Shown here: one piece after another, positions 1 to 48,411 of the stretch
Numbering within the stretch: position 1 is the first letter of the stretch
Layout: the number at the start of each line of letters is the position of its first letter
NCBI GenBank assembly: GCA_043803385.1
Contig: JAZDKA010000018.1
Location: 1 to 48,411, forward strand
Reading direction: 5' to 3'
Length of the DNA stretch: 48,411 nucleotides
DNA from: Patescibacteria group bacterium
Lineage (GTDB): Bacteria > Patescibacteriota > Minisyncoccia > Moranbacterales > JAKLHP01
Translations under genes and position numbers: made by a program
The notes under the pieces: model-generated
Seen by the model: the letters and a program-made list of their open reading frames with translations, nothing else
Told to the model about the DNA's origin: nothing
Databases searched by the model: none

Positions 1-2
1 AT

Positions 3-170
3 GATTTAGCGGAAGTGATTATCCAGGGACTCCAGCCTATTCAAGAAAAAATGAAATTACTAACTGACGAAGAGGTTTTGAAGATACTTAAAAATGGCGC
101 GGAAAAAGTGAGACCGCTTGCAAGGAAAAAGTTGGATGAAGTGAAAGAAAAAATCGGATTTATCTTGTGA
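3..170 (+). CDS. trpS: C-terminal fragment of tryptophanyl-tRNA synthetase (runs off window start)
   Basis: Frame 3 reads DLAEVIIQGLQPIQEK...ILKNGAEKVRPLARKKLDEVKEKIGFIL*, which resembles the TrpRS C-terminal helices. Confidence 0.75.
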   Translation, partial: DLAEVIIQGLQPIQEKMKLLTDEEVLKILKNGAEKVRPLARKKLDEVKEKIGFIL

Positions 171-185
171 TTTTTTCTTTGTATA

Positions 186-229
186 AAAAGCGAAGCTTTA
201 AGAAGATCCTAAACTAAAGCTTCGCTTTT
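186..229. terminator. Inverted repeat between convergent trpS and PMM/PGM genes, likely bidirectional terminator
   Basis: aaaagcgaagcttta (186-200) pairs with taaagcttcgctttt (215-229). Confidence 0.6.
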
Positions 230-1657
230 ATTTAGACATTCCAAGCTTTCTACATTGACTCCGTAATTCCAGTCCATCTCTTCATAACCATGTAGTAATA
301 TTTTAATATAACTTTTTAGCTCATCGTATTTTTTTTGAGTCAGAGCTTCGAATTTTATTGTCAGATATGGTCCGTTTTGGGAATAGCGGATTACAAACAT
401 TGAATCTTCCATCTCCAATCTCACTCCGTCTCCGGCTCTTTCATCATCAATCACTTCCGCGTTGGGATAATCCCTTTTCAAAACCGCGCTTATTTTTTCT
501 ATAAGCTTGACTTTCAAATCATCCGGACAGCCTACTTTTATTTCCGGGCTGGAGATATAATGCGGCAAAGTATTAATTGCTTCAGAAAGATTTTGATTGG
601 TAGCAGAAAGATATTCGAGTACAGCTAGAGTAGTGTAGCATCCGTCGTCATGATTATAGAAATCGGCTGAAAAGAAAAAATGTCCAGAAAGTTCTCCGAT
701 GAATGCAGCCTTAACTTCCTGATTTTTTTTCTTAAGAAAAGAATGCCCGACCCTCCACATAAATGGTACGCCGCCTGATTTTTTTATGGCGTATTCAACA
801 ACTTTGGAGCATAAAATATTATACATAATTATCGATCCCGGATGTTTAGCTAAAACATTTTGAGCGAGGATTGCTACCAAGACATCATTCCAAATAATCC
901 TTCCGTTATCATCGACAATTCCTATTCTGTCTCCGTCAGCGTCATAAGAGAATCCCAAATCCGCTTTTTCCTCAATTACTTTCTTAGAGATTCTTTCAGC
1001 CACATTTTTTTCGGTTGGATCGGGAGTTCCTAATGGAAAAGTAGGATTAAGCACGCAATTGCTTTCTATCACTTCCATATTAAAAGCTCTTAATATTTTG
1101 GGGATGACAACTCCCGCAGTTGAACAGCTAGGATCAACAACTATTTTAAATTTTTTATCAATCTTAATTCTTTTCTTTAAATCTTCTATATAATTTTCCA
1201 GAATATCCATTTTTTCTATTTTTCCTTCAACTTCTCCTTTCTCATAATCTTCTTCTTCCACCATTCTTCTCAACTCTTGTATTCCGTCGCTCACCAGAGT
1301 TTCGGAAAAATCTATGGCAAACTTCATTCCATTATATTCAGCAGGATTATGAGAAGAAGTTATAAAAGCTCCTCCTTTTGCGTTTAAATAATATTGCGCC
1401 CAATAAAAATTTCCTACCAGCGTCATTCCTATATTGATAGTATCTATTCCGGCCCAGCTAAATCCGCGAATTAATGCATTGGCATATTCTTCGCTAGTGG
1501 ATCTTGAATCATATCCTACAAGCGCTTTTTTTATCCCGCGCCTCTTCATATAAGTGCCATGAGCTTTGCCAAGGTGCTCGACGATTTCAGGAGTCAAATC
1601 TTCACCTGCGATTCCTCTTAAATCGTATCCTCTAAACATATTTTGATTTACTTTCAT
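209..1657 (-). CDS. Phosphomannomutase/phosphoglucomutase (alpha-D-phosphohexomutase)
   Basis: N-terminal FRGYDLRG, TSSHNP catalytic Ser loop, DADGDR metal loop, GELSGH sugar-binding loop. Confidence 0.95.
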   Translation of the reverse strand: MKVNQNMFRGYDLRGIAGEDLTPEIVEHLGKAHGTYMKRRGIKKALVGYDSRSTSEEYANALIRGFSWAGIDTINIGMTLVGNFYWAQYYLNAKGGAFITSSHNPAEYNGMKFAIDFSETLVSDGIQELRRMVEEEDYEKGEVEGKIEKMDILENYIEDLKKRIKIDKKFKIVVDPSCSTAGVVIPKILRAFNMEVIESNCVLNPTFPLGTPDPTEKNVAERISKKVIEEKADLGFSYDADGDRIGIVDDNGRIIWNDVLVAILAQNVLAKHPGSIIMYNILCSKVVEYAIKKSGGVPFMWRVGHSFLKKKNQEVKAAFIGELSGHFFFSADFYNHDDGCYTTLAVLEYLSATNQNLSEAINTLPHYISSPEIKVGCPDDLKVKLIEKISAVLKRDYPNAEVIDDERAGDGVRLEMEDSMFVIRYSQNGPYLTIKFEALTQKKYDELKSYIKILLHGYEEMDWNYGVNVESLECLNKSEALV

Positions 1658-1694
1658 TTTTTTATAAAGTTAATTGTTATACCCTAAAATTATA

Positions 1695-2121
1695 CTCCGC
1701 AGAGGCAAATTTTGCAACCCCTTTTCCCTTTAGTTACGGTCATGTTCCATGGTCTGGCTGACTGGTGGCAGAAAACTTTCCCGCCCGTAAAAGAATGCTG
1801 GGTGTGGAAGGACGGCACCGACGAAGATGAAATTCCGACTCTATGGATAGTTGTCGCTGAAACATTCGCAACTTGTACTTTGCAACGGATGAATCTCAGA
1901 GGACCTCTCGGTTCCTACTATGAGATGAGGGTTTCTAAGAGGGATCCCGACATCTGGTTTTCTTCGAACATTAAGCGTCCTAGGCTAACCTGGGAGGGGT
2001 TGGCACTTAGGAGGATAAGCTGCCGCGGTTCAGCGACATAAAGTTCTGGGAGAGTAAAGTGTATAATCGCTGCTCTCCCTTCCGTTTCCAAAATCATTTG
2101 AAAAAGTGGTTTTAGAAAGGG
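1695..2121. ncRNA. Candidate structured non-coding RNA of unknown family
   Basis: Intergenic block more GC-rich than its flanks, with several paired segments (tgtcgctgaa/ttcagcgaca, caacccc/ggggttg, gggagag/ctctccc, a GAAA-capped hairpin near 2085-2118). Confidence 0.4.
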
Positions 2122-2122
2122 T

Positions 2123-4231
2123 TTACTCCAAATGAACTTTTTCGTCGAATTTTTTAAGGGCGTCCTTAAGCAGAGGGTGCTTTTTTAATTGAAAGTCGGA
2201 TTTAAGAATTTCCATGGCTTCTTCGCGGGCGATAGTGATTAGTTTTATATTGGTCAGATTTTCCATCGCAATATCGGGAATTCCGGATTGGCGCGTGCCG
2301 AAGAATTGTCCGGGACCGCGCAGTTCCAGATCTTTTTCTGCGATGGCAAATCCATTTTCACTTTCGACGAGAGCTTTTAATCTCTGCTTGGCAGATGAAG
2401 AATCGCTAGTGGTAAAAAGGAAACAATATGACTGATATTCTCCGCGGCCGATTCTTCCCCGGAATTGGTGAAGTTGAGAAAGCCCGAATCTATCAGCATC
2501 TTCGATAATCATCACAGTTGCATTAGGAATGTCGATTCCAACTTCCACCACGGCGGTGGCGACAAGAATATCTAATTTCTTTTCAGAAAATTCTTTCATC
2601 ACCTTTTCTTTTTCTGCTGGTTTCAACTTTCCATGAACCAACCCCACTTCTAAGTCGGGAAATATTTCTTCAGATAATTTTTTGTGTTCGGAAACAGCAG
2701 CCTTTACCTCCGTTAATATCTTAGAATCTTCAACAAGCGGCAAAATAACAAAGCATTGCCGGCCTTTTTTAATTTCCGAGCGGATAAAGTTATAAATTTT
2801 GTTTCTTTCTAATGGCGTTATTATTTCCGTTATTATTTTTTTCCTGTTTTTCGGCATTTCATCGATAATTGATAAATCAAGATTGCCAAAGAAGGCAAGC
2901 GCTAAAGTGCGGGGAATAGGCGTAGCGGTCATCGTTAGAAAATGAGGAACGGTATTTTTTAGCCCATCATTAATTTCTTCGATTTGTTGCTGAAGATAAG
3001 CGCGCTGGGCAACGCCAAAACGATGCTGTTCATCAACAATTATCAACGCTAAATTTTTAAAACGGATATCTTTTTGAATGAGGGAATGAGTGCCAATAAT
3101 TAAGTTCACATTGCCATTTTTTAATTTCTCTAATATTTCGTTTCTGTTTATTTTTGTTCCATGTTCCATGCTATATGTTTTATGAATCTGATAGGAATTG
3201 GTTAATAAAGCAATATCGAATTTATAATCCTTTAAAATCTTCGTAAGATTATTAAAATGCTGGAGCGCCAGGACTTCGGTCGGAGCCATTATGGCAACCT
3301 GGTATCCGGCTTGAATAGCCTGAAGCGTAGAAATAGCCGCCACGATAGTTTTTCCCGAACCGACATCGCCATTCAGCAATCTATTCATCGGGCGTGGTTT
3401 TTCGAGGTCTTTAAGGATCTGAAAGGAAGCTTTTTTCTGCGCATTAGTCAATTTAAAAGATAAGGAATTGACAAATTTTTTAATCAATTTCTCATTAAAC
3501 TTTATTTCAACTGATCTTTCTTTTTTCCAGCTGGAGCGGACCTGGATGGATTTGAACTGAACTAGGAACATTTCTTCAAAAGCAAATCTTTTCTGGGCGA
3601 TTAGATATTCATTTTTAGAGTCAGGAAAATGAATATATTTAATCGCTTTTTTAATTTCCGGAAGATGCAGTTTTTTTAATATTTCTGTTGGAATCGGGTC
3701 TTCGATATCGAGGTTGAACCTCGATAGAAATGTTTGGATTTGCCAGCGGAGCCAGCGGGAAGTTAATCCTTCAGTTTCTGGATAAACCGGAACCAATCGT
3801 CCGGTGTTGGTCGGAGTCCGGCTTTCAAGCTCCCAAACGGGATTGGAAAAATACAACCCTGAAGAATCGGCAGAAACTTTTCCGCTAAGCCTCACATTTT
3901 TTCCCTCGGTCAATGTATCGGCAATATACGGCTGATTGAACCAGATAGCTTTAACCTTCCCCGTGGCATCTTCAATAACCGCTTCGGTAATATACATCCT
4001 TTTCTTCCAAGTGCGCGCTGTTTTTATCTTTGCCACTTTCCCTTGAATAGTCGCGGTTTGCCCATTGGCTATTTCCGCGATTGAATAAATTTTGGAAAAA
4101 TCGTCATAACGGAAAGGAAAATGGAAAAGCAAATCGCGGACAGTGAAAATGCCCATTTTCTCCAAAATTTTGGCATATTTCGGGCTTATTCTAGAGATAT
4201 TTTTTAGTTGTGTTTCGGAAGAAATTATCAT
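2123..4231 (-). CDS. recG: ATP-dependent DNA helicase RecG
   Basis: GDVGSGKT Walker A, DEQHRFG, TATPIPRT, QLHQFRGRIGRG motifs and N-terminal wedge/OB domain. Confidence 0.97.
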   Translation of the reverse strand: MIISSETQLKNISRISPKYAKILEKMGIFTVRDLLFHFPFRYDDFSKIYSIAEIANGQTATIQGKVAKIKTARTWKKRMYITEAVIEDATGKVKAIWFNQPYIADTLTEGKNVRLSGKVSADSSGLYFSNPVWELESRTPTNTGRLVPVYPETEGLTSRWLRWQIQTFLSRFNLDIEDPIPTEILKKLHLPEIKKAIKYIHFPDSKNEYLIAQKRFAFEEMFLVQFKSIQVRSSWKKERSVEIKFNEKLIKKFVNSLSFKLTNAQKKASFQILKDLEKPRPMNRLLNGDVGSGKTIVAAISTLQAIQAGYQVAIMAPTEVLALQHFNNLTKILKDYKFDIALLTNSYQIHKTYSMEHGTKINRNEILEKLKNGNVNLIIGTHSLIQKDIRFKNLALIIVDEQHRFGVAQRAYLQQQIEEINDGLKNTVPHFLTMTATPIPRTLALAFFGNLDLSIIDEMPKNRKKIITEIITPLERNKIYNFIRSEIKKGRQCFVILPLVEDSKILTEVKAAVSEHKKLSEEIFPDLEVGLVHGKLKPAEKEKVMKEFSEKKLDILVATAVVEVGIDIPNATVMIIEDADRFGLSQLHQFRGRIGRGEYQSYCFLFTTSDSSSAKQRLKALVESENGFAIAEKDLELRGPGQFFGTRQSGIPDIAMENLTNIKLITIAREEAMEILKSDFQLKKHPLLKDALKKFDEKVHLE

Positions 4232-4271
4232 GGTGCACCCACGAGGAGTCGAACCTCGATCCCAGGCTCCG

Positions 4272-4314
4272 CCCCAGTACCAATCCCGCTAGAGCGGGAT
4301 GGTACGGGGTAAAC
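4272..4314. repeat. Palindromic insertion element (CCCC...GGGGTAAAC family) in anticodon loop of the interrupted tRNA
   Basis: ccccagtaccaatcccgc-taga-gcgggatggtacgggg-taaac hairpin. Confidence 0.75.
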
Positions 4315-4353
4315 AAGCTTGCGTGGCACTTGCCCCGCACTAAAATTAAGATG

Positions 4354-4425
4354 TGCTCTCGAGAGGAGTCGAACCTCTATCACGAGATCCGCAATCTCGC
4401 GTTCTATCCGTTGAACTACGAGAGC
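4354..4425 (-). tRNA. tRNA-Arg(GCG)
   Basis: GCTCTCG acceptor, D arm GTTC/GAAC, anticodon arm CGAGA-TT-GCG-GA-TCTCG, GGTTCGACTCC T arm. CCA not encoded. Confidence 0.93.
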
Positions 4426-4476
4426 ATAATTTTTAGTGCGGGGTCCGTTATGCTATGGATGCTATTTGAAGTTTTT

Positions 4477-5028
4477 TTATCTATGCAAAAATCTTTCTGC
4501 TATGTCCACTAAATTATGTTCCTGCTTTACTTCTGGGATAAAGTCGATTAAAATCTGCCTTATTTTTACCGGGTCTTCATTGTCCAGGGGGATATGGATG
4601 TGAGGCATTAGCCTGTTTTTGCTCTCGAGGCTCAAGATCTTTTCATATGGAGGATCGTAGAATATCCAGAAAGATTTCAAATTTTCAAATTCATAGATTT
4701 CCCGTTCAGCCATTATACCTTTGGAATTTATTTTAAAATTAACGATTCTCGGTTCTTTTTGGAGAAACAAATATCCGACAACCCCGATCAAGATGAAAGT
4801 TATTGCCATAATCGGGCTGTTGTAAATGAGAGCGTAAGCTATGACAGCTGCCAGTATTATCGTGCCGAAAAAATAGAATCTTTTTCCGACAGAGTATGGT
4901 TCATGCTCAAGCGCGCTCCATTGGCAAAAATACGCATCGTAATATGTTTTTTCAGAATAGCTCATCGAAAATTCCTCGTATTCTTCGAGTTCATTCTCTT
5001 CATTTTTTGTTTTTAGATCAAAAGGCAT
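4477..5028 (-). CDS. Hypothetical membrane protein (two TM helices plus small soluble domain)
   Basis: 183-aa ORF with a hydrophobic hairpin followed by a beta-rich soluble C-terminus. Confidence 0.75.
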   Translation of the reverse strand: MPFDLKTKNEENELEEYEEFSMSYSEKTYYDAYFCQWSALEHEPYSVGKRFYFFGTIILAAVIAYALIYNSPIMAITFILIGVVGYLFLQKEPRIVNFKINSKGIMAEREIYEFENLKSFWIFYDPPYEKILSLESKNRLMPHIHIPLDNEDPVKIRQILIDFIPEVKQEHNLVDIAERFLHR

Positions 5029-5047
5029 AGTTTCGTATTATTTTTAC

Positions 5048-5105
5048 TGCGGAGGAGGAGGGATTCTCAGCCCCAGGCTAATGCACCTTGGGCGCAGAAC
5101 TCCAC
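5048..5105 (-). pseudogene. tRNA(Ser-like) 3'-end relic with hairpin inserted in T-loop
   Basis: Minus strand GGAGTTC-[30-nt hairpin, 5067-5096]-GAATCCCTCCTCCTCCGCA directly downstream of tRNA-Ser. Confidence 0.55.
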
Positions 5106-5121
5106 ATTATTTACCTCGCTG

Positions 5122-5208
5122 CGGAAGCGGGAGGATTCGAACCTCCGGTACCCTTTCGGATACTCCGGTTTTCAAGACCGGTGCGTTCAACCTCTCTGCC
5201 ACGCTTCC
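5122..5208 (-). tRNA. tRNA-Ser(TGA)
   Basis: GGAAGCG acceptor, CCGGT-CT-TGA-AA-ACCGG anticodon arm, long variable arm GTATCC-GAAA-GGGTAC, GGTTCGAATCC. Confidence 0.95.
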
Positions 5209-5324
5209 AATGTATCAATCTTAACAATTCTATGGCATTTTGTAAATTTATGCTAACATATAAGTAATTAAACATTATACATCAAACATTGATCGATGGT
5301 CAATGTTTGATGATCAATAGATTT

Positions 5325-6305
5325 ATGAAGCTAGCAATCAATGGGTTTGGGCGGATCGGAAAACCGTCTTTCAAAATTGCCTTTGAAAAAGAAGGTATTG
5401 AAGTGGTGGCGATTAATGATCTGACCGACATCAAAACTGCCGTCCATCTTCTCAAATACGATTCTTCTTATGGCAGATATGACAAGGAAGTCAGCGCTGA
5501 TGAGCAAAATGGCGAGATTATCGTTGATGGGACAAGAATAAAATATTTTTCCGAACCGGAACCGGAGAAACTTCCCTGGGGAGAATTGGGCGTGGATGTG
5601 GTTTTGGAATGCACAGGGGTTTTCGAAACTAAAGAGGACGCCGAAAAACATATTAAAGCCGGAGCGAAGAAAGTTATTCTTTCCGCGCCTGCCAAAGATG
5701 ATACGCCGGTTTATCTTCTGGGAGTGAATGAAAAGGATTATCAGGGAGAAAATATTATTTCCAACGGCTCCTGCACAACGAACTGTTTGGCGCCAATGAT
5801 AAAAGTTCTGGATGATAATTTTGGAGTGGAAAAAGGTTTTATGACAACCACGCATTCCTATACTAATGACCAAAAATTGTTAGATTTGCCTCATAAAGAT
5901 TTGCGGCGAGCCAGAGCGTCAGCACTCAATATTATTCCTACCACCACCGGAGCGGCTAAAACTGTGGGAAAAGTTTTGAAGCATTTAGATGGAAAACTGG
6001 ACGGCATCGCGCTTCGAGTTCCAACTCCAGTGGTTTCCATAACCGATTTCATCTGCACGCTGAAAAAAGAAGCTGCTAAGGACGAAATAAACAAGGCTTT
6101 TAAAGACGCGGCTTCAAATATTTTAGGAATTACCGAAGAGCCGTTAGTTTCTACGGATTTCAAGGGTGATGCGCACAGCGCGATTATCGATTTATCCTTA
6201 ACGATGGCGCAAGGAAATTTAGCGAAAGTAGTCGGCTGGTATGATAACGAATGGGGATATTCCAATAGGTTGGTGGAAATGGCACAGTTTGTATCTAGTA
6301 TCTAG
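5325..6305 (+). CDS. gap: Type I glyceraldehyde-3-phosphate dehydrogenase
   Basis: MKLAINGFGRIG, SCTTNCL active site, WYDNEWGYS. Start moved to the ATG at 5325. Confidence 0.97.
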   Translation: MKLAINGFGRIGKPSFKIAFEKEGIEVVAINDLTDIKTAVHLLKYDSSYGRYDKEVSADEQNGEIIVDGTRIKYFSEPEPEKLPWGELGVDVVLECTGVFETKEDAEKHIKAGAKKVILSAPAKDDTPVYLLGVNEKDYQGENIISNGSCTTNCLAPMIKVLDDNFGVEKGFMTTTHSYTNDQKLLDLPHKDLRRARASALNIIPTTTGAAKTVGKVLKHLDGKLDGIALRVPTPVVSITDFICTLKKEAAKDEINKAFKDAASNILGITEEPLVSTDFKGDAHSAIIDLSLTMAQGNLAKVVGWYDNEWGYSNRLVEMAQFVSSI

Positions 6306-6331
6306 TATATTGTATCTAGTATTTTAAATTT

Positions 6332-6359
6332 GCTCTCACATTTTTGCGAGAGCTTTTTT
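6332..6359 (+). terminator. Intrinsic terminator after gap
   Basis: gctctc...gagagc stem followed by a T run. Confidence 0.6.
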
Positions 6360-6370
6360 ATGCAAAAAAT

Positions 6371-6410
6371 TATTCTTCACTTAACACCGATCGGTGTTAA
6401 GTGAAGAATA
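6371..6410. repeat. Perfect 40-bp palindrome
   Basis: tattcttcacttaacaccga|tcggtgttaagtgaagaata, no spacer and no mismatch. Confidence 0.95.
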
Positions 6411-6441
6411 GGAATTTGATTTTAACAGGGATTGATTTTAT

Positions 6442-6470
6442 TTGACAAAAATAAGAAAATAGTCTATATT
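6442..6470 (+). promoter_or_regulatory. Sigma70-type promoter
   Basis: TTGACA-17 nt-TATATT. Confidence 0.65.
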
Positions 6471-6592
6471 TTACAAACCAATGGCATTGGAAGGGTCTCG
6501 CTAGTTGAAGTTATCAAAGTGGCAAATAAAGTCATTCACCTACACAAGCGGGACCCAATTTTTTAAAATCCAAAAAAGAGGAGGTGAGAAAA

Positions 6593-6718
6593 GTGAAAAA
6601 GGGCGACGAAAAAACTAGTAAGATCAACAAGGTAAAGGATACTAAGCTGACTGCTATTGCAGTCAAAACTCTTGTCGAGCAGGACGGAGGTTACCTCGGT
6701 CAAATCAATCTAAAGTAG
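6593..6718 (+). CDS. Small 41-aa protein of unknown function
   Basis: GGAGGTGA SD before a GTG start; MKKGDEKTSKINKVKDTKLTAIAVKTLVEQDGGYLGQINLK*. Confidence 0.55.
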   Translation: MKKGDEKTSKINKVKDTKLTAIAVKTLVEQDGGYLGQINLK

Positions 6719-6968
6719 AGTTTTCTCGCCCAGACAAAGTTTCGTCGGTAATATAGGCAATAGTCTATAAAAGCAGAGGTAATAAAAATTACCCTGTCGG
6801 TCGCATACGAACCGGTAGCCTTCGACTTTGTCATACGGGCACTCGGATTAATTTGTTGCATTTATCTCTGATAAAAATCAGAAATACATACAGTAAATAT
6901 CCAGTGCCTTTTTATTTGCCTATTTTTTATAAAAAAGCTTTATTTAAGCGTAAAATTAGTATCATAGA

Positions 6969-7032
6969 TTGACATTTTTGGCTATTGGGTGTATAATTAA
7001 CGGTTGACAATTTTTTAGCGTTTTGCTAGAAT
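6969..7032 (+). promoter_or_regulatory. Tandem sigma70 promoters
   Basis: TTGACA-17-TATAAT (6969-6997) and TTGACA-17-TAGAAT (7004-7032). Confidence 0.8.
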
Positions 7033-7039
7033 TGTCGAA

Positions 7040-7425
7040 CAAGTAAAGGGGGCGAGGGTTCCGGATACAGTTCGGCCTTGGGCTCTTGAATGAGCAGGCC
7101 AGGGGAACCCCCAGCAAATCGGCGGATATCGGGTAAGGAGAGGTATTGTTTATAAGAGCAGTAGTTCCTGCCCCTCTACTTTATCCATCGCGCCAGGCTT
7201 CATGCGGCGGCCCCATCGGGAAATCCGGCGCAGAGCTAGATAAGTTGGCCTCCCGTAAGGGAAATGCGCTACAGAAATCTAGCCCCGGATTCCCATCGGA
7301 ACCCCGCCCCCCCCGTTTCAGAAAGAGGTATGATGTGAAATTTACGTTCGACCATTGACCACGCAAAACCGAAAGGTTTAGCCGGGTTGCAGGTAACGTA
7401 TATCACACATACCTCTTATTTTTTT
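7040..7425 (+). ncRNA. Candidate stable structured RNA, family unassigned
   Basis: Follows the tandem promoters. GC-rich. gggggcgagggttccg (~7048) pairs with cggaaccccgccccc (~7297). A 3' long hairpin (7323-7417) precedes a T run. No credible ORF. Confidence 0.65.
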
Positions 7426-7641
7426 ATGCAGTATTTTTTAAAATGCTGTTTTAATTTTATATTTTTAAAAATGAATAAATTATAGTATAATGATTGAGTA
7501 GAAAATAAATACTAAAATTGAAATGCAGAAAATGAATGTCATCTTGATCCCGCCGAAGTGGGATCACTTGGAATGACATAGTTATTATGTTTGCCATAAA
7601 TACTTTTTACTTTTAACTTTATAAACTTTTGACTCCGTATC

Positions 7642-9966
7642 ATGTTTTTAAAAAAGATCGAAATTTCAGGATTTAAGTCTTTCGCGCAGAAAACCGTGTT
7701 GGAATTTGCCAATGGCAATGATACTCCAGATGATGGAAAAATGTTTCCCATTACAGCAGTAGTAGGTCCCAATGGTTCGGGAAAATCCAACGTGGCAGAT
7801 GCTATTCGCTGGGCGATGGGAGAGCAATCGATGAAAAATCTGCGCGGAAAGAAGTTGGAAGATATTATTTTTGCCGGTTCCGGAAAAAAAGAACGCCTGG
7901 GAAGAGCCTGGGTTTCTCTGCATTTTGACAATCACGATAAAAGGATTCCGCTTGAGTTTACCGAAGTTGTCATTACCCGAAAATTATTCAGGAGCGGGGA
8001 ATCAGAATATCTTATCAATGGGAGCAAAGTCCGTCTTTTGGATGTTGTCGATCTTCTGGCGAAAGCCGGCATTGGAAGAGAAAGCTACTGCGTTATTAAT
8101 CAGGGGATGTCGGATTCAGTTTTGAATGCGACTCCGTCGGAAAGAAGAATTGTTTTGGAAGACGCGGCCGGAGTAAAGCACTTTCAAATTCAGAAAGAAA
8201 GAGCAATTAGAAAACTGGATCTTACTAGAGAAAATTTGTCGAGAGTAGGGGATTTGATAAAAGAAATCGAACCGCATCTCCGAATGCTCAAAAGGCAAGC
8301 GGAAAAAGCGCAAAAAGGAAAAGATGTGGCTGAAAAACTGAAGGAAAAGCAGCTTAAATTATATTCCTATCTTTGGTACAGTTTTCAGGAGGAAAAGAAT
8401 AATGTTTTGGGAGAAAAGAATGATTATGGAGCCAAGATGATGAATGTTCAGCGCGAAATCGACAAAATTAACGACGAACTCAATAAATATTCCAAAGAAG
8501 TTCAAAGTTCGGAAAAACAGGAAGTGCTGGAAAAGAGAAAACAGGAATTTATCAGCAGGCTTAACGCGCTGGAAAAAGAACTGGTAATAACAGAAGGGAG
8601 AGCGGTGATAGAGGCGGAAAGAAGCAAAGCGCAGAAAATCATAGAAAGCATTCCGGTTGACCTGGAATATGTGAAAGAAAAACTTTCAAAAATAAGAAAA
8701 GATCAGGATAAATTAACCGAATTTTTGAAATCAGCGGAGAAATTGGAAGATCTGGAAAATATTAAAAAGATTGCCAAAGACATAGGTAGGGAACTGGCAG
8801 ATCTCTACGAGGAAGCGCAAAAGGGCGAAGTAATACAGGAGAACACAGAAGCGGAAAGGAATAACACAGAAACGGAGAAAAAAATAAAGGGATTAGGGGA
8901 TAACAAGACAAGATTAGAAAAAGAAATAGGAGAACTGAAAATTGAAATAGGGGGAATCGAGAAAGAGATAGAGCAAGAAAGAGAAGCGGGAAAAAAGGCT
9001 CGCCAGAAATTTTTCGATCTGGAAAAGGGAATTAGCCGCAAACAGGAAGAACTCAATAAACTGAAAGACCAGTTCAACGAGTATAAAATCAAACAGGCAA
9101 GAATTGAGGTCAGAGAAGAAGACTTAATGAGTGAAATCAAGCAGAAAATAAAACTTGAGCCGTCAGAACTCAAGTATGACGGCAGTGAAGTGAATAAAGA
9201 GGAGATGGGACGGGAAATTCAGAGGCTTAAAGTCCAATGGGAGCAGATTGGGGGAATTGATCCGATGATAGTCGATGAATATGAAGAAACCAAAAAAAGA
9301 TTTGAATTTTTAAATCAGGAGTCCAAGGATCTTGAGGAAGCGATAAAATCCTGTAAGGAAGTAATCAAGGAGATGGATGGGAAAATCAAAGACGTTTTCG
9401 AAGGCGCTTTCAAAAAAATAAACGAAGAATTTTCCAAATATTTTAAAATTATTTTCGGAGGAGGAAGCGCGCATCTAACTAAGTCGAAAGTCGAAAGTCG
9501 AAAGTCGAAAGTCTCGGAAGGAGATTTAGCGAATAAAGAATTAACTGAATCGGATGGTGAAAATATTGAAGATATAGAGGAAAGTGAAGAGAAAGAAGAA
9601 ATTGGGGTTAATATTTCCGCTTGTCCGCCGGGAAAGAAAATTAATAACCTCAATATGCTCTCCGGAGGAGAAAGATCGCTTACTTCTTTGGCTTTGCTCT
9701 TCGCTATCATTTCCCACAATCCGCCTCCATTTGCAATCCTGGACGAAGTAGAAGCAGCGCTTGATGAAGCTAATTCCAGGCGGTTTAGCCGGATTATCCA
9801 AGAGCTTTCCGATAATACTCAATTCATTACCATTACCCATAATCGGGAAACAATGCGCCAAGCATCATTATTATACGGCGTTACAATGGGCGAAGACGGA
9901 ATTTCAAAATTATTGTCTGTGAGATTAGACCAGATTGGCCAAGGCGGAAGAATTATCAATAGTTGA
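7642..9966 (+). CDS. smc: SMC-family chromosome segregation ATPase (short, no recognisable hinge)
   Basis: GFKSF, GPNGSGKSN Walker A, LSGGE signature, LDEVEAALD Walker B/D-loop, ITH, coiled coils; only 774 aa. Confidence 0.9.
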   Translation: MFLKKIEISGFKSFAQKTVLEFANGNDTPDDGKMFPITAVVGPNGSGKSNVADAIRWAMGEQSMKNLRGKKLEDIIFAGSGKKERLGRAWVSLHFDNHDKRIPLEFTEVVITRKLFRSGESEYLINGSKVRLLDVVDLLAKAGIGRESYCVINQGMSDSVLNATPSERRIVLEDAAGVKHFQIQKERAIRKLDLTRENLSRVGDLIKEIEPHLRMLKRQAEKAQKGKDVAEKLKEKQLKLYSYLWYSFQEEKNNVLGEKNDYGAKMMNVQREIDKINDELNKYSKEVQSSEKQEVLEKRKQEFISRLNALEKELVITEGRAVIEAERSKAQKIIESIPVDLEYVKEKLSKIRKDQDKLTEFLKSAEKLEDLENIKKIAKDIGRELADLYEEAQKGEVIQENTEAERNNTETEKKIKGLGDNKTRLEKEIGELKIEIGGIEKEIEQEREAGKKARQKFFDLEKGISRKQEELNKLKDQFNEYKIKQARIEVREEDLMSEIKQKIKLEPSELKYDGSEVNKEEMGREIQRLKVQWEQIGGIDPMIVDEYEETKKRFEFLNQESKDLEEAIKSCKEVIKEMDGKIKDVFEGAFKKINEEFSKYFKIIFGGGSAHLTKSKVESRKSKVSEGDLANKELTESDGENIEDIEESEEKEEIGVNISACPPGKKINNLNMLSGGERSLTSLALLFAIISHNPPPFAILDEVEAALDEANSRRFSRIIQELSDNTQFITITHNRETMRQASLLYGVTMGEDGISKLLSVRLDQIGQGGRIINS

Positions 9967-10059
9967 CATTTCTTGGCTTGTCTAGTAATATAATTTAGTA
10001 ATATTTATATGGATTTCATTCGGGAAAATGCTCTCTCTGAATGATTTTAATTGCAAAAA

Positions 10060-10533
10060 ATGCTTACTATCAGATTTAACCGAGTCGGGAAAAGAAACAA
10101 GGCTTATTTTAGAATTGTTCTCCAGGAACATACAATTGCTCCGGGAGGAAAACATATCGAAATTTTAGGAAGCTATGATCCACATCTCAAAAAAGCGGTT
10201 TTGAAAGCTGAAAAAATTAAAGAATGGATAAAAAAAGGAGCTCAAGCTTCCGATTCCGCTTATAATTTATTTATAAAAGAAGGAGTTTTGGAGGGAAAGA
10301 AAAGAGCGGTGAAAATTCCGAAGAAGGTTGAACCTGAAACTGCTGAAACCGTTGCAGACGATAAAAAATCAGATGAAGGAATCAAGCCCGAAGAATCCAA
10401 GGCAGAAGAAGTAAAAAAAGAAGAACCGAAAAAAGAACTCGCCGACACCAAGACTATGGCAGACAAGAAATCAAAGCAGGAAGAAGTGAAAGTTGAGGAT
10501 TCTAAAACTGAAGAAACTATTGACAAGAAATAG
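10060..10533 (+). CDS. rpsP: 30S ribosomal protein S16 with long charged C-terminal tail
   Basis: MLTIRFNRVGKRNKAYFRIV...IEILGSYDP...WIKKGAQAS. Confidence 0.93.
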   Translation: MLTIRFNRVGKRNKAYFRIVLQEHTIAPGGKHIEILGSYDPHLKKAVLKAEKIKEWIKKGAQASDSAYNLFIKEGVLEGKKRAVKIPKKVEPETAETVADDKKSDEGIKPEESKAEEVKKEEPKKELADTKTMADKKSKQEEVKVEDSKTEETIDKK

Positions 10534-10572
10534 TTTATAAGCTAGGATAAATTAGTAAAATTTGAATAAATT

Positions 10573-10652
10573 TTTCCGCAGACAGTAGGCATTTTATAAG
10601 TCCTATCGAGGAAAATAATCCCATTTTTGGGATTGTGTTGGTTCTGCGGAAA
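10573..10652 (+). promoter_or_regulatory. L10 leader (rplJL autogenous control element)
   Basis: AGACAGTAGG...CCTATCGAGG core inside a ttccgcag/ctgcggaa stem, upstream of rplJ. Confidence 0.75.
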
Positions 10653-10746
10653 GGCAGAACTTTTAATTATATAAATCGCGAATCGACGCTAATTTTTCGC
10701 GAATATTCGCGAATTCATTTGAGATTGATTAGTGATTTAAATTATC

Positions 10747-11265
10747 ATGCAAACTAAAGCTCAAAAAAAAGAATTAGTTAAAGATATGGCTTCCAAAATC
10801 AGAGAAGCCAAGGCTATTGTCTTTGCCGATTTTAAAGGAGTGAAAGTTAAGGACTTAACCGCGCTGAAAAAGGAACTTCGAAAAGAAGGGGTCGAATTTA
10901 AGGTTTCAAAAAAAACTTTGATCAATATTGCTTTTAAAGAAGTGGGAATCGAAGTTGATACCAAAAAAATGGAAGGGCAGGTTGCCGTTTCCATTTCTTC
11001 CCAAGACGAAGTAGCTCCGGCAAAAATTATCAGCAAATTTTCGAAAGCCAATGAAAATCTCAAGATATTGGGTGGAATTTTGGAAAAGAAGTTTATGGAT
11101 ATTAATAAAGTAAAAGCTTTGGCCAAACTTCCGAGCAAAGAAGAACTTCTTGGAAATTTAGTCAGGACTATTCAGGCTCCAATTTCTGGATTTGTAAATG
11201 TCTGCGCCGGTAATTTGAGAGGATTGGTACAGGTTTTGAAAGGTATTAGTGAAAGTAAAAATTAA
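10747..11265 (+). CDS. rplJ: 50S ribosomal protein L10
   Basis: KVSKKTL and [11 protein letters not shown] motifs; adjacent to rplL. Confidence 0.95.
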
Positions 11266-11318
11266 TTTTAGATAAGTCTTATGGGACGTATTCGACCTAT
11301 TTGACCTATAAAAAAACA

Positions 11319-11723
11319 ATGCTAGGAGACAAAAAAGAAGTAACAGTTCCGGAAAAGTTCAAATCAATCGTTTCAGAAATTGAGAAAATGAGCGTTTTGG
11401 ATCTGTCCGAACTGGTAAAAATTCTCGAAGAAAAATTCGGCGTAAGCGCAGCCGCTCCTGTAATGATGGGAGCCGCTATGCCAGGAGCAGCTATTGAAGA
11501 GGTTGAAGAAAAAACCGAATTTGATGTCGAGCTAACCGCTGCTGGAGCGCAGAAAATTAACGCAATCAAGGCTGTCAGGGAAATTACCGGACTTGGTCTC
11601 AAAGAAGCGAAAGATCTCGTTGACGGAGCGCCAAAGGTAATCAAAGAAAAAGTTGCCAAAGTTCAAGCTGAAGAATTTAAGAAAAAACTCGAAGATGCCG
11701 GAGCAACGGCAGCACTAAAATAA
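11319..11723 (+). CDS. rplL: 50S ribosomal protein L7/L12
   Basis: [34 protein letters not shown]. Confidence 0.97.
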
Positions 11724-11746
11724 TCCCAGATTTTTAGGCCTATAAC

Positions 11747-11778
11747 AAAAAAGACTTCCGATCAAAGAAGTCTTTTTT
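11747..11778. terminator. Bidirectional intrinsic terminator
   Basis: aaaaaagactt...aagtctttttt between convergent genes. Confidence 0.75.
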
Positions 11779-11823
11779 AGTTGTAAAATCGCTGAAAGTT
11801 TTTTTCATTTATTTTTTATAATT

Positions 11824-12366
11824 TCATTCCATAGTTGGGATTTCTTTTTGATCCCAATTAGCGAGAGCAATTATGATTTTGCTATTAAGCAGATTATTTT
11901 TATCCCATCCGGCAAGAGCAGAGGCGCGGTGCATTCCTTCAACTAGAATAATTTTATCTTTGTAAATAATTCCTGTGAACATCGTTTCTTTAGGAAAATC
12001 TTTCTTTATGCTTAAAATTTTAAGGTTATCTTTAATTATTGGCAAATCCAGAATTTCCTTGAGCTGTTTAGTTTTTTCCCCGCTATAAGCTTTTTTTATC
12101 CAGGAAACAGAAGGAACGCCATAAATTAACGGAAAATCTTTAAGCGGATATCGTATCTCATATAAATTCCATTCGAGAGTTTCAGGCGAAAGGGGAACGG
12201 CATAGGCTTCTCTCCATTCATCCCAGGAATCAAAACCTTGCTCTCGCCAGTGTTTTTTCCAAGATTCCTGCCACGCTTCGCCTTTTCGCCAAACATCAAA
12301 AACCTCATTCCATTTTATTGGTTTGATAAATTCAAAAGAAGCATATTGTTTTGGAATTTTTAGCAT
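11824..12366 (-). CDS. Hypothetical protein, possible ParB/Srx-like fold
   Basis: 180-aa Trp-rich ORF with ILVEGMHR, which resembles the ParB/Srx G-x-(H/R)-R motif. Confidence 0.65.
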   Translation of the reverse strand: MLKIPKQYASFEFIKPIKWNEVFDVWRKGEAWQESWKKHWREQGFDSWDEWREAYAVPLSPETLEWNLYEIRYPLKDFPLIYGVPSVSWIKKAYSGEKTKQLKEILDLPIIKDNLKILSIKKDFPKETMFTGIIYKDKIILVEGMHRASALAGWDKNNLLNSKIIIALANWDQKEIPTME

Positions 12367-12384
12367 AATAAGCGATTAAAGTTG

Positions 12385-13635
12385 TTAAATTATTTTTTTC
12401 CGAAGCGAATCACTGGGCAATTTTGAAGCTATGATTAATCCTAAGATTATGAAAATGGTCATTGAAAATGCAGCCACTCGGTAATTCATATTTCCGGTTT
12501 TTGGAATCAATGTCACAATCAGTCCCCAGGACAAAGGGCCAATGAAAGTAGCAAATCTTTCAAAAAGAGTATAAAAAGTAAAAGACTTGTTCAGCATATT
12601 ACGAGGAGTGAGTTGCAGGAGGAAGGCTCTGGAGACAGTCCATATTGGGCCAAACCAAAGTCCCATTGCCAGAGAAATTATTATAAAAAAAGAAAAATTT
12701 TTCGTAATTGCCATTGCCGGAAATATGATTAGCCATCCTGCCAGCACTCCCAATAATGTTTTTTTAAAACCGATTTTGTCGGCAATCCAGCCGCTTAGCA
12801 AAGCTCCAATTGCCGATGTTACCAAAATTCCCAGTAAAAGAAAGGATTTAGTTGTATCATCTACGCCGAATAATTTTTCCAAATAAATAGGAAAATTATT
12901 GGAAGAGGTAATTATTGCATCGTTAAATAAAAAATAAGCCAGGAAGAAGCGTCCAACACCCACTGACTTAAAAAGATCTTTAGTCGAACTAATTATATTT
13001 CGATATTCTTCCCGGATGCTTATGGGAACAGTCTTTTTCCGGGCACTTTCTTTAAATAATAAGATAATCGGCAAGGAAAAAATAAAAAATAAAAGAGAAG
13101 CAGGAATGAGAGTCTGGGCACGAGTAGATGCCGATGAAAATAATATTATTGCTCCAGTTGCAATCGGCAGAGTTATCAGGAGACCAAATATTTGTCCTAG
13201 CCAATTTCCGAATTGTCCCCAGCCCGAAGCGAGTCCTTGTTTTTCCGGAAGCGCGACATCTTCAAGCATTGGATTATAGTAGGTAAAACAAAATAAGTAA
13301 AAGAAAGTTGCCAGAGTGAAGGTAATTATACTCAGTATGTAATAATCAGGATAGAAAACAGCAATTAATGCTGTCAGTAAGAAAAAGATAAAAGATAGAA
13401 TCGTTGTGATACGCAAACCAGGCAATCTAACTTTTAATTTATCAGCTATTGATCCGGCTACGGGAGCAATTAAAATAAATAAAATACTTGAACCGACAAA
13501 AGTGGCATTAAACCATAAATCTGGCAAGCCATGATCTATGACTAGCCATTGGGAATAATAAAGAAAAAATACGATGAATACTATGGAGTTAGCGAAATCA
13601 TACAAACTCCAAATAAGTAATTTCTTTTTATCCAT
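12385..13635 (-). CDS. MFS transporter (UMF1/Atg22-like family)
   Basis: WSLYDFANS N-terminus, about 12 TM segments, GSIADK and GWIADKIGFK MFS motif A copies. Confidence 0.9.
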   Translation of the reverse strand: MDKKKLLIWSLYDFANSIVFIVFFLYYSQWLVIDHGLPDLWFNATFVGSSILFILIAPVAGSIADKLKVRLPGLRITTILSFIFFLLTALIAVFYPDYYILSIITFTLATFFYLFCFTYYNPMLEDVALPEKQGLASGWGQFGNWLGQIFGLLITLPIATGAIILFSSASTRAQTLIPASLLFFIFSLPIILLFKESARKKTVPISIREEYRNIISSTKDLFKSVGVGRFFLAYFLFNDAIITSSNNFPIYLEKLFGVDDTTKSFLLLGILVTSAIGALLSGWIADKIGFKKTLLGVLAGWLIIFPAMAITKNFSFFIIISLAMGLWFGPIWTVSRAFLLQLTPRNMLNKSFTFYTLFERFATFIGPLSWGLIVTLIPKTGNMNYRVAAFSMTIFIILGLIIASKLPSDSLRKKII

Positions 13636-13755
13636 AAACTATAATAATTGTTTATGAGTTTAAGTATGCTTAAATTATCAGTCCAAACCTCGCTTTTTGC
13701 AAGAGGCAAGTTTCATAAATTATTCATCTTATCCATCTAATTTTCCATCGTTTTC

Positions 13756-13795
13756 AATGTGTCATTTTCCTACGGCCGTATAATTATGATACAAT
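13756..13795. repeat. Palindromic direct repeat, left copy
   Basis: aatgtgtcattttcctacggccgtataattatgatacaat; 36/40 identical to 14361-14400. Confidence 0.95.
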
Positions 13796-13801
13796 AGGAT
13801 T

Positions 13802-14362
13802 ATGTATAAATTTGGATCAGTGCAAAAGAAAATTATGCTTGCTCTCTTGGGCGGTGTAGCGCTGGGATGTTCTTATTCCCCTTGGCAATATTTTCGCACT
13901 TTCAGGAAAATACGAAAAGAGTGGAGAAGAATTGATCAGCGAAATTTTAACCGTTCCATCAGGAGGCTTTCGAAGGAAAAGTTAGTTGAAGAAGTGATGC
14001 TTGCTGATGGATCTTTCCGCTTAGTGCTAACGAAAAAAGGAAAACGGCAAGCTAAAATTCTCAATCTGCTTGGAAGCAGTATCTATTTTAAGAAACCAAA
14101 GCGTTGGGATGGTAAATGGAGGATTGTGATTTTTGATATTCCGGAAAAGGATCGGCTGTTTCGCGATATCTTGCGTGAGCATTTATATTCCCTCCAGTTT
14201 TTCAAATTGCAGCAAAGTGTTTTTGTTTCCCCGTATCCATTTGAAAAGCCTATTCTGGAATTGGTTTTTCTTTATTCGGCTGAACCATATGTCCGAGTAA
14301 TTACGGCCACAAAAATTGATAATGAAGCTAAGATTAAAAAACACTTTTTTAAGTCCGCTTAA
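13802..14362 (+). CDS. PaaX-like protein (wHTH plus Cas2-like domain)
   Basis: wHTH wing LTKKG followed by WDGKWRIVIFDIPE...R..L...F..LQQSVFVSP, the PaaX central/Cas2-like fold signature. Confidence 0.85.
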   Translation: MYKFGSVQKKIMLALLGGVALGCSYSPWQYFRTFRKIRKEWRRIDQRNFNRSIRRLSKEKLVEEVMLADGSFRLVLTKKGKRQAKILNLLGSSIYFKKPKRWDGKWRIVIFDIPEKDRLFRDILREHLYSLQFFKLQQSVFVSPYPFEKPILELVFLYSAEPYVRVITATKIDNEAKIKKHFFKSA

Positions 14363-14400
14363 TGTATCATTTTCCTACGGCCGTATTATAATGACACAAT
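14361..14400. repeat. Palindromic direct repeat, right copy
   Basis: aatgtatcattttcctacggccgtattataatgacacaat; overlaps the TAA stop of the PaaX-like gene. Confidence 0.95.
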
Positions 14401-14482
14401 TTAGAATGTTGGTAGTTGTAAATTTTTCATAAAAAAACGCCTGGAGAAATTCTAGCGAGAAAATCTCCAGGTAGATTGATGC

Positions 14483-15019
14483 CTATTTTATTTCTTTGAG
14501 GTCAAGAGTAATTCCTTTCACTATGGTTCCCTCGGGCACATGCAGGGCATACGATGAACTTCTGGTTCCATGAAGAAGCGATTCTGGTATCAAAAGCCAT
14601 GACAATATCCTTGTTTTCTTTCGGATTGTCTTTCCTGAAACCCTAGCCATATAGGCGTTGGTCCTTTTTTCTTCATATACCGTTGCGTTTTCAGCTATAA
14701 GTTTTCCTAATTTTTTCCCGCCGTCCGGCAACTGATAATAAAAGAAATAGTATGGAATGGATTCTATTCTTCCCGAACCGAGAAAAAATGCACCTTCTGT
14801 AGATCTGGAGTTGTTAAGTGCGACGAGTTCGACTCTATCTAGCTCTTCATATTTCTGCTCGCTTGGAGACATACTTACGACCGCAAACATGACAAATAAA
14901 GCAACCATGCCTCCAATGATCAAACCCATTATTCCTGATAAAATACGTTCTGTTTTGTCATCTCCTTTTTTGACACCGAGGTAAAGTCCCAATCCCATCA
15001 AAACGATAAAGATTACCAT
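14483..15019 (-). CDS. Hypothetical membrane-anchored protein
   Basis: Two N-terminal TM helices. GGAGGAG SD precedes the ATG at 15019. Hairpin plus A-run terminator at about 14431-14471. Confidence 0.7.
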   Translation of the reverse strand: MVIFIVLMGLGLYLGVKKGDDKTERILSGIMGLIIGGMVALFVMFAVVSMSPSEQKYEELDRVELVALNNSRSTEGAFFLGSGRIESIPYYFFYYQLPDGGKKLGKLIAENATVYEEKRTNAYMARVSGKTIRKKTRILSWLLIPESLLHGTRSSSYALHVPEGTIVKGITLDLKEIK

Positions 15020-15175
15020 AATGCTCCTCCTGTTTTTATATTTCATGCTTAGTTAGCATGCTTAATGCCAAAGAACAATCATTATTGATATGCAAATCCA
15101 TGATGAGAAATAATATAATATTAATTTACTTTTGTCAACTTTCCCAAAAAGAAGCAATAGTCAACGATCAACAAA

Positions 15176-15207
15176 TTTAACGGCTAAATCGCGATTTAGC
15201 CATTGAA
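15176..15207. repeat. Dispersed palindrome, copy 1
   Basis: Core ggctaaatcgcgatttagcc is a perfect 20-bp palindrome; near-identical to 42937-42968. Confidence 0.9.
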
Positions 15208-15707
15208 GCAAGAGGAGAAAGCGTTGCGATTATGGAACGATGTTGGAACTTGTGGCGGAGAGAACAGGAAACGCAAATTATTTAGAATGCTTTCCTTCTT
15301 TCTTAACATTTTTGATGCCTCTGTTTTTAACTTTTCCCTCAAGGCGGGAAGCTCGGCGCGGATTCTCTTTCCCAATTACTCTAAACTCCTTTTGACGGTC
15401 ATTTTTTTCACGCATATCCGGTAGTAGAAATTCGACAATTTATTCTTTTTATAAATTTATCGAATTAATGTTAATTTTTATTGTTTATTATACTTTTTCC
15501 GATTAGCGATTTTTTCAAAAAATCAGTCGAATTTTCACTACCGGACATATTTTTATGGGATCAGATCATTTAAGTTTTTGCTTAATCTGAACAAATTATA
15601 GCATTTCTTTGAAATTGGTGGTAGAATAGTTTTAGAACTGAACTTTAAGGGGTTTGGTTTTAAGTTTAATCAGGAGCTAATTAAAAGCGGGGAATTTATC
15701 AAAAAAT

Positions 15708-17354
15708 ATGTCGCAGACTTTATATCGCAAATACCGTCCCCAAAAATTTTCTGATGTTATCGGACAGCAGCATATTATCCAGACGCTTGTTAATTCCATA
15801 AAAAACGGAAGGATCGGACACGCTTATCTTTTTGCCGGTCCCCGGGGAACTGGAAAAACAACAGTAGCTCGCTTACTTGCAAAGGCAGTTAACTGTTCCT
15901 ATATGAAAGATACGGACTTGTCCGCCAAAGCTTTAGCGTCGGCGGAGCCGTGTCTTGAATGTGAGAACTGCAAAAACATTCAAGACGGACGATCTTTGGA
16001 TATTATTGAAATTGATGCCGCTTCAAATACCGGCGTTGATAATATCCGAGAACTGCGGGAAACAGTGAAGCTTCCGCCGACAAGAGCCAAATACAAAGTT
16101 TATATCATAGATGAGGTCCATATGCTCTCAACCGGAGCTTTCAACGCGCTTCTCAAAACCTTGGAAGAGCCACCGGCCCATGTTATTTTCATTCTAGCGA
16201 CCACTGAAATCCACAAAGTTCCGGATACGATAATATCTCGTTGCCAGCGGTTTGATTTTGCCAGATTATCCCTGGAAAATATAATCAAAAAACTTTCCAG
16301 CATAGCCAAAAGCGAAGGAGTTGAAATAGAAAAAAATGCCCTGGAAATGATTGCTATTTCGGCTGAAGGAGGAATGCGTGATGCCGAATCTCTCTTGGCG
16401 CAAGTAATATCGCTTGAAGACAAAAAAATCACTTCCAAGGAAGTGGAAGAAATTCTGGGAACAACTGACAGGGAAAGCGTTGAAAAGATGGCCGAGATTA
16501 TGATTGATAAAAATGCCAACGAAGCAATAGAACTGGCAAACAAGCTTGCCAGAGATGGCTACGATTTGGAAGTATTTAATAAATCATTCTTAAATTATCT
16601 GCGCCAGCTTCTTCTTATTTCCATAGACGAGAAGCTCTCGGAAAAATTATCATTAGAATTAACTTCAGAACAAATTAAAAAAGCCTTAAAAATAGCCAGA
16701 GGCCATACCCGGGAAATTCTAAAAATAATCGAGGCATTTTCAGAAATCCAGAACAAAATAAAATCTTCATTTATTCCCCAGCTTCCAATAGAAATTGCGA
16801 TTGTAAAGTTAAGCGGAAAATATGAAGTAGAGAACATCGAACCAGAAATAAAACAAGACGAAAAGCCATCAAGCTATCAGCCTATTGAACCATCGGGTAA
16901 TAGCAATAAAATTGCCAGACCGGAAATAAAAAAAGTTGAACATCAGGATAATGCTTCGGCAAAAGACTTAAATATTACTGTTGGTGAAATTAAAAATAAA
17001 TGGGGCGACTTGATCCGCGAAACAAAGCCATATAATCATTCCCTTTCCGCATTTTTGCAAAACTGCCAGCCAGTAGAAATCAAGGAAGAACGCCTTATAA
17101 TCGCCACGAAATATAAATTTTATAAAGATACGTTAAGCGAAAACAAGAATAAATTGACAATTGAGAATGTGCTTGCTAAGCTTTTGGGGTCAAACATCAG
17201 AGTAAATTTTGTTAGCGAAGATGAGGCAGGGATCAAGATACAATCAACATCTCCTGCGCCAAAAGATAGCCCATCTTCCAATATTCCTAGGGAAACTAAT
17301 TCTCTTCTTAATGATGCCATGGAAATGATGGGCGGAAAGATTATTGAGGAATAA
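15708..17354 (+). CDS. dnaX: DNA polymerase III subunit gamma/tau
   Basis: LYRKYRP, GPRGTGKT, Zn motif C...PCLECENC, IIDEVHML, SRC. Confidence 0.97.
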   Translation: MSQTLYRKYRPQKFSDVIGQQHIIQTLVNSIKNGRIGHAYLFAGPRGTGKTTVARLLAKAVNCSYMKDTDLSAKALASAEPCLECENCKNIQDGRSLDIIEIDAASNTGVDNIRELRETVKLPPTRAKYKVYIIDEVHMLSTGAFNALLKTLEEPPAHVIFILATTEIHKVPDTIISRCQRFDFARLSLENIIKKLSSIAKSEGVEIEKNALEMIAISAEGGMRDAESLLAQVISLEDKKITSKEVEEILGTTDRESVEKMAEIMIDKNANEAIELANKLARDGYDLEVFNKSFLNYLRQLLLISIDEKLSEKLSLELTSEQIKKALKIARGHTREILKIIEAFSEIQNKIKSSFIPQLPIEIAIVKLSGKYEVENIEPEIKQDEKPSSYQPIEPSGNSNKIARPEIKKVEHQDNASAKDLNITVGEIKNKWGDLIRETKPYNHSLSAFLQNCQPVEIKEERLIIATKYKFYKDTLSENKNKLTIENVLAKLLGSNIRVNFVSEDEAGIKIQSTSPAPKDSPSSNIPRETNSLLNDAMEMMGGKIIEE

Positions 17355-17369
17355 CAAACTTTTATATAT

Positions 17370-17441
17370 TGGAGCGTAGCCAAGTGGTAAGGCAGCGGCC
17401 TTTGAAGCCGCTATGCGTAGGTTCGAATCCTACCGCTCCAA
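17370..17441 (+). tRNA. tRNA-Gln(TTG)
   Basis: TGGAGCG/CGCTCCA acceptor, GCGGC-CT-TTG-AA-GCCGC, GGTTCGAATCC. Confidence 0.95.
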
Positions 17442-17519
17442 CACCAAAAAACAGCACATTGAAGCTGTTTTTAATTTATTGCTGGATCCCGCATCAAGTG
17501 CGGGATGACGCTAGACGTG

Positions 17520-18203
17520 TCATTTTTTAAACACGAAAAACTTGTAGCCGATGAAGTTCCAGAGAAGAGAAATCAGGGTTGCAGCCAGAGCTCCAACATT
17601 TGCCCATCTTTCGGGAGAAAGTCCCGCTTGCGGTCCAATAACATTAACAATGACAGAAGCTAGAGCAATATTGATGAAAAAACCTATTATAGTTACTCCG
17701 AAAAACTTTCCAGCTTCTTGGGTGTTCGCGCTGCTGTCATTTTTTGCTCCGAATGTCCAATATTTATTCCAGAAATAACTGCTGATACTGGCTACAACAA
17801 AAGATGTCCCCTTAAATCCGCTATATGCGAATCCTGACGCGAAACCGGTTATGGCGATTAGCAAATTAAGCACTCCCCAGTCTAAAAATGAATTAAACGC
17901 GCCAACAGCAGCAAACTTGGCAAACTGGAAAACCACGGATAATTTTTTCCCTATGGCTCCGGCGATCCAAAGAGCAATGTTTGCGAATACTAGAAAAAAT
18001 ACCATCAAAATTATTGCTGTGAGGAAGTTTGCTTTCAGAAAAGGCAATTTAATATTATTGATAATCGGGAGGGAAAAAAGCGCGAATGAAACGCCGATAA
18101 AAGATATGAGCAAGTAATCTTTCTTGGTAAGGGTTACGGTGTTGGTTTTCGGATTTGGCTGCGGGTTTATTTCCGTGCCGGCATTTTGTATCGGACTTTC
18201 CAT
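17520..18203 (-). CDS. GtrA family membrane protein
   Basis: QFAKFAAVG, SYFWNKYWTF and WNFIGYKFFVF motifs. Confidence 0.88.
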   Translation of the reverse strand: MESPIQNAGTEINPQPNPKTNTVTLTKKDYLLISFIGVSFALFSLPIINNIKLPFLKANFLTAIILMVFFLVFANIALWIAGAIGKKLSVVFQFAKFAAVGAFNSFLDWGVLNLLIAITGFASGFAYSGFKGTSFVVASISSYFWNKYWTFGAKNDSSANTQEAGKFFGVTIIGFFINIALASVIVNVIGPQAGLSPERWANVGALAATLISLLWNFIGYKFFVFKK

Positions 18204-18234
18204 ATGTTTGTTCTTGGTTTTTTATTTTAAATAA

Positions 18235-18978
18235 TTATTCAACAGGGCGAGCTTTTTCCTTTTGAACTTCTTTTTCAATTTCTTTGATGTCTGCAGTCCA
18301 TTCGTCGATTACTGATTTTTCCGGAGCGGGCGTGGGTTCAGCTTTACTTTCTTTCAGCTCTTCTTTCAATGATTCAAAATTATCGCCAACATCTTGTTTT
18401 TTCCCAATATTCAAATAATGGCTTCCTTTTTGAAGGACATTTTCAATAGCTACCCAGGAGCTTTCAATATCGCGCGGCATCACGACTGCTACTTCATCTC
18501 CCGGTTCAGCTTTAAAGTACGTAATGGAAGCCAAAAGCACCCGATAGGGTTTTCCATCGGCTATTACATTGTAATTTTCCGATTCGTCTTGGCTTATTAT
18601 TCCCAGCGCGTGTTTTCTTGAAGCCGGACCGATTTGCTTGTAAATAAAAGACCCATCTAGGGTTATGGTGAGCTTAAGCATATCTCCCTCGACGAGTTTT
18701 GATTTGGACGCGTAATTAGCTGGAACGGGATATTGCTTTCCGTCAGATCCAATCATAATTTGGCCGTCAAAAGTTCCTTCAACTATCGTTCCATCTTCCT
18801 CTTCCTCGACTTTCCTTTTTCTTCCTGTTTTTTTCTTTCCTTCCAAGTTCAAAAGCATTGCCTTGGCGCTTTGAATGGTTTTCTCGGCGCTGTTGATCAT
18901 TTCGCGAAGGGACTGGATCTTGTGAGTTTTGTCAGAATCGCTTACCCCCTCTTTATCTTTTTCATCTTTCTTTTTCAT
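18235..18978 (-). CDS. Hypothetical protein
   Basis: 247-aa ORF with N-terminal coiled coil, beta-rich core (EGTFDGQIM, YPVPANYASKSKLVEGD) and acidic tail. Confidence 0.8.
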   Translation of the reverse strand: MKKKDEKDKEGVSDSDKTHKIQSLREMINSAEKTIQSAKAMLLNLEGKKKTGRKRKVEEEEDGTIVEGTFDGQIMIGSDGKQYPVPANYASKSKLVEGDMLKLTITLDGSFIYKQIGPASRKHALGIISQDESENYNVIADGKPYRVLLASITYFKAEPGDEVAVVMPRDIESSWVAIENVLQKGSHYLNIGKKQDVGDNFESLKEELKESKAEPTPAPEKSVIDEWTADIKEIEKEVQKEKARPVE

Positions 18979-19150
18979 TTTTATATAAACGTGGCAGATA
19001 TCAAAGAAAAAATACCCCCTTAAGATCTGCTCGCTTTTTTTGTTTTTCTTTTACAGTAAAATTATATACTATTTTTTAAAGTCAAGCAAATTATTTTGGC
19101 TCTTCAACAAGTGTTGAATTTTTCTCCTTTCCTGGTAGTATTACACTAGT

Positions 19151-20365
19151 ATGAAAGAAAAAATTGCAAAGCCCTTAGCAGATCGGATGAGACCGGAAAA
19201 CCTCTCTGAATTTGTAGGCCAGCCGCATTTAGTAGGCGAGGGCAAAATACTTAGCCAAATTATCGAAGGCGACAAAATTCCTTCGATGATTTTTTGGGGT
19301 CCTCCTGGTTCCGGAAAGACCACTCTGGCTTTTATCATTGCCAGGAAAACTAATTCCCATTTTATCCAAATAAGTGCGGTTTCCAGCGGAGTGAAAGAAA
19401 TGAGGAAAATTTTTGAAGAAGCAAAAGATATGCTTCGCGCCTATAGTAAGAATACGATTTTATTCATTGATGAGATTCACCGCTTCAACAAATCCCAGCA
19501 AGACGCATTGCTTCCGCAAGTTGAAAGAGGAGGCGTTATTCTTATTGGAGCTACCACGGAAAATCCAAGCTTTGAAGTCAATTCAGCCCTTCTTTCAAGA
19601 ACCAGGGTTTTCGTTTTGAATAAACTTGAGCCCAATGACATTGAAGTCATCATTAAGAACGCTTTAGTAGATAAAAAGAGGGGATTGGGAAATAAGAGAA
19701 TAGATATAGAAGAAGAGGATATAAAATATTTGACGGAGCTTTCCGGAGGAGATGCCAGGAATGCATTAAACGCTTTGGAATTAGCTTCAAATATTAGTAT
19801 TGAAATAAATAAGAAAATTATTGAAGAAGCTATCCAACGCTCCAATCTTTTTTATGATAAGAATGGAGAAGAACATTACAATATTATTTCCGCGCTTCAC
19901 AAGAGCATGCGGGGCGGGGACGCGGATGCGGCGCTTTATTGGCTGGGAAGGATGCTGGAAGGCGGAGAAGATCCGCTTTATGTCGCCAGGCGGCTTATCC
20001 GTTTTGCATCAGAAGATATCGGAATTGCCAATTCCTTTGCGCTTCCGCAAGCGACAGCGGTTTATGATGCCTGCCATTATATCGGAATGCCGGAATGCAG
20101 CGTGAATTTGGCTCAAGCGGTGGTTTATATGGCAAAGTCAAAAAAGAGCAATAAATTATACGAAGCATACCAGAAAGTCCAGCAAGACATTAAAAATTAT
20201 CCCAACGAACCGGTGCCGCTTCACATTCGCAATGCGCCGACAAAATTGATGAAAGAATTGAATTATGGGAAAGGATACAAATATACGCCTAAGTTCGATA
20301 ATCCTGAAGACGCGAAGCAGGAGTATCTACCGAATAAGTTAAGAGGAAAGAAATATTTAGAATAG
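19151..20365 (+). CDS. rarA: Replication-associated recombination protein A (MgsA/RarA)
   Basis: [44 protein letters not shown]. Confidence 0.96.
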
Positions 20366-20372
20366 TTTTATC

Positions 20373-20545
20373 TTCTGCTTTCTTTGGCAGCAAAGAAAGC
20401 GGAAAGAAAGAAACTGTCCGCACGGGCTCGTGCTGGGCAAATTCTGACGCTTGCTCGCTAAAATTTCAGTCTCTGCTTCGTTGCGAATACAAAATTTCTT
20501 AACGCTCGCAAGCTATAATTTGCTACGCACTTCGCAAGTGCGGAG
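20373..20545. repeat. MITE-like nested stem-loop element
   Basis: gctttctttg/caaagaaagc hairpin, then nested pairs tccgcac/gtgcgga, gcaaatt/aatttgc, gcttgc/gcaagc. Confidence 0.55.
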
Positions 20546-20572
20546 AATTTTTAATTACTGGTTTATTTAAAT

Positions 20573-20617
20573 AAAAAAAGAGAGGGGAATTCTCGTTGTT
20601 AGAGAATTCTCCCTCTT
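20573..20617 (-). terminator. Intrinsic terminator of micro-ORF transcript
   Basis: Minus strand agagggagaattctc...gagaattcccctct followed by a T run. Confidence 0.75.
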
Positions 20618-20653
20618 GCCAGGCGGATTAGTCCCTGGCACTGCATAATCCTC

Positions 20654-20764
20654 TTAGATGGTGTTGCTCTTCTTTTCCGTCGCGCTGGTCGCTCTCTTGT
20701 GGGCCATTGCGGCGCCGATGCCAAAGATTTGTACTGCTGGTGATGCTCTTGTGTTGATACGCAT
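20654..20764 (-). CDS. Micro-ORF, 36 aa
   Basis: GGAGGTG SD; MRINTRASPAVQIFGIGAAMAHKRATSATEKKSNTI*. Confidence 0.55.
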   Translation of the reverse strand: MRINTRASPAVQIFGIGAAMAHKRATSATEKKSNTI

Positions 20765-20858
20765 GTTCCACCTCCCATTTTGGCGGAATTGGTATGAGCG
20801 TCCAGAGGACGCGGTTTGTGATTCGCAGTGCGATTAACGCAACTGCACTGATGCCAAG

Positions 20859-20897
20859 TTATTTCGGCACATCTCTTGCCTTATGAAACAAAAACAT
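20859..20897 (-). CDS. Micro-ORF, 12 aa
   Basis: GGAGGTG SD; MFLFHKARDVPK*. Confidence 0.4.
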   Translation of the reverse strand: MFLFHKARDVPK

Positions 20898-20949
20898 AAG
20901 ACACCTCCTCTAATAAAGTTTTTTCCTGCTGAGTTCAGGGGGAAACGCA

Positions 20950-21009
20950 CTAGAGTCTCAGATCCTTAACGCTACCGAAGACCATTTGCCGTGAGATAAA
21001 TACACTCAT
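20950..21009 (-). CDS. Micro-ORF, 19 aa
   Basis: AAGGAGGTG SD; MSVFISRQMVFGSVKDLRL*. Promoter TTGACG-17-TATTAT at 21057-21029. Confidence 0.45.
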   Translation of the reverse strand: MSVFISRQMVFGSVKDLRL

Positions 21010-21068
21010 AGCACACCTCCTTATTTTAATAATATAAAATTAATTGTTTTTCGTCAAATTGAAATTTT

Positions 21069-21341
21069 ATGATAATTTCTAATTTTTCTCAAAAAGTTTA
21101 TGCTGTTGTCAAAAAAATTCCCAAAGGGAAGGTTTTGACGTATAAAGAAGTGGCAAAAAGAGCGGGAAGACCGAAAGCTTATCGGGCAGTAGGAAATATT
21201 TTGAGCAAGAATAAAAATCCCAAAGTTCCGTGCCACCGGGTAATTCGAAGTAATGGAAAGCCTGGTGGTTATAACGGATTAATTAGTAACAAGAAAAAAA
21301 CTGACATTTTGAGAAAAGAAGGAGCAATGTTGAAAGTGTGA
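21069..21341 (+). CDS. MGMT family (O6-alkylguanine DNA alkyltransferase) single-domain protein
   Basis: IPKGKVLTY, RAVG, PCHRV active site. Confidence 0.92.
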   Translation: MIISNFSQKVYAVVKKIPKGKVLTYKEVAKRAGRPKAYRAVGNILSKNKNPKVPCHRVIRSNGKPGGYNGLISNKKKTDILRKEGAMLKV

Positions 21342-21514
21342 TATATGTGATATAATAAAAATAAGTTTTAGCGAATTTAGAATTAGGAATTAAGAATTGA
21401 GAATGGGAAGTTAGAGTTTAGAATATAGGAATTATATTTTTTTCTGTGTTCTTTATTCCATATTCTTATTCTAAATTCAAAATTCATAATTCAAAATTCA
21501 TAATTCTAATCTTT

Positions 21515-21766
21515 ATGCAGCAATTTATAATGCAAAATCCGTGGATAATTTACGCGCTGATCGCCTGGACTCTTCCTTGGAAAGGAGTGGCTCTTTGGAG
21601 GTCGGCAAAAAACGGACATAAAATTTGGTTCGTGATTATTTTTCTAATAAATACTTTGGCAATTCTGGATATTGTCTATATCGTATTTTTTAGCAAGAAA
21701 AAAGAAGAAATGCCCGAGTTCAATAATGGGTCGAGAATATTAGGAAATGGGAAGAGAATAGTTTAA
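21515..21766 (+). CDS. Small membrane protein (DUF5652-like)
   Basis: WKGVALWRSAK...WF...INTLAILDIVY. Start moved past the heptamer repeats to the ATG at 21515. Confidence 0.75.
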   Translation: MQQFIMQNPWIIYALIAWTLPWKGVALWRSAKNGHKIWFVIIFLINTLAILDIVYIVFFSKKKEEMPEFNNGSRILGNGKRIV

Positions 21767-21779
21767 AATTATCAGGCAT

Positions 21780-22835
21780 ATGAATTTTAAAATGAGAAAA
21801 ATAGTCCAATGGATTGCAATAAATTCAATGGTTGTGTTAATAGTATTTGGTCTCGGGGTTTATTATTTTGTTTTTTTCGATCCCTGTTTTTCATTGGATG
21901 TTGCTGAAAAAACTCCGGCATATGCGAAAGAAAATGGCAGAGTTTGCTATGTGAAAAAGGGTGGTCATGGCATAAGAACTCTTTGGGGTGCGGACGTAAA
22001 AACATTTGAAAGCGAGAACGAGAATGTACAAGGATATGGTTATGGAGCGGACAAGAACCATTTTTATTATTACGGAAATATCTTACCGATTAAACGGGAT
22101 AACGCTAAATTCGTGGGATTTTATTTGACTGACGGAAATGTCGTCATTTACGAAGGAAGAGTAACGGGAATTGATGGCAATACATTTTCGGTTTTTGAAG
22201 GTGAGAACTTGTATTCAATGTTTGCGAGAGATAAAAAATTTGTGTACCTGGGCGACTATTTAATTAAGGGAGCAAATCCGGATAAATTCGTTCCCGTCGG
22301 TTTTCGAGTAGGAAAGGATGACAGGAATGTTTATTGGTATGATACAAAATCTGGCGAATGGGAAGGCAAATATGTCTATTACGAAGAAGGATATATTCTT
22401 CCAGATGCCGATCCGGAGACATTTCGTGTTTATGATTCATATTTATCCAAGGACAAAGACCACGTTTATTTAAAAGGAAAACTAATAGAAGAAGCTGACC
22501 CAAATACATTTTCAAATATTTCTGAAAATTATTACTACAGTAAGGATAAAATAAATCTTTTCTGCAATGGAAAAAAAATTGAAAAAAATATTAAAGATAT
22601 CGATCTGGAGACAATAAAAGAAATTTCCGTCAATTATGTTCGCACGGTGTGCTCCGATCCTGAAGCTGGTGATACTTGCACCGTGCATAATGCATCGCAC
22701 TATTATTTCCAAGACAAAAACCATTGCTACGATCCTGAAGACTGCAACCTTGAAATTGTATCGGACGAAAAATGCAAAAAAGGGGAAGAAGTTACCGAAT
22801 ATTTAAAGAATATTCCGTTAAGATCAATGCTATAA
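21780..22835 (+). CDS. Membrane-anchored DKNYY-repeat protein
   Basis: N-terminal TM and repeated DKN(H/F)xY and AD(P/V)xTF units. Confidence 0.85.
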   Translation: MNFKMRKIVQWIAINSMVVLIVFGLGVYYFVFFDPCFSLDVAEKTPAYAKENGRVCYVKKGGHGIRTLWGADVKTFESENENVQGYGYGADKNHFYYYGNILPIKRDNAKFVGFYLTDGNVVIYEGRVTGIDGNTFSVFEGENLYSMFARDKKFVYLGDYLIKGANPDKFVPVGFRVGKDDRNVYWYDTKSGEWEGKYVYYEEGYILPDADPETFRVYDSYLSKDKDHVYLKGKLIEEADPNTFSNISENYYYSKDKINLFCNGKKIEKNIKDIDLETIKEISVNYVRTVCSDPEAGDTCTVHNASHYYFQDKNHCYDPEDCNLEIVSDEKCKKGEEVTEYLKNIPLRSML

Positions 22836-22930
22836 TTTAAAATATTTAAGAATTTTTTTTCTAAGTTCCTAAATTGTGGATAACTTTTTGAAGAGTGGCT
22901 TGAAAAAGCCATTTTTTATTTTGGTAAATT

Positions 22931-22997
22931 GTGTTGACAAGTGTTTACTGGTGGTTTAAAATTACATCATAGTGTAATAAAGTGTAAGAAAGTGGGG
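22931..22997 (+). promoter_or_regulatory. Putative MraZ operator and mraZ promoter
   Basis: GTG(T/G) at 10-bp period (22931, 22941, 22951; 22972, 22982, 22992), overlapping TTGACA at 22934. Confidence 0.65.
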
Positions 22998-23056
22998 AAA
23001 ATTTATTTAAGGAAATCCCAGCACCAGTTGAGGAAAAATTTTGAGAAAAAATTGGC

Positions 23057-23491
23057 ATGTTTATAGGTGAATATTCACACGTCGTGGATCCGAAAAAAAG
23101 ATTGGCTTTGCCTTCCAAATTTAGAAAAGAATTGGGGCGCAAAGTAGTTGTCACCAGGGGGCTGGATCACTGCCTCTTTATTTATCCTTTGAAAACTTGG
23201 AATGAAATTGCGGAAAAGTTAGGAACGCTTCCAGTCGGAGAATCAGGAACCAGAAGCTTTATCCGCGTGATGCTCTCTGGGGCGAACGATGTTGATATTG
23301 ATGGGCAGGGAAGGGTTTTGCTTCCGGAATATCTGAAAGAATACGCCCAGCTCAAAAAGAACGTAACTGTCGCTGGATTGTTCAATAGGTTGGAAATCTG
23401 GGATGAAAATAAGTGGAAAGAATACAAAAATAAAGCTGAAAAAAATACTGATGAAATAGCAGAACAATTAGGAAAACTAGGAATATATTAA
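23057..23491 (+). CDS. mraZ: Division/cell wall cluster transcriptional repressor MraZ
   Basis: MFIGEYSHVVDPKKR, DGQGRV, RLEIWD; first gene of the dcw cluster. Confidence 0.96.
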   Translation: MFIGEYSHVVDPKKRLALPSKFRKELGRKVVVTRGLDHCLFIYPLKTWNEIAEKLGTLPVGESGTRSFIRVMLSGANDVDIDGQGRVLLPEYLKEYAQLKKNVTVAGLFNRLEIWDENKWKEYKNKAEKNTDEIAEQLGKLGIY

Positions 23492-23594
23492 AATTTCTAA
23501 TTCTCAATTTCTAATTTCTAAACAATTTCCAATTATTTAATTTTTAAATTTTAAAATTGTTTGAAAATTGAAAATTGAAAATTGAAAATTGGCA

Positions 23595-24539
23595 ATGTCT
23601 GTTCACAAGTCTGTTTTGCTCAAGGAAAGCATAGAAAGTCTGAATTTAAAGTCTGGTGATATCGTTGTTGACGCAACACTGGGAGGTGGAGGACACAGTG
23701 AAGCGATATTGGAAAAGATTGGAGAAACTGGAATTTTGATAGCTATTGATGCAGACAGCAATGCGATAGAAAAATTCAAGTCAAAAGTCAAAAGTCAAAA
23801 GTCAAAAGTTTGGGGAAAAATATTTTTAGTTAATGATAATTTTGCGAATTTAGATAATATATTAAGTGATTTAAGGATAGATAAAGTTGATGCTATTTTG
23901 GCGGATTTCGGGATATCTTCAGATCAGCTGGATAGCAAAGAAAGAGGATTTAGCTTTCAAAAAGATGCTCCGCTCGATATGCGGATGAATCAGGATGAGA
24001 AAATAACGGCGGAAAAGATAGTTAATAATTATTCAGAAGAAGAACTCTCAAGAATTTTTAAGGAATATGCGGAGGAGAGATATGCGAAAAGCATAGCTAA
24101 GAATATCGCAAAACAAAGAAAAACAAAACCAATCAAGACAACACTGGAATTGGTCTCGATAATTGAAAATTCAGTCCCAGAAAGGTACAAGCATCAAAGA
24201 ATAAGCCCGGCGACAAGAGTTTTTCAGGCTTTGAGGATAGAAGTTAACAAAGAATTGGAAAATATCAGAGAATTTATTCCAAAAGCAATTGAAGTTTTAG
24301 ATAAAAAGGGAAGGCTAGCGGCAATAACCTTCCATTCGGGAGAAGACAGAATAGCTAAAGAAATTTTTAGGGGAAATGCAAGGGGATGCATTTGCCCGCC
24401 CAGTTTTCCGATTTGCCGATGCGGCAATAAGCCTCGGATAAAAATTATTGCCAAAAAACCTATTTTGCCAAGCGAGAGCGAAATAGAAACTAATCCGCGC
24501 TCAAGAAGCGCGAAATTAAGAGTAATTGAAAAAATATAG
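23595..24539 (+). CDS. rsmH: 16S rRNA m4C1402 methyltransferase RsmH
   Basis: HKSVLL, DATLGGGGHS, PLDMRM, FQALRIEVN, NPRSRSAKLR. Confidence 0.97.
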   Translation: MSVHKSVLLKESIESLNLKSGDIVVDATLGGGGHSEAILEKIGETGILIAIDADSNAIEKFKSKVKSQKSKVWGKIFLVNDNFANLDNILSDLRIDKVDAILADFGISSDQLDSKERGFSFQKDAPLDMRMNQDEKITAEKIVNNYSEEELSRIFKEYAEERYAKSIAKNIAKQRKTKPIKTTLELVSIIENSVPERYKHQRISPATRVFQALRIEVNKELENIREFIPKAIEVLDKKGRLAAITFHSGEDRIAKEIFRGNARGCICPPSFPICRCGNKPRIKIIAKKPILPSESEIETNPRSRSAKLRVIEKI

Positions 24540-24642
24540 ACTTACGCATTTGCCTCTGCCAAGGCCGTAGCTCCGGCGCGATGACGGACAATTTTGTAAT
24601 CGTGCCTCCGAAAACGGCTTGTCATAGTCAAATGCGTAAGTC
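24539..24642 (+). mobile_element. About 104-bp MITE-like element, copy 1
   Basis: Terminal inverted repeats cttacgcatttg/caaatgcgtaag; near-identical to 34121-34222. Confidence 0.8.
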
Positions 24643-24680
24643 CTAAGTTATAATTATTTTTCCAGGGGGATCTGGAAAAA

Positions 24681-25043
24681 ATGATAGCGACAAGAAGCGC
24701 TCAAGGAATTTATTCCTGGCAGCGAGACACAAAAAGAAAAACAAACACAGAAAAGAAAAATATAAAGGGATTTATCAATTCTACTGTTTTGATTGTTGCC
24801 CTTTTATTTATTAGCGGATCAATTTATCTCTATTCAATAAACAGCAGTGCATCCAAGGGATACCAGATGCGCCAAGTGGAAAAAGATATCCAGAGCCTTC
24901 GGAAGGAAAATGAGAATTTGAAAATAAAAGAAGCGGAGCTCAAGTCGCTTTATCATATCGAAGAATCAAGTAAAAATATGAACATGGGAGATCTCAAAAA
25001 CGTCAGCTATATACAAGAAACCGGACCGGTGGCGATGAAATAA
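24681..25043 (+). CDS. FtsL-like cell division protein
   Basis: Single TM followed by coiled coil, positioned between rsmH and ftsI. Confidence 0.7.
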   Translation: MIATRSAQGIYSWQRDTKRKTNTEKKNIKGFINSTVLIVALLFISGSIYLYSINSSASKGYQMRQVEKDIQSLRKENENLKIKEAELKSLYHIEESSKNMNMGDLKNVSYIQETGPVAMK

Positions 25044-25172
25044 ATTTTTAAAATCCAAATTTCAAATTACCAATGTCAAACAAAATCCCAAATCCAAATG
25101 ACAAAAATTTTGGATTTTGAGTTTTGGATTTGATTAAAAATTGGGACTTTGGCATTTGGATTTTTTATTCTT

Positions 25173-26948
25173 ATGGTTCAAAACAATTTTTCCAAGAAAA
25201 AAATAACCCAAAGCCTATCCATAAATAATTGGAGAATTTATTCATTGGTTTTTTTTGTAGTGGCAATAGCCTTTGCCATTGTTTCGCGCCTTTTTTTCCT
25301 TCAAGTCGTTTCGGGAGAATCCTATCGGGCTATCGCGGAAAACCAGCATAAAATTCTGGAAACACTTAATCCAAGGCGGGGAGAGATTTATCTCAAAGAA
25401 GGAAAAGATATTTATCCGCTGGCAATCAATAGGGATTTGCAGATGGCCTACGTAGTTCCCAAAGAAGTTGAAAACGGAGATGATTTAGTAAAAAAAGTTT
25501 CTCAGATTTTAGGCCTTGAGGAAGATTTTATAAGAGAGAAAATTTCCAATCCGGAAGATATGTTTGAGATTCTAAAGCACAGGCTTAACGATGATGAAGC
25601 CAATAGAATAAAAGAACTTAGTCTGCCGGGAATTCATTTCTCTCCGGAACCGGTGCGATTTTATCCTGGAGGAGAATTAGCTTCGCAGGTCGTTGGTTTT
25701 GTCGGGTCGGACGGGGGAAAAGAAGTCGGGCGTTACGGGCTTGAAGCTTATTTCGAGAATGTTCTTAAAGGACAGGAAGGAAAACTTGACCAAGAAAGAG
25801 ATACAGGCGGAAGGTGGATTTCCGTGACTGACAGAAATATTGAGCCGGCCAAAGACGGAGACTCGCTGGTTTTGACGATTGACCATACAATCCAATATGA
25901 AGTGGAAAAAATAGTAAAAGAAACAGTCGAAAAGCACGGAGCCGATAATGGAACGGCTATTGTAATGGAAGTAAAGACCGGAAAAATTCTAGCTATGGCC
26001 AACTTTCCCAATTTCAATCCCAATGACTATGGAAAAACCGAAGACATGTCTCTTTTTATGAATAATGCGGTAGATCTTCCTTATGAATGCGGTTCGGTCT
26101 TTAAAACAATTACTTTAGCTACTGCCATCGATGATGAGAAAATAGAACCTGACACTACATATGTTGATACTGGCTTGGTTAGGGAGGCAGGATACGGAAT
26201 AAAAAATTCTGATGAGAAATCATACGGAACGCAAACAATGACTCAAGTTCTTGAAAAATCCTTGAATACCGGCGCGATTTATGCCGAAAAATTAGTAGGA
26301 AACAAGAGATTTGCGGAGTATATGAATCGTTTCGGATTAGGACAAAAAACGGGAATAGAACTTCCTTCTGAATCGCCAGGGAACATAAAAAATCTCGAAG
26401 CTTTGAAAAGAAGCATTCAATTTTTTACCGCTTCTTTTGGACAGGGAATTTCCATTACTCCGATCCAGCTTATTAATGCTTATGCCGCGATTGCCAATAA
26501 AGGAATGATGATGAAGCCCCAGCTGGTTGAAAAAATAATCCATCCGGACGGAACAGAAGAAGAAATAAAACCGGTTGAAATTAGGAAAGTAATTTCTGAA
26601 GATTCCGCCAAAAAAGTTTCCCAGATGCTTCGAAGCGTGGTGGTGAACGGACACGGAAAAAGAGCTGATGTTCCGGGGTATCTTGTGGGAGGAAAAACTG
26701 GAACTGCCCAAGTCGCAAGTTCAAGCGTCAAGGGATATGAAGAGGGGATTGCAATCGGTTCTTTTGTTGGATATGCGCCAGTTGATGACCCGGAGTTCGT
26801 AGTATTAGTGAAGTTTTTCGACCCCAAGGATGTCCAGTGGGCGGAATCAACAGCCGCGCCGGCATTTGGCAGGATTATGAAATTATTGCTAGAGTATTAT
26901 AAAGTAGAGCCAACAGAAGCGTACGACATTAATAAATTAACTAGTTAA
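25173..26948 (+). CDS. ftsI: Class B penicillin-binding protein (FtsI/PBP3-like transpeptidase)
   Basis: RGEI, RFYP, GLE pedestal motifs; SVFK, SLN, KTGT catalytic motifs. Confidence 0.9.
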   Translation: MVQNNFSKKKITQSLSINNWRIYSLVFFVVAIAFAIVSRLFFLQVVSGESYRAIAENQHKILETLNPRRGEIYLKEGKDIYPLAINRDLQMAYVVPKEVENGDDLVKKVSQILGLEEDFIREKISNPEDMFEILKHRLNDDEANRIKELSLPGIHFSPEPVRFYPGGELASQVVGFVGSDGGKEVGRYGLEAYFENVLKGQEGKLDQERDTGGRWISVTDRNIEPAKDGDSLVLTIDHTIQYEVEKIVKETVEKHGADNGTAIVMEVKTGKILAMANFPNFNPNDYGKTEDMSLFMNNAVDLPYECGSVFKTITLATAIDDEKIEPDTTYVDTGLVREAGYGIKNSDEKSYGTQTMTQVLEKSLNTGAIYAEKLVGNKRFAEYMNRFGLGQKTGIELPSESPGNIKNLEALKRSIQFFTASFGQGISITPIQLINAYAAIANKGMMMKPQLVEKIIHPDGTEEEIKPVEIRKVISEDSAKKVSQMLRSVVVNGHGKRADVPGYLVGGKTGTAQVASSSVKGYEEGIAIGSFVGYAPVDDPEFVVLVKFFDPKDVQWAESTAAPAFGRIMKLLLEYYKVEPTEAYDINKLTS

Positions 26949-27077
26949 TTTATTAATGAATTTTGAATTTTAAATTCTAAATTTTTCAGCTCAGGGCTGA
27001 TCTGCCTAGAGCGGAAAATCAATATCAAATTTATAAATGTCTGAATGTTTAAAATTTAGCCTTTAGAATTACCGATT

Positions 27078-28376
27078 ATGAAGCCTAAAAAAATAATTTA
27101 TCTTGAAAAGATGCTCCGGTTTATGGCGAAGGCGGTTCTTCGCAAATACAAGCCTGTGATTGTCGGGATTACCGGATCCGTGGGAAAAACTTCCACTAAA
27201 GAAGCGGTATTTTTGGTTTTATGCTTGAAATTTTTCGTAAGGAAAAATGAAAAAAATTACAACAATGAAATAGGATTGCCTCTTACCATTATAGGCGCCG
27301 AAAACGGAAACAAGTCGCCCTTAAAATGGGCAAAAGTTTTTTTGAAATGGCTTTACGTTATTATTTTCCCGGCAAGCTATCCGGAAATTTTAATTTTGGA
27401 AATGGGAGTGGACAGGCCGGGGGATATGGAATATCTAACCTCTTTTATCAAACCTACGGTCGGAATTTTTACCAATGTCCATTCCAGCCATTTAGAATAT
27501 TTTAAAAGTGTTGATTACATTGCCAGAGAAAAAGGGAAAATAATCCAAAATATTCCCGAAGAGGGAGTAGCTATTTTGAACGGAGACGATGAAAAAGTGC
27601 ATGCTTTCAAAACTAAAATGAAAGCCAAGTCGATTACTATTGGACTCGGAGATGAAAATGATATTAAGGCTACAGACGTTTCCTATGGCTACAACGAAGG
27701 AAAGCTTCAGGGAATTAGCTTTAAGCTAAATTATGAAGGGAAAATAATTCCCATACGGCTTCCGCAAATTCTTGCTCCGCATTTTATTTACTCGGTTCTT
27801 TCAGCTGTTGCCTCTGGATTATATTTTAAAATGAATCTGGTTGATATCGCCAAGTCTCTGGAAAATTTTTCTTCTCCCCAAGGAAGAATGAAGCTTGTCG
27901 AGGGAATGAGCGGCAGTCTCATCATCGACGACACATATAATTCTTCCCCCAAAGCGGTTATTTCCGCCCTGAATGTTCTGGAAGAACTTAAAGCCCTAAG
28001 AAAAATTGTCATTCTGGGTGATATGCTTGAGCTGGGGATTGACTCCGAAAAAAGCCATGAAGAAGTTGTCAGGAAGACTTTTGAATCGGGAGCTTCGATA
28101 TTTTTTGCGGTGGGAGATAGAATAGCTGAAGCTACTCAAAAAATCTTCGGAAACAGCGGAAAACCTGGAAATATCTTTTTCTTTGATAATCCCGATTCCG
28201 CAGGATGTCAGCTGGCTGGAATTTTGCGAGACGGAGATTTGGTATTGATAAAAGGTTCGCAGGGAATGAGAATGGAAAAAGTAGTGGAGAAGGTTATTCC
28301 CAGAGAAGAAGATGCCAAAATTCTGCTTTGCCGGCAATCAAAGGACTGGAAGAATAAGGCTTTTTCAAAGCCATAG
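27078..28376 (+). CDS. murF: UDP-MurNAc-tripeptide:D-Ala-D-Ala ligase
   Basis: ITGSVGKTSTKE, NNEIGLPLT, DDTYNSSP, GDMLELG, KGSQG. Confidence 0.93.
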   Translation: MKPKKIIYLEKMLRFMAKAVLRKYKPVIVGITGSVGKTSTKEAVFLVLCLKFFVRKNEKNYNNEIGLPLTIIGAENGNKSPLKWAKVFLKWLYVIIFPASYPEILILEMGVDRPGDMEYLTSFIKPTVGIFTNVHSSHLEYFKSVDYIAREKGKIIQNIPEEGVAILNGDDEKVHAFKTKMKAKSITIGLGDENDIKATDVSYGYNEGKLQGISFKLNYEGKIIPIRLPQILAPHFIYSVLSAVASGLYFKMNLVDIAKSLENFSSPQGRMKLVEGMSGSLIIDDTYNSSPKAVISALNVLEELKALRKIVILGDMLELGIDSEKSHEEVVRKTFESGASIFFAVGDRIAEATQKIFGNSGKPGNIFFFDNPDSAGCQLAGILRDGDLVLIKGSQGMRMEKVVEKVIPREEDAKILLCRQSKDWKNKAFSKP

Positions 28377-28579
28377 ATTTGCTAAAAAGTTATGCACTTT
28401 TAAAGTTTGACTTAATTTTTCAAAGTTTTAAAATTAGAACATAGAAGATTATAGCAAAAAGGGGAATTATCATAATGATTGCTATAAAAAAACAAAAAAA
28501 CATCGCTAAAAGCATTTAAAGACAGCTTATTTTAAGTTGTTTTTTATTTTTATAAATTTTTAATAAGAAGAGGTATATT

Positions 28580-28789
28580 ATGCCGAGAAATTCTATCGAA
28601 GAATACTATAAAAACGAAATGGCAAAATGGGTTAAAGCTGAAAAAGAGATAGGTGAAATAAGAAGCAAAGTGAGAAAAGATACAATTGCCAGGATGGATT
28701 CTAGTCCGGAAAATAAAACACATGAATCAAGAAGATATTATTCTAATCCAGCTGAGCAAGAGCACAGAAAGAGAATGGATTTGAGGTAA
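28580..28789 (+). CDS. Small hypothetical protein, 69 aa
   Basis: AGAGGT SD-like site and charged helical sequence. Confidence 0.55.
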   Translation: MPRNSIEEYYKNEMAKWVKAEKEIGEIRSKVRKDTIARMDSSPENKTHESRRYYSNPAEQEHRKRMDLR

Positions 28790-28836
28790 TTTCGAGTTCC
28801 AAAAATTTTAAATAAAATGAAAAGAGGAGGTGGAAA

Positions 28837-29007
28837 ATGGGACTGTATGATGATATTAAAAGCAGTCTTGATGAAGTGAGAGATCCTTTTGACAATCATC
28901 TCGGAAAGGTCTTAAGGTATTTGGAAGGCGGAGAAAGGATTGATGACATTCCTATTGCTCCCCAAGAAGTTACCACTTCTCAAATTGGAGAAGAGAATTA
29001 CTTGTGA
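28837..29007 (+). CDS. Small acidic hypothetical protein, 56 aa
   Basis: GGAGGTG SD; MGLYDDIKSSLDEVRDPFDNHLGKVLRYLEGGERIDDIPIAPQEVTTSQIGEENYL*. Confidence 0.6.
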   Translation: MGLYDDIKSSLDEVRDPFDNHLGKVLRYLEGGERIDDIPIAPQEVTTSQIGEENYL

Positions 29008-29175
29008 TGCCTTTCAGAATCGATGGGCACTAGCTCTAATAGTTGGGATCAACTGATTTCAAAATTTGGCGAATTCATGATGAATTCAATTCATGCCAAA
29101 TCCAACTATTAGAGCTTTTTCTTTTGGCTAATTCTTGATAATTTATCAAATAACTGATAAATTACTTATTACTAT

Positions 29176-29250
29176 GCCGCGTTCGTCTAGCTGGTCCAGG
29201 ACATCAGATTCTCATTCTGAAGATCATGGGTTCGAATCCCATACGCGGTA
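29176..29250 (+). tRNA. tRNA-Glu(CTC)
   Basis: GCCGCGT/ACGCGGT acceptor, TCAGA-TT-CTC-AT-TCTGA, GGTTCGAATCC. Confidence 0.93.
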
Positions 29251-29309
29251 CGAGCGAGGTTGACATAAATTGATTTTTTCGTTATATTTCATAGGTAAAT
29301 TGATTTTTA

Positions 29310-29370
29310 ACCCTACTGAATATCCCGCCAAGGCGGGATTCCGACAGAGTCGGAATTCAACAGGGTAAAC
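29310..29370. repeat. Branched palindromic element (...GGGTAAAC family)
   Basis: accct...agggt-aaac ends enclose atcccgc/gcgggat and tccgac/gtcgga hairpins. Confidence 0.65.
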
Positions 29371-29424
29371 TTAAGCGGATAGGTTGTCGCTTTGAAAAGC
29401 GGCTTTTAATTTGTATTTATTTTT

Positions 29425-31218
29425 ATGGAGATAAGAGATATTGCAATTATTGCGCATGTAGACCATGGCAAAACCACTTTGACCGATGCTTTGATGCGCC
29501 AAACTGGAACGGTGAGCGAAGATTTTACGATGGATACCAATGATCTGGAAAAAGAAAGAGGCATCACGATTTATTCCAAAAATACTTCAATTATTTATAA
29601 AAATACTAAAATTAATATCGTTGATACTCCGGGACATGCTGATTTTGGTTCTGAAGTGGAGCGAGTTCTGCGTTCCATTGATTCGGTACTATTGGTCGTT
29701 GATGCGCAAGAAGGCCCGATGCCTCAAACTAAATTTGTGCTCAAAAAATCACTTGAGCTGGGACTCAAACCGATTGTGGTGATAAATAAAATAGACAAGC
29801 CGGCAGCTAATCCGGACTTAGCGCACGAACAAGTCCTTGAATTATTCATGGATCTCGGCGCCAGCGATGAACAATTAGATTTTAAAACCGTTTATGCGAT
29901 TGCCAAACAAGGAATTGCAAAATTAAAAATAGGCGAAGATTCAAAAGATTTGTCTCCGCTTTTGGATTTGATTCTGCGGGAAGTCCCAATCGCCTCAAGT
30001 GATGAAAAAAATTCTCTTCACTTGCGCGTCCAGCCTTTCAATTTGGGATATGATAATTTTCTCGGCCGGCTGGCGATTGCCAGGGTTCATGAAGGAACAA
30101 TAAAAAATAATCAGAATGTTTTTGTGAAAAGACCGTCCGGAAAAGTGAGATCTGGCAAGATAACCAAACTCTTTACTTTTTATGGGCTTGAAAGAAAAGA
30201 AACTCAAGAAGCTTCAGCCGGAGATATTGTGATGATTGCCGGGCTCCCGGACATTTTTATCGGCGAAACAATTTGCGAGAAAAATGACCAGGAAGCGCTT
30301 CCTGCGATCAGTATTGATGAGCCGACAATTTCGCTTAATTTTTTGGTTAATAATTCTCCGCTGGGAGGAAAAGAGGGAACTTTAGTGACCAACAGGCAGA
30401 TAAGGGAAAGATTGGAAAAAGAATTGGAAGTGAATGTTGGGCTAAAAATTAATTTTTCGTCCGTAGAATCGTATAAAGTTTACGGACGCGGAGAGCTTCA
30501 CATTGCCATTCTTCTTGAAAATATGAGGCGGGAAGGATACGAAGTTCAAGTTTCCCAGCCTCACGTTATTATTAAAAAAGATGAGAATGGCAATAAATTA
30601 GAACCATTTGAAGAAGTAATGATCGATGTTCCGGACGATATGTCGGGAACGGTAATTTCAAAAATGTCCAAGAGAAAAGGAAATATGGCGGAGATGAAAA
30701 TGGAAAACGGGCACACTAAAATGATTTTTGAAATTCCATCCCGCGGACTTTTTGGATACCGAAGCGAATTCGTGATTGATACCAAGGGAGAAGGAATTTT
30801 GTATTCCCGCGTTATCGGATTCAGGTCATATGTCGGAAAGATTGAAAAACACGAACTGGGTTCAATGACTTCAATGGCGACCGGAAAAGCTTTGGGATTT
30901 TCTTTGTATAATCTTCAGGAACGGGGAACTTTGTATATTGGAGCCAACGCGGATGTATATGAAGGAATGGTAATTGGAAATGTTTCCAAAGGAGACGAAA
31001 TGGCGGTAAATCCAATCAAGGGAAAACAAATGTCCAATATGCGTTCTTCGGGAGCCGATGAGGCGATTAAACTTATTCCTCCGCTGGATTTGACTTTGGA
31101 AAGGGGACTGGAAATAATGAAAGACGATGAATATCTGGAAGTGACGCCAAAAAATATCCGCCTTCGAAAAAAATATCTGACGGAAGTGGAAAGAACGAGA
31201 GCAAGGAGAAAAGGATAG
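29425..31218 (+). CDS. typA: Translational GTPase TypA/BipA
   Basis: [38 protein letters not shown]. Confidence 0.97.
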
Positions 31219-31256
31219 GTTTTTTTATCTTTTTATAAATAAAAAAGGCACTGTGG

Positions 31257-31646
31257 TTAAGTGCCTTTGTTTTCTTTTTCTGGCGGTGTCGTTATTTCTA
31301 ATATTGTATTTTTTATTAGTACTGTCACCGACTTATATTCCTCAAAGAATTTTTCTAAATCATTTCCTGCATATGCTATACGGCGAAGACTGATTCCATC
31401 TTCTTTAATCATGCCGATAAATGTTTCAATCTCTTTCCTTATCTTTTTCTTTATTCCTTTGTCGATTATTTCGATTGATATAATTAAAAATGGTTCTAAA
31501 ACATTATCCCAAAATATGACGTTGGTTTTTACTACGCCATTGGTGAATTTTTCCACCTTATTACCGAAACTCTTTATATTTTTTTCTACTTCTTTAGCTG
31601 TAGTAATCCATTCAATGCATGGTTTAGCATAGTATTTTTTGTGCAT
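31257..31646 (-). CDS. Hypothetical protein
   Basis: 129-aa ORF with GGAGG SD and genome-like composition. Confidence 0.65.
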   Translation of the reverse strand: MHKKYYAKPCIEWITTAKEVEKNIKSFGNKVEKFTNGVVKTNVIFWDNVLEPFLIISIEIIDKGIKKKIRKEIETFIGMIKEDGISLRRIAYAGNDLEKFFEEYKSVTVLIKNTILEITTPPEKENKGT

Positions 31647-31803
31647 TTTTCCTCCTTGATAATTTCAATGAACCGATTATATATCATAGAACTTTGCAGG
31701 GGAAAAGTCAAATGTTTTTCTTGGCATATTTTTCTTGCCTTTTCTAGTCTAAATGGTAGAATTTAATGAGTTATTAAGTCAGTTAAATGAAACTGGATTT
31801 TTT

Positions 31804-32871
31804 ATGAATTTCAAGGAAATACTTCAGGATTTCAAGAAAAGGATAGATAAAGAAATAGCCATATTCTTCGATAAAGCAATTAAAGAAGCCAAAAGCAAAG
31901 ACAGGGTGATAGCTGACGCTCTTCAGTATGTCAAGGATTTAACTCTGGCGGGAGGAAAAAGAATTCGTCCCGCTTTGATGTATTATGGTTATATTGGCAT
32001 TGGAGGGAAAGAAAAAGAAAAAATGCTCAAAACTTCCGTGAGTATCGAGCTTATCCATATGTTTCTTTTGATACATGATGACATTATCGACAGGGATATC
32101 GAACGACATGGGAAAGAAACAATCAGCAGGAGATACGAAAAACTGGGGAAAAAATTATTCCCCCAAAAAGATTCAAAGCACTTTGGAACTTCAATCGCCC
32201 TTATTATCGGTGATATGATAGCGGCGCTTGGGAACCAAATAATATTTAACTCTGGATTTAATGAGAAAGATATTATGAAAGCCCTTTCCGGGCTTCAATC
32301 AATTGTATCGTATACTGTCATTGGAGAAGTAAAGGACTTTTATATCGAATACAAAGGAAAAGCAACGGAAAAAGATGTGCTAGATATGTATGAATATAAA
32401 ACGGCGAAGTATACCATCGAAGGCCCGCTTCATTTAGGAGCCGTTCTGGGAGGAGCAGACGAAAAATTTCTCAAATCAATTTCTGCTTATTCTATGCCGG
32501 TCGGAATCGCTTTTCAGATCCAGGATGATATTTTAGGAATTTTTGGAGATGAAAAGAAATTGGGAAAAGAAGTCGGATCGGATATCAAAGAAGGAAAGAT
32601 TACCATTTTAGTTACCAAAGTTTGGGAAAGAGCGAGTAGGGAGCAAAGAAAAGTATTTGACGGAATTTTAGGAAAACAGAATTTGGCTAAAAATGATATC
32701 GAGATTTTTAGAAGCATAGTAACGGAAACCGGAGCCTTGGATTATGCTAAAAAAATAACAAGAAGGCACATAGCCAAAGCGCAAGAAGAACTCAAAAAGA
32801 TCAAGATGGAAAAAGAAGCCAAGGAATTTCTTTTTGGCATGGCGGAATATATGACGCAGAGAGAAGTGTAG
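31804..32871 (+). CDS. Polyprenyl (trans-isoprenyl) diphosphate synthase
   Basis: GGKRIRP, HDDIID (FARM), KTA, FQIQDDILG (SARM region). Confidence 0.93.
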   Translation: MNFKEILQDFKKRIDKEIAIFFDKAIKEAKSKDRVIADALQYVKDLTLAGGKRIRPALMYYGYIGIGGKEKEKMLKTSVSIELIHMFLLIHDDIIDRDIERHGKETISRRYEKLGKKLFPQKDSKHFGTSIALIIGDMIAALGNQIIFNSGFNEKDIMKALSGLQSIVSYTVIGEVKDFYIEYKGKATEKDVLDMYEYKTAKYTIEGPLHLGAVLGGADEKFLKSISAYSMPVGIAFQIQDDILGIFGDEKKLGKEVGSDIKEGKITILVTKVWERASREQRKVFDGILGKQNLAKNDIEIFRSIVTETGALDYAKKITRRHIAKAQEELKKIKMEKEAKEFLFGMAEYMTQREV

Positions 32872-32947
32872 TTAGTTTTTAGCTTATAGCTTATAGGCTT
32901 TTCAATTTTTTGTGATACAATTACAATATTGTTATAAATATTTTTTT

Positions 32948-33655
32948 ATGTCTGATATAAACATTCCAAAGCATGTGGCAATCATACCGGACGGCAATAG
33001 GCGCTGGGCAAAAAAAAGAGGGATGAAACCTTGGGAGGGCCATGAGTTTGGAGCAAAAAATACCAAAAAATTGGTAAGTAGAGCTTTTCATCTTGGCATA
33101 AGATGCCTTTCATTCTGGGGATCTTCGCTTGAAAATCTCAAAAAGCGCCCATTGCAGGAGAAGAAAGCGCTCCTTGGGATTTATGAGAAGTATTTTAGAG
33201 ATCTTGCAAACAGCGAAGAAGTCCACAAAAACAAAGCAAAAATTAATTTTATCGGAAAGTGGGAAGAACAGTTTCCTAACAGGCTGAAAAAGATAATTTA
33301 CGAATGCATCCAGAGGACGAAGGATTACAAGGAATATTTTTTGAATTTTTTCCTGGCGTATAACGGCGATGATGAAATGATTGAAGCGGTAAAAAATATT
33401 ATAAAAAAATATAAAGCAGGGGATAAAATAACCGGGGAAGCAATAAAAGAAAATTTGATGACCAGAGATATTCCAGCCGTTGATTTTCTGGTGAGGACTG
33501 GAGGGGAACCCCATCTTTCTGCCGGATTTATGATGTGGGACATTGCCGATTCCCAAATGTATTTTTCCCGGAAACTATATCCTGATTTTGGCGAAGAAGA
33601 TTTTGAAAAAGCGGTAAAAGATTATCAGGAAAGAGAAAGGAGAATGGGGAAATAG
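32948..33655 (+). CDS. uppS: Undecaprenyl diphosphate synthase (cis-prenyltransferase)
   Basis: HVAIIPDGNRRWA, ENLKKR, RTGGE. Confidence 0.93.
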   Translation: MSDINIPKHVAIIPDGNRRWAKKRGMKPWEGHEFGAKNTKKLVSRAFHLGIRCLSFWGSSLENLKKRPLQEKKALLGIYEKYFRDLANSEEVHKNKAKINFIGKWEEQFPNRLKKIIYECIQRTKDYKEYFLNFFLAYNGDDEMIEAVKNIIKKYKAGDKITGEAIKENLMTRDIPAVDFLVRTGGEPHLSAGFMMWDIADSQMYFSRKLYPDFGEEDFEKAVKDYQERERRMGK

Positions 33656-33793
33656 GATTTCTTTACGAATTACGAATTGAGTACGAATATACGAATAATT
33701 TGTATATTTATAGCTGATTTGTGGATTTGTAGTGCAGAAGCTTTCTTAACTTATACGACTAATATTTTTTAATGAATTAATTTTTTAAATTTT

Positions 33794-34111
33794 ATGGTAA
33801 CAGAATTTAATGATAAAAATTTCGAACAAGAGGTAATTAAAAGCGGCAAGCCGGTGCTGGTTGATTTTTGGGCGACTTGGTGCGGGCCATGCCAGATGAT
33901 GGGTCCGATTATTGGCGAGCTTTCCAGGGAAATGGAAGGAAAAGTAAAAATAGGAAAGCTGGAAGTGGATTCCAATCCCGAGATAGCCGAAAAGTATGAA
34001 ATTATGTCCATTCCAGCACTAAAGGTTTTCAAAAATGGACAAGTTGTAAAAGAATTTACCGGATTGCAAAATAAGGAAATATTAAGGAAGGAATTGGAAG
34101 GAATTATCTAG
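33794..34111 (+). CDS. trxA: Thioredoxin
   Basis: DFWATWCGPC active site, SIP cis-Pro loop. Confidence 0.97.
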   Translation: MVTEFNDKNFEQEVIKSGKPVLVDFWATWCGPCQMMGPIIGELSREMEGKVKIGKLEVDSNPEIAEKYEIMSIPALKVFKNGQVVKEFTGLQNKEILRKELEGII

Positions 34112-34120
34112 CTTCATGGG

Positions 34121-34222
34121 GCTTACGCATTTGCCTCTGTCAAGGCCGTAGCTCCGCCGCGATGCCGGACAATTTTATAATCGCGCCTCCGAAAACGGCT
34201 TGCCATAGTCAAATGCGTAAGC
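34121..34222 (+). mobile_element. About 104-bp MITE-like element, copy 2
   Basis: Same terminal inverted repeats and internal sequence as 24539-24642. Confidence 0.8.
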
Positions 34223-34252
34223 TAAGTAAGATTAGCTAAAAACTGGAAAATT

Positions 34253-35062
34253 ATGGAACTTTCAATTGCTATCAACAATTACCGCAATCCGGAACTTCTG
34301 AAGCTCTGCATCAATTCTATCAAAAAAAACGTATTAGGCATTGAGTATGAATTAATTGTGGCTGACGCGGAAACCGAAGAAGGAACGGAAATGATGATGA
34401 GGGAGGATTATCCGGATGTAAGGTTTTTCCCATTCAGAAAAAATGTTGGCTTTCAGGCGATGCTAAAGAAAGGAATAGAGAAGAGCAAAGGAGACTACAT
34501 TCTGCTTCTCAATGGAGATATTATCGTGAATCCCGGTTCAGCAGAAAAATTGCTGGAATATGTCAAAAAAAATCCGGAAGTAGGAATAGCTGGGCCAAAA
34601 CTCTTAAATTTTAACGGGACTTTGCAATATTCCTGCTTCCATTATTATAAACCGCTTACCATTATCTATCGAAGGATATTATTTATCCAGAAATTCGGTT
34701 TTGTTAAAAAACACCTGGATTGGTTTTCAATGAAAGATTATGATCATGAAAACATTAAAGAAGTGGATTGGCTTATGGGGTCGGCTATGCTGGTTTCAAG
34801 GAAGGCCGCGGAAAAAGTCGGAATGATGGATCCCCAATTTTTTATGTACATGGAAGACGTTGATTGGTGCCGAAGATTTTGGGAAAATGGATTTAAAGTG
34901 GTATATTATCCCTTGTCGGTTATGAATCATTATCACGGAAAAGGAAGCGATAAAGGCGGGCTTTTTCGTTCTGTATCCAATAAACTTACCTGGATACACG
35001 TTAGGAGCGCGATTAAATATTTTTGGAAATATAGGGGAAAAGAAATACCGAAGCACAAATAA
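34253..35062 (+). CDS. Glycosyltransferase family 2 (WbbL/rhamnosyltransferase-like)
   Basis: NVGF, LLLNGD, VDWLMGS, FFMYMEDVDWCRR. Confidence 0.9.
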   Translation: MELSIAINNYRNPELLKLCINSIKKNVLGIEYELIVADAETEEGTEMMMREDYPDVRFFPFRKNVGFQAMLKKGIEKSKGDYILLLNGDIIVNPGSAEKLLEYVKKNPEVGIAGPKLLNFNGTLQYSCFHYYKPLTIIYRRILFIQKFGFVKKHLDWFSMKDYDHENIKEVDWLMGSAMLVSRKAAEKVGMMDPQFFMYMEDVDWCRRFWENGFKVVYYPLSVMNHYHGKGSDKGGLFRSVSNKLTWIHVRSAIKYFWKYRGKEIPKHK

Positions 35063-35178
35063 AATAAATCCCAAGTACCAAACCCCAATGTCAAACAAAA
35101 TCCCAAGTTCAAATTTTAAAATTTTTGGATTAGGAACTTTATTGGAAATTGGCACTTGGAAATTGGGATTTTAAATCT

Positions 35179-36447
35179 ATGTTAAATATTCCAGAAGAAA
35201 ATACTAATAATATCGAAAGAAAGAATCGAAAGCTGATGAACCGAGTATTTATCATCGGTTTTATTGTTTTGTTTTCAATCGCCAGTTTTTGGTTCGGGCT
35301 TGAGAGAGGGAAAAAAGAGAGCACAACTTCTTACCAAGCGACACCCTTGGAAAACACAATAATTCTCAATAAAGATAGAAAAATTGACACTTTGGATTTT
35401 TCTCTTTTTTGGAGGGTATGGGATATACTAAAGGAAAAATATGTTGATTCGGAAAAATTGGATGCCCAAAAGCTTCTGTATGGCGCAATCAAAGGAATGC
35501 TCTCGGCTACCGGGGATCCTTATTCTAATTTTTTTGATCCCGAAGAAAACAAAAAATTTAATGAAGACATTAAAGGAAGTTTCGAAGGAATAGGAGCGGA
35601 AATCGGAGTGAAAGGGGGAATACTTACCATAATTGCTCCGCTTGAAGGAACTCCGGCGGAAAAAGCAGGGCTTCGCGCGGGGGACAAAATAGTCAAGGTT
35701 GGTGACAAAAATACTTCAGATATGACTATTGATGAAGCAGTTGATCTGCTTCACGGAAAAAGGGGGACAGAAGTGAAAATAACAATATTCCGTGAAGGGG
35801 AACAGGACACAAGGGAGATAACTATCACAAGAGATGTGATTAATGTAAAAAGCGTAAAATTTGAAGACAAAGGAGATGGAATTGCCTATATTAAAATTTC
35901 CAAATTCGGGGATAATACTTTTAAGGAATTCAGCCAAGCGCTTATTCAGGCAAAAGCAATGAATCCCAAGGGAATAATTTTGGACCTTCGAAATGATCCG
36001 GGAGGATATTTGGAGGCCGCGGTTAGTATCGCCAGCAAAATGCTTCCCAAGGGGAACACTGTTGTTACTGAAGAAAACAGAGATAAAAATCAGGATAAAT
36101 TGCTCGCCAAAGGAGGGGATGAGTTCAGTTCCGTGAAAACCGTGGTGCTTATTAATGAAGGAAGCGCCAGCGCGTCAGAAATTTTGGCAGGAGCTCTTCG
36201 GGAAAACAGGGATAACGTAATGTTAGTCGGAAAAAAATCTTTTGGAAAAGGTTCGGTTCAGGAATTGGTCAATCTGTCTCAGGGAACAGCGATAAAAGTG
36301 ACAGTTGCCAAATGGCTCACTCCCAAAGGAAATCAAATTAATGAAAAAGGAATCAGCCCGGATGTGGAAGTTGAGCTTACTAGTGATGATTATGACAACA
36401 ACCGCGACCCGCAATTAGATAAAGCGTTAGAGATTGTGAAGCAGTAA
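35179..36447 (+). CDS. S41 family C-terminal processing protease (CtpA-like)
   Basis: TM anchor, PDZ GIG, DLRNDPGG, SASASE, FGKGSVQ. Confidence 0.93.
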   Translation: MLNIPEENTNNIERKNRKLMNRVFIIGFIVLFSIASFWFGLERGKKESTTSYQATPLENTIILNKDRKIDTLDFSLFWRVWDILKEKYVDSEKLDAQKLLYGAIKGMLSATGDPYSNFFDPEENKKFNEDIKGSFEGIGAEIGVKGGILTIIAPLEGTPAEKAGLRAGDKIVKVGDKNTSDMTIDEAVDLLHGKRGTEVKITIFREGEQDTREITITRDVINVKSVKFEDKGDGIAYIKISKFGDNTFKEFSQALIQAKAMNPKGIILDLRNDPGGYLEAAVSIASKMLPKGNTVVTEENRDKNQDKLLAKGGDEFSSVKTVVLINEGSASASEILAGALRENRDNVMLVGKKSFGKGSVQELVNLSQGTAIKVTVAKWLTPKGNQINEKGISPDVEVELTSDDYDNNRDPQLDKALEIVKQ

Positions 36448-36465
36448 AATATTTGAAATATTTTT

Positions 36466-36492
36466 AAAGTCCCGCAAGAGCGGGACTTTTTT
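36466..36492 (+). terminator. Intrinsic terminator
   Basis: aaagtcccgc-aaga-gcgggacttt followed by T run. Confidence 0.8.
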
Positions 36493-36590
36493 GACTTTTA
36501 ACATTTAAAGTTGACAAATATTTTATTTTTCGCTAGATTTGCGATACCTAAGGAATGCGTTTCTTGGGAATAAAACAAGGAGGTACCACC

Positions 36591-37292
36591 ATGGATGCGT
36601 CCAAAAAAGGTACAGAAAAAAAGCAAGAAGAAGAAAAGAACAGAGAAGCGAAAAAAAAGAAATTAGAAGAAGGAGAGAATTTTATTTGGGATGGCCGTTG
36701 GCCAGGAGAGAAGGTAGTCCTGGCTCCCGAAAATTGGGAAGAAATCATAAAGAGATTTCTTTATCGAACCGAGGATGTTTTCAAAAACCTCTATGACTTT
36801 ACAACCATTCGTTCTTTGGTAAACCGCGTAGAGATGAAATGTCTGCATGTCACGGACCAAAATATCCTGGATCTAGGAGAAGGCCTAAGTCTGGAGACCC
36901 ATTGTAGCCAGGTACGCAACTTATCCCATTCTTTCAATGAGATTTCCAAACTGGAGCTATACAGGATCGAAAAGAATCTTTTGATTACCAGAAAGCAGGA
37001 GTGGATAGTCTGGAATTCCGAAGGTATTCGGACTCAACTCAAAAAGTCCAAGGAAGAGGATCCTGGCGCGAGAATTCTTTACAAAGTCTCCAGTTTCAAA
37101 AAGATTGATAGTATCCTTCCTTTTTTAAAAAGTGGAGAGACTCGCGGGGAGTCCATAATGGATCATTTCTTTCTTATGTTGGATAGCGATGTGTCTGAAC
37201 AGGAAAGGAGATTGAGCAGAAAGAAACAGGCGCGAGATTTGGCGAAGGAAATCTATGAAAGAGCCAGGTCTTTGCGTGTGGATCATAGCTAA
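36591..37292 (+). CDS. Hypothetical protein
   Basis: AGGAGG SD before the ATG at 36591; TTGACA promoter at 36511. Confidence 0.7.
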   Translation: MDASKKGTEKKQEEEKNREAKKKKLEEGENFIWDGRWPGEKVVLAPENWEEIIKRFLYRTEDVFKNLYDFTTIRSLVNRVEMKCLHVTDQNILDLGEGLSLETHCSQVRNLSHSFNEISKLELYRIEKNLLITRKQEWIVWNSEGIRTQLKKSKEEDPGARILYKVSSFKKIDSILPFLKSGETRGESIMDHFFLMLDSDVSEQERRLSRKKQARDLAKEIYERARSLRVDHS

Positions 37293-37349
37293 GTTAAAGA
37301 GTCCTGGTGGTCAATGATCATCAGGGCTCGAATTTTATCCAAACACCGC

Positions 37350-37378
37350 TTGCAAAACGCGGGAAAGGGGATAGAATT
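37350..37378 (+). promoter_or_regulatory. Promoter, duplicated at 37714-37742
   Basis: TTGCAA-17-TAGAAT; 28/29 identical to the second copy. Confidence 0.75.
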
Positions 37379-37415
37379 AAATAAAAGAAATAAGTCTGTT
37401 CTTCGAGGAGGAAAA

Positions 37416-37667
37416 ATGGGAAATAAAAAGAAAAAAAGTATTGAGGATTTGGAAAAAATCCAATGCAAAAAATGCGGGGGATTTTATGACAAAAGCTTAG
37501 AAGATGAAGCAAATAAAATAAGGGAGGAGCAGGAAAAGAGAGGCTATACCCTTCCTGACGTTCCTGCTTGTCCTGTTTGTAAAAAGAGAGCAGGAGATGT
37601 TATTGCGGCATTTGGAGATTCTATAAGAGAAACACATCCGTATGCTCCCAGCAGAAGACATAGATGA
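37416..37667 (+). CDS. Small putative zinc-binding protein
   Basis: GGAGG SD; CKKC...CPVC pair. Confidence 0.7.
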   Translation: MGNKKKKSIEDLEKIQCKKCGGFYDKSLEDEANKIREEQEKRGYTLPDVPACPVCKKRAGDVIAAFGDSIRETHPYAPSRRHR

Positions 37668-37681
37668 AACTTTAAGGTATA

Positions 37682-37709
37682 GGGTTGGCACAATGTGCTA
37701 ACCTTTTTT
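37682..37709 (+). terminator. Intrinsic terminator
   Basis: gggttggcac-aat-gtgctaacct followed by T run. Confidence 0.75.
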
Positions 37710-37747
37710 CATTTTGCAAAACGTGGGAAAGGGGATAGAATTGAATT

Positions 37748-38302
37748 ATGAAAAAGGCATATATTATTTATGCTTGGGGAATGAGTTTAGAAGACGGATG
37801 GTATCTTTGGCTTAAAAAAGAACTGAAATCGAAAGGATTTGAGGCGGTAGTTTTTGATATGCCGGACAGCGAAAATCCCAAAATTGAAACCTGGGTAAAA
37901 TATCTTGAAGATAATATCCAAAATCCCAATGAAGAGACGATTTTAATCGGCCACAGCATCGGCTGCCAGGCAATTTTGCGCTATCTTGAAAAACTGCCGG
38001 AAAATGTGAAAGTTGGAAAAGTAATTCTGGTCGCGCCGTGGGTAGAAATTTCGGGGCTTAAGAAGGAAGAAATAGAAATTGCTAAGCCGTGGGTGGAAAA
38101 TAAAATTGATGAGGAAAAAGTTTTGGAACATGTCTCAAAAATAGTCGCTATCTTTTCCGATAATGATCCATATGTCCCCGCCGAAAATCAAAAAATATTC
38201 AAGGAAAAATACAACGCGGAAATAATAGTCGAACACGCCAAAGGACATTTCACGGGAGATGATGGAATAACCGAACTGCCGGTGGTTTTGGAAAATTTAT
38301 AA
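37748..38302 (+). CDS. RBBP9/YdeN-family alpha/beta serine hydrolase
   Basis: GHSIG nucleophile elbow, SDNDPYV, GHF. Confidence 0.9.
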   Translation: MKKAYIIYAWGMSLEDGWYLWLKKELKSKGFEAVVFDMPDSENPKIETWVKYLEDNIQNPNEETILIGHSIGCQAILRYLEKLPENVKVGKVILVAPWVEISGLKKEEIEIAKPWVENKIDEEKVLEHVSKIVAIFSDNDPYVPAENQKIFKEKYNAEIIVEHAKGHFTGDDGITELPVVLENL

Positions 38303-38312
38303 CTCAGTGAAT

Positions 38313-38332
38313 TGTGGATAAGCTGTGTATAA
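38313..38332. promoter_or_regulatory. Two tandem DnaA-box-like 9-mers
   Basis: TGTGGATAA and TGTGTATAA both match TTATNCACA on the minus strand. Confidence 0.5.
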
Positions 38333-38592
38333 TAGTGATACAGTATCATCTTGACGGATTAGTTGAGAAGTGCTACAATTTATAGGTAAAATAAAAACTG
38401 TAAAGTAGAAATCAGAAATAAAAAGAAAAATCAGAAAAAATAGCATATCTGGCAGTTCCGAGATGGTGTTAAGAATTAAATAAGGAGTTCAAAAAACAAT
38501 TTAGCTTAATCCTTAAAGAAGTTGAAGAATTGTGCGTTTATGCGCTTAATCTTCAACTTCTTTTTATTTAATTTATTAAATTTAAAAAATAT

Positions 38593-39300
38593 ATGCCAAG
38601 AGAAACAAGACAAATTTTAAGAAATCAAATAGAAGCATTGAAAATAAAACTTAAGGAAAAAGATGATATTACTGAAAACTTAAAAAATGAATACAAAAAC
38701 GATAGGGAAAACATAGATAAGGAACACGCAGAATCAATTAGAATCCAGAAAGAAGAATCAGAAAATAAAATAAAAAAATTAGAAAGCCTGAACAAAGAAC
38801 TAGATAATCAGAATAAAGAAAAACAGAAACAGCTAGATTTTCAAGAAACTAAGAAATTAGCTAAAGCTTATGAAGATCAAAAAGAAGAATATAAGGAAAA
38901 TTCTAAAGTTTGGGTAAATAGGCTATTTTTTATAGGTCTTGCACTTGCAATTTCTACTATTATATCAGTTATTCTTTCTCATGATAAAATGTGGTATGAC
39001 CGATTTGAATATTATTCATTAGATATTATTTTAATTAGTGCGGTTTGGTTTTGCGTTAGTCAATATTCTTATTATATAAAGCTCTATTCTGATTTTGCCA
39101 ACAGACAGGCGTTGGCTCAATCGTATCACAATATAATAAACAGTGCGGATGACGCGTCTATAAAAGATAAATTTCTAGATAAATCAACTGATATTTTGTG
39201 TGCACATAATAGCATCGAACACAAAGATAATTTGCCTGTAGAAAAGATAACGAGCGGTGGTTTTGAAGTTATGAAGGAAATACTCAAAAAAATTCCGTAG
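38593..39300 (+). CDS. Hypothetical coiled-coil protein with two TM helices
   Basis: N-terminal K/E-rich coiled coil and central hydrophobic pair; very AT-rich DNA. Confidence 0.75.
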   Translation: MPRETRQILRNQIEALKIKLKEKDDITENLKNEYKNDRENIDKEHAESIRIQKEESENKIKKLESLNKELDNQNKEKQKQLDFQETKKLAKAYEDQKEEYKENSKVWVNRLFFIGLALAISTIISVILSHDKMWYDRFEYYSLDIILISAVWFCVSQYSYYIKLYSDFANRQALAQSYHNIINSADDASIKDKFLDKSTDILCAHNSIEHKDNLPVEKITSGGFEVMKEILKKIP

Positions 39301-39330
39301 ATAAAATTAAAGAAAGAAAGGAGATGAAAG

Positions 39331-39531
39331 ATGATGTTAAAATGTCCAATCTATAATAGCTACAATGCATGTTCAGAAAACGAGGATTGCTTGTTTAGCA
39401 GAGCTGGAGGATGTGCTCTTGTTTTGGCTGCAACAATAGCTGAAAATAACGAAAAGAAATTGACAAATCTCGAAAGTGATTTATCGCAAGTAAAAAATTC
39501 TCTGTACAATATCGAGAATAAACTGAGATAA
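39331..39531 (+). CDS. Small Cys-rich protein with C-terminal coiled coil
   Basis: AGGAG SD; four Cys in the N-terminal 28 aa. Confidence 0.65.
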   Translation: MMLKCPIYNSYNACSENEDCLFSRAGGCALVLAATIAENNEKKLTNLESDLSQVKNSLYNIENKLR

Positions 39532-39710
39532 AAAATAATTTCATAGTTTACTAGAGCAAATAGGACGGCTTATATGTCATTGAATATAGAGCTGAGGTGA
39601 TCTATGGATTTTACGCAGTGGGATATAAGAAACGATTCTAAATGCGATTAAAGAGATTATTTTAAACAGGGTTGATAGCCCTGTTTGTTTTTGGGTGATA
39701 TAATTAATTT

Positions 39711-40103
39711 ATGGTTTATCAAGGCGTTATAATTGAAGAAAGTTTGGAGGATAAGAAAGTGCTTAAGAAAGTGAAGATTTTGAGTACAAAAGTTGAAGAT
39801 GTTGTGGAAAAACATCAGACTCCGTGGCTGAAAAAATGGACGCTTCACACGGTTGAAATTCCGGAAAATAAAGAAAAGGAAATCGCAGGAGAAATTAGCA
39901 AAACATTAGAAAATAAACATACGAGCTGGTATGCGGATTTCAAAAATAATGATACGCATTATATTATTTTCCGTGATAAGGTTTTTAAGATTGACAGAAT
40001 TAGCAAGGAACAATACGAAGAAGCGACAAAATACGGAATTTCCCTCGGCATTCCCAGCTATCAAGTCAATTTCGCTCCAAATGTCAAAAAGTGGAAAAGT
40101 TAA
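39711..40103 (+). CDS. Hypothetical protein
   Basis: 130-aa ORF (GVIIEESL, WYADF, YGISLGIP). Confidence 0.8.
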   Translation: MVYQGVIIEESLEDKKVLKKVKILSTKVEDVVEKHQTPWLKKWTLHTVEIPENKEKEIAGEISKTLENKHTSWYADFKNNDTHYIIFRDKVFKIDRISKEQYEEATKYGISLGIPSYQVNFAPNVKKWKS

Positions 40104-40163
40104 TTAATTACGTCCCAGTTAAATATAGCAAATGCTATTTAACGGGATAAATAATTAAAAATT

Positions 40164-40907
40164 ATGAATTTTTTAGAAGAAATTGAAAAAGAAGCAATTC
40201 AGGATAAATTATATCCCATCGCTTTTTATGGCGCATCGACGACCAGTTCGGAATATGTTTTTCCCAATTGGGTGGAAATAATCCGTTATGTTCTGAAAGA
40301 TGCCATAGAACAAAAATTGGGCGACTATAAAAAAGCCTACTGGAATATCCAGACTTTTAATTTGGGACTCGATGGAGCTAGCTCCAAGGATCTTCTGGAA
40401 AAATTTGATGACTTGGTTTTACGGATCAATCCCAGGCTGCTTTTTCTCGCTATGGGCAAAAATGATCCTTATTACGGAATCGATCCAAAAGAAACGGCGG
40501 AGAATACTTTCAAACTTATCAGCAAAGCACTTGATTCCGGAATCAAAGTTATCTTTGCCAATACTCCCCCAGCCCTTTGGGAATCCTTGAATGAAAAAAT
40601 CAAAAATCATTTGCAAGCAGAAAGGGAGGTGGCGAAAAAATTTGCGGAAAATGGCAATTTTATGTTTATCGATATTTTTGAGAAATTCCCTAAAGAAGAA
40701 TTGGAAAAAATTTACACTTTAATTTCCGCAGATGGAAATAAAGTGGTTGGAATTAAGCCGGGAGAAGTTGACCCGATTCATTATAACAAGCGGGGAAGCG
40801 CGCTGGTCGCCAAAATTTTCCTCAAAGAAGCCTTTGATATTGATTTTAATGTTGAAAATTTTCTTCAAGATCTCAATGATCCTACCAAAAAATACCCGAG
40901 TTATTAA
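40164..40907 (+). CDS. SGNH/GDSL-family hydrolase
   Basis: FYGAS block I variant, NLGLDG, GKND, DPIHYN. Confidence 0.8.
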   Translation: MNFLEEIEKEAIQDKLYPIAFYGASTTSSEYVFPNWVEIIRYVLKDAIEQKLGDYKKAYWNIQTFNLGLDGASSKDLLEKFDDLVLRINPRLLFLAMGKNDPYYGIDPKETAENTFKLISKALDSGIKVIFANTPPALWESLNEKIKNHLQAEREVAKKFAENGNFMFIDIFEKFPKEELEKIYTLISADGNKVVGIKPGEVDPIHYNKRGSALVAKIFLKEAFDIDFNVENFLQDLNDPTKKYPSY

Positions 40908-40999
40908 AATGAATGTAAGTAATTAATTACGTATTTATGAAACTTTTGTTGACATCAGCGGGACTCGAAAATAAAAACATAATTCCCTCAACTAGACGG

Positions 41000-41032
41000 A
41001 CATTCCAACATTCTTGAGAATGTGAGAATGTT
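41000..41032. repeat. Palindromic direct repeat, left of ArsR-like gene
   Basis: acattccaacattct-tg-agaatgtgagaatgt; the 23-bp core 41010-41032 is identical to 41389-41411. Confidence 0.9.
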
Positions 41033-41072
41033 GTAGTATTATTTATTCAGAAGACAATTTTTATTTAAAAAT

Positions 41073-41396
41073 ATGTTAGTTTATAAAAAAAGAAGATTTT
41101 ACAAGAAAACAGAACGTAAGCAAAAAACGCCAAAACAATTAGAACGTTATTTAAAGGGAGTAGCAAATCATCGCCGGATTGAGATATTATTTCTTATCGC
41201 TGATAACAAGGGGATTTCCGTGGAAATTATCGCGGAGAAACTGGATTGCAATATCAAGACAATTTCCGAACATACTCGGCGCTTGGCGCAAGCGGGACTT
41301 ATCCGGAAAGAATATTCAGGACGCATGGTTATTCACGAACTTTCTCCATACGGCAAGACCTTTTATTCATTTATACAAATATTCTCATATTCTTGA
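41073..41396 (+). CDS. ArsR/SmtB-like winged-helix protein
   Basis: ANHRRIEIL, SVEIIAE, TISEHTRRLAQAGLI HTH pattern. Confidence 0.85.
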   Translation: MLVYKKRRFYKKTERKQKTPKQLERYLKGVANHRRIEILFLIADNKGISVEIIAEKLDCNIKTISEHTRRLAQAGLIRKEYSGRMVIHELSPYGKTFYSFIQIFSYS

Positions 41397-41416
41397 GAAT
41401 GTGAGAATGTTTGTAT
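41373..41416. repeat. Palindromic direct repeat, right of ArsR-like gene
   Basis: atacaaatattctcatattct-tg-agaatgtgagaatgtttgtat; the TGA stop lies at the hairpin apex. Confidence 0.9.
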
Positions 41417-41469
41417 CATGATTTTTTTTCTTGTTATAGGCGGTGGATTTTTAGTGGTATAATTAATTT

Positions 41470-42360
41470 ATGGCTAAGAAAATTGATTTGCATATCCATT
41501 CAACTTTTTCTGATGGCAGGGATACTGTCGAGGAAATTATTGAATTGGCCAAGGAAAATAAGGTTGAAATAATTTCGCTTACTGATCACGATTTAATTTC
41601 TGGTGTTGACAAGGCGGTAGATTTAGGAGCACAAGCGGGAATCAAAATTATTCCCGGAATAGAAATAAGCACGACTTATAGAGGAAAGCTTCTTCATATT
41701 CTCGGATATTTTATCGATATTAGAAATAAAGAACTATTGAATTTTTTGAACAATACCACGGAGGAAAAAAAGAAACATTTCAGAGCTGAACTTATCAGGC
41801 TTAACGCGTATCTCGAAAAAGAAAGAAGAAAAAAAGTTGATACGGAGAAGTATATCACCGAAGAAGATAAGTATTTTTCTCTTCCTGGCGTTGCTTTTTA
41901 TCTCCACAAAGAGGGAATTTTTAATGGAATTAATGAAGCCTTTGATTTTCTGGAAGGAAAACTTAAAACCCCGGTGCTTTCAATCGAACCAAAAGATGCT
42001 TTTAGGATTATCAAAAAAGCTGGAGGAATGTCTTCCCTTGCTCATTCTCTGGCTCCGAAAGTTTCGCTTCGAAAAATTACCAATGATCCGGCAGAATGGG
42101 AGAAAATCATCGCTGATTTTAAGAATGATGGAATGGACGGGATCGAATGCTACGGCTTTGCCCATAGTAAAGAGGAAATTAAAACTATTATCGAGTTTTC
42201 TAAAAAATATAATTTTATGCTTACAGCTGGAAGCGATTGGCATGGAAGCTTTGAAAAACAAGAAGGAGAAGCTATAAAAAAATGGCTGCCATTTTACACG
42301 GGAAGATTTGAAGGAATTGAAGTTTCGGATAAAATATATTCTTATTTTATGGAAAAATAA
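41470..42360 (+). CDS. PHP-domain phosphoesterase (TrpH/YciV-like)
   Basis: DLHIHSTFSDG, LTDHD, GIEIS, HILGY, GSDWHG. Confidence 0.92.
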   Translation: MAKKIDLHIHSTFSDGRDTVEEIIELAKENKVEIISLTDHDLISGVDKAVDLGAQAGIKIIPGIEISTTYRGKLLHILGYFIDIRNKELLNFLNNTTEEKKKHFRAELIRLNAYLEKERRKKVDTEKYITEEDKYFSLPGVAFYLHKEGIFNGINEAFDFLEGKLKTPVLSIEPKDAFRIIKKAGGMSSLAHSLAPKVSLRKITNDPAEWEKIIADFKNDGMDGIECYGFAHSKEEIKTIIEFSKKYNFMLTAGSDWHGSFEKQEGEAIKKWLPFYTGRFEGIEVSDKIYSYFMEK

Positions 42361-42364
42361 CTTT

Positions 42365-42934
42365 GTGACTAAATATATTTTACATGGCGGGGAAACGAAG
42401 ATTCATTGCAAGAACAATGATGATTTTTTCGCTGAAATTATAAGAGGCTTAAAAGAACCGGCAAAAATGCTGCTTGTTTATTTCGCAAAACCAAGAAAAG
42501 AATGGAAGGGAATATTTAAGAGGCACAGGGTAGATTTTTCTTCAAATTCCGGAAGGGAAAAATTAGAATTAATATTAGCTGATGAAGATTTGGATAAATT
42601 CGTGAAACAGATAAAAAATTCAGATGCAGTTTATTTGCATGGAGGAAATCAGGATATCCTTAAAGAAAAAATGGCTCCCGTTGAAAATCTGGAAAAATTA
42701 TTTGAAGGGAAAACGATCGCCGGCAGTTCCGCAGGCGCTCATATTTTATCGGCATTTAATTATTCTATCGACAGTAATCAGATCGAGGAAGGGCTTGGAA
42801 TTATTCCGGTTAAGGTTTTTACGCATTATCGCGATGAGCTGAAAGGAGAGCTGGAAAAAATGGAAAATTATGGAGATAGAAATATGAAAACTTACGCTAT
42901 TCCCGAAACCGAATTTATCGTTCTGAACGGGTAA
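42365..42934 (+). CDS. Peptidase S51/PepE-like class I glutamine amidotransferase-fold protein
   Basis: YLHGGN, GSSAGA, GLG, HY. Probable GTG start at 42365. Confidence 0.8.
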   Translation: MTKYILHGGETKIHCKNNDDFFAEIIRGLKEPAKMLLVYFAKPRKEWKGIFKRHRVDFSSNSGREKLELILADEDLDKFVKQIKNSDAVYLHGGNQDILKEKMAPVENLEKLFEGKTIAGSSAGAHILSAFNYSIDSNQIEEGLGIIPVKVFTHYRDELKGELEKMENYGDRNMKTYAIPETEFIVLNG

Positions 42935-42936
42935 AA

Positions 42937-42968
42937 TTCAACGGCTAAATCGCGATTTAGCCATTGAA
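42937..42968. repeat. Dispersed palindrome, copy 2
   Basis: ttcaacggctaaatcgcgatttagccattgaa. Confidence 0.9.
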
Positions 42969-43039
42969 ACAGTAATACATTGAGCTTGCAAAAAAAATGA
43001 GAAGTGATAACATAAAAACATAATAAATAAATCAAAAAT

Positions 43040-44026
43040 ATGGAATTTAAAAGCGCAGAAGAATTAGCTAAAGAAAGAATGGAAATGGAAGCCAAAATGG
43101 CAAAACACAGAGAAGAAAAACGAAAAAACATCTCTTCTAAAGCTGATTCTCTGGAAGAAAATTTCAGAAGTGGCAGAAAGTCAGATGATATTTACGAAGA
43201 AGCTAGAAAAAGTATAGAATATTATAGCAATCTCAAGGAAAAAGGAGAACTTCTTCCTGAAGATGAAATTAAATTAGAGGAAGCTGAAAAACTTGTAAAG
43301 GAAAATGAAGAAAAAATAGAATTGGCTAAAAAAAGAGAAGTTAATCTCATGGATATTACCGAGATAGAATCGGAAGTAAGGAGCAGAGCATTGGGAGAAA
43401 AAGAACAGAGAGAAGCAAAAGAAAATATAGAAAATAGAATAGAACTATGGAAACAAAAGCTGGTTTTTAAAATAAGCGAAGCGGAGAAGTTGCTGGAAGA
43501 AAGAAATAGCTTATGGGAAAAATTTGAGTTAGAAGGAAATAGTTTGGATAAAATTATTTCATCAAAAAATAAATTAAAACCGGAAATAAAAAAAGAACTT
43601 CTTGAGACTAATGTCTATAAATTTGCCAGGGGTGATTTTGAAAAAGAGCTTAAAGAATACAGGGAAACATCAGGAACTTTTAATTGGGGAGAAAAAGGAG
43701 AAATAGACGATATTCTTAAAAGCGATGAGTATCAAAAAGTTTTAGCAGTAGCTAAGAAATATGCCGATTTTCTCCAACCGTTCAAACGTGGAAATAATTC
43801 CTATTTGTATCCTTATCTGGTTTCTAAGTTTGAAGAAAATGACGAAGAATTTTTCAGGGAATATGATAATATTCAAGATGAAGCTAGTGAAGCAAAAGTA
43901 CATGAAATATATGATATGTTCAGAAAAGCTGTTTCTGATTTAGAAAAAAATATAGTGGAAACATTTGAAAGAGAGCTTAGATATTATCACGATCGTGAAC
44001 GTGATAAAGAAAGGAGTAAAAAATAA
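43040..44026 (+). CDS. Hypothetical E/K-rich coiled-coil protein
   Basis: 328-aa highly charged helical ORF followed by a terminator-like hairpin at about 44044-44072. Confidence 0.75.
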   Translation: MEFKSAEELAKERMEMEAKMAKHREEKRKNISSKADSLEENFRSGRKSDDIYEEARKSIEYYSNLKEKGELLPEDEIKLEEAEKLVKENEEKIELAKKREVNLMDITEIESEVRSRALGEKEQREAKENIENRIELWKQKLVFKISEAEKLLEERNSLWEKFELEGNSLDKIISSKNKLKPEIKKELLETNVYKFARGDFEKELKEYRETSGTFNWGEKGEIDDILKSDEYQKVLAVAKKYADFLQPFKRGNNSYLYPYLVSKFEENDEEFFREYDNIQDEASEAKVHEIYDMFRKAVSDLEKNIVETFERELRYYHDRERDKERSKK

Positions 44027-44145
44027 TTGATTATAAATAAGTAAAAAACTCCAGCAGAAATGCGGGGTTTTTATTTTCACAGGACTAGTTTTTTGTTTGT
44101 TTCTGCTCTCTTTTAAGTTTTTTATTTTTATGTTATCGTATAATC

Positions 44146-44850
44146 ATGATGTATCACGCGAAGCTGGATAAATTCGAGGGGCCGATGGAATTGCTTTTGG
44201 AGCTTATTGAAGGGCAAAAGATGGATATTGCGGAGGTGAGCCTGGCAAAAGTCGCGGACCAATATTTGGAATATATTGAGCAAAAAAAAGACATCAGTCT
44301 TGAAAATCTGGCTGATTTTTTGACGGTAGCTTCCCGGCTAATCCTTATAAAATCAAGAACTTTGCTTCCAACTTTGGAATTTTCCGAGGAAGAAGAAAAG
44401 GAAATCAAAGACCTGGAGAAACAGCTTAGCGAATACAAAAAATTCAAGGAAATTTCAACGGCTTTGGGAAAATTGGCTAATTCAAAAAGAGTCAGCTTTG
44501 CCAGAGAAGAATTTTCCGGAATGAAATCATTTTTCTATCCTCCGGAAAATATCAATGTTTACGACCTCAAAAAATATTTTGCAAGAATCCTGGATGAAAT
44601 TCCGATTTTTGAAAAATTAGAGGAGGAAATGGTGAGAGAAGTGATAACCATTGAGGAAAAAATTAACCATCTCCAGAATTTCATCAGGGAAAAAATTGAA
44701 ACATCATTTTCCGAACTGGTCTCGGCTTCGGAGGACAAAATCGAAGTGATTATTTCATTTCTGGCAATGCTGGAAATGGTAAAACAAAAGATAATAAATG
44801 TGGAACAAGACAAACTGTTCGACAATATTAAAATGAAAATAAACGCCTAG
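44146..44850 (+). CDS. scpA: Segregation and condensation protein A (kleisin)
   Basis: FEGPMELLLELI, ASRLILIKSRTLLP, FLAMLEMVK. Confidence 0.93.
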   Translation: MMYHAKLDKFEGPMELLLELIEGQKMDIAEVSLAKVADQYLEYIEQKKDISLENLADFLTVASRLILIKSRTLLPTLEFSEEEEKEIKDLEKQLSEYKKFKEISTALGKLANSKRVSFAREEFSGMKSFFYPPENINVYDLKKYFARILDEIPIFEKLEEEMVREVITIEEKINHLQNFIREKIETSFSELVSASEDKIEVIISFLAMLEMVKQKIINVEQDKLFDNIKMKINA

Positions 44851-44856
44851 ATTTTT

Positions 44857-45402
44857 ATGGAAATAGAAAGATTAAAATCAATAATCGAAAGCCTCTTGTT
44901 TGTAAACGGCGATCCGATAAAAATATCAAAACTGGCCAAAATTATCGAGGTTTCCAAAGAGGAAATTAAAAATGCTTTAATGATGCTTATGGCTGATTAT
45001 TCCTCTCCCAAAAGAGGAATTGTTATCATGCGCAAAGAGGACGAAGTCCAGCTGGCAACCAGTCCTGATAATTCCGGATTTATTGATAAAATTGTGAAAA
45101 GCGAACTCCAAGAATCCCTTTCCAACGCGTCTTTGGAGGTTTTGTCGATTGTCGCGTATCGGGGGCCGATAACTAGAGCTGAAATCGAATCGGTCCGAGG
45201 GGTGAATTGCACCTATACTCTCCGTAATTTGCTGATGAGGGGCCTCATTGAAAGAATTGGAAATCCAAAAGATCTTCGCGGATACGTTTATAAGATATCA
45301 TTTGATTTTCTGAAAAAAATAGGGATAGATAGCGTAAATAAGCTTCCTAATTATAAGGAATTAAGTAAAGATGAAAGAATAGAAACAGTAATAAACAATT
45401 AG
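44857..45402 (+). CDS. scpB: Segregation and condensation protein B
   Basis: IESLLFV, LEVLSIVAYRGPITRAEIESVRGVN. Confidence 0.95.
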   Translation: MEIERLKSIIESLLFVNGDPIKISKLAKIIEVSKEEIKNALMMLMADYSSPKRGIVIMRKEDEVQLATSPDNSGFIDKIVKSELQESLSNASLEVLSIVAYRGPITRAEIESVRGVNCTYTLRNLLMRGLIERIGNPKDLRGYVYKISFDFLKKIGIDSVNKLPNYKELSKDERIETVINN

Positions 45403-45416
45403 TTTAAAAGTTCTGT

Positions 45417-46424
45417 ATGAATACAATTGCAACAATTTTAATGCTGGTGATTGCGCCTCTTAACGCTTTTTTACCTATAAGCAACAATTCAAGCAAGAGC
45501 AATTCAACTTCTAAGGAGATTTCCGGTTCAGTTGAAGGGATAGGAAATAATAATGAAATTTTAGCGCTTAATAATGCTCCGATTTCTGCTCCTATTTACC
45601 AGCCGATAAAAAATGATAATGCATATGATTTAGCTATCCCCAATGCCCATGCGGCTGTAATTATCGATGTTGATTCAAAAAAAATCCTTTTCGGAAGCAG
45701 TGAAAATGAAAAAAGGCAAATTGCTTCACTTACTAAAATGATGACTGCGACATTGGTGATGGAAAAAGTTTCTGATCTGGATGAAGTTGTGACGATTGAT
45801 GAAGAGGCGGTTTATTCTGAAGGGACAAGAATAGGATGCCCCAGATCGGGATATTGCATCAGCCAAAGGCTCAAAGTCGGAGAAAAAATTTCAGTTTTAA
45901 ATCTTCTTAAGGCAATGTTAATGAATAGCGCCAACGATGCAGCTATAGCTTTATCCAAACATATTAGCGGAACCCAGGATGCTTTTGTCGAGCTAATGAA
46001 TAAAAAAGCCAAAGAATTTGGCCTCAATGATTCGCATTTTTGCACGGCATCCGGACTTGAGCCAGAGGGCAGAGAATCAGAATGCTACTCCTCGGCTTAT
46101 GATATCGGCTATATTGCTACTTACTCGATGAAATATGATTTAATCTGGGATATCATGCGCCTTCCAAATAACACAGTAATAACCTCAACGGATGGAACTT
46201 GCAGCCACACAATTTTAAACACCGACATTGTTTTAAATGACATTATCAACTGTATCGGAGGGAAAACCGGTTTTACTCCGTTGGCTGGAAGGTCGCTCCT
46301 CCTTGCCGCCTCCGATCCGACTGGAAAACATAAAGTTGTAGCAGTGCTTCTTGATGATCCCTATCGCTGGCAGGACATCAAAACAATGATCAATTGGACA
46401 TTTAAATCGTATGAGTGGAAATAA
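45417..46424 (+). CDS. D-alanyl-D-alanine carboxypeptidase (peptidase S11)
   Basis: Signal/TM segment, ASLTKMMT, SANDA, GKTGFT. Confidence 0.92.
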   Translation: MNTIATILMLVIAPLNAFLPISNNSSKSNSTSKEISGSVEGIGNNNEILALNNAPISAPIYQPIKNDNAYDLAIPNAHAAVIIDVDSKKILFGSSENEKRQIASLTKMMTATLVMEKVSDLDEVVTIDEEAVYSEGTRIGCPRSGYCISQRLKVGEKISVLNLLKAMLMNSANDAAIALSKHISGTQDAFVELMNKKAKEFGLNDSHFCTASGLEPEGRESECYSSAYDIGYIATYSMKYDLIWDIMRLPNNTVITSTDGTCSHTILNTDIVLNDIINCIGGKTGFTPLAGRSLLLAASDPTGKHKVVAVLLDDPYRWQDIKTMINWTFKSYEWK

Positions 46425-46429
46425 ATTTT

Positions 46430-47539
46430 ATGCAGATTGCTCAAATACAAACAATTCCTGAAGTGATAAATATCCTCAAGGTTTTAGTAACCGGATTCCT
46501 GGCTTTTGTCTTGGCTTTTCTTATTACTCCGCTTTGGACGCATTTTCTTTATAAATATAAAATAGGAATAAAGATAAAAGAAAAATCGGTAGATGGCAAA
46601 GAGCTGGTTTATGTTAATAAGCTTCACGCCGGGAAATCCGGCACTCCGACAATGGGCGGGCTTATCATTTGGTTTTCAGTAGCCGTTTTGATATTAGCTT
46701 CTCATTTTGTTTTTCCGGCAGTGGCGAAGCTAACAGGCACTAATTTTTTCGCCAGACTGGATTTTTTCAGCCGTCCGCAAGTCTGGCTTCCGCTTTTTGC
46801 TTTGGTTTCGGCAGGAATTTTGGGGCTAGTTGATGATTTTATGAGTGTGAAGGGATTCGGGAGCAACAAAGGCGGCGGAATGCGATTTGCGATGCGCTTC
46901 TGGTGGATTTTGGTTATTGCCGGAATCGGAGCCTGGTGGTTTTTTTCAAAACTGGGCTGGGATAGAATTCATATTCCGGCATACGGCGATATTTCCATAG
47001 GATTTTGGTATATTCCGCTTTTTATTTTTGTCATTCTTTTTTCGGCTATTTCATCCAATGAAACTGACGGATTGGACGGATTAAACGGCGGAGTTTTGGC
47101 TATCGCTTTTTCCTCATTCGCCCTTATTTCTTTTTTTCAAAATAAAATAGATTTAGCCGCTTTTTGTGTAGCGATTGCCGGGGCGCTTTTAGCTTTTCTC
47201 TGGTTTAATATTCATCCGGCGAGATTTTTTATGGGTGATACAGGCGCAGTTTCACTTGGAGCGACACTGGGAGTGGTGGCAATGCTTACTAATTCAGCCT
47301 TAGTATTCTTTATAATCACTTTTATTTATATTTTGGAATCAGGAAGCGTGGCGGTTCAGCTTTTCAGCAAGAAATTTTTCCATCGAAAAATATTTTTGGC
47401 GGCTCCAATCCATCATCATCTTGAAGCCAAGGGCTGGCCGGAAACTAAAATAACAATGAGATTTTGGATTATTGCCGTAATCACCGCGCTTCTGGGAGTA
47501 ATTATCGGAATTTTAGGAGCGGGAAGATTCCATAGTTAG
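46430..47539 (+). CDS. mraY: Phospho-MurNAc-pentapeptide transferase
   Basis: KSGTPTMGG, GLVDD, NETDGLDGL, FMGDTG, APIHHHLE. Confidence 0.95.
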   Translation: MQIAQIQTIPEVINILKVLVTGFLAFVLAFLITPLWTHFLYKYKIGIKIKEKSVDGKELVYVNKLHAGKSGTPTMGGLIIWFSVAVLILASHFVFPAVAKLTGTNFFARLDFFSRPQVWLPLFALVSAGILGLVDDFMSVKGFGSNKGGGMRFAMRFWWILVIAGIGAWWFFSKLGWDRIHIPAYGDISIGFWYIPLFIFVILFSAISSNETDGLDGLNGGVLAIAFSSFALISFFQNKIDLAAFCVAIAGALLAFLWFNIHPARFFMGDTGAVSLGATLGVVAMLTNSALVFFIITFIYILESGSVAVQLFSKKFFHRKIFLAAPIHHHLEAKGWPETKITMRFWIIAVITALLGVIIGILGAGRFHS

Positions 47540-47569
47540 TTAAAAGTTAAAAATTTAAAGTTGAAAGTT

Positions 47570-48411
47570 ATGAATAATATGAGAAAGATACAAAATGCGG
47601 ACTTAAAAAATAAAAAAGTTTTATTGCGAGTGGATTTTAACGTAGCGATTGAAAATGAAGAGGCGAGGGAGAAATATAAAATAGAATCTTGCAAAGAATC
47701 GGTAGAATATTTGATAGGGCAACATGCAAAAGTTGCTTTAGTCACTCATCTAGGAAGACCCGAAGGAAAACCAAATCCAGAGTTTTCTTTGAAGCCGATT
47801 GCGGATGATGCGGAAAGAATCTTGGAGATAAAAGTCAGATTTATTGGCGATTGTATTGGCGAAAAAGTGCAAGAAGGATTAGGAAATTTGGAATCAGGAG
47901 AAGTTTTATTGCTAGAAAATGTCCGTTTTTATGAGGGCGAAGAGAAAAATAACGAGGAATTTGCCAAAAAACTAGCGGAAAATTTTGATATTTTTATCAA
48001 TGATGCTTTTAGCGTTTGTCATCGGGATCAGGCTTCGGTTACCGGAGTAGCAAAACTCTTGCCCAGTTTTGCCGGATTTTGGCTTCAAAAGGAAATTGAA
48101 AATCTGGATAAAATAAAAAACAATCCGGAGCATCCGGCGGTGGCGATTATCGGCGGAGCAAAAATCGAAACTAAGCTTCCGCTTATTAAAAAATTCGAAA
48201 ATAGTTACGATAACATTTTAGTCGGAGGAAAAATTGCTAATGAAGCAATTGACCAGAGACTAAAATTTAACGAAAAAGTTATGCTTCCGGTGGATTTTGG
48301 GGGAGACAGGCTGGATATTGGCGAAGAAACTGTCAAAAAATTCACAGAAATTATCAAAAACGCCAAAACGATTGTCTGGAACGGACCGATGGGAAAATTT
48401 GAAGAAACGGA
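47570..48411 (+). CDS. pgk: Phosphoglycerate kinase (5' part, runs off window end)
   Basis: KKVLLRVDFNV, THLGRP, LLENVRF, NDAFSVCHR, GGAK, WNGPMG. Confidence 0.95.
   Translation, partial: MNNMRKIQNADLKNKKVLLRVDFNVAIENEEAREKYKIESCKESVEYLIGQHAKVALVTHLGRPEGKPNPEFSLKPIADDAERILEIKVRFIGDCIGEKVQEGLGNLESGEVLLLENVRFYEGEEKNNEEFAKKLAENFDIFINDAFSVCHRDQASVTGVAKLLPSFAGFWLQKEIENLDKIKNNPEHPAVAIIGGAKIETKLPLIKKFENSYDNILVGGKIANEAIDQRLKFNEKVMLPVDFGGDRLDIGEETVKKFTEIIKNAKTIVWNGPMGKFEET

Follow-up and report, generated by a model that had tools for sequence, protein, structure and literature searches.

Closest described RNAs

In E. coli, 6S RNA is transcribed from tandem promoters and processed from a precursor; a 6S RNA also binds the sigma-A holoenzyme and serves as the template of pRNA. 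The orphan RNA described here shares paired ends with 6S RNA (RF00013), but 6S RNA is an abundant hairpin of 180-200 nt with a central bubble (PMC9130861), whereas the orphan RNA measures 268 nt and is multi-branched. Ms1, which binds the RNA polymerase core, is likewise a stand-alone structured RNA, of about 300 nt; it is widespread in Actinobacteria with conserved synteny (PMC11077062, PMC9130861), whereas the orphan RNA has no Rfam match and its location ahead of smc is not a conserved feature of the order. CoRP of Corynebacterium is an abundant intergenic RNA that is cleaved, binds RNA polymerase and has close homologues nowhere outside its genus (PMC11077062). The two RNAs are alike in being intergenic and structured, in belonging to a lineage without recognisable 6S or Ms1, in having homologues only in close relatives and in cleavage from a longer transcript, which is inferred in the present case (PMC11077062). 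CoRP differs in its length of 516 nt (318 + 198) as against 268 nt, in its genus-wide presence between tRNA genes, whereas the orphan RNA was not found in two of three congeners, and in its demonstrated binding of RNA polymerase, which is proposed here by analogy (PMC11077062). When similarity and genus-wide synteny are taken as marks of Ms1/CoRP membership, the model of the orphan RNA detects a counterpart in none of the three congeners and the surrounding frame is found in one. Large SRP RNA (RF01854) and class A RNase P RNA (RF00010) resemble it in length and in a closing 5'/3' helix; unlike these, the orphan RNA has neither their conserved motifs nor a model score, Ffh was not found, and RNase P RNA is encoded elsewhere in the genome.

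The orphan RNA is a new, weakly conserved structured RNA whose general kind is known and whose expression is supported by one library. Searches of the open-access literature, which leaves out most subscription journals, turned up no stable ncRNAs other than the housekeeping ones for the group. The CoRP paper proposes that each species has one such RNA, which bioinformatics can miss, and the idea that all bacteria have a single abundant RNA that binds RNA polymerase becomes testable in a minimal-genome lineage (PMC11077062), with a 268-nt RNA that has defined ends and RNA-library support and is easy to make in vitro.

The transcription unit upstream of smc

The window, meaning the whole 48,411-nucleotide stretch analysed, is one contig (C18) of a Patescibacteria genome of 0.96 Mb, 37% GC and 95.6% completeness, labelled G000. 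A CPR-type bacterium agrees with this small size and with the failure to find Ffh/FtsY. The locus lies inside the 1.3-kb interval from gap (5289-6305) to smc (7642-9966); smc is on the same strand, begins 225 nt downstream of the unit and has its own promoter-like site at 7464-7491. The features of the unit are as follows.

6969..6997, + strand: promoter P1, TTGACA-17-TATAAT, perfect sigma-70 consensus (12/12)
7004..7032, + strand: promoter P2, TTGACA-17-TAGAAT, 11/12, extended -10 (TG)
7004..7039, no strand assigned: imperfect palindrome over promoter P2, core TTAGC-N5-GCTA at 7015-7028, folds as a hairpin
7047..7314, + strand: folded RNA domain, 268 nt, 59% GC, multi-branched, folding z -3.95, exact RNA-library contig
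7048..7063, + strand: closing helix P1, 5' strand, pairs with 7297-7311 (15 bp and one bulge)
7074..7100, + strand: hairpin P2 (ggcct/aggcc, 7074-7078/7096-7100), pair probability 0.99-1.0
7102..7214, + strand: arm P3-P4, weak outer stem (0.45-0.79) and strong inner hairpin 7121-7194 (0.88-0.99)
7218..7294, + strand: arm P5, ending in a GUAA tetraloop, main stems 0.89-0.99
7297..7311, + strand: closing helix P1, 3' strand, followed by three unpaired C to 7314
7323..7417, + strand: long 3' hairpin, 95 nt, -40.9 kcal/mol, predicted terminator or processing stem
7419..7425, + strand: T7 run after the 3' hairpin, missed by a simple terminator scan

The two promoters, which the first-pass annotation had read correctly from the sequence, are 35 nt apart and would, from the usual sigma-70 spacing, start transcription near 7004 (P1) and near 7039 (P2). 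The whole genome contains 106 promoter sites matching at 11/12 or better, ten of them perfect, plus three tandem pairs, of which the pair described here is the strongest and the sole one with a perfect member. Tandem consensus promoters had also been taken as typical of abundant stable RNAs, a mark that proves not to be diagnostic in this genome, where six of the ten perfect promoters head an ORF of at least 90 aa within 115 nt. The palindrome over promoter P2 is possibly an operator, or else the 5' hairpin of the P1 transcript; in its full form it is a single copy in the genome, and among 69 regions upstream of smc its core occurs only in G000 and in the congener G003.

Behind the promoters, the region 7030-7430 folds with a z-score of -6.49 (0 of 100 shuffles as good), and the candidate stable product, 7047-7314, folds better than all 200 of its shuffles on the + strand, where z is -3.95 as against -2.92 on the - strand; the promoters, the T-run and this asymmetry together point to the + strand for the domain. 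Sampled structures are multi-branched in 2000 of 2000 cases and rod-like in none. The closing helix has a pair probability of 0.99 and is predicted to form in the full precursor as well. This helix and the internal stems that had been proposed were all confirmed in place, namely ggcct/aggcc in hairpin P2 and, within arm P5, gctagat/atctagc (7235-7241/7277-7283) and tccc-gtaa-ggga (7251-7262); arm P5 is without counterpart in the candidate core of G003. The second hairpin of about 95 nt is likewise real, with its stem base aagaggtatg/catacctctt (7323-7332/7408-7417), its aacc-gaaa-ggtt loop (7367-7378) and the T run behind it. As to the extent of the structured RNA, which the first-pass annotation had carried across both domains, the 268-nt first domain is seen in RNA, while the 95-nt hairpin looks more like a terminator or processing stem.

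At 59% GC, the domain stands apart from the genome (37%), from its RNase P RNA (45%) and from its tmRNA (35%), and it contains the 250-nt window richest in GC among 99 non-coding regions of at least 300 nt, a sign either of selection for pairing or of a foreign origin. Long unpaired stretches are almost lacking in the domain, and complementarity elsewhere in the genome does not exceed 18 nt; on these grounds, and because Hfq was not found, an antisense RNA is disfavoured. A Shine-Dalgarno-like segment, AAGGAGAGG (7135-7143), is buried in the predicted stem of the inner hairpin 7121-7194. The 8-mer AGAGGTAT occurs in P4 (7139) and again in the 3' hairpin (7324).

Known RNA families and partner proteins

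At gathering level, Rfam finds nothing in the whole window except four tRNAs, and at E up to 10 only chance matches appear near the locus, with no riboswitch family among them. A search for 6S, SRP, RNase P and tmRNA families at the locus, as had been suggested, gave no match. The earlier failure to find RNase P, tmRNA or SRP helix-8 signatures agrees with a motif scan that used the consensus motifs of these families. The Rfam null and an exact RNA-library contig together support the earlier reading of a structured RNA that is in no known Rfam family and is probably transcribed.

The housekeeping RNAs that were found lie elsewhere, tmRNA on contig C22 (RF00023, E 7e-51) and a canonical RNase P RNA on contig C13. 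The latter, of 586 nt (L001:1329-1914; G000 C13:3318-3903, - strand), is interrupted ahead of CR-V by a large insertion, about 160 nt in length; its P12 region is atypical, and it barely reaches the Rfam cut-off. In the genome, 6S RNA (RF00013) has no match at E up to 10, and neither small nor large SRP RNA was found; both 6S and SRP RNA were found in none of 61 searched genomes of the order. Ffh and FtsY were not found in the 95.6% complete genome, PF00448 staying below the cut-off, and neither were Hfq, CsrA, TnpB/Cas12f or Ro60, whereas RNase III is encoded.

Several assignments fail on these data. For 6S RNA, there is no RF00013 score and none of the 2000 sampled structures of the 268-nt domain is rod-like; for SRP RNA, there is neither an Rfam score nor a helix-8 motif, with Ffh/FtsY not found. 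An RNase P RNA would require CR-I and CR-V motifs for P4, which are lacking along with an RF00010 score, and short RNase P-like motifs in collinear order are at chance level against the genome's own rnpB. No T-loop motif for a tmRNA is present. The eight GGA of the domain are mostly in stems and CsrA was not found, which speaks against a CsrB/RsmZ-type sponge. A TnpB omega-RNA or Y RNA would lack its cognate TnpB/Cas12f or Ro60. The known partners CsrA, TnpB/Cas12f, Ro60 and Ffh/FtsY are ruled out because the proteins were not found.

Representation in groundwater RNA

The RNA data comprise three runs (X1, X2 and X3), all from one groundwater metatranscriptome study. Run X1 has 18% of the sampled words of 6300-7700 and, over 5200-9200, three contigs at 99% identity or better. 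One of these, 268 nt long, covers 7047-7314 with no difference at a depth of 13.7, 3-6 times that of the organism's two other contigs, which lie within smc (depths 4.1 and 2.1); contig data of this kind are uninformative on ends, strand and level, and the library may contain DNA. The contig ends 1 nt and 3 nt outside closing helix P1, and its 5' end falls some 8 nt past the predicted start of promoter P2. X1 has no exact piece over gap, the 3' hairpin or the flanks, missing cover that proves nothing alone, and X2 and X3 contain nothing that matches the RNA exactly, though its absence is not thereby proven. The metatranscriptome check that the first-pass annotation had called for thus matches the first domain exactly and leaves the 3' hairpin uncovered.

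The 268-nt contig is the pattern expected from a discrete stable RNA. Its 3' end coincides with a C8 run, and a GC helix can stall reverse transcription, so removal of the 3' hairpin is something that we infer.

Conservation and the smc-upstream hot spot

Among 101 genomes, smc was located in 99, and the DNA upstream of it was read in 69. The smc-upstream interval varies greatly: in many relatives rnc immediately precedes smc, in others there are unrelated promoter-plus-hairpin units, and a long-range GC helix occurs in six of the 37 intervals of at least 300 nt. As a site of orphan structured transcripts it resembles a hot spot. In G001, G015, G019, G026, G033, G040, G068, G075, G089 and G096, smc is preceded by unrelated non-coding units, 200-700 nt long, that are led by a promoter and rich in hairpins; a scan of ten smc-upstream loci gave no Rfam match.

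The transcription unit is orthologous in two species, G000 and its congener G003, which has the same gene order, tandem promoters at the same position with the same 35-nt spacing, a nearly identical, palindromic P2, and upstream an orthologous ORF of 41-43 aa (44% identity) with strong matches in two of 319 genomes and one weak match. The stem base of the 3' hairpin is identical in G003, its pattern (up to 3 mismatches) being found in two of 319 genomes, so that the frame of promoters and 3' hairpin is common to one of three congeners. Between promoters and hairpin, G003 carries about 580 nt of other cargo, comprising a long hairpin, a Shine-Dalgarno sequence with a 34-aa ORF, and several folded modules. 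One 140-nt piece of this cargo is predicted to fold, in isolation, as P1-P2-P3-P4 without P5, and this candidate has the helix ends and two short internal motifs in common with the domain.

Homology between the cores is no more than suggestive, the similarity being borderline. As few as 20-28 of 1000 shuffles do as well in the helix-end test and 38-216 of 1000 in exact-match chains, while local alignment finds no similarity (z -0.79). Run against 150 genomes each, the single-sequence models R2 and R3 returned only their own source sequences and did not detect each other, a test weakened by an 80-nt arm present in one alone. A covariance model of the core has no hit in 149 other genomes, and by model the core was found in none of the three congeners; BLAST of the unit against 101 genomes yields just one 27-nt match, at the 3' end, in G003, and BLAST of the G003 unit against 319 genomes only short AT-rich pieces. 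The pair counts of the 3' hairpin, from three sequences of which one is poorly aligned, include two pairs changed on both sides, which is not significant (45 of 500 shuffles as high). The homologue and covariation check upstream of smc that had been proposed therefore gave no alignable core homologue, and covariation was not demonstrated.

Wider pattern scans add no further locus. With up to one mismatch, the core pattern occurs in 23 of 319 genomes, chance-like beyond G000 and G003, as a reversed-pattern control also matched. In 185,579 species genomes it has 21 matches, with upstream promoters only at L274, where they are the same ones as at L139, the G003 locus. Viral contigs gave none, and 50,697 phage and 72,556 plasmid records gave no match. 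A 16-mer scan of metagenomes returned at least 120 loci, where, among the matches listed, none has a promoter and one low-complexity locus has a closing-strand match.

Proposed protein binding and the alternatives

The orphan RNA is likely a lineage-restricted, stable and real ncRNA, a decoy of the 6S/Ms1/CoRP functional type. Transcription from the tandem promoters would yield a precursor of about 380-415 nt with the 3' hairpin and T-run at its end; the hairpin would be removed from it, possibly with the RNase III that the genome encodes, and the helix-closed 268-nt domain would build up as a presumably stable RNA that may act by its shape, as a protein-binding decoy or scaffold. Protein binding through shape is suggested because the domain is fully paired and non-coding, lacks an evident antisense target and has none of the partner proteins usual for such RNAs. 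RNA polymerase would be the leading candidate partner, as in the functional class of 6S, Ms1 and CoRP, because the order has no recognisable 6S and because of the CoRP precedent (PMC11077062); as none of the 61 genomes searched in the order yielded a 6S RNA, the 6S role is without a recognised holder.

A stand-alone ncRNA gene in the gap-smc interval that acts as a protein-binding decoy or scaffold is our preferred, tentative reading, and RNA polymerase specifically as the partner, proposed by analogy, is rather doubtful. Equally doubtful is the bolder claim of a new class of abundant RNA-polymerase-binding RNA with a four-way-junction fold, which would replace 6S in an ultrasmall CPR-type lineage and whose evolution would be so rapid that between sister species only the promoter/terminator frame is alignable. 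The exact 268-nt contig near the helix ends and the strongest tandem promoter pair argue for the decoy reading. Against it, a core homologue was not found in two of three congeners, while 6S, Ms1 and CoRP are at least genus-wide, and such absence makes a core role less likely; unlike that of 6S, the predicted fold is not rod-like in any sampled structure; the reciprocal models miss the G003 candidate; expression amounts to one contig in one of three runs from one study; and structure behind a strong promoter is common upstream of smc, given the unrelated units in many relatives.

A close rival, and the nearest to the decoy reading, is a stable by-product of a fast-turnover cassette, with no function in trans: loss of the ORF from a multi-module transcript (5' hairpin, small ORF, folded tail, as in G003) would have left a nuclease-resistant tail. 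We hold this possible, if somewhat improbable, as the same promoters and 3' hairpin in G003 enclose about 580 nt with a 34-aa ORF and folded modules, unrelated promoter-hairpin units stand upstream of smc across the order, and the core is not conserved; yet the domain in G000 shows no decay, exceeding the G003 candidate in size and in firmness of closure, its 59% GC is maintained in a 37% GC genome, and a perfect promoter is retained in a streamlined genome. Even as a by-product, the RNA would illustrate how quickly intergenic hot spots give rise to new structured RNAs. The atypical GC, the patchy presence and the variable cargo at the site would fit an RNA component, or a remnant, of a mobile element or of a phage cassette (omega-RNA- or retron-like) recently inserted at a hot spot, an unlikely origin for a sequence that is single-copy in the genome, without TnpB/Cas12f, without a match in the phage and plasmid records or, by pattern, in viral contigs, and set in a frame common to a congener at the same locus. 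It is quite unlikely that the RNA is a cis-acting leader or switch of smc, or works via its Shine-Dalgarno-like segments: although smc follows on the same strand 225 nt downstream, strand exchange is conceivable with AGAGGTAT in both P4 and the 3' hairpin, and G003 has a similar internal repeat, helix P1, P4 and the 3' hairpin are each predicted to form at a probability near 1, smc has its own promoter-like site, no riboswitch family matches, and the RNA contig ends at 7314.

There may be no discrete transcript, the contig being DNA carry-over or patchy cover of a longer RNA and the fold incidental. Low depth in a single run, and stalls at the GC helix or C8 run that could define the contig ends, would allow this, but both ends match helix ends, the contig is 3-6 times as deep as the other pieces, gap and the flanks are without an exact piece, the fold is significant and the promoter/hairpin frame is conserved, which together leave it improbable. 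A vestigial large SRP RNA or a diverged RNase P RNA paralogue is already largely refuted and very unlikely. A size near 270 nt with paired ends would suit it, as would several short stretches that resemble RNase P junctions in kept order, and CPR RNase P RNAs can be diverged (PMC8172020); but RF00010, RF00169 and RF01854 are scoreless at the locus even at E up to 10, the canonical rnpB is on C13, alignment of the domain to rnpB gives z 0.09 with 233 of 500 shuffles as good, and helix-8, CR-I and CR-V motifs are absent and Ffh/FtsY were not found. Least probable by far is an mRNA for a 70-aa ORF with a TTG start (7146-7358, + strand), which has AAGGAGAGG just upstream as its Shine-Dalgarno-like segment. 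That segment is buried in a stem at a predicted probability of 0.99, and the ORF has no Pfam match, family or homologue and extends past the end of the RNA contig. Together with 7181-7366 on the - strand it is one of just two ORFs of at least 60 aa, and the codon-usage score of both is at or below those of all 588 real coding segments, that of the 70-aa ORF lying under all of them, in keeping with the earlier statement that no credible ORF follows the promoters.

Neighbouring features

Directly after smc stands rpsP (window 7642-10533). In Firmicutes, ftsY and ffh sit between these two genes; neither was found in this genome. The SMC protein is short, 774 aa, as it is in most of 99 relatives (about 710-855 aa). 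After gap, a near-perfect 40-nt palindrome (6370-6411) recurs in related form on at least four further contigs (C34, C16, C1 and C41) and looks like a dispersed REP-type repeat.

Just upstream of the tandem-promoter unit lies a second orphan unit (6442-6915, + strand), with a promoter at 6442 (11/12), a 5' hairpin, a Shine-Dalgarno sequence at 6580, an ORF of 41 aa (6593-6718) and then a multi-hairpin 3' part with a terminal T-run. The 41-aa ORF has a 44% identical counterpart in the corresponding position in G003; beyond that, neither 319 genomes nor the protein collection gave a strong match. The G003 unit contains an exact copy of the RNase P CR-I motif (L139:1012-1023 region) just upstream of its GC-rich domain; Rfam has no match there, and the overall alignment to rnpB is at chance level.

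Upstream of smc in four relatives (L139, L147, L149 and L157), Ala/Ser-rich ORFs of 30-43 aa recur with a strong Shine-Dalgarno sequence and a GC-rich motif of CCGGC(C/G)CCGG type within 25 nt of the stop. A similar 36-aa ORF occurs in the window at 20654-20764 (- strand), in a hairpin-rich minus-strand unit (20366-21445), and these ORFs with their GC-rich motif are possibly a peptide or RNA-motif family.

Follow-up and report, generated by a model that had tools for sequence, protein, structure and literature searches.

A mini-PaaX gene flanked by its own palindrome in a Moranbacteria genome: a probable autoregulated repressor on a patchily distributed accessory unit

Mini-PaaX is a truncated PaaX-type protein that combines a predicted winged helix with a Cas2-like domain and is without the C-terminal effector domain. 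Its gene lies in a 48,411-nt stretch of DNA (the window) from a Moranbacteria genome of 0.96 Mb that is 95.6% complete. There it is bracketed by two copies of its own palindrome, as are all six mini-PaaX paralogues of the genome (6/6), each by a different one. This bracketing is a rule, not a single case. The protein is probably an autoregulated repressor that flanks itself with its binding sites, controls a small regulon, and is carried on a patchily distributed accessory unit. No description of the self-flanked mini-PaaX layout was found in the literature searched on PaaX, Cas2 and Patescibacteria.

The upstream copy (U) and the downstream copy (D) are a pair of 40-nt repeats, identical at 36 of 40 positions (90%), with 605 nt from start to start (Table 1). 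Direct orientation is the better description, because the two are only 79% complementary over 39 nt when read as inverted repeats. Their shared 20-mer occurs twice in the window against 0.02 copies expected, and none of 100 shuffled sequences contained two. U is located within the divergent intergenic gap between an MFS transporter gene and the mini-PaaX gene, ending 6 nt 5' of the ATG; D overlaps the TAA stop codon (14360-14362) by 2 nt. Both copies contain the 10-nt palindrome tacggccgta and 8-nt outer arms, in which the sole odd pair is G13761/T13790 in U and A14366/C14395 in D. A first-pass annotation of this DNA had described these repeats, their places before the ATG and over the stop codon, their core and single mismatched arm pair, and a winged-helix protein with a Cas2-like fold as the lone cargo; the repeat search, the coordinates, the one ORF in the unit and the profile match given below bear this out, with the winged helix as a prediction.

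Table 1. Features of the mini-PaaX locus and its surroundings (positions in the window)
Feature	Position	Strand	Remarks
Upstream copy (U)	13756..13795	+	Dyad 13775/13776; left arm 13758-13765; core 13771-13780; right arm 13786-13793
Downstream copy (D)	14361..14400	+	Core 14376-14385; arms 14363-14370 and 14391-14398
TATAAT, -10-like hexamer	13779..13784	+	Right half of U, 18 nt 5' of the ATG; putative promoter element, from sequence
Mini-PaaX gene, 186 aa	13802..14362	+	Predicted winged helix at about residues 6-86; Cas2-like PaaX_M at residues 100-175
Predicted helix, codons 46-58 (recognition helix)	13937..13975	+	N48 covaries with arm base 14; R51-S52 accompanies CAT
Cas2-like PaaX_M domain	14099..14326	+	W102-D103, W106-R107 and D112-I113 invariant in 13 aligned relatives
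Hairpin and T-run, likely terminator of the convergent 187-aa gene	14440..14471	-	Outside the repeat system
MFS transporter gene	12385..13635	-	Divergent; starts 120 nt from U; possible local target
Solo palindrome of the family of the contig C1 paralogue	6374..6407	.	Inside the window

U overlaps the only -10-like hexamer 5' of the mini-PaaX ATG; a consensus promoter scan of U gave no -35 partner and no full -35/-10 promoter. As single strands the window palindromes fold weakly (-9.1 kcal/mol, and -5.5 kcal/mol for D, with z-scores of -1.4 and -1.0). Intrinsic termination by D is unsupported, given this weak fold, the lack of a T-run after D and a terminator scan that was empty there. Neither repeat copy matched Rfam, and the sole match between 13000 and 15800, to AniS inside the MFS gene, fell below the gathering score and is taken as chance. 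No RNA sequencing run containing the locus was found. One DNA run contained 5% of the sampled words; at 80% likeness its matches to the window were only pieces of distant relatives, stacked on the conserved codons at 14110-14163.

The protein is assigned to Pfam PaaX_M over residues 100-175 with an E-value of 9.9e-22 (77.3 bits against a cut-off of 24), and all six paralogues in the genome exceed that cut-off. The Cas2 profiles score below theirs (PF09827, 15.4 vs 23.8 bits; TIGR01573, 21.2 vs 24.5 bits); one paralogue in the genome passes the Cas2 cut-off. The PaaX equivalog model TIGR02277 covers residues 46-172 only and does not reach its cut-off (33.5 bits, E 3.2e-08, against 264.55). No match to PaaX_C, the C-terminal effector domain for phenylacetyl-CoA, was obtained for this protein, whose last residue is number 186. 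The N-terminal part of the AlphaFold model (pLDDT 75.4) is a helix-helix-helix-hairpin; it matches no Pfam PaaX N-domain at E-values up to 1, and its profile weakly matches the QsrR/YodB/PadR winged helices (E 0.03-0.8). Foldseek ranks E. coli PaaX first (8a39; E 9.2e-4, probability 1.00, 197 columns), followed by Rv0674 (3kfw) and then Cas2 proteins, with probabilities of 0.96-1.00 to several Cas2 structures. A sequence search of the PDB with the Cas2-like half returned chance matches only, and a homodimer prediction scored 0.35 against a mark of 0.42, with one control at 0.43. The invariant D112 stands at what we take to be the position of the metal-binding Asp of Cas2, and nuclease activity is possible. 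Clustering at 50% identity divides the family into 6195 groups, of which 3635 have E-values up to 1e-10.

The self-flanked layout recurs among relatives. Upstream and downstream repeats score at least 16 in 53 of 89 genes from relatives, compared with 8 of 173 control comparisons; the flanking palindromic repeats that the first-pass annotation had proposed to look for in PaaX-like homologues are thus present in the paralogues and in most of these genes. The genome holds 33 palindrome copies, nearly all intergenic, in six families of 3-9 copies, and every paralogue's family has additional copies elsewhere in the genome. Solo palindromes, also foreseen, include four of the window family, all on contig C10 and 67-188 nt upstream of co-directional genes. 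Their asymmetric spacers have the same orientation, and they read TAGAAT where U reads TATAAT. The downstream site is tied to the end of its gene, at a median of 14 nt past the stop codon.

The putative binding site can be written as CAT-N6-ACGGCCGT-N6-ATG plus four covarying arm bases, a palindrome of about 34 bp that is most likely bound by a dimer or higher oligomer. Conservation among 75 sites from 36 orthologous loci is seen in the core and in the CAT that occupies positions 11-13 counted from the dyad. Residue 48 covaries with arm base 14: N occurs with T at 15/15 loci and S with A at 13/13, in several clades; within one clade, R51 and CAT are lost together. Where the recognition helices of paralogues resemble each other, so do the cores: TGC-N4-GCA for the paralogues on contigs C28 and C11 and CGATCG for those on C1 and C34. 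The residue 48 covariation points to read-out of duplex DNA, and mini-PaaX is very probably the factor that binds these palindromes. Of the earlier proposal that the protein is a mobilising or site-binding factor, the second half is supported; no recombinase was found in the unit.

The arms carry a further signal. Positions 14-17 pair within a site at 0.67-0.88 but between loci at only 0.27-0.44, and compensated changes, 24 of them in the arms, separate sites that share a single protein. A simple half-site model does not predict these features, which indicate hairpin or cruciform pairing, or copying from arm to arm. Some palindromes (e.g. at loci L031, L021 and L087) continue past the shared repeat, with bases there that differ from one copy to the other. 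A copying process of some kind must have spread the solo copies, which are long and nearly identical. A comparison is offered by HlyU of Vibrio, a winged-helix regulator reported to act at a palindrome that forms a cruciform (bioRxiv 10.1101/2022.03.07.483294). Both systems would pair a winged-helix protein with a long promoter palindrome able to form a cruciform, whereas HlyU belongs to an unrelated family and has no self-flanking layout. With a cruciform of the HlyU type, duplex read-out and the covariation of the arms could both be accommodated.

In the autoregulation model, the position of U over the putative -10 region of its own gene would imply self-repression, perhaps together with repression of the divergent MFS gene. 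The four sites on C10 would form the small regulon. D would be bound by the same protein and may act as a roadblock, an insulator or a second cooperative operator; it may also form a 3' hairpin in RNA. A pure promoter-operator picture fails for downstream copies, since no promoter is called for between two convergent stop codons, where 8 of the 33 genome copies are found, and in 21/53 loci the downstream site is followed by a convergent gene. D itself has no protein gene to drive, because its neighbour is convergent. Three simpler rules were rejected. The downstream copy does not in general serve as promoter for the gene that follows, in view of the same 21/53 loci. A -10 box in a fixed place is not a family rule: perfect TATAAT occurs in 5/34 upstream and 3/38 downstream sites, a placement limited to the window and some relatives. 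Nor is the MFS neighbour a conserved target: homologues are present in 10 of 301 genomes, and at the 10 loci outside this genome neither mini-PaaX nor the core motif adjoins them.

PaaX is the phenylacetyl-CoA-responsive repressor of paa genes (E. coli W, PDB 8a39). Its E. coli site is TGATTC(N27)GAATCA, and it represses its own promoter Px, according to a review (PMC9493321). PaaX consists of a winged helix followed by a Cas2-like middle domain, an arrangement predicted for mini-PaaX too, and the site geometry is comparable: the half-sites of a long palindrome are separated by over two helical turns, with TGATTC-N27-GAATCA in E. coli and CAT-N20-ATG round a conserved core here. They differ in several ways: mini-PaaX has no effector domain (186 aa vs 305 in the 8a39 chain), no paa genes were found in its host genome, six paralogues each have a private palindrome, the second site is fixed at the stop codon, and the site has an extra conserved 8-bp centre. 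Resemblance to Cas2 (TIGR01573, PF09827) and VapD lies in the ferredoxin-like Cas2 fold of the C-terminal half and in the conserved Asp after the first strand. Mini-PaaX differs from Cas2 in scoring below both cut-offs, in its winged-helix fusion, and in its setting, with no Cas1 in the genome and no array in the window. A GATACA-type PaaX box is present in Pseudomonas.

The distribution of the unit is patchy. Homologues occur in 29 of 61 related genomes; of the three genomes from the same genus, two are without any and one carries a broken copy, while orthologues at 64-80% identity occur in other taxonomic families. Both flanks are common to only 6 of 3916 locus pairs. Together with one syntenic locus that lacks the unit, these observations support the first-pass view to the extent that the gene and its two sites behave as an accessory unit open to gain or loss. 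In contigs classed as viral, the 135 pattern matches included one relative, with its N-terminal 38 residues unmatched and a downstream site alone found. We infer that the site-gene-site unit is gained and lost along with neighbouring genes, probably via ordinary recombination. Its two direct repeats would make it easy to delete, leaving a solo site.

The same patchiness, the scarcity of shared flanks, the solo sites and the locus without the unit would also suit an integrative cassette, in which the gene and one palindrome form a circle that recombines at the dyad with a chromosomal palindrome and leaves hybrid sites. In this model the 13-8-13 layout would be the recombination site, served by mini-PaaX itself or by a host recombinase. 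Such a cassette is unlikely. The first-pass annotation had argued for it from the swapped arms of U and D, taken as an attL/attR scar. In the window, pairing across sites is indeed better than pairing within sites, by one pair (7 vs 9 mismatches), but this advantage is a single base pair at a position that freely tolerates A or G: the combinations (G,A), (A,G), (A,A) and (G,G) are all present among the genome's six family copies and the orthologues. The asymmetric spacers of the window are common to both copies in direct orientation. Across 47 upstream-downstream combinations, 11 pair better within the site and 34 are neutral. In 66 within-locus copy pairs of the orthogroup, double differences in the arms are compensated in 24 cases vs swapped in 2, and asymmetries have the same orientation in both copies in 93 cases vs swapped in 24. 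Compensated changes distinguish the two perfect palindromes of the paralogue on contig C23, a pair that a crossover at the core cannot yield. The attL/attR argument is weak: what was read as swapped arms in the window resembles normal variation at a single base pair where change is tolerated.

Flanks of the kind expected from a dyad crossover occur at 2 of 28 orthologous loci, L052 (12 mismatches within vs 4 across) and L025 (7 vs 2), which have mutually reverse-complementary flanks: the outer halves pair together, as do the inner halves, central bases included. In the L052 genome the outer half-arms are found nowhere else at 0-1 mismatch. A description as plain inverted repeats, with D equal to U in reverse complement, fits these loci just as well. 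Central bases in swapped form (GGTC vs GACC; about 6) are no commoner than those in the same orientation (4-5), and a recurrent transition in GGCC would account for them. An empty site with one palindrome had been expected in relatives; the sole empty syntenic site found, the counterpart of L052 in genome G302, consists of a gap of 58 nt that contains no palindrome, while L052 has another ORF in its additional DNA. Of 30 loci next to a neighbour gene that is conserved, 26 have neither a mini-PaaX gene nor a solo site. Neither of the window's own flanking genes was found in three same-genus genomes and one same-family genome; in three of these four, a contig starts 0.7-1.2 kb upstream of dnaX, and the genes there differ from those of the window. 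No recombinase was found in or near the unit; the genome has just two tyrosine recombinases, both on other contigs (C43 and C45). The window's tandem repeats include no CRISPR-like array, and neither Cas1 nor PaaA/PaaC was found in the 95.6%-complete genome, in accord with the earlier statement that the window has no integrase, CRISPR array or paa operon.

loxP, FRT and the pdif modules of Acinetobacter plasmids have inverted arms round an 8-bp centre. The mini-PaaX site, with 34 bp, 13-bp inverted arms and an invariant 8-bp centre, resembles the loxP and FRT layouts, and the 2/28 loci resemble products of exchange at that centre. Unlike loxP and FRT, the mini-PaaX centre has no direction, because it is itself palindromic; the unit is also without a dedicated recombinase, the arms differ between loci, and the search for empty sites turned up none with one palindrome. 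A broader proposal extends the cassette to the whole family. The thousands of mini-PaaX genes would be minimal site-specific mobile units whose 34-bp palindrome is both operator and recombination site; exchange at the dyad, via the Cas2-like domain or a recruited host recombinase, would insert, excise or swap the gene at cognate palindromes; L052 and L025 would be fresh products, and perfect palindromes would be homogenised later by hairpin-templated copying. This proposal is likewise unlikely.

A relationship of the REP/RAYT type is rather improbable. It would make the Cas2-like domain a nuclease that nicks cognate hairpins or cruciforms and so spreads or homogenises the palindromes, with the gene as a domesticated or selfish partner of the repeats, not a regulator. 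Its appeal lies in the layout: as with RAYT (TnpA_REP), a single-copy gene is flanked by its own palindrome, further copies are intergenic, and several private gene-repeat pairs occur per genome. Four solo copies lie between convergent genes, and the within-site arm covariation, the palindromes extended by differing bases and the invariance of D112 with its neighbouring residues fit as well. The protein, however, has an unrelated fold and falls in PaaX_M with matches to PaaX and Cas2 structures, and HUH/Y1 transposase motifs are absent from it. Its families of 3-9 copies are tiny, flanks are mostly direct, not inverted, many copies have promoter-like positions, and the weak single-stranded folding of the window palindromes and the duplex read-out suggested by helix-arm covariation also speak against nicking of hairpins. 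According to a review, the equivalent region of PaaX is a dimerisation motif in a solved structure (PMC9493321).

Control at the RNA level, in which the protein would bind the 3' mRNA hairpin of the downstream copy and similar hairpins on other transcripts and so affect stability or termination, is very improbable: the downstream copy does lie inside or just past the transcript, and its non-Watson-Crick pairs on the sense strand are G-T in 39 cases vs A-C in 21 (binomial p 0.027, uncorrected and from loci that are not independent), but upstream copies show no strand bias (30 vs 30), D has an A-C mismatch on its sense strand besides its weak fold and missing T-run, the terminator and Rfam searches of the repeats were negative, and the residue-base covariation suits DNA read-out.

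The source organism is an ultra-small groundwater bacterium. To our knowledge, candidate-phyla-radiation bacteria have few recognisable regulators, none of them examined at the bench. Some members of the family risk misannotation as Cas2, as the paralogue that passes the Cas2 cut-off illustrates. If the palindromes do double as recombination sites, which is the less likely reading on the evidence, the family would represent minimal mobile elements of a new kind, and a regulator and its binding sites would spread together through the tiny genomes of the candidate phyla radiation. With a probable binding site on both sides of each gene, sequence alone pairs each protein with its site. The correlation of N48 with T and S48 with A is a first element of a testable recognition code. 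The family may also be a source of orthogonal repressor-operator pairs. Since protein-site pairs and an element of their code can be read in this way, mini-PaaX proteins offer a ready route to the regulons of uncultivated bacteria.

The gene considered here, mini-PaaX, encodes a 186-aa product with a winged helix and a Cas2-like PaaX_M domain, and is bracketed by an upstream (U) and a downstream (D) copy of a 40-nt repeat. The two copies described in the first-pass annotation are borne out: they are 36/40 identical and lie 605 nt apart, start to start. Each is a composite palindrome made of an 8-nt arm, a 5–6-nt spacer, the 10-nt palindrome tacggccgta, a second spacer and a second arm, and each carries the single odd pair also noted in that annotation, at position 15 counted from the dyad: G/T for U, A/C for D. 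A 20-mer common to both occurs twice in the window, against 0.02 occurrences expected. As direct repeats the copies are 90% identical, whereas as inverted repeats they are 79% complementary. Their asymmetric spacers (left T/C-rich, right TATAAT-like) are shared, in direct orientation, with four solo copies elsewhere in the genome.

This self-flanked layout, which the first-pass annotation proposed to look for in homologues, recurs across the genome and the family. The source genome (0.96 Mb, 37% G+C, 52 contigs) holds six family members, all bracketed by a palindrome-containing direct repeat, and the palindrome differs from paralogue to paralogue. The paralogue on contig C34 is split by an in-frame stop and is therefore a likely pseudogene; both its flanking palindromes are kept. 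Of the 89 relatives whose loci extend 250 nt or more on either side, 53 score 16 or higher for a repeat shared upstream and downstream; control comparisons with adjacent DNA reach that score in 8 of 173 cases. The upstream repeat ends a median of 41 nt 5' of the start codon and the downstream repeat begins a median of 14 nt 3' of the stop. The gene that follows is co-directional at 31 loci, convergent at 21 and absent from the flank at one. Clustered at 50% identity, the family comprises 6195 clusters with E ≤0.001 (3635 at ≤1e-10, 824 at ≤1e-30), and proteins in the best 150 of the 6195 clusters are all 144–241 aa long. A main-text literature search on PaaX in connection with Cas2-like proteins, Cas2 or Patescibacteria, and on winged-helix autoregulation at palindromes in candidate-phyla-radiation bacteria, turned up no published description of it among the titles listed.

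Coordinates of the features discussed, in the window and in other contigs and loci
Feature	Location	Description
U	window 13756-13795	ends 6 nt 5' of the ATG of the 186-aa ORF
mini-PaaX ORF	window 13802-14362	186 aa
D	window 14361-14400	starts on the final 2 bases of the mini-PaaX stop codon
rplL to dnaX upstream region	window 11824-15046	180-aa gene, MFS gene, mini-PaaX gene, 187-aa gene
7-nt-unit tandem arrays	window 9481-9513, 23561-23591, 23778-23809, 6291-6322, 21468-21506	4.4-5.6 copies, three 100% regular
C1-family palindrome	window 6374-6407	34 nt, near-perfect
C11 paralogue (L009)	contig C11 4866-5450	
C34 paralogue (L010)	contig C34, about 14604-15337	split by in-frame stop
Adjoining palindromes	contig C34 76517-76594	C1 family and C34 family, 8 nt apart
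Run of small genes (L011)	contig C10 47464-59642	11 kb, same strand
G+C-rich stretch (L180)	genome G303, about 2690-2810	about 120 nt
Relative on contig filed as viral (L126)	3004-3450	75% identical

The protein resembles PaaX and, less closely, Cas2. Pfam assigns residues 100–175 to PaaX_M ("PaaX protein central Cas2-like domain", E 9.9e-22), with the Pfam Cas2 match under its cut-off; in NCBIfam the PaaX match is partial (33.5 bits, cut-off 264.55) and the Cas2 match sub-threshold. In an AlphaFold model built with 13 relatives (pLDDT 75.4), residues 6–76 form three helices and a beta hairpin, followed by a beta-alpha-beta-beta-alpha-beta unit. In this model the hydrophobic N-terminus would be helix 1 of the winged-helix domain, and a membrane anchor is not a necessary reading. 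A Foldseek search of the PDB returns E. coli PaaX (8a39, E 9.2e-4) first, then Rv0674, then several Cas2 structures. PaaX has a C-terminal effector domain, whereas mini-PaaX is without one. Neither paa genes nor Cas1 were found in the source genome, and its tyrosine recombinases lie only on two contigs other than the window's. With 25.4 bits, the C11 paralogue passes the cut-off of the NCBI Cas2 model (24.5), so automatic annotation would label it a CRISPR Cas2 despite the lack of Cas1.

The anatomy of the site was derived from 75 sites at 36 orthologous loci (protein identity of at least 55% to the window's mini-PaaX), aligned by their cores and numbered from the dyad towards either end. Positions 1–4 (ACGG|CCGT) are almost invariant, positions 5–10 show partial pairing, and conservation is seen again at positions 11–13 (CAT / ATG, about 1.1 bits). 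It is poor at positions 14–17 (0.2–0.7 bits), yet these pair with each other in 67–88% of sites, versus 27–44% for arms combined across loci; past position 17 pairing falls to background. This profile delimits an element of 34 bp, with 13-bp arms and an 8-bp centre. In one or both copies, GGTC or GACC often replaces the central GGCC (L021, L024, L052, L055, L056, L067, L094, L167 and others), which could reflect a mutational hot spot or tolerated asymmetry; cytosine methylation as the cause of the transitions is a guess. A review of the phenylacetate pathway (PMC9493321) lists TGATTC(N27)GAATCA as the E. coli PaaX site and describes steric hindrance as the means by which PaaX represses its own promoter, Px. 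Both sites are long, with inverted half-sites far apart.

Residue–base covariation is suggestive of mini-PaaX reading the arms of its flanking site directly, as direct read-out predicts. Residue 48, the first of the predicted recognition helix, was compared with arm position 14: all 15 orthologous loci with N48 have T there, and all 13 with S48 have A, four of these 28 additionally having a site with a different base. The two states are interleaved in several clades of the protein tree and imply at least two or three independent switches, a number not well fixed because the backbone is partly unresolved. R51 is replaced in one clade only, where the CAT element is replaced too, and among the six paralogues likeness of recognition helices accompanies likeness of cores. 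Since gene and flanking sites are co-inherited, this covariation is suggestive rather than proof.

Palindromes also occur away from the genes. Across its six families the source genome has 33 copies, of which nearly all are intergenic, and every family has extra copies; eight of the 33 lie between convergent stop codons (four mini-PaaX downstream sites and four solo copies). Four solo copies of the window's family are clustered within 11 kb of contig C10. They share one orientation, and each is followed after 67–188 nt by a co-directional gene, the products being DUF5674, YGGT-family and unnamed proteins. This stretch is a run of small genes (DUF5674, NUDIX, YGGT, serine hydrolase, unnamed) interspersed with these four copies and one of the C11 family, and two of its palindromes begin 3–5 nt past the preceding stop codon, resembling mini-PaaX downstream sites. 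The window itself holds a palindrome of the family flanking the C1 paralogue, 68 nt 3' of a 338-aa gene and just after a heptamer tandem repeat (6291-6322). Short tandem repeats similar to the window's 7-nt arrays adjoin palindromes of paralogues C23, C1 and C28. On contig C34, palindromes of two families adjoin in a single intergenic gap.

The first-pass annotation interpreted the element as an integrative cassette, with U and D as hybrid sites from a crossover at the palindrome core, which we consider unlikely. If U and D derived from core crossover of two different perfect palindromes, pairing across copies (left half of U with right half of D, left half of D with right half of U) should exceed pairing within copies. 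Over positions 1–17 the window has 7 mismatches when cross-paired versus 9 within copies, one pair better. The swapped pair is at position 15, which takes A or G freely: two of the C10 solo copies are (A,A) and the other two (G,A), and orthologues have (G,G), (G,A) or (A,A). The window's own swap adds almost nothing to the cassette reading. Across 66 within-locus copy pairs at 29 loci of the orthogroup, the arms show 24 double differences that are compensated and 2 that are swapped, with one copy paired in 18 more and neither in 3; the reading of the swap as an attL/attR scar is weak. Asymmetries at positions 1–17 are shared-direct in 93 cases versus 24 swapped; in the wider set of 50 loci from all subfamilies, 64 positions are shared-direct, 27 compensated and 17 swapped. 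Swapped central bases, with GGTC facing GACC in the partner copy, are seen repeatedly, at roughly the frequency of same-orientation pairs, a pattern that recurrent GGCC transition would yield. The C23 paralogue has two perfect palindromes differing at two compensated pairs, a state that rules out a recent crossover of two different sites.

Two loci and the patchy distribution of the gene add support to the cassette. L052 and L025, two out of 28 orthologous loci, have mutually reverse-complementary flanks over about 28–30 nt, central bases included, with 12 mismatches within sites versus 4 across sites at L052, and 7 versus 2 at L025. Predicted by the crossover model, this pattern is equally describable as a gene between inverted repeats. 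The outer half-arms of L052 are absent elsewhere in its genome at 0–1 mismatch. Of 61 related genomes, 29 were found to carry the gene. Its orthologues at 64–80% identity occur in other taxonomic families, while of the same-genus genomes two are without it and a third has a broken copy. Both flanking genes are common to 6 of 3916 locus pairs (89 loci), and one conserved neighbour-gene pair has mini-PaaX adjoining in 4 of 30 genomes, the DNA beyond differing nearly everywhere. For L052 a syntenic locus lacking the unit was found: in genome G302 the two divergently oriented flanking genes, 72–75% identical in DNA, lie 58 nt apart, but no palindrome was found in that gap. The same gap measures 324 and 346 nt in G303 and G309 and about 1.4 kb in L052, so the unit is an insertion or deletion difference. 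Besides the unit, the extra DNA of L052 includes a further small ORF as well as a third palindrome; given such divergence, its edges are not placeable to the base. In G303 this gap contains a G+C-rich, structured-looking stretch, a possible small RNA gene. The window's rplL to dnaX upstream region looks like a variable hotspot, with no counterpart found in four same-family genomes, the contigs of three of which break just upstream of dnaX. One relative lies on a 38.5-kb contig from a viral-contig collection (filed as viral); its N-terminal 38 residues are unmatched and it has the downstream palindrome only.

A plain operator model leaves two features unexplained: sites that a single protein serves differ from one another through compensated changes, and several palindromes reach beyond the shared repeat with bases that differ between the two copies (e.g. 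L031, L021, L087). They would call either for arm-to-arm copying, for which template switching in quasi-palindromes is a known mechanism, or for selection that favours pairing within a strand, as a cruciform or as a DNA or RNA hairpin. A weak strand bias in downstream copies only (G-T 39 versus A-C 21, p 0.027 uncorrected) hints at an RNA-level role for the 3'-end copy; the window's own copies fold weakly. Overall, mini-PaaX is best read, with moderate confidence, as a self-flanked, probably autoregulated repressor with a small regulon, carried on an accessory unit.
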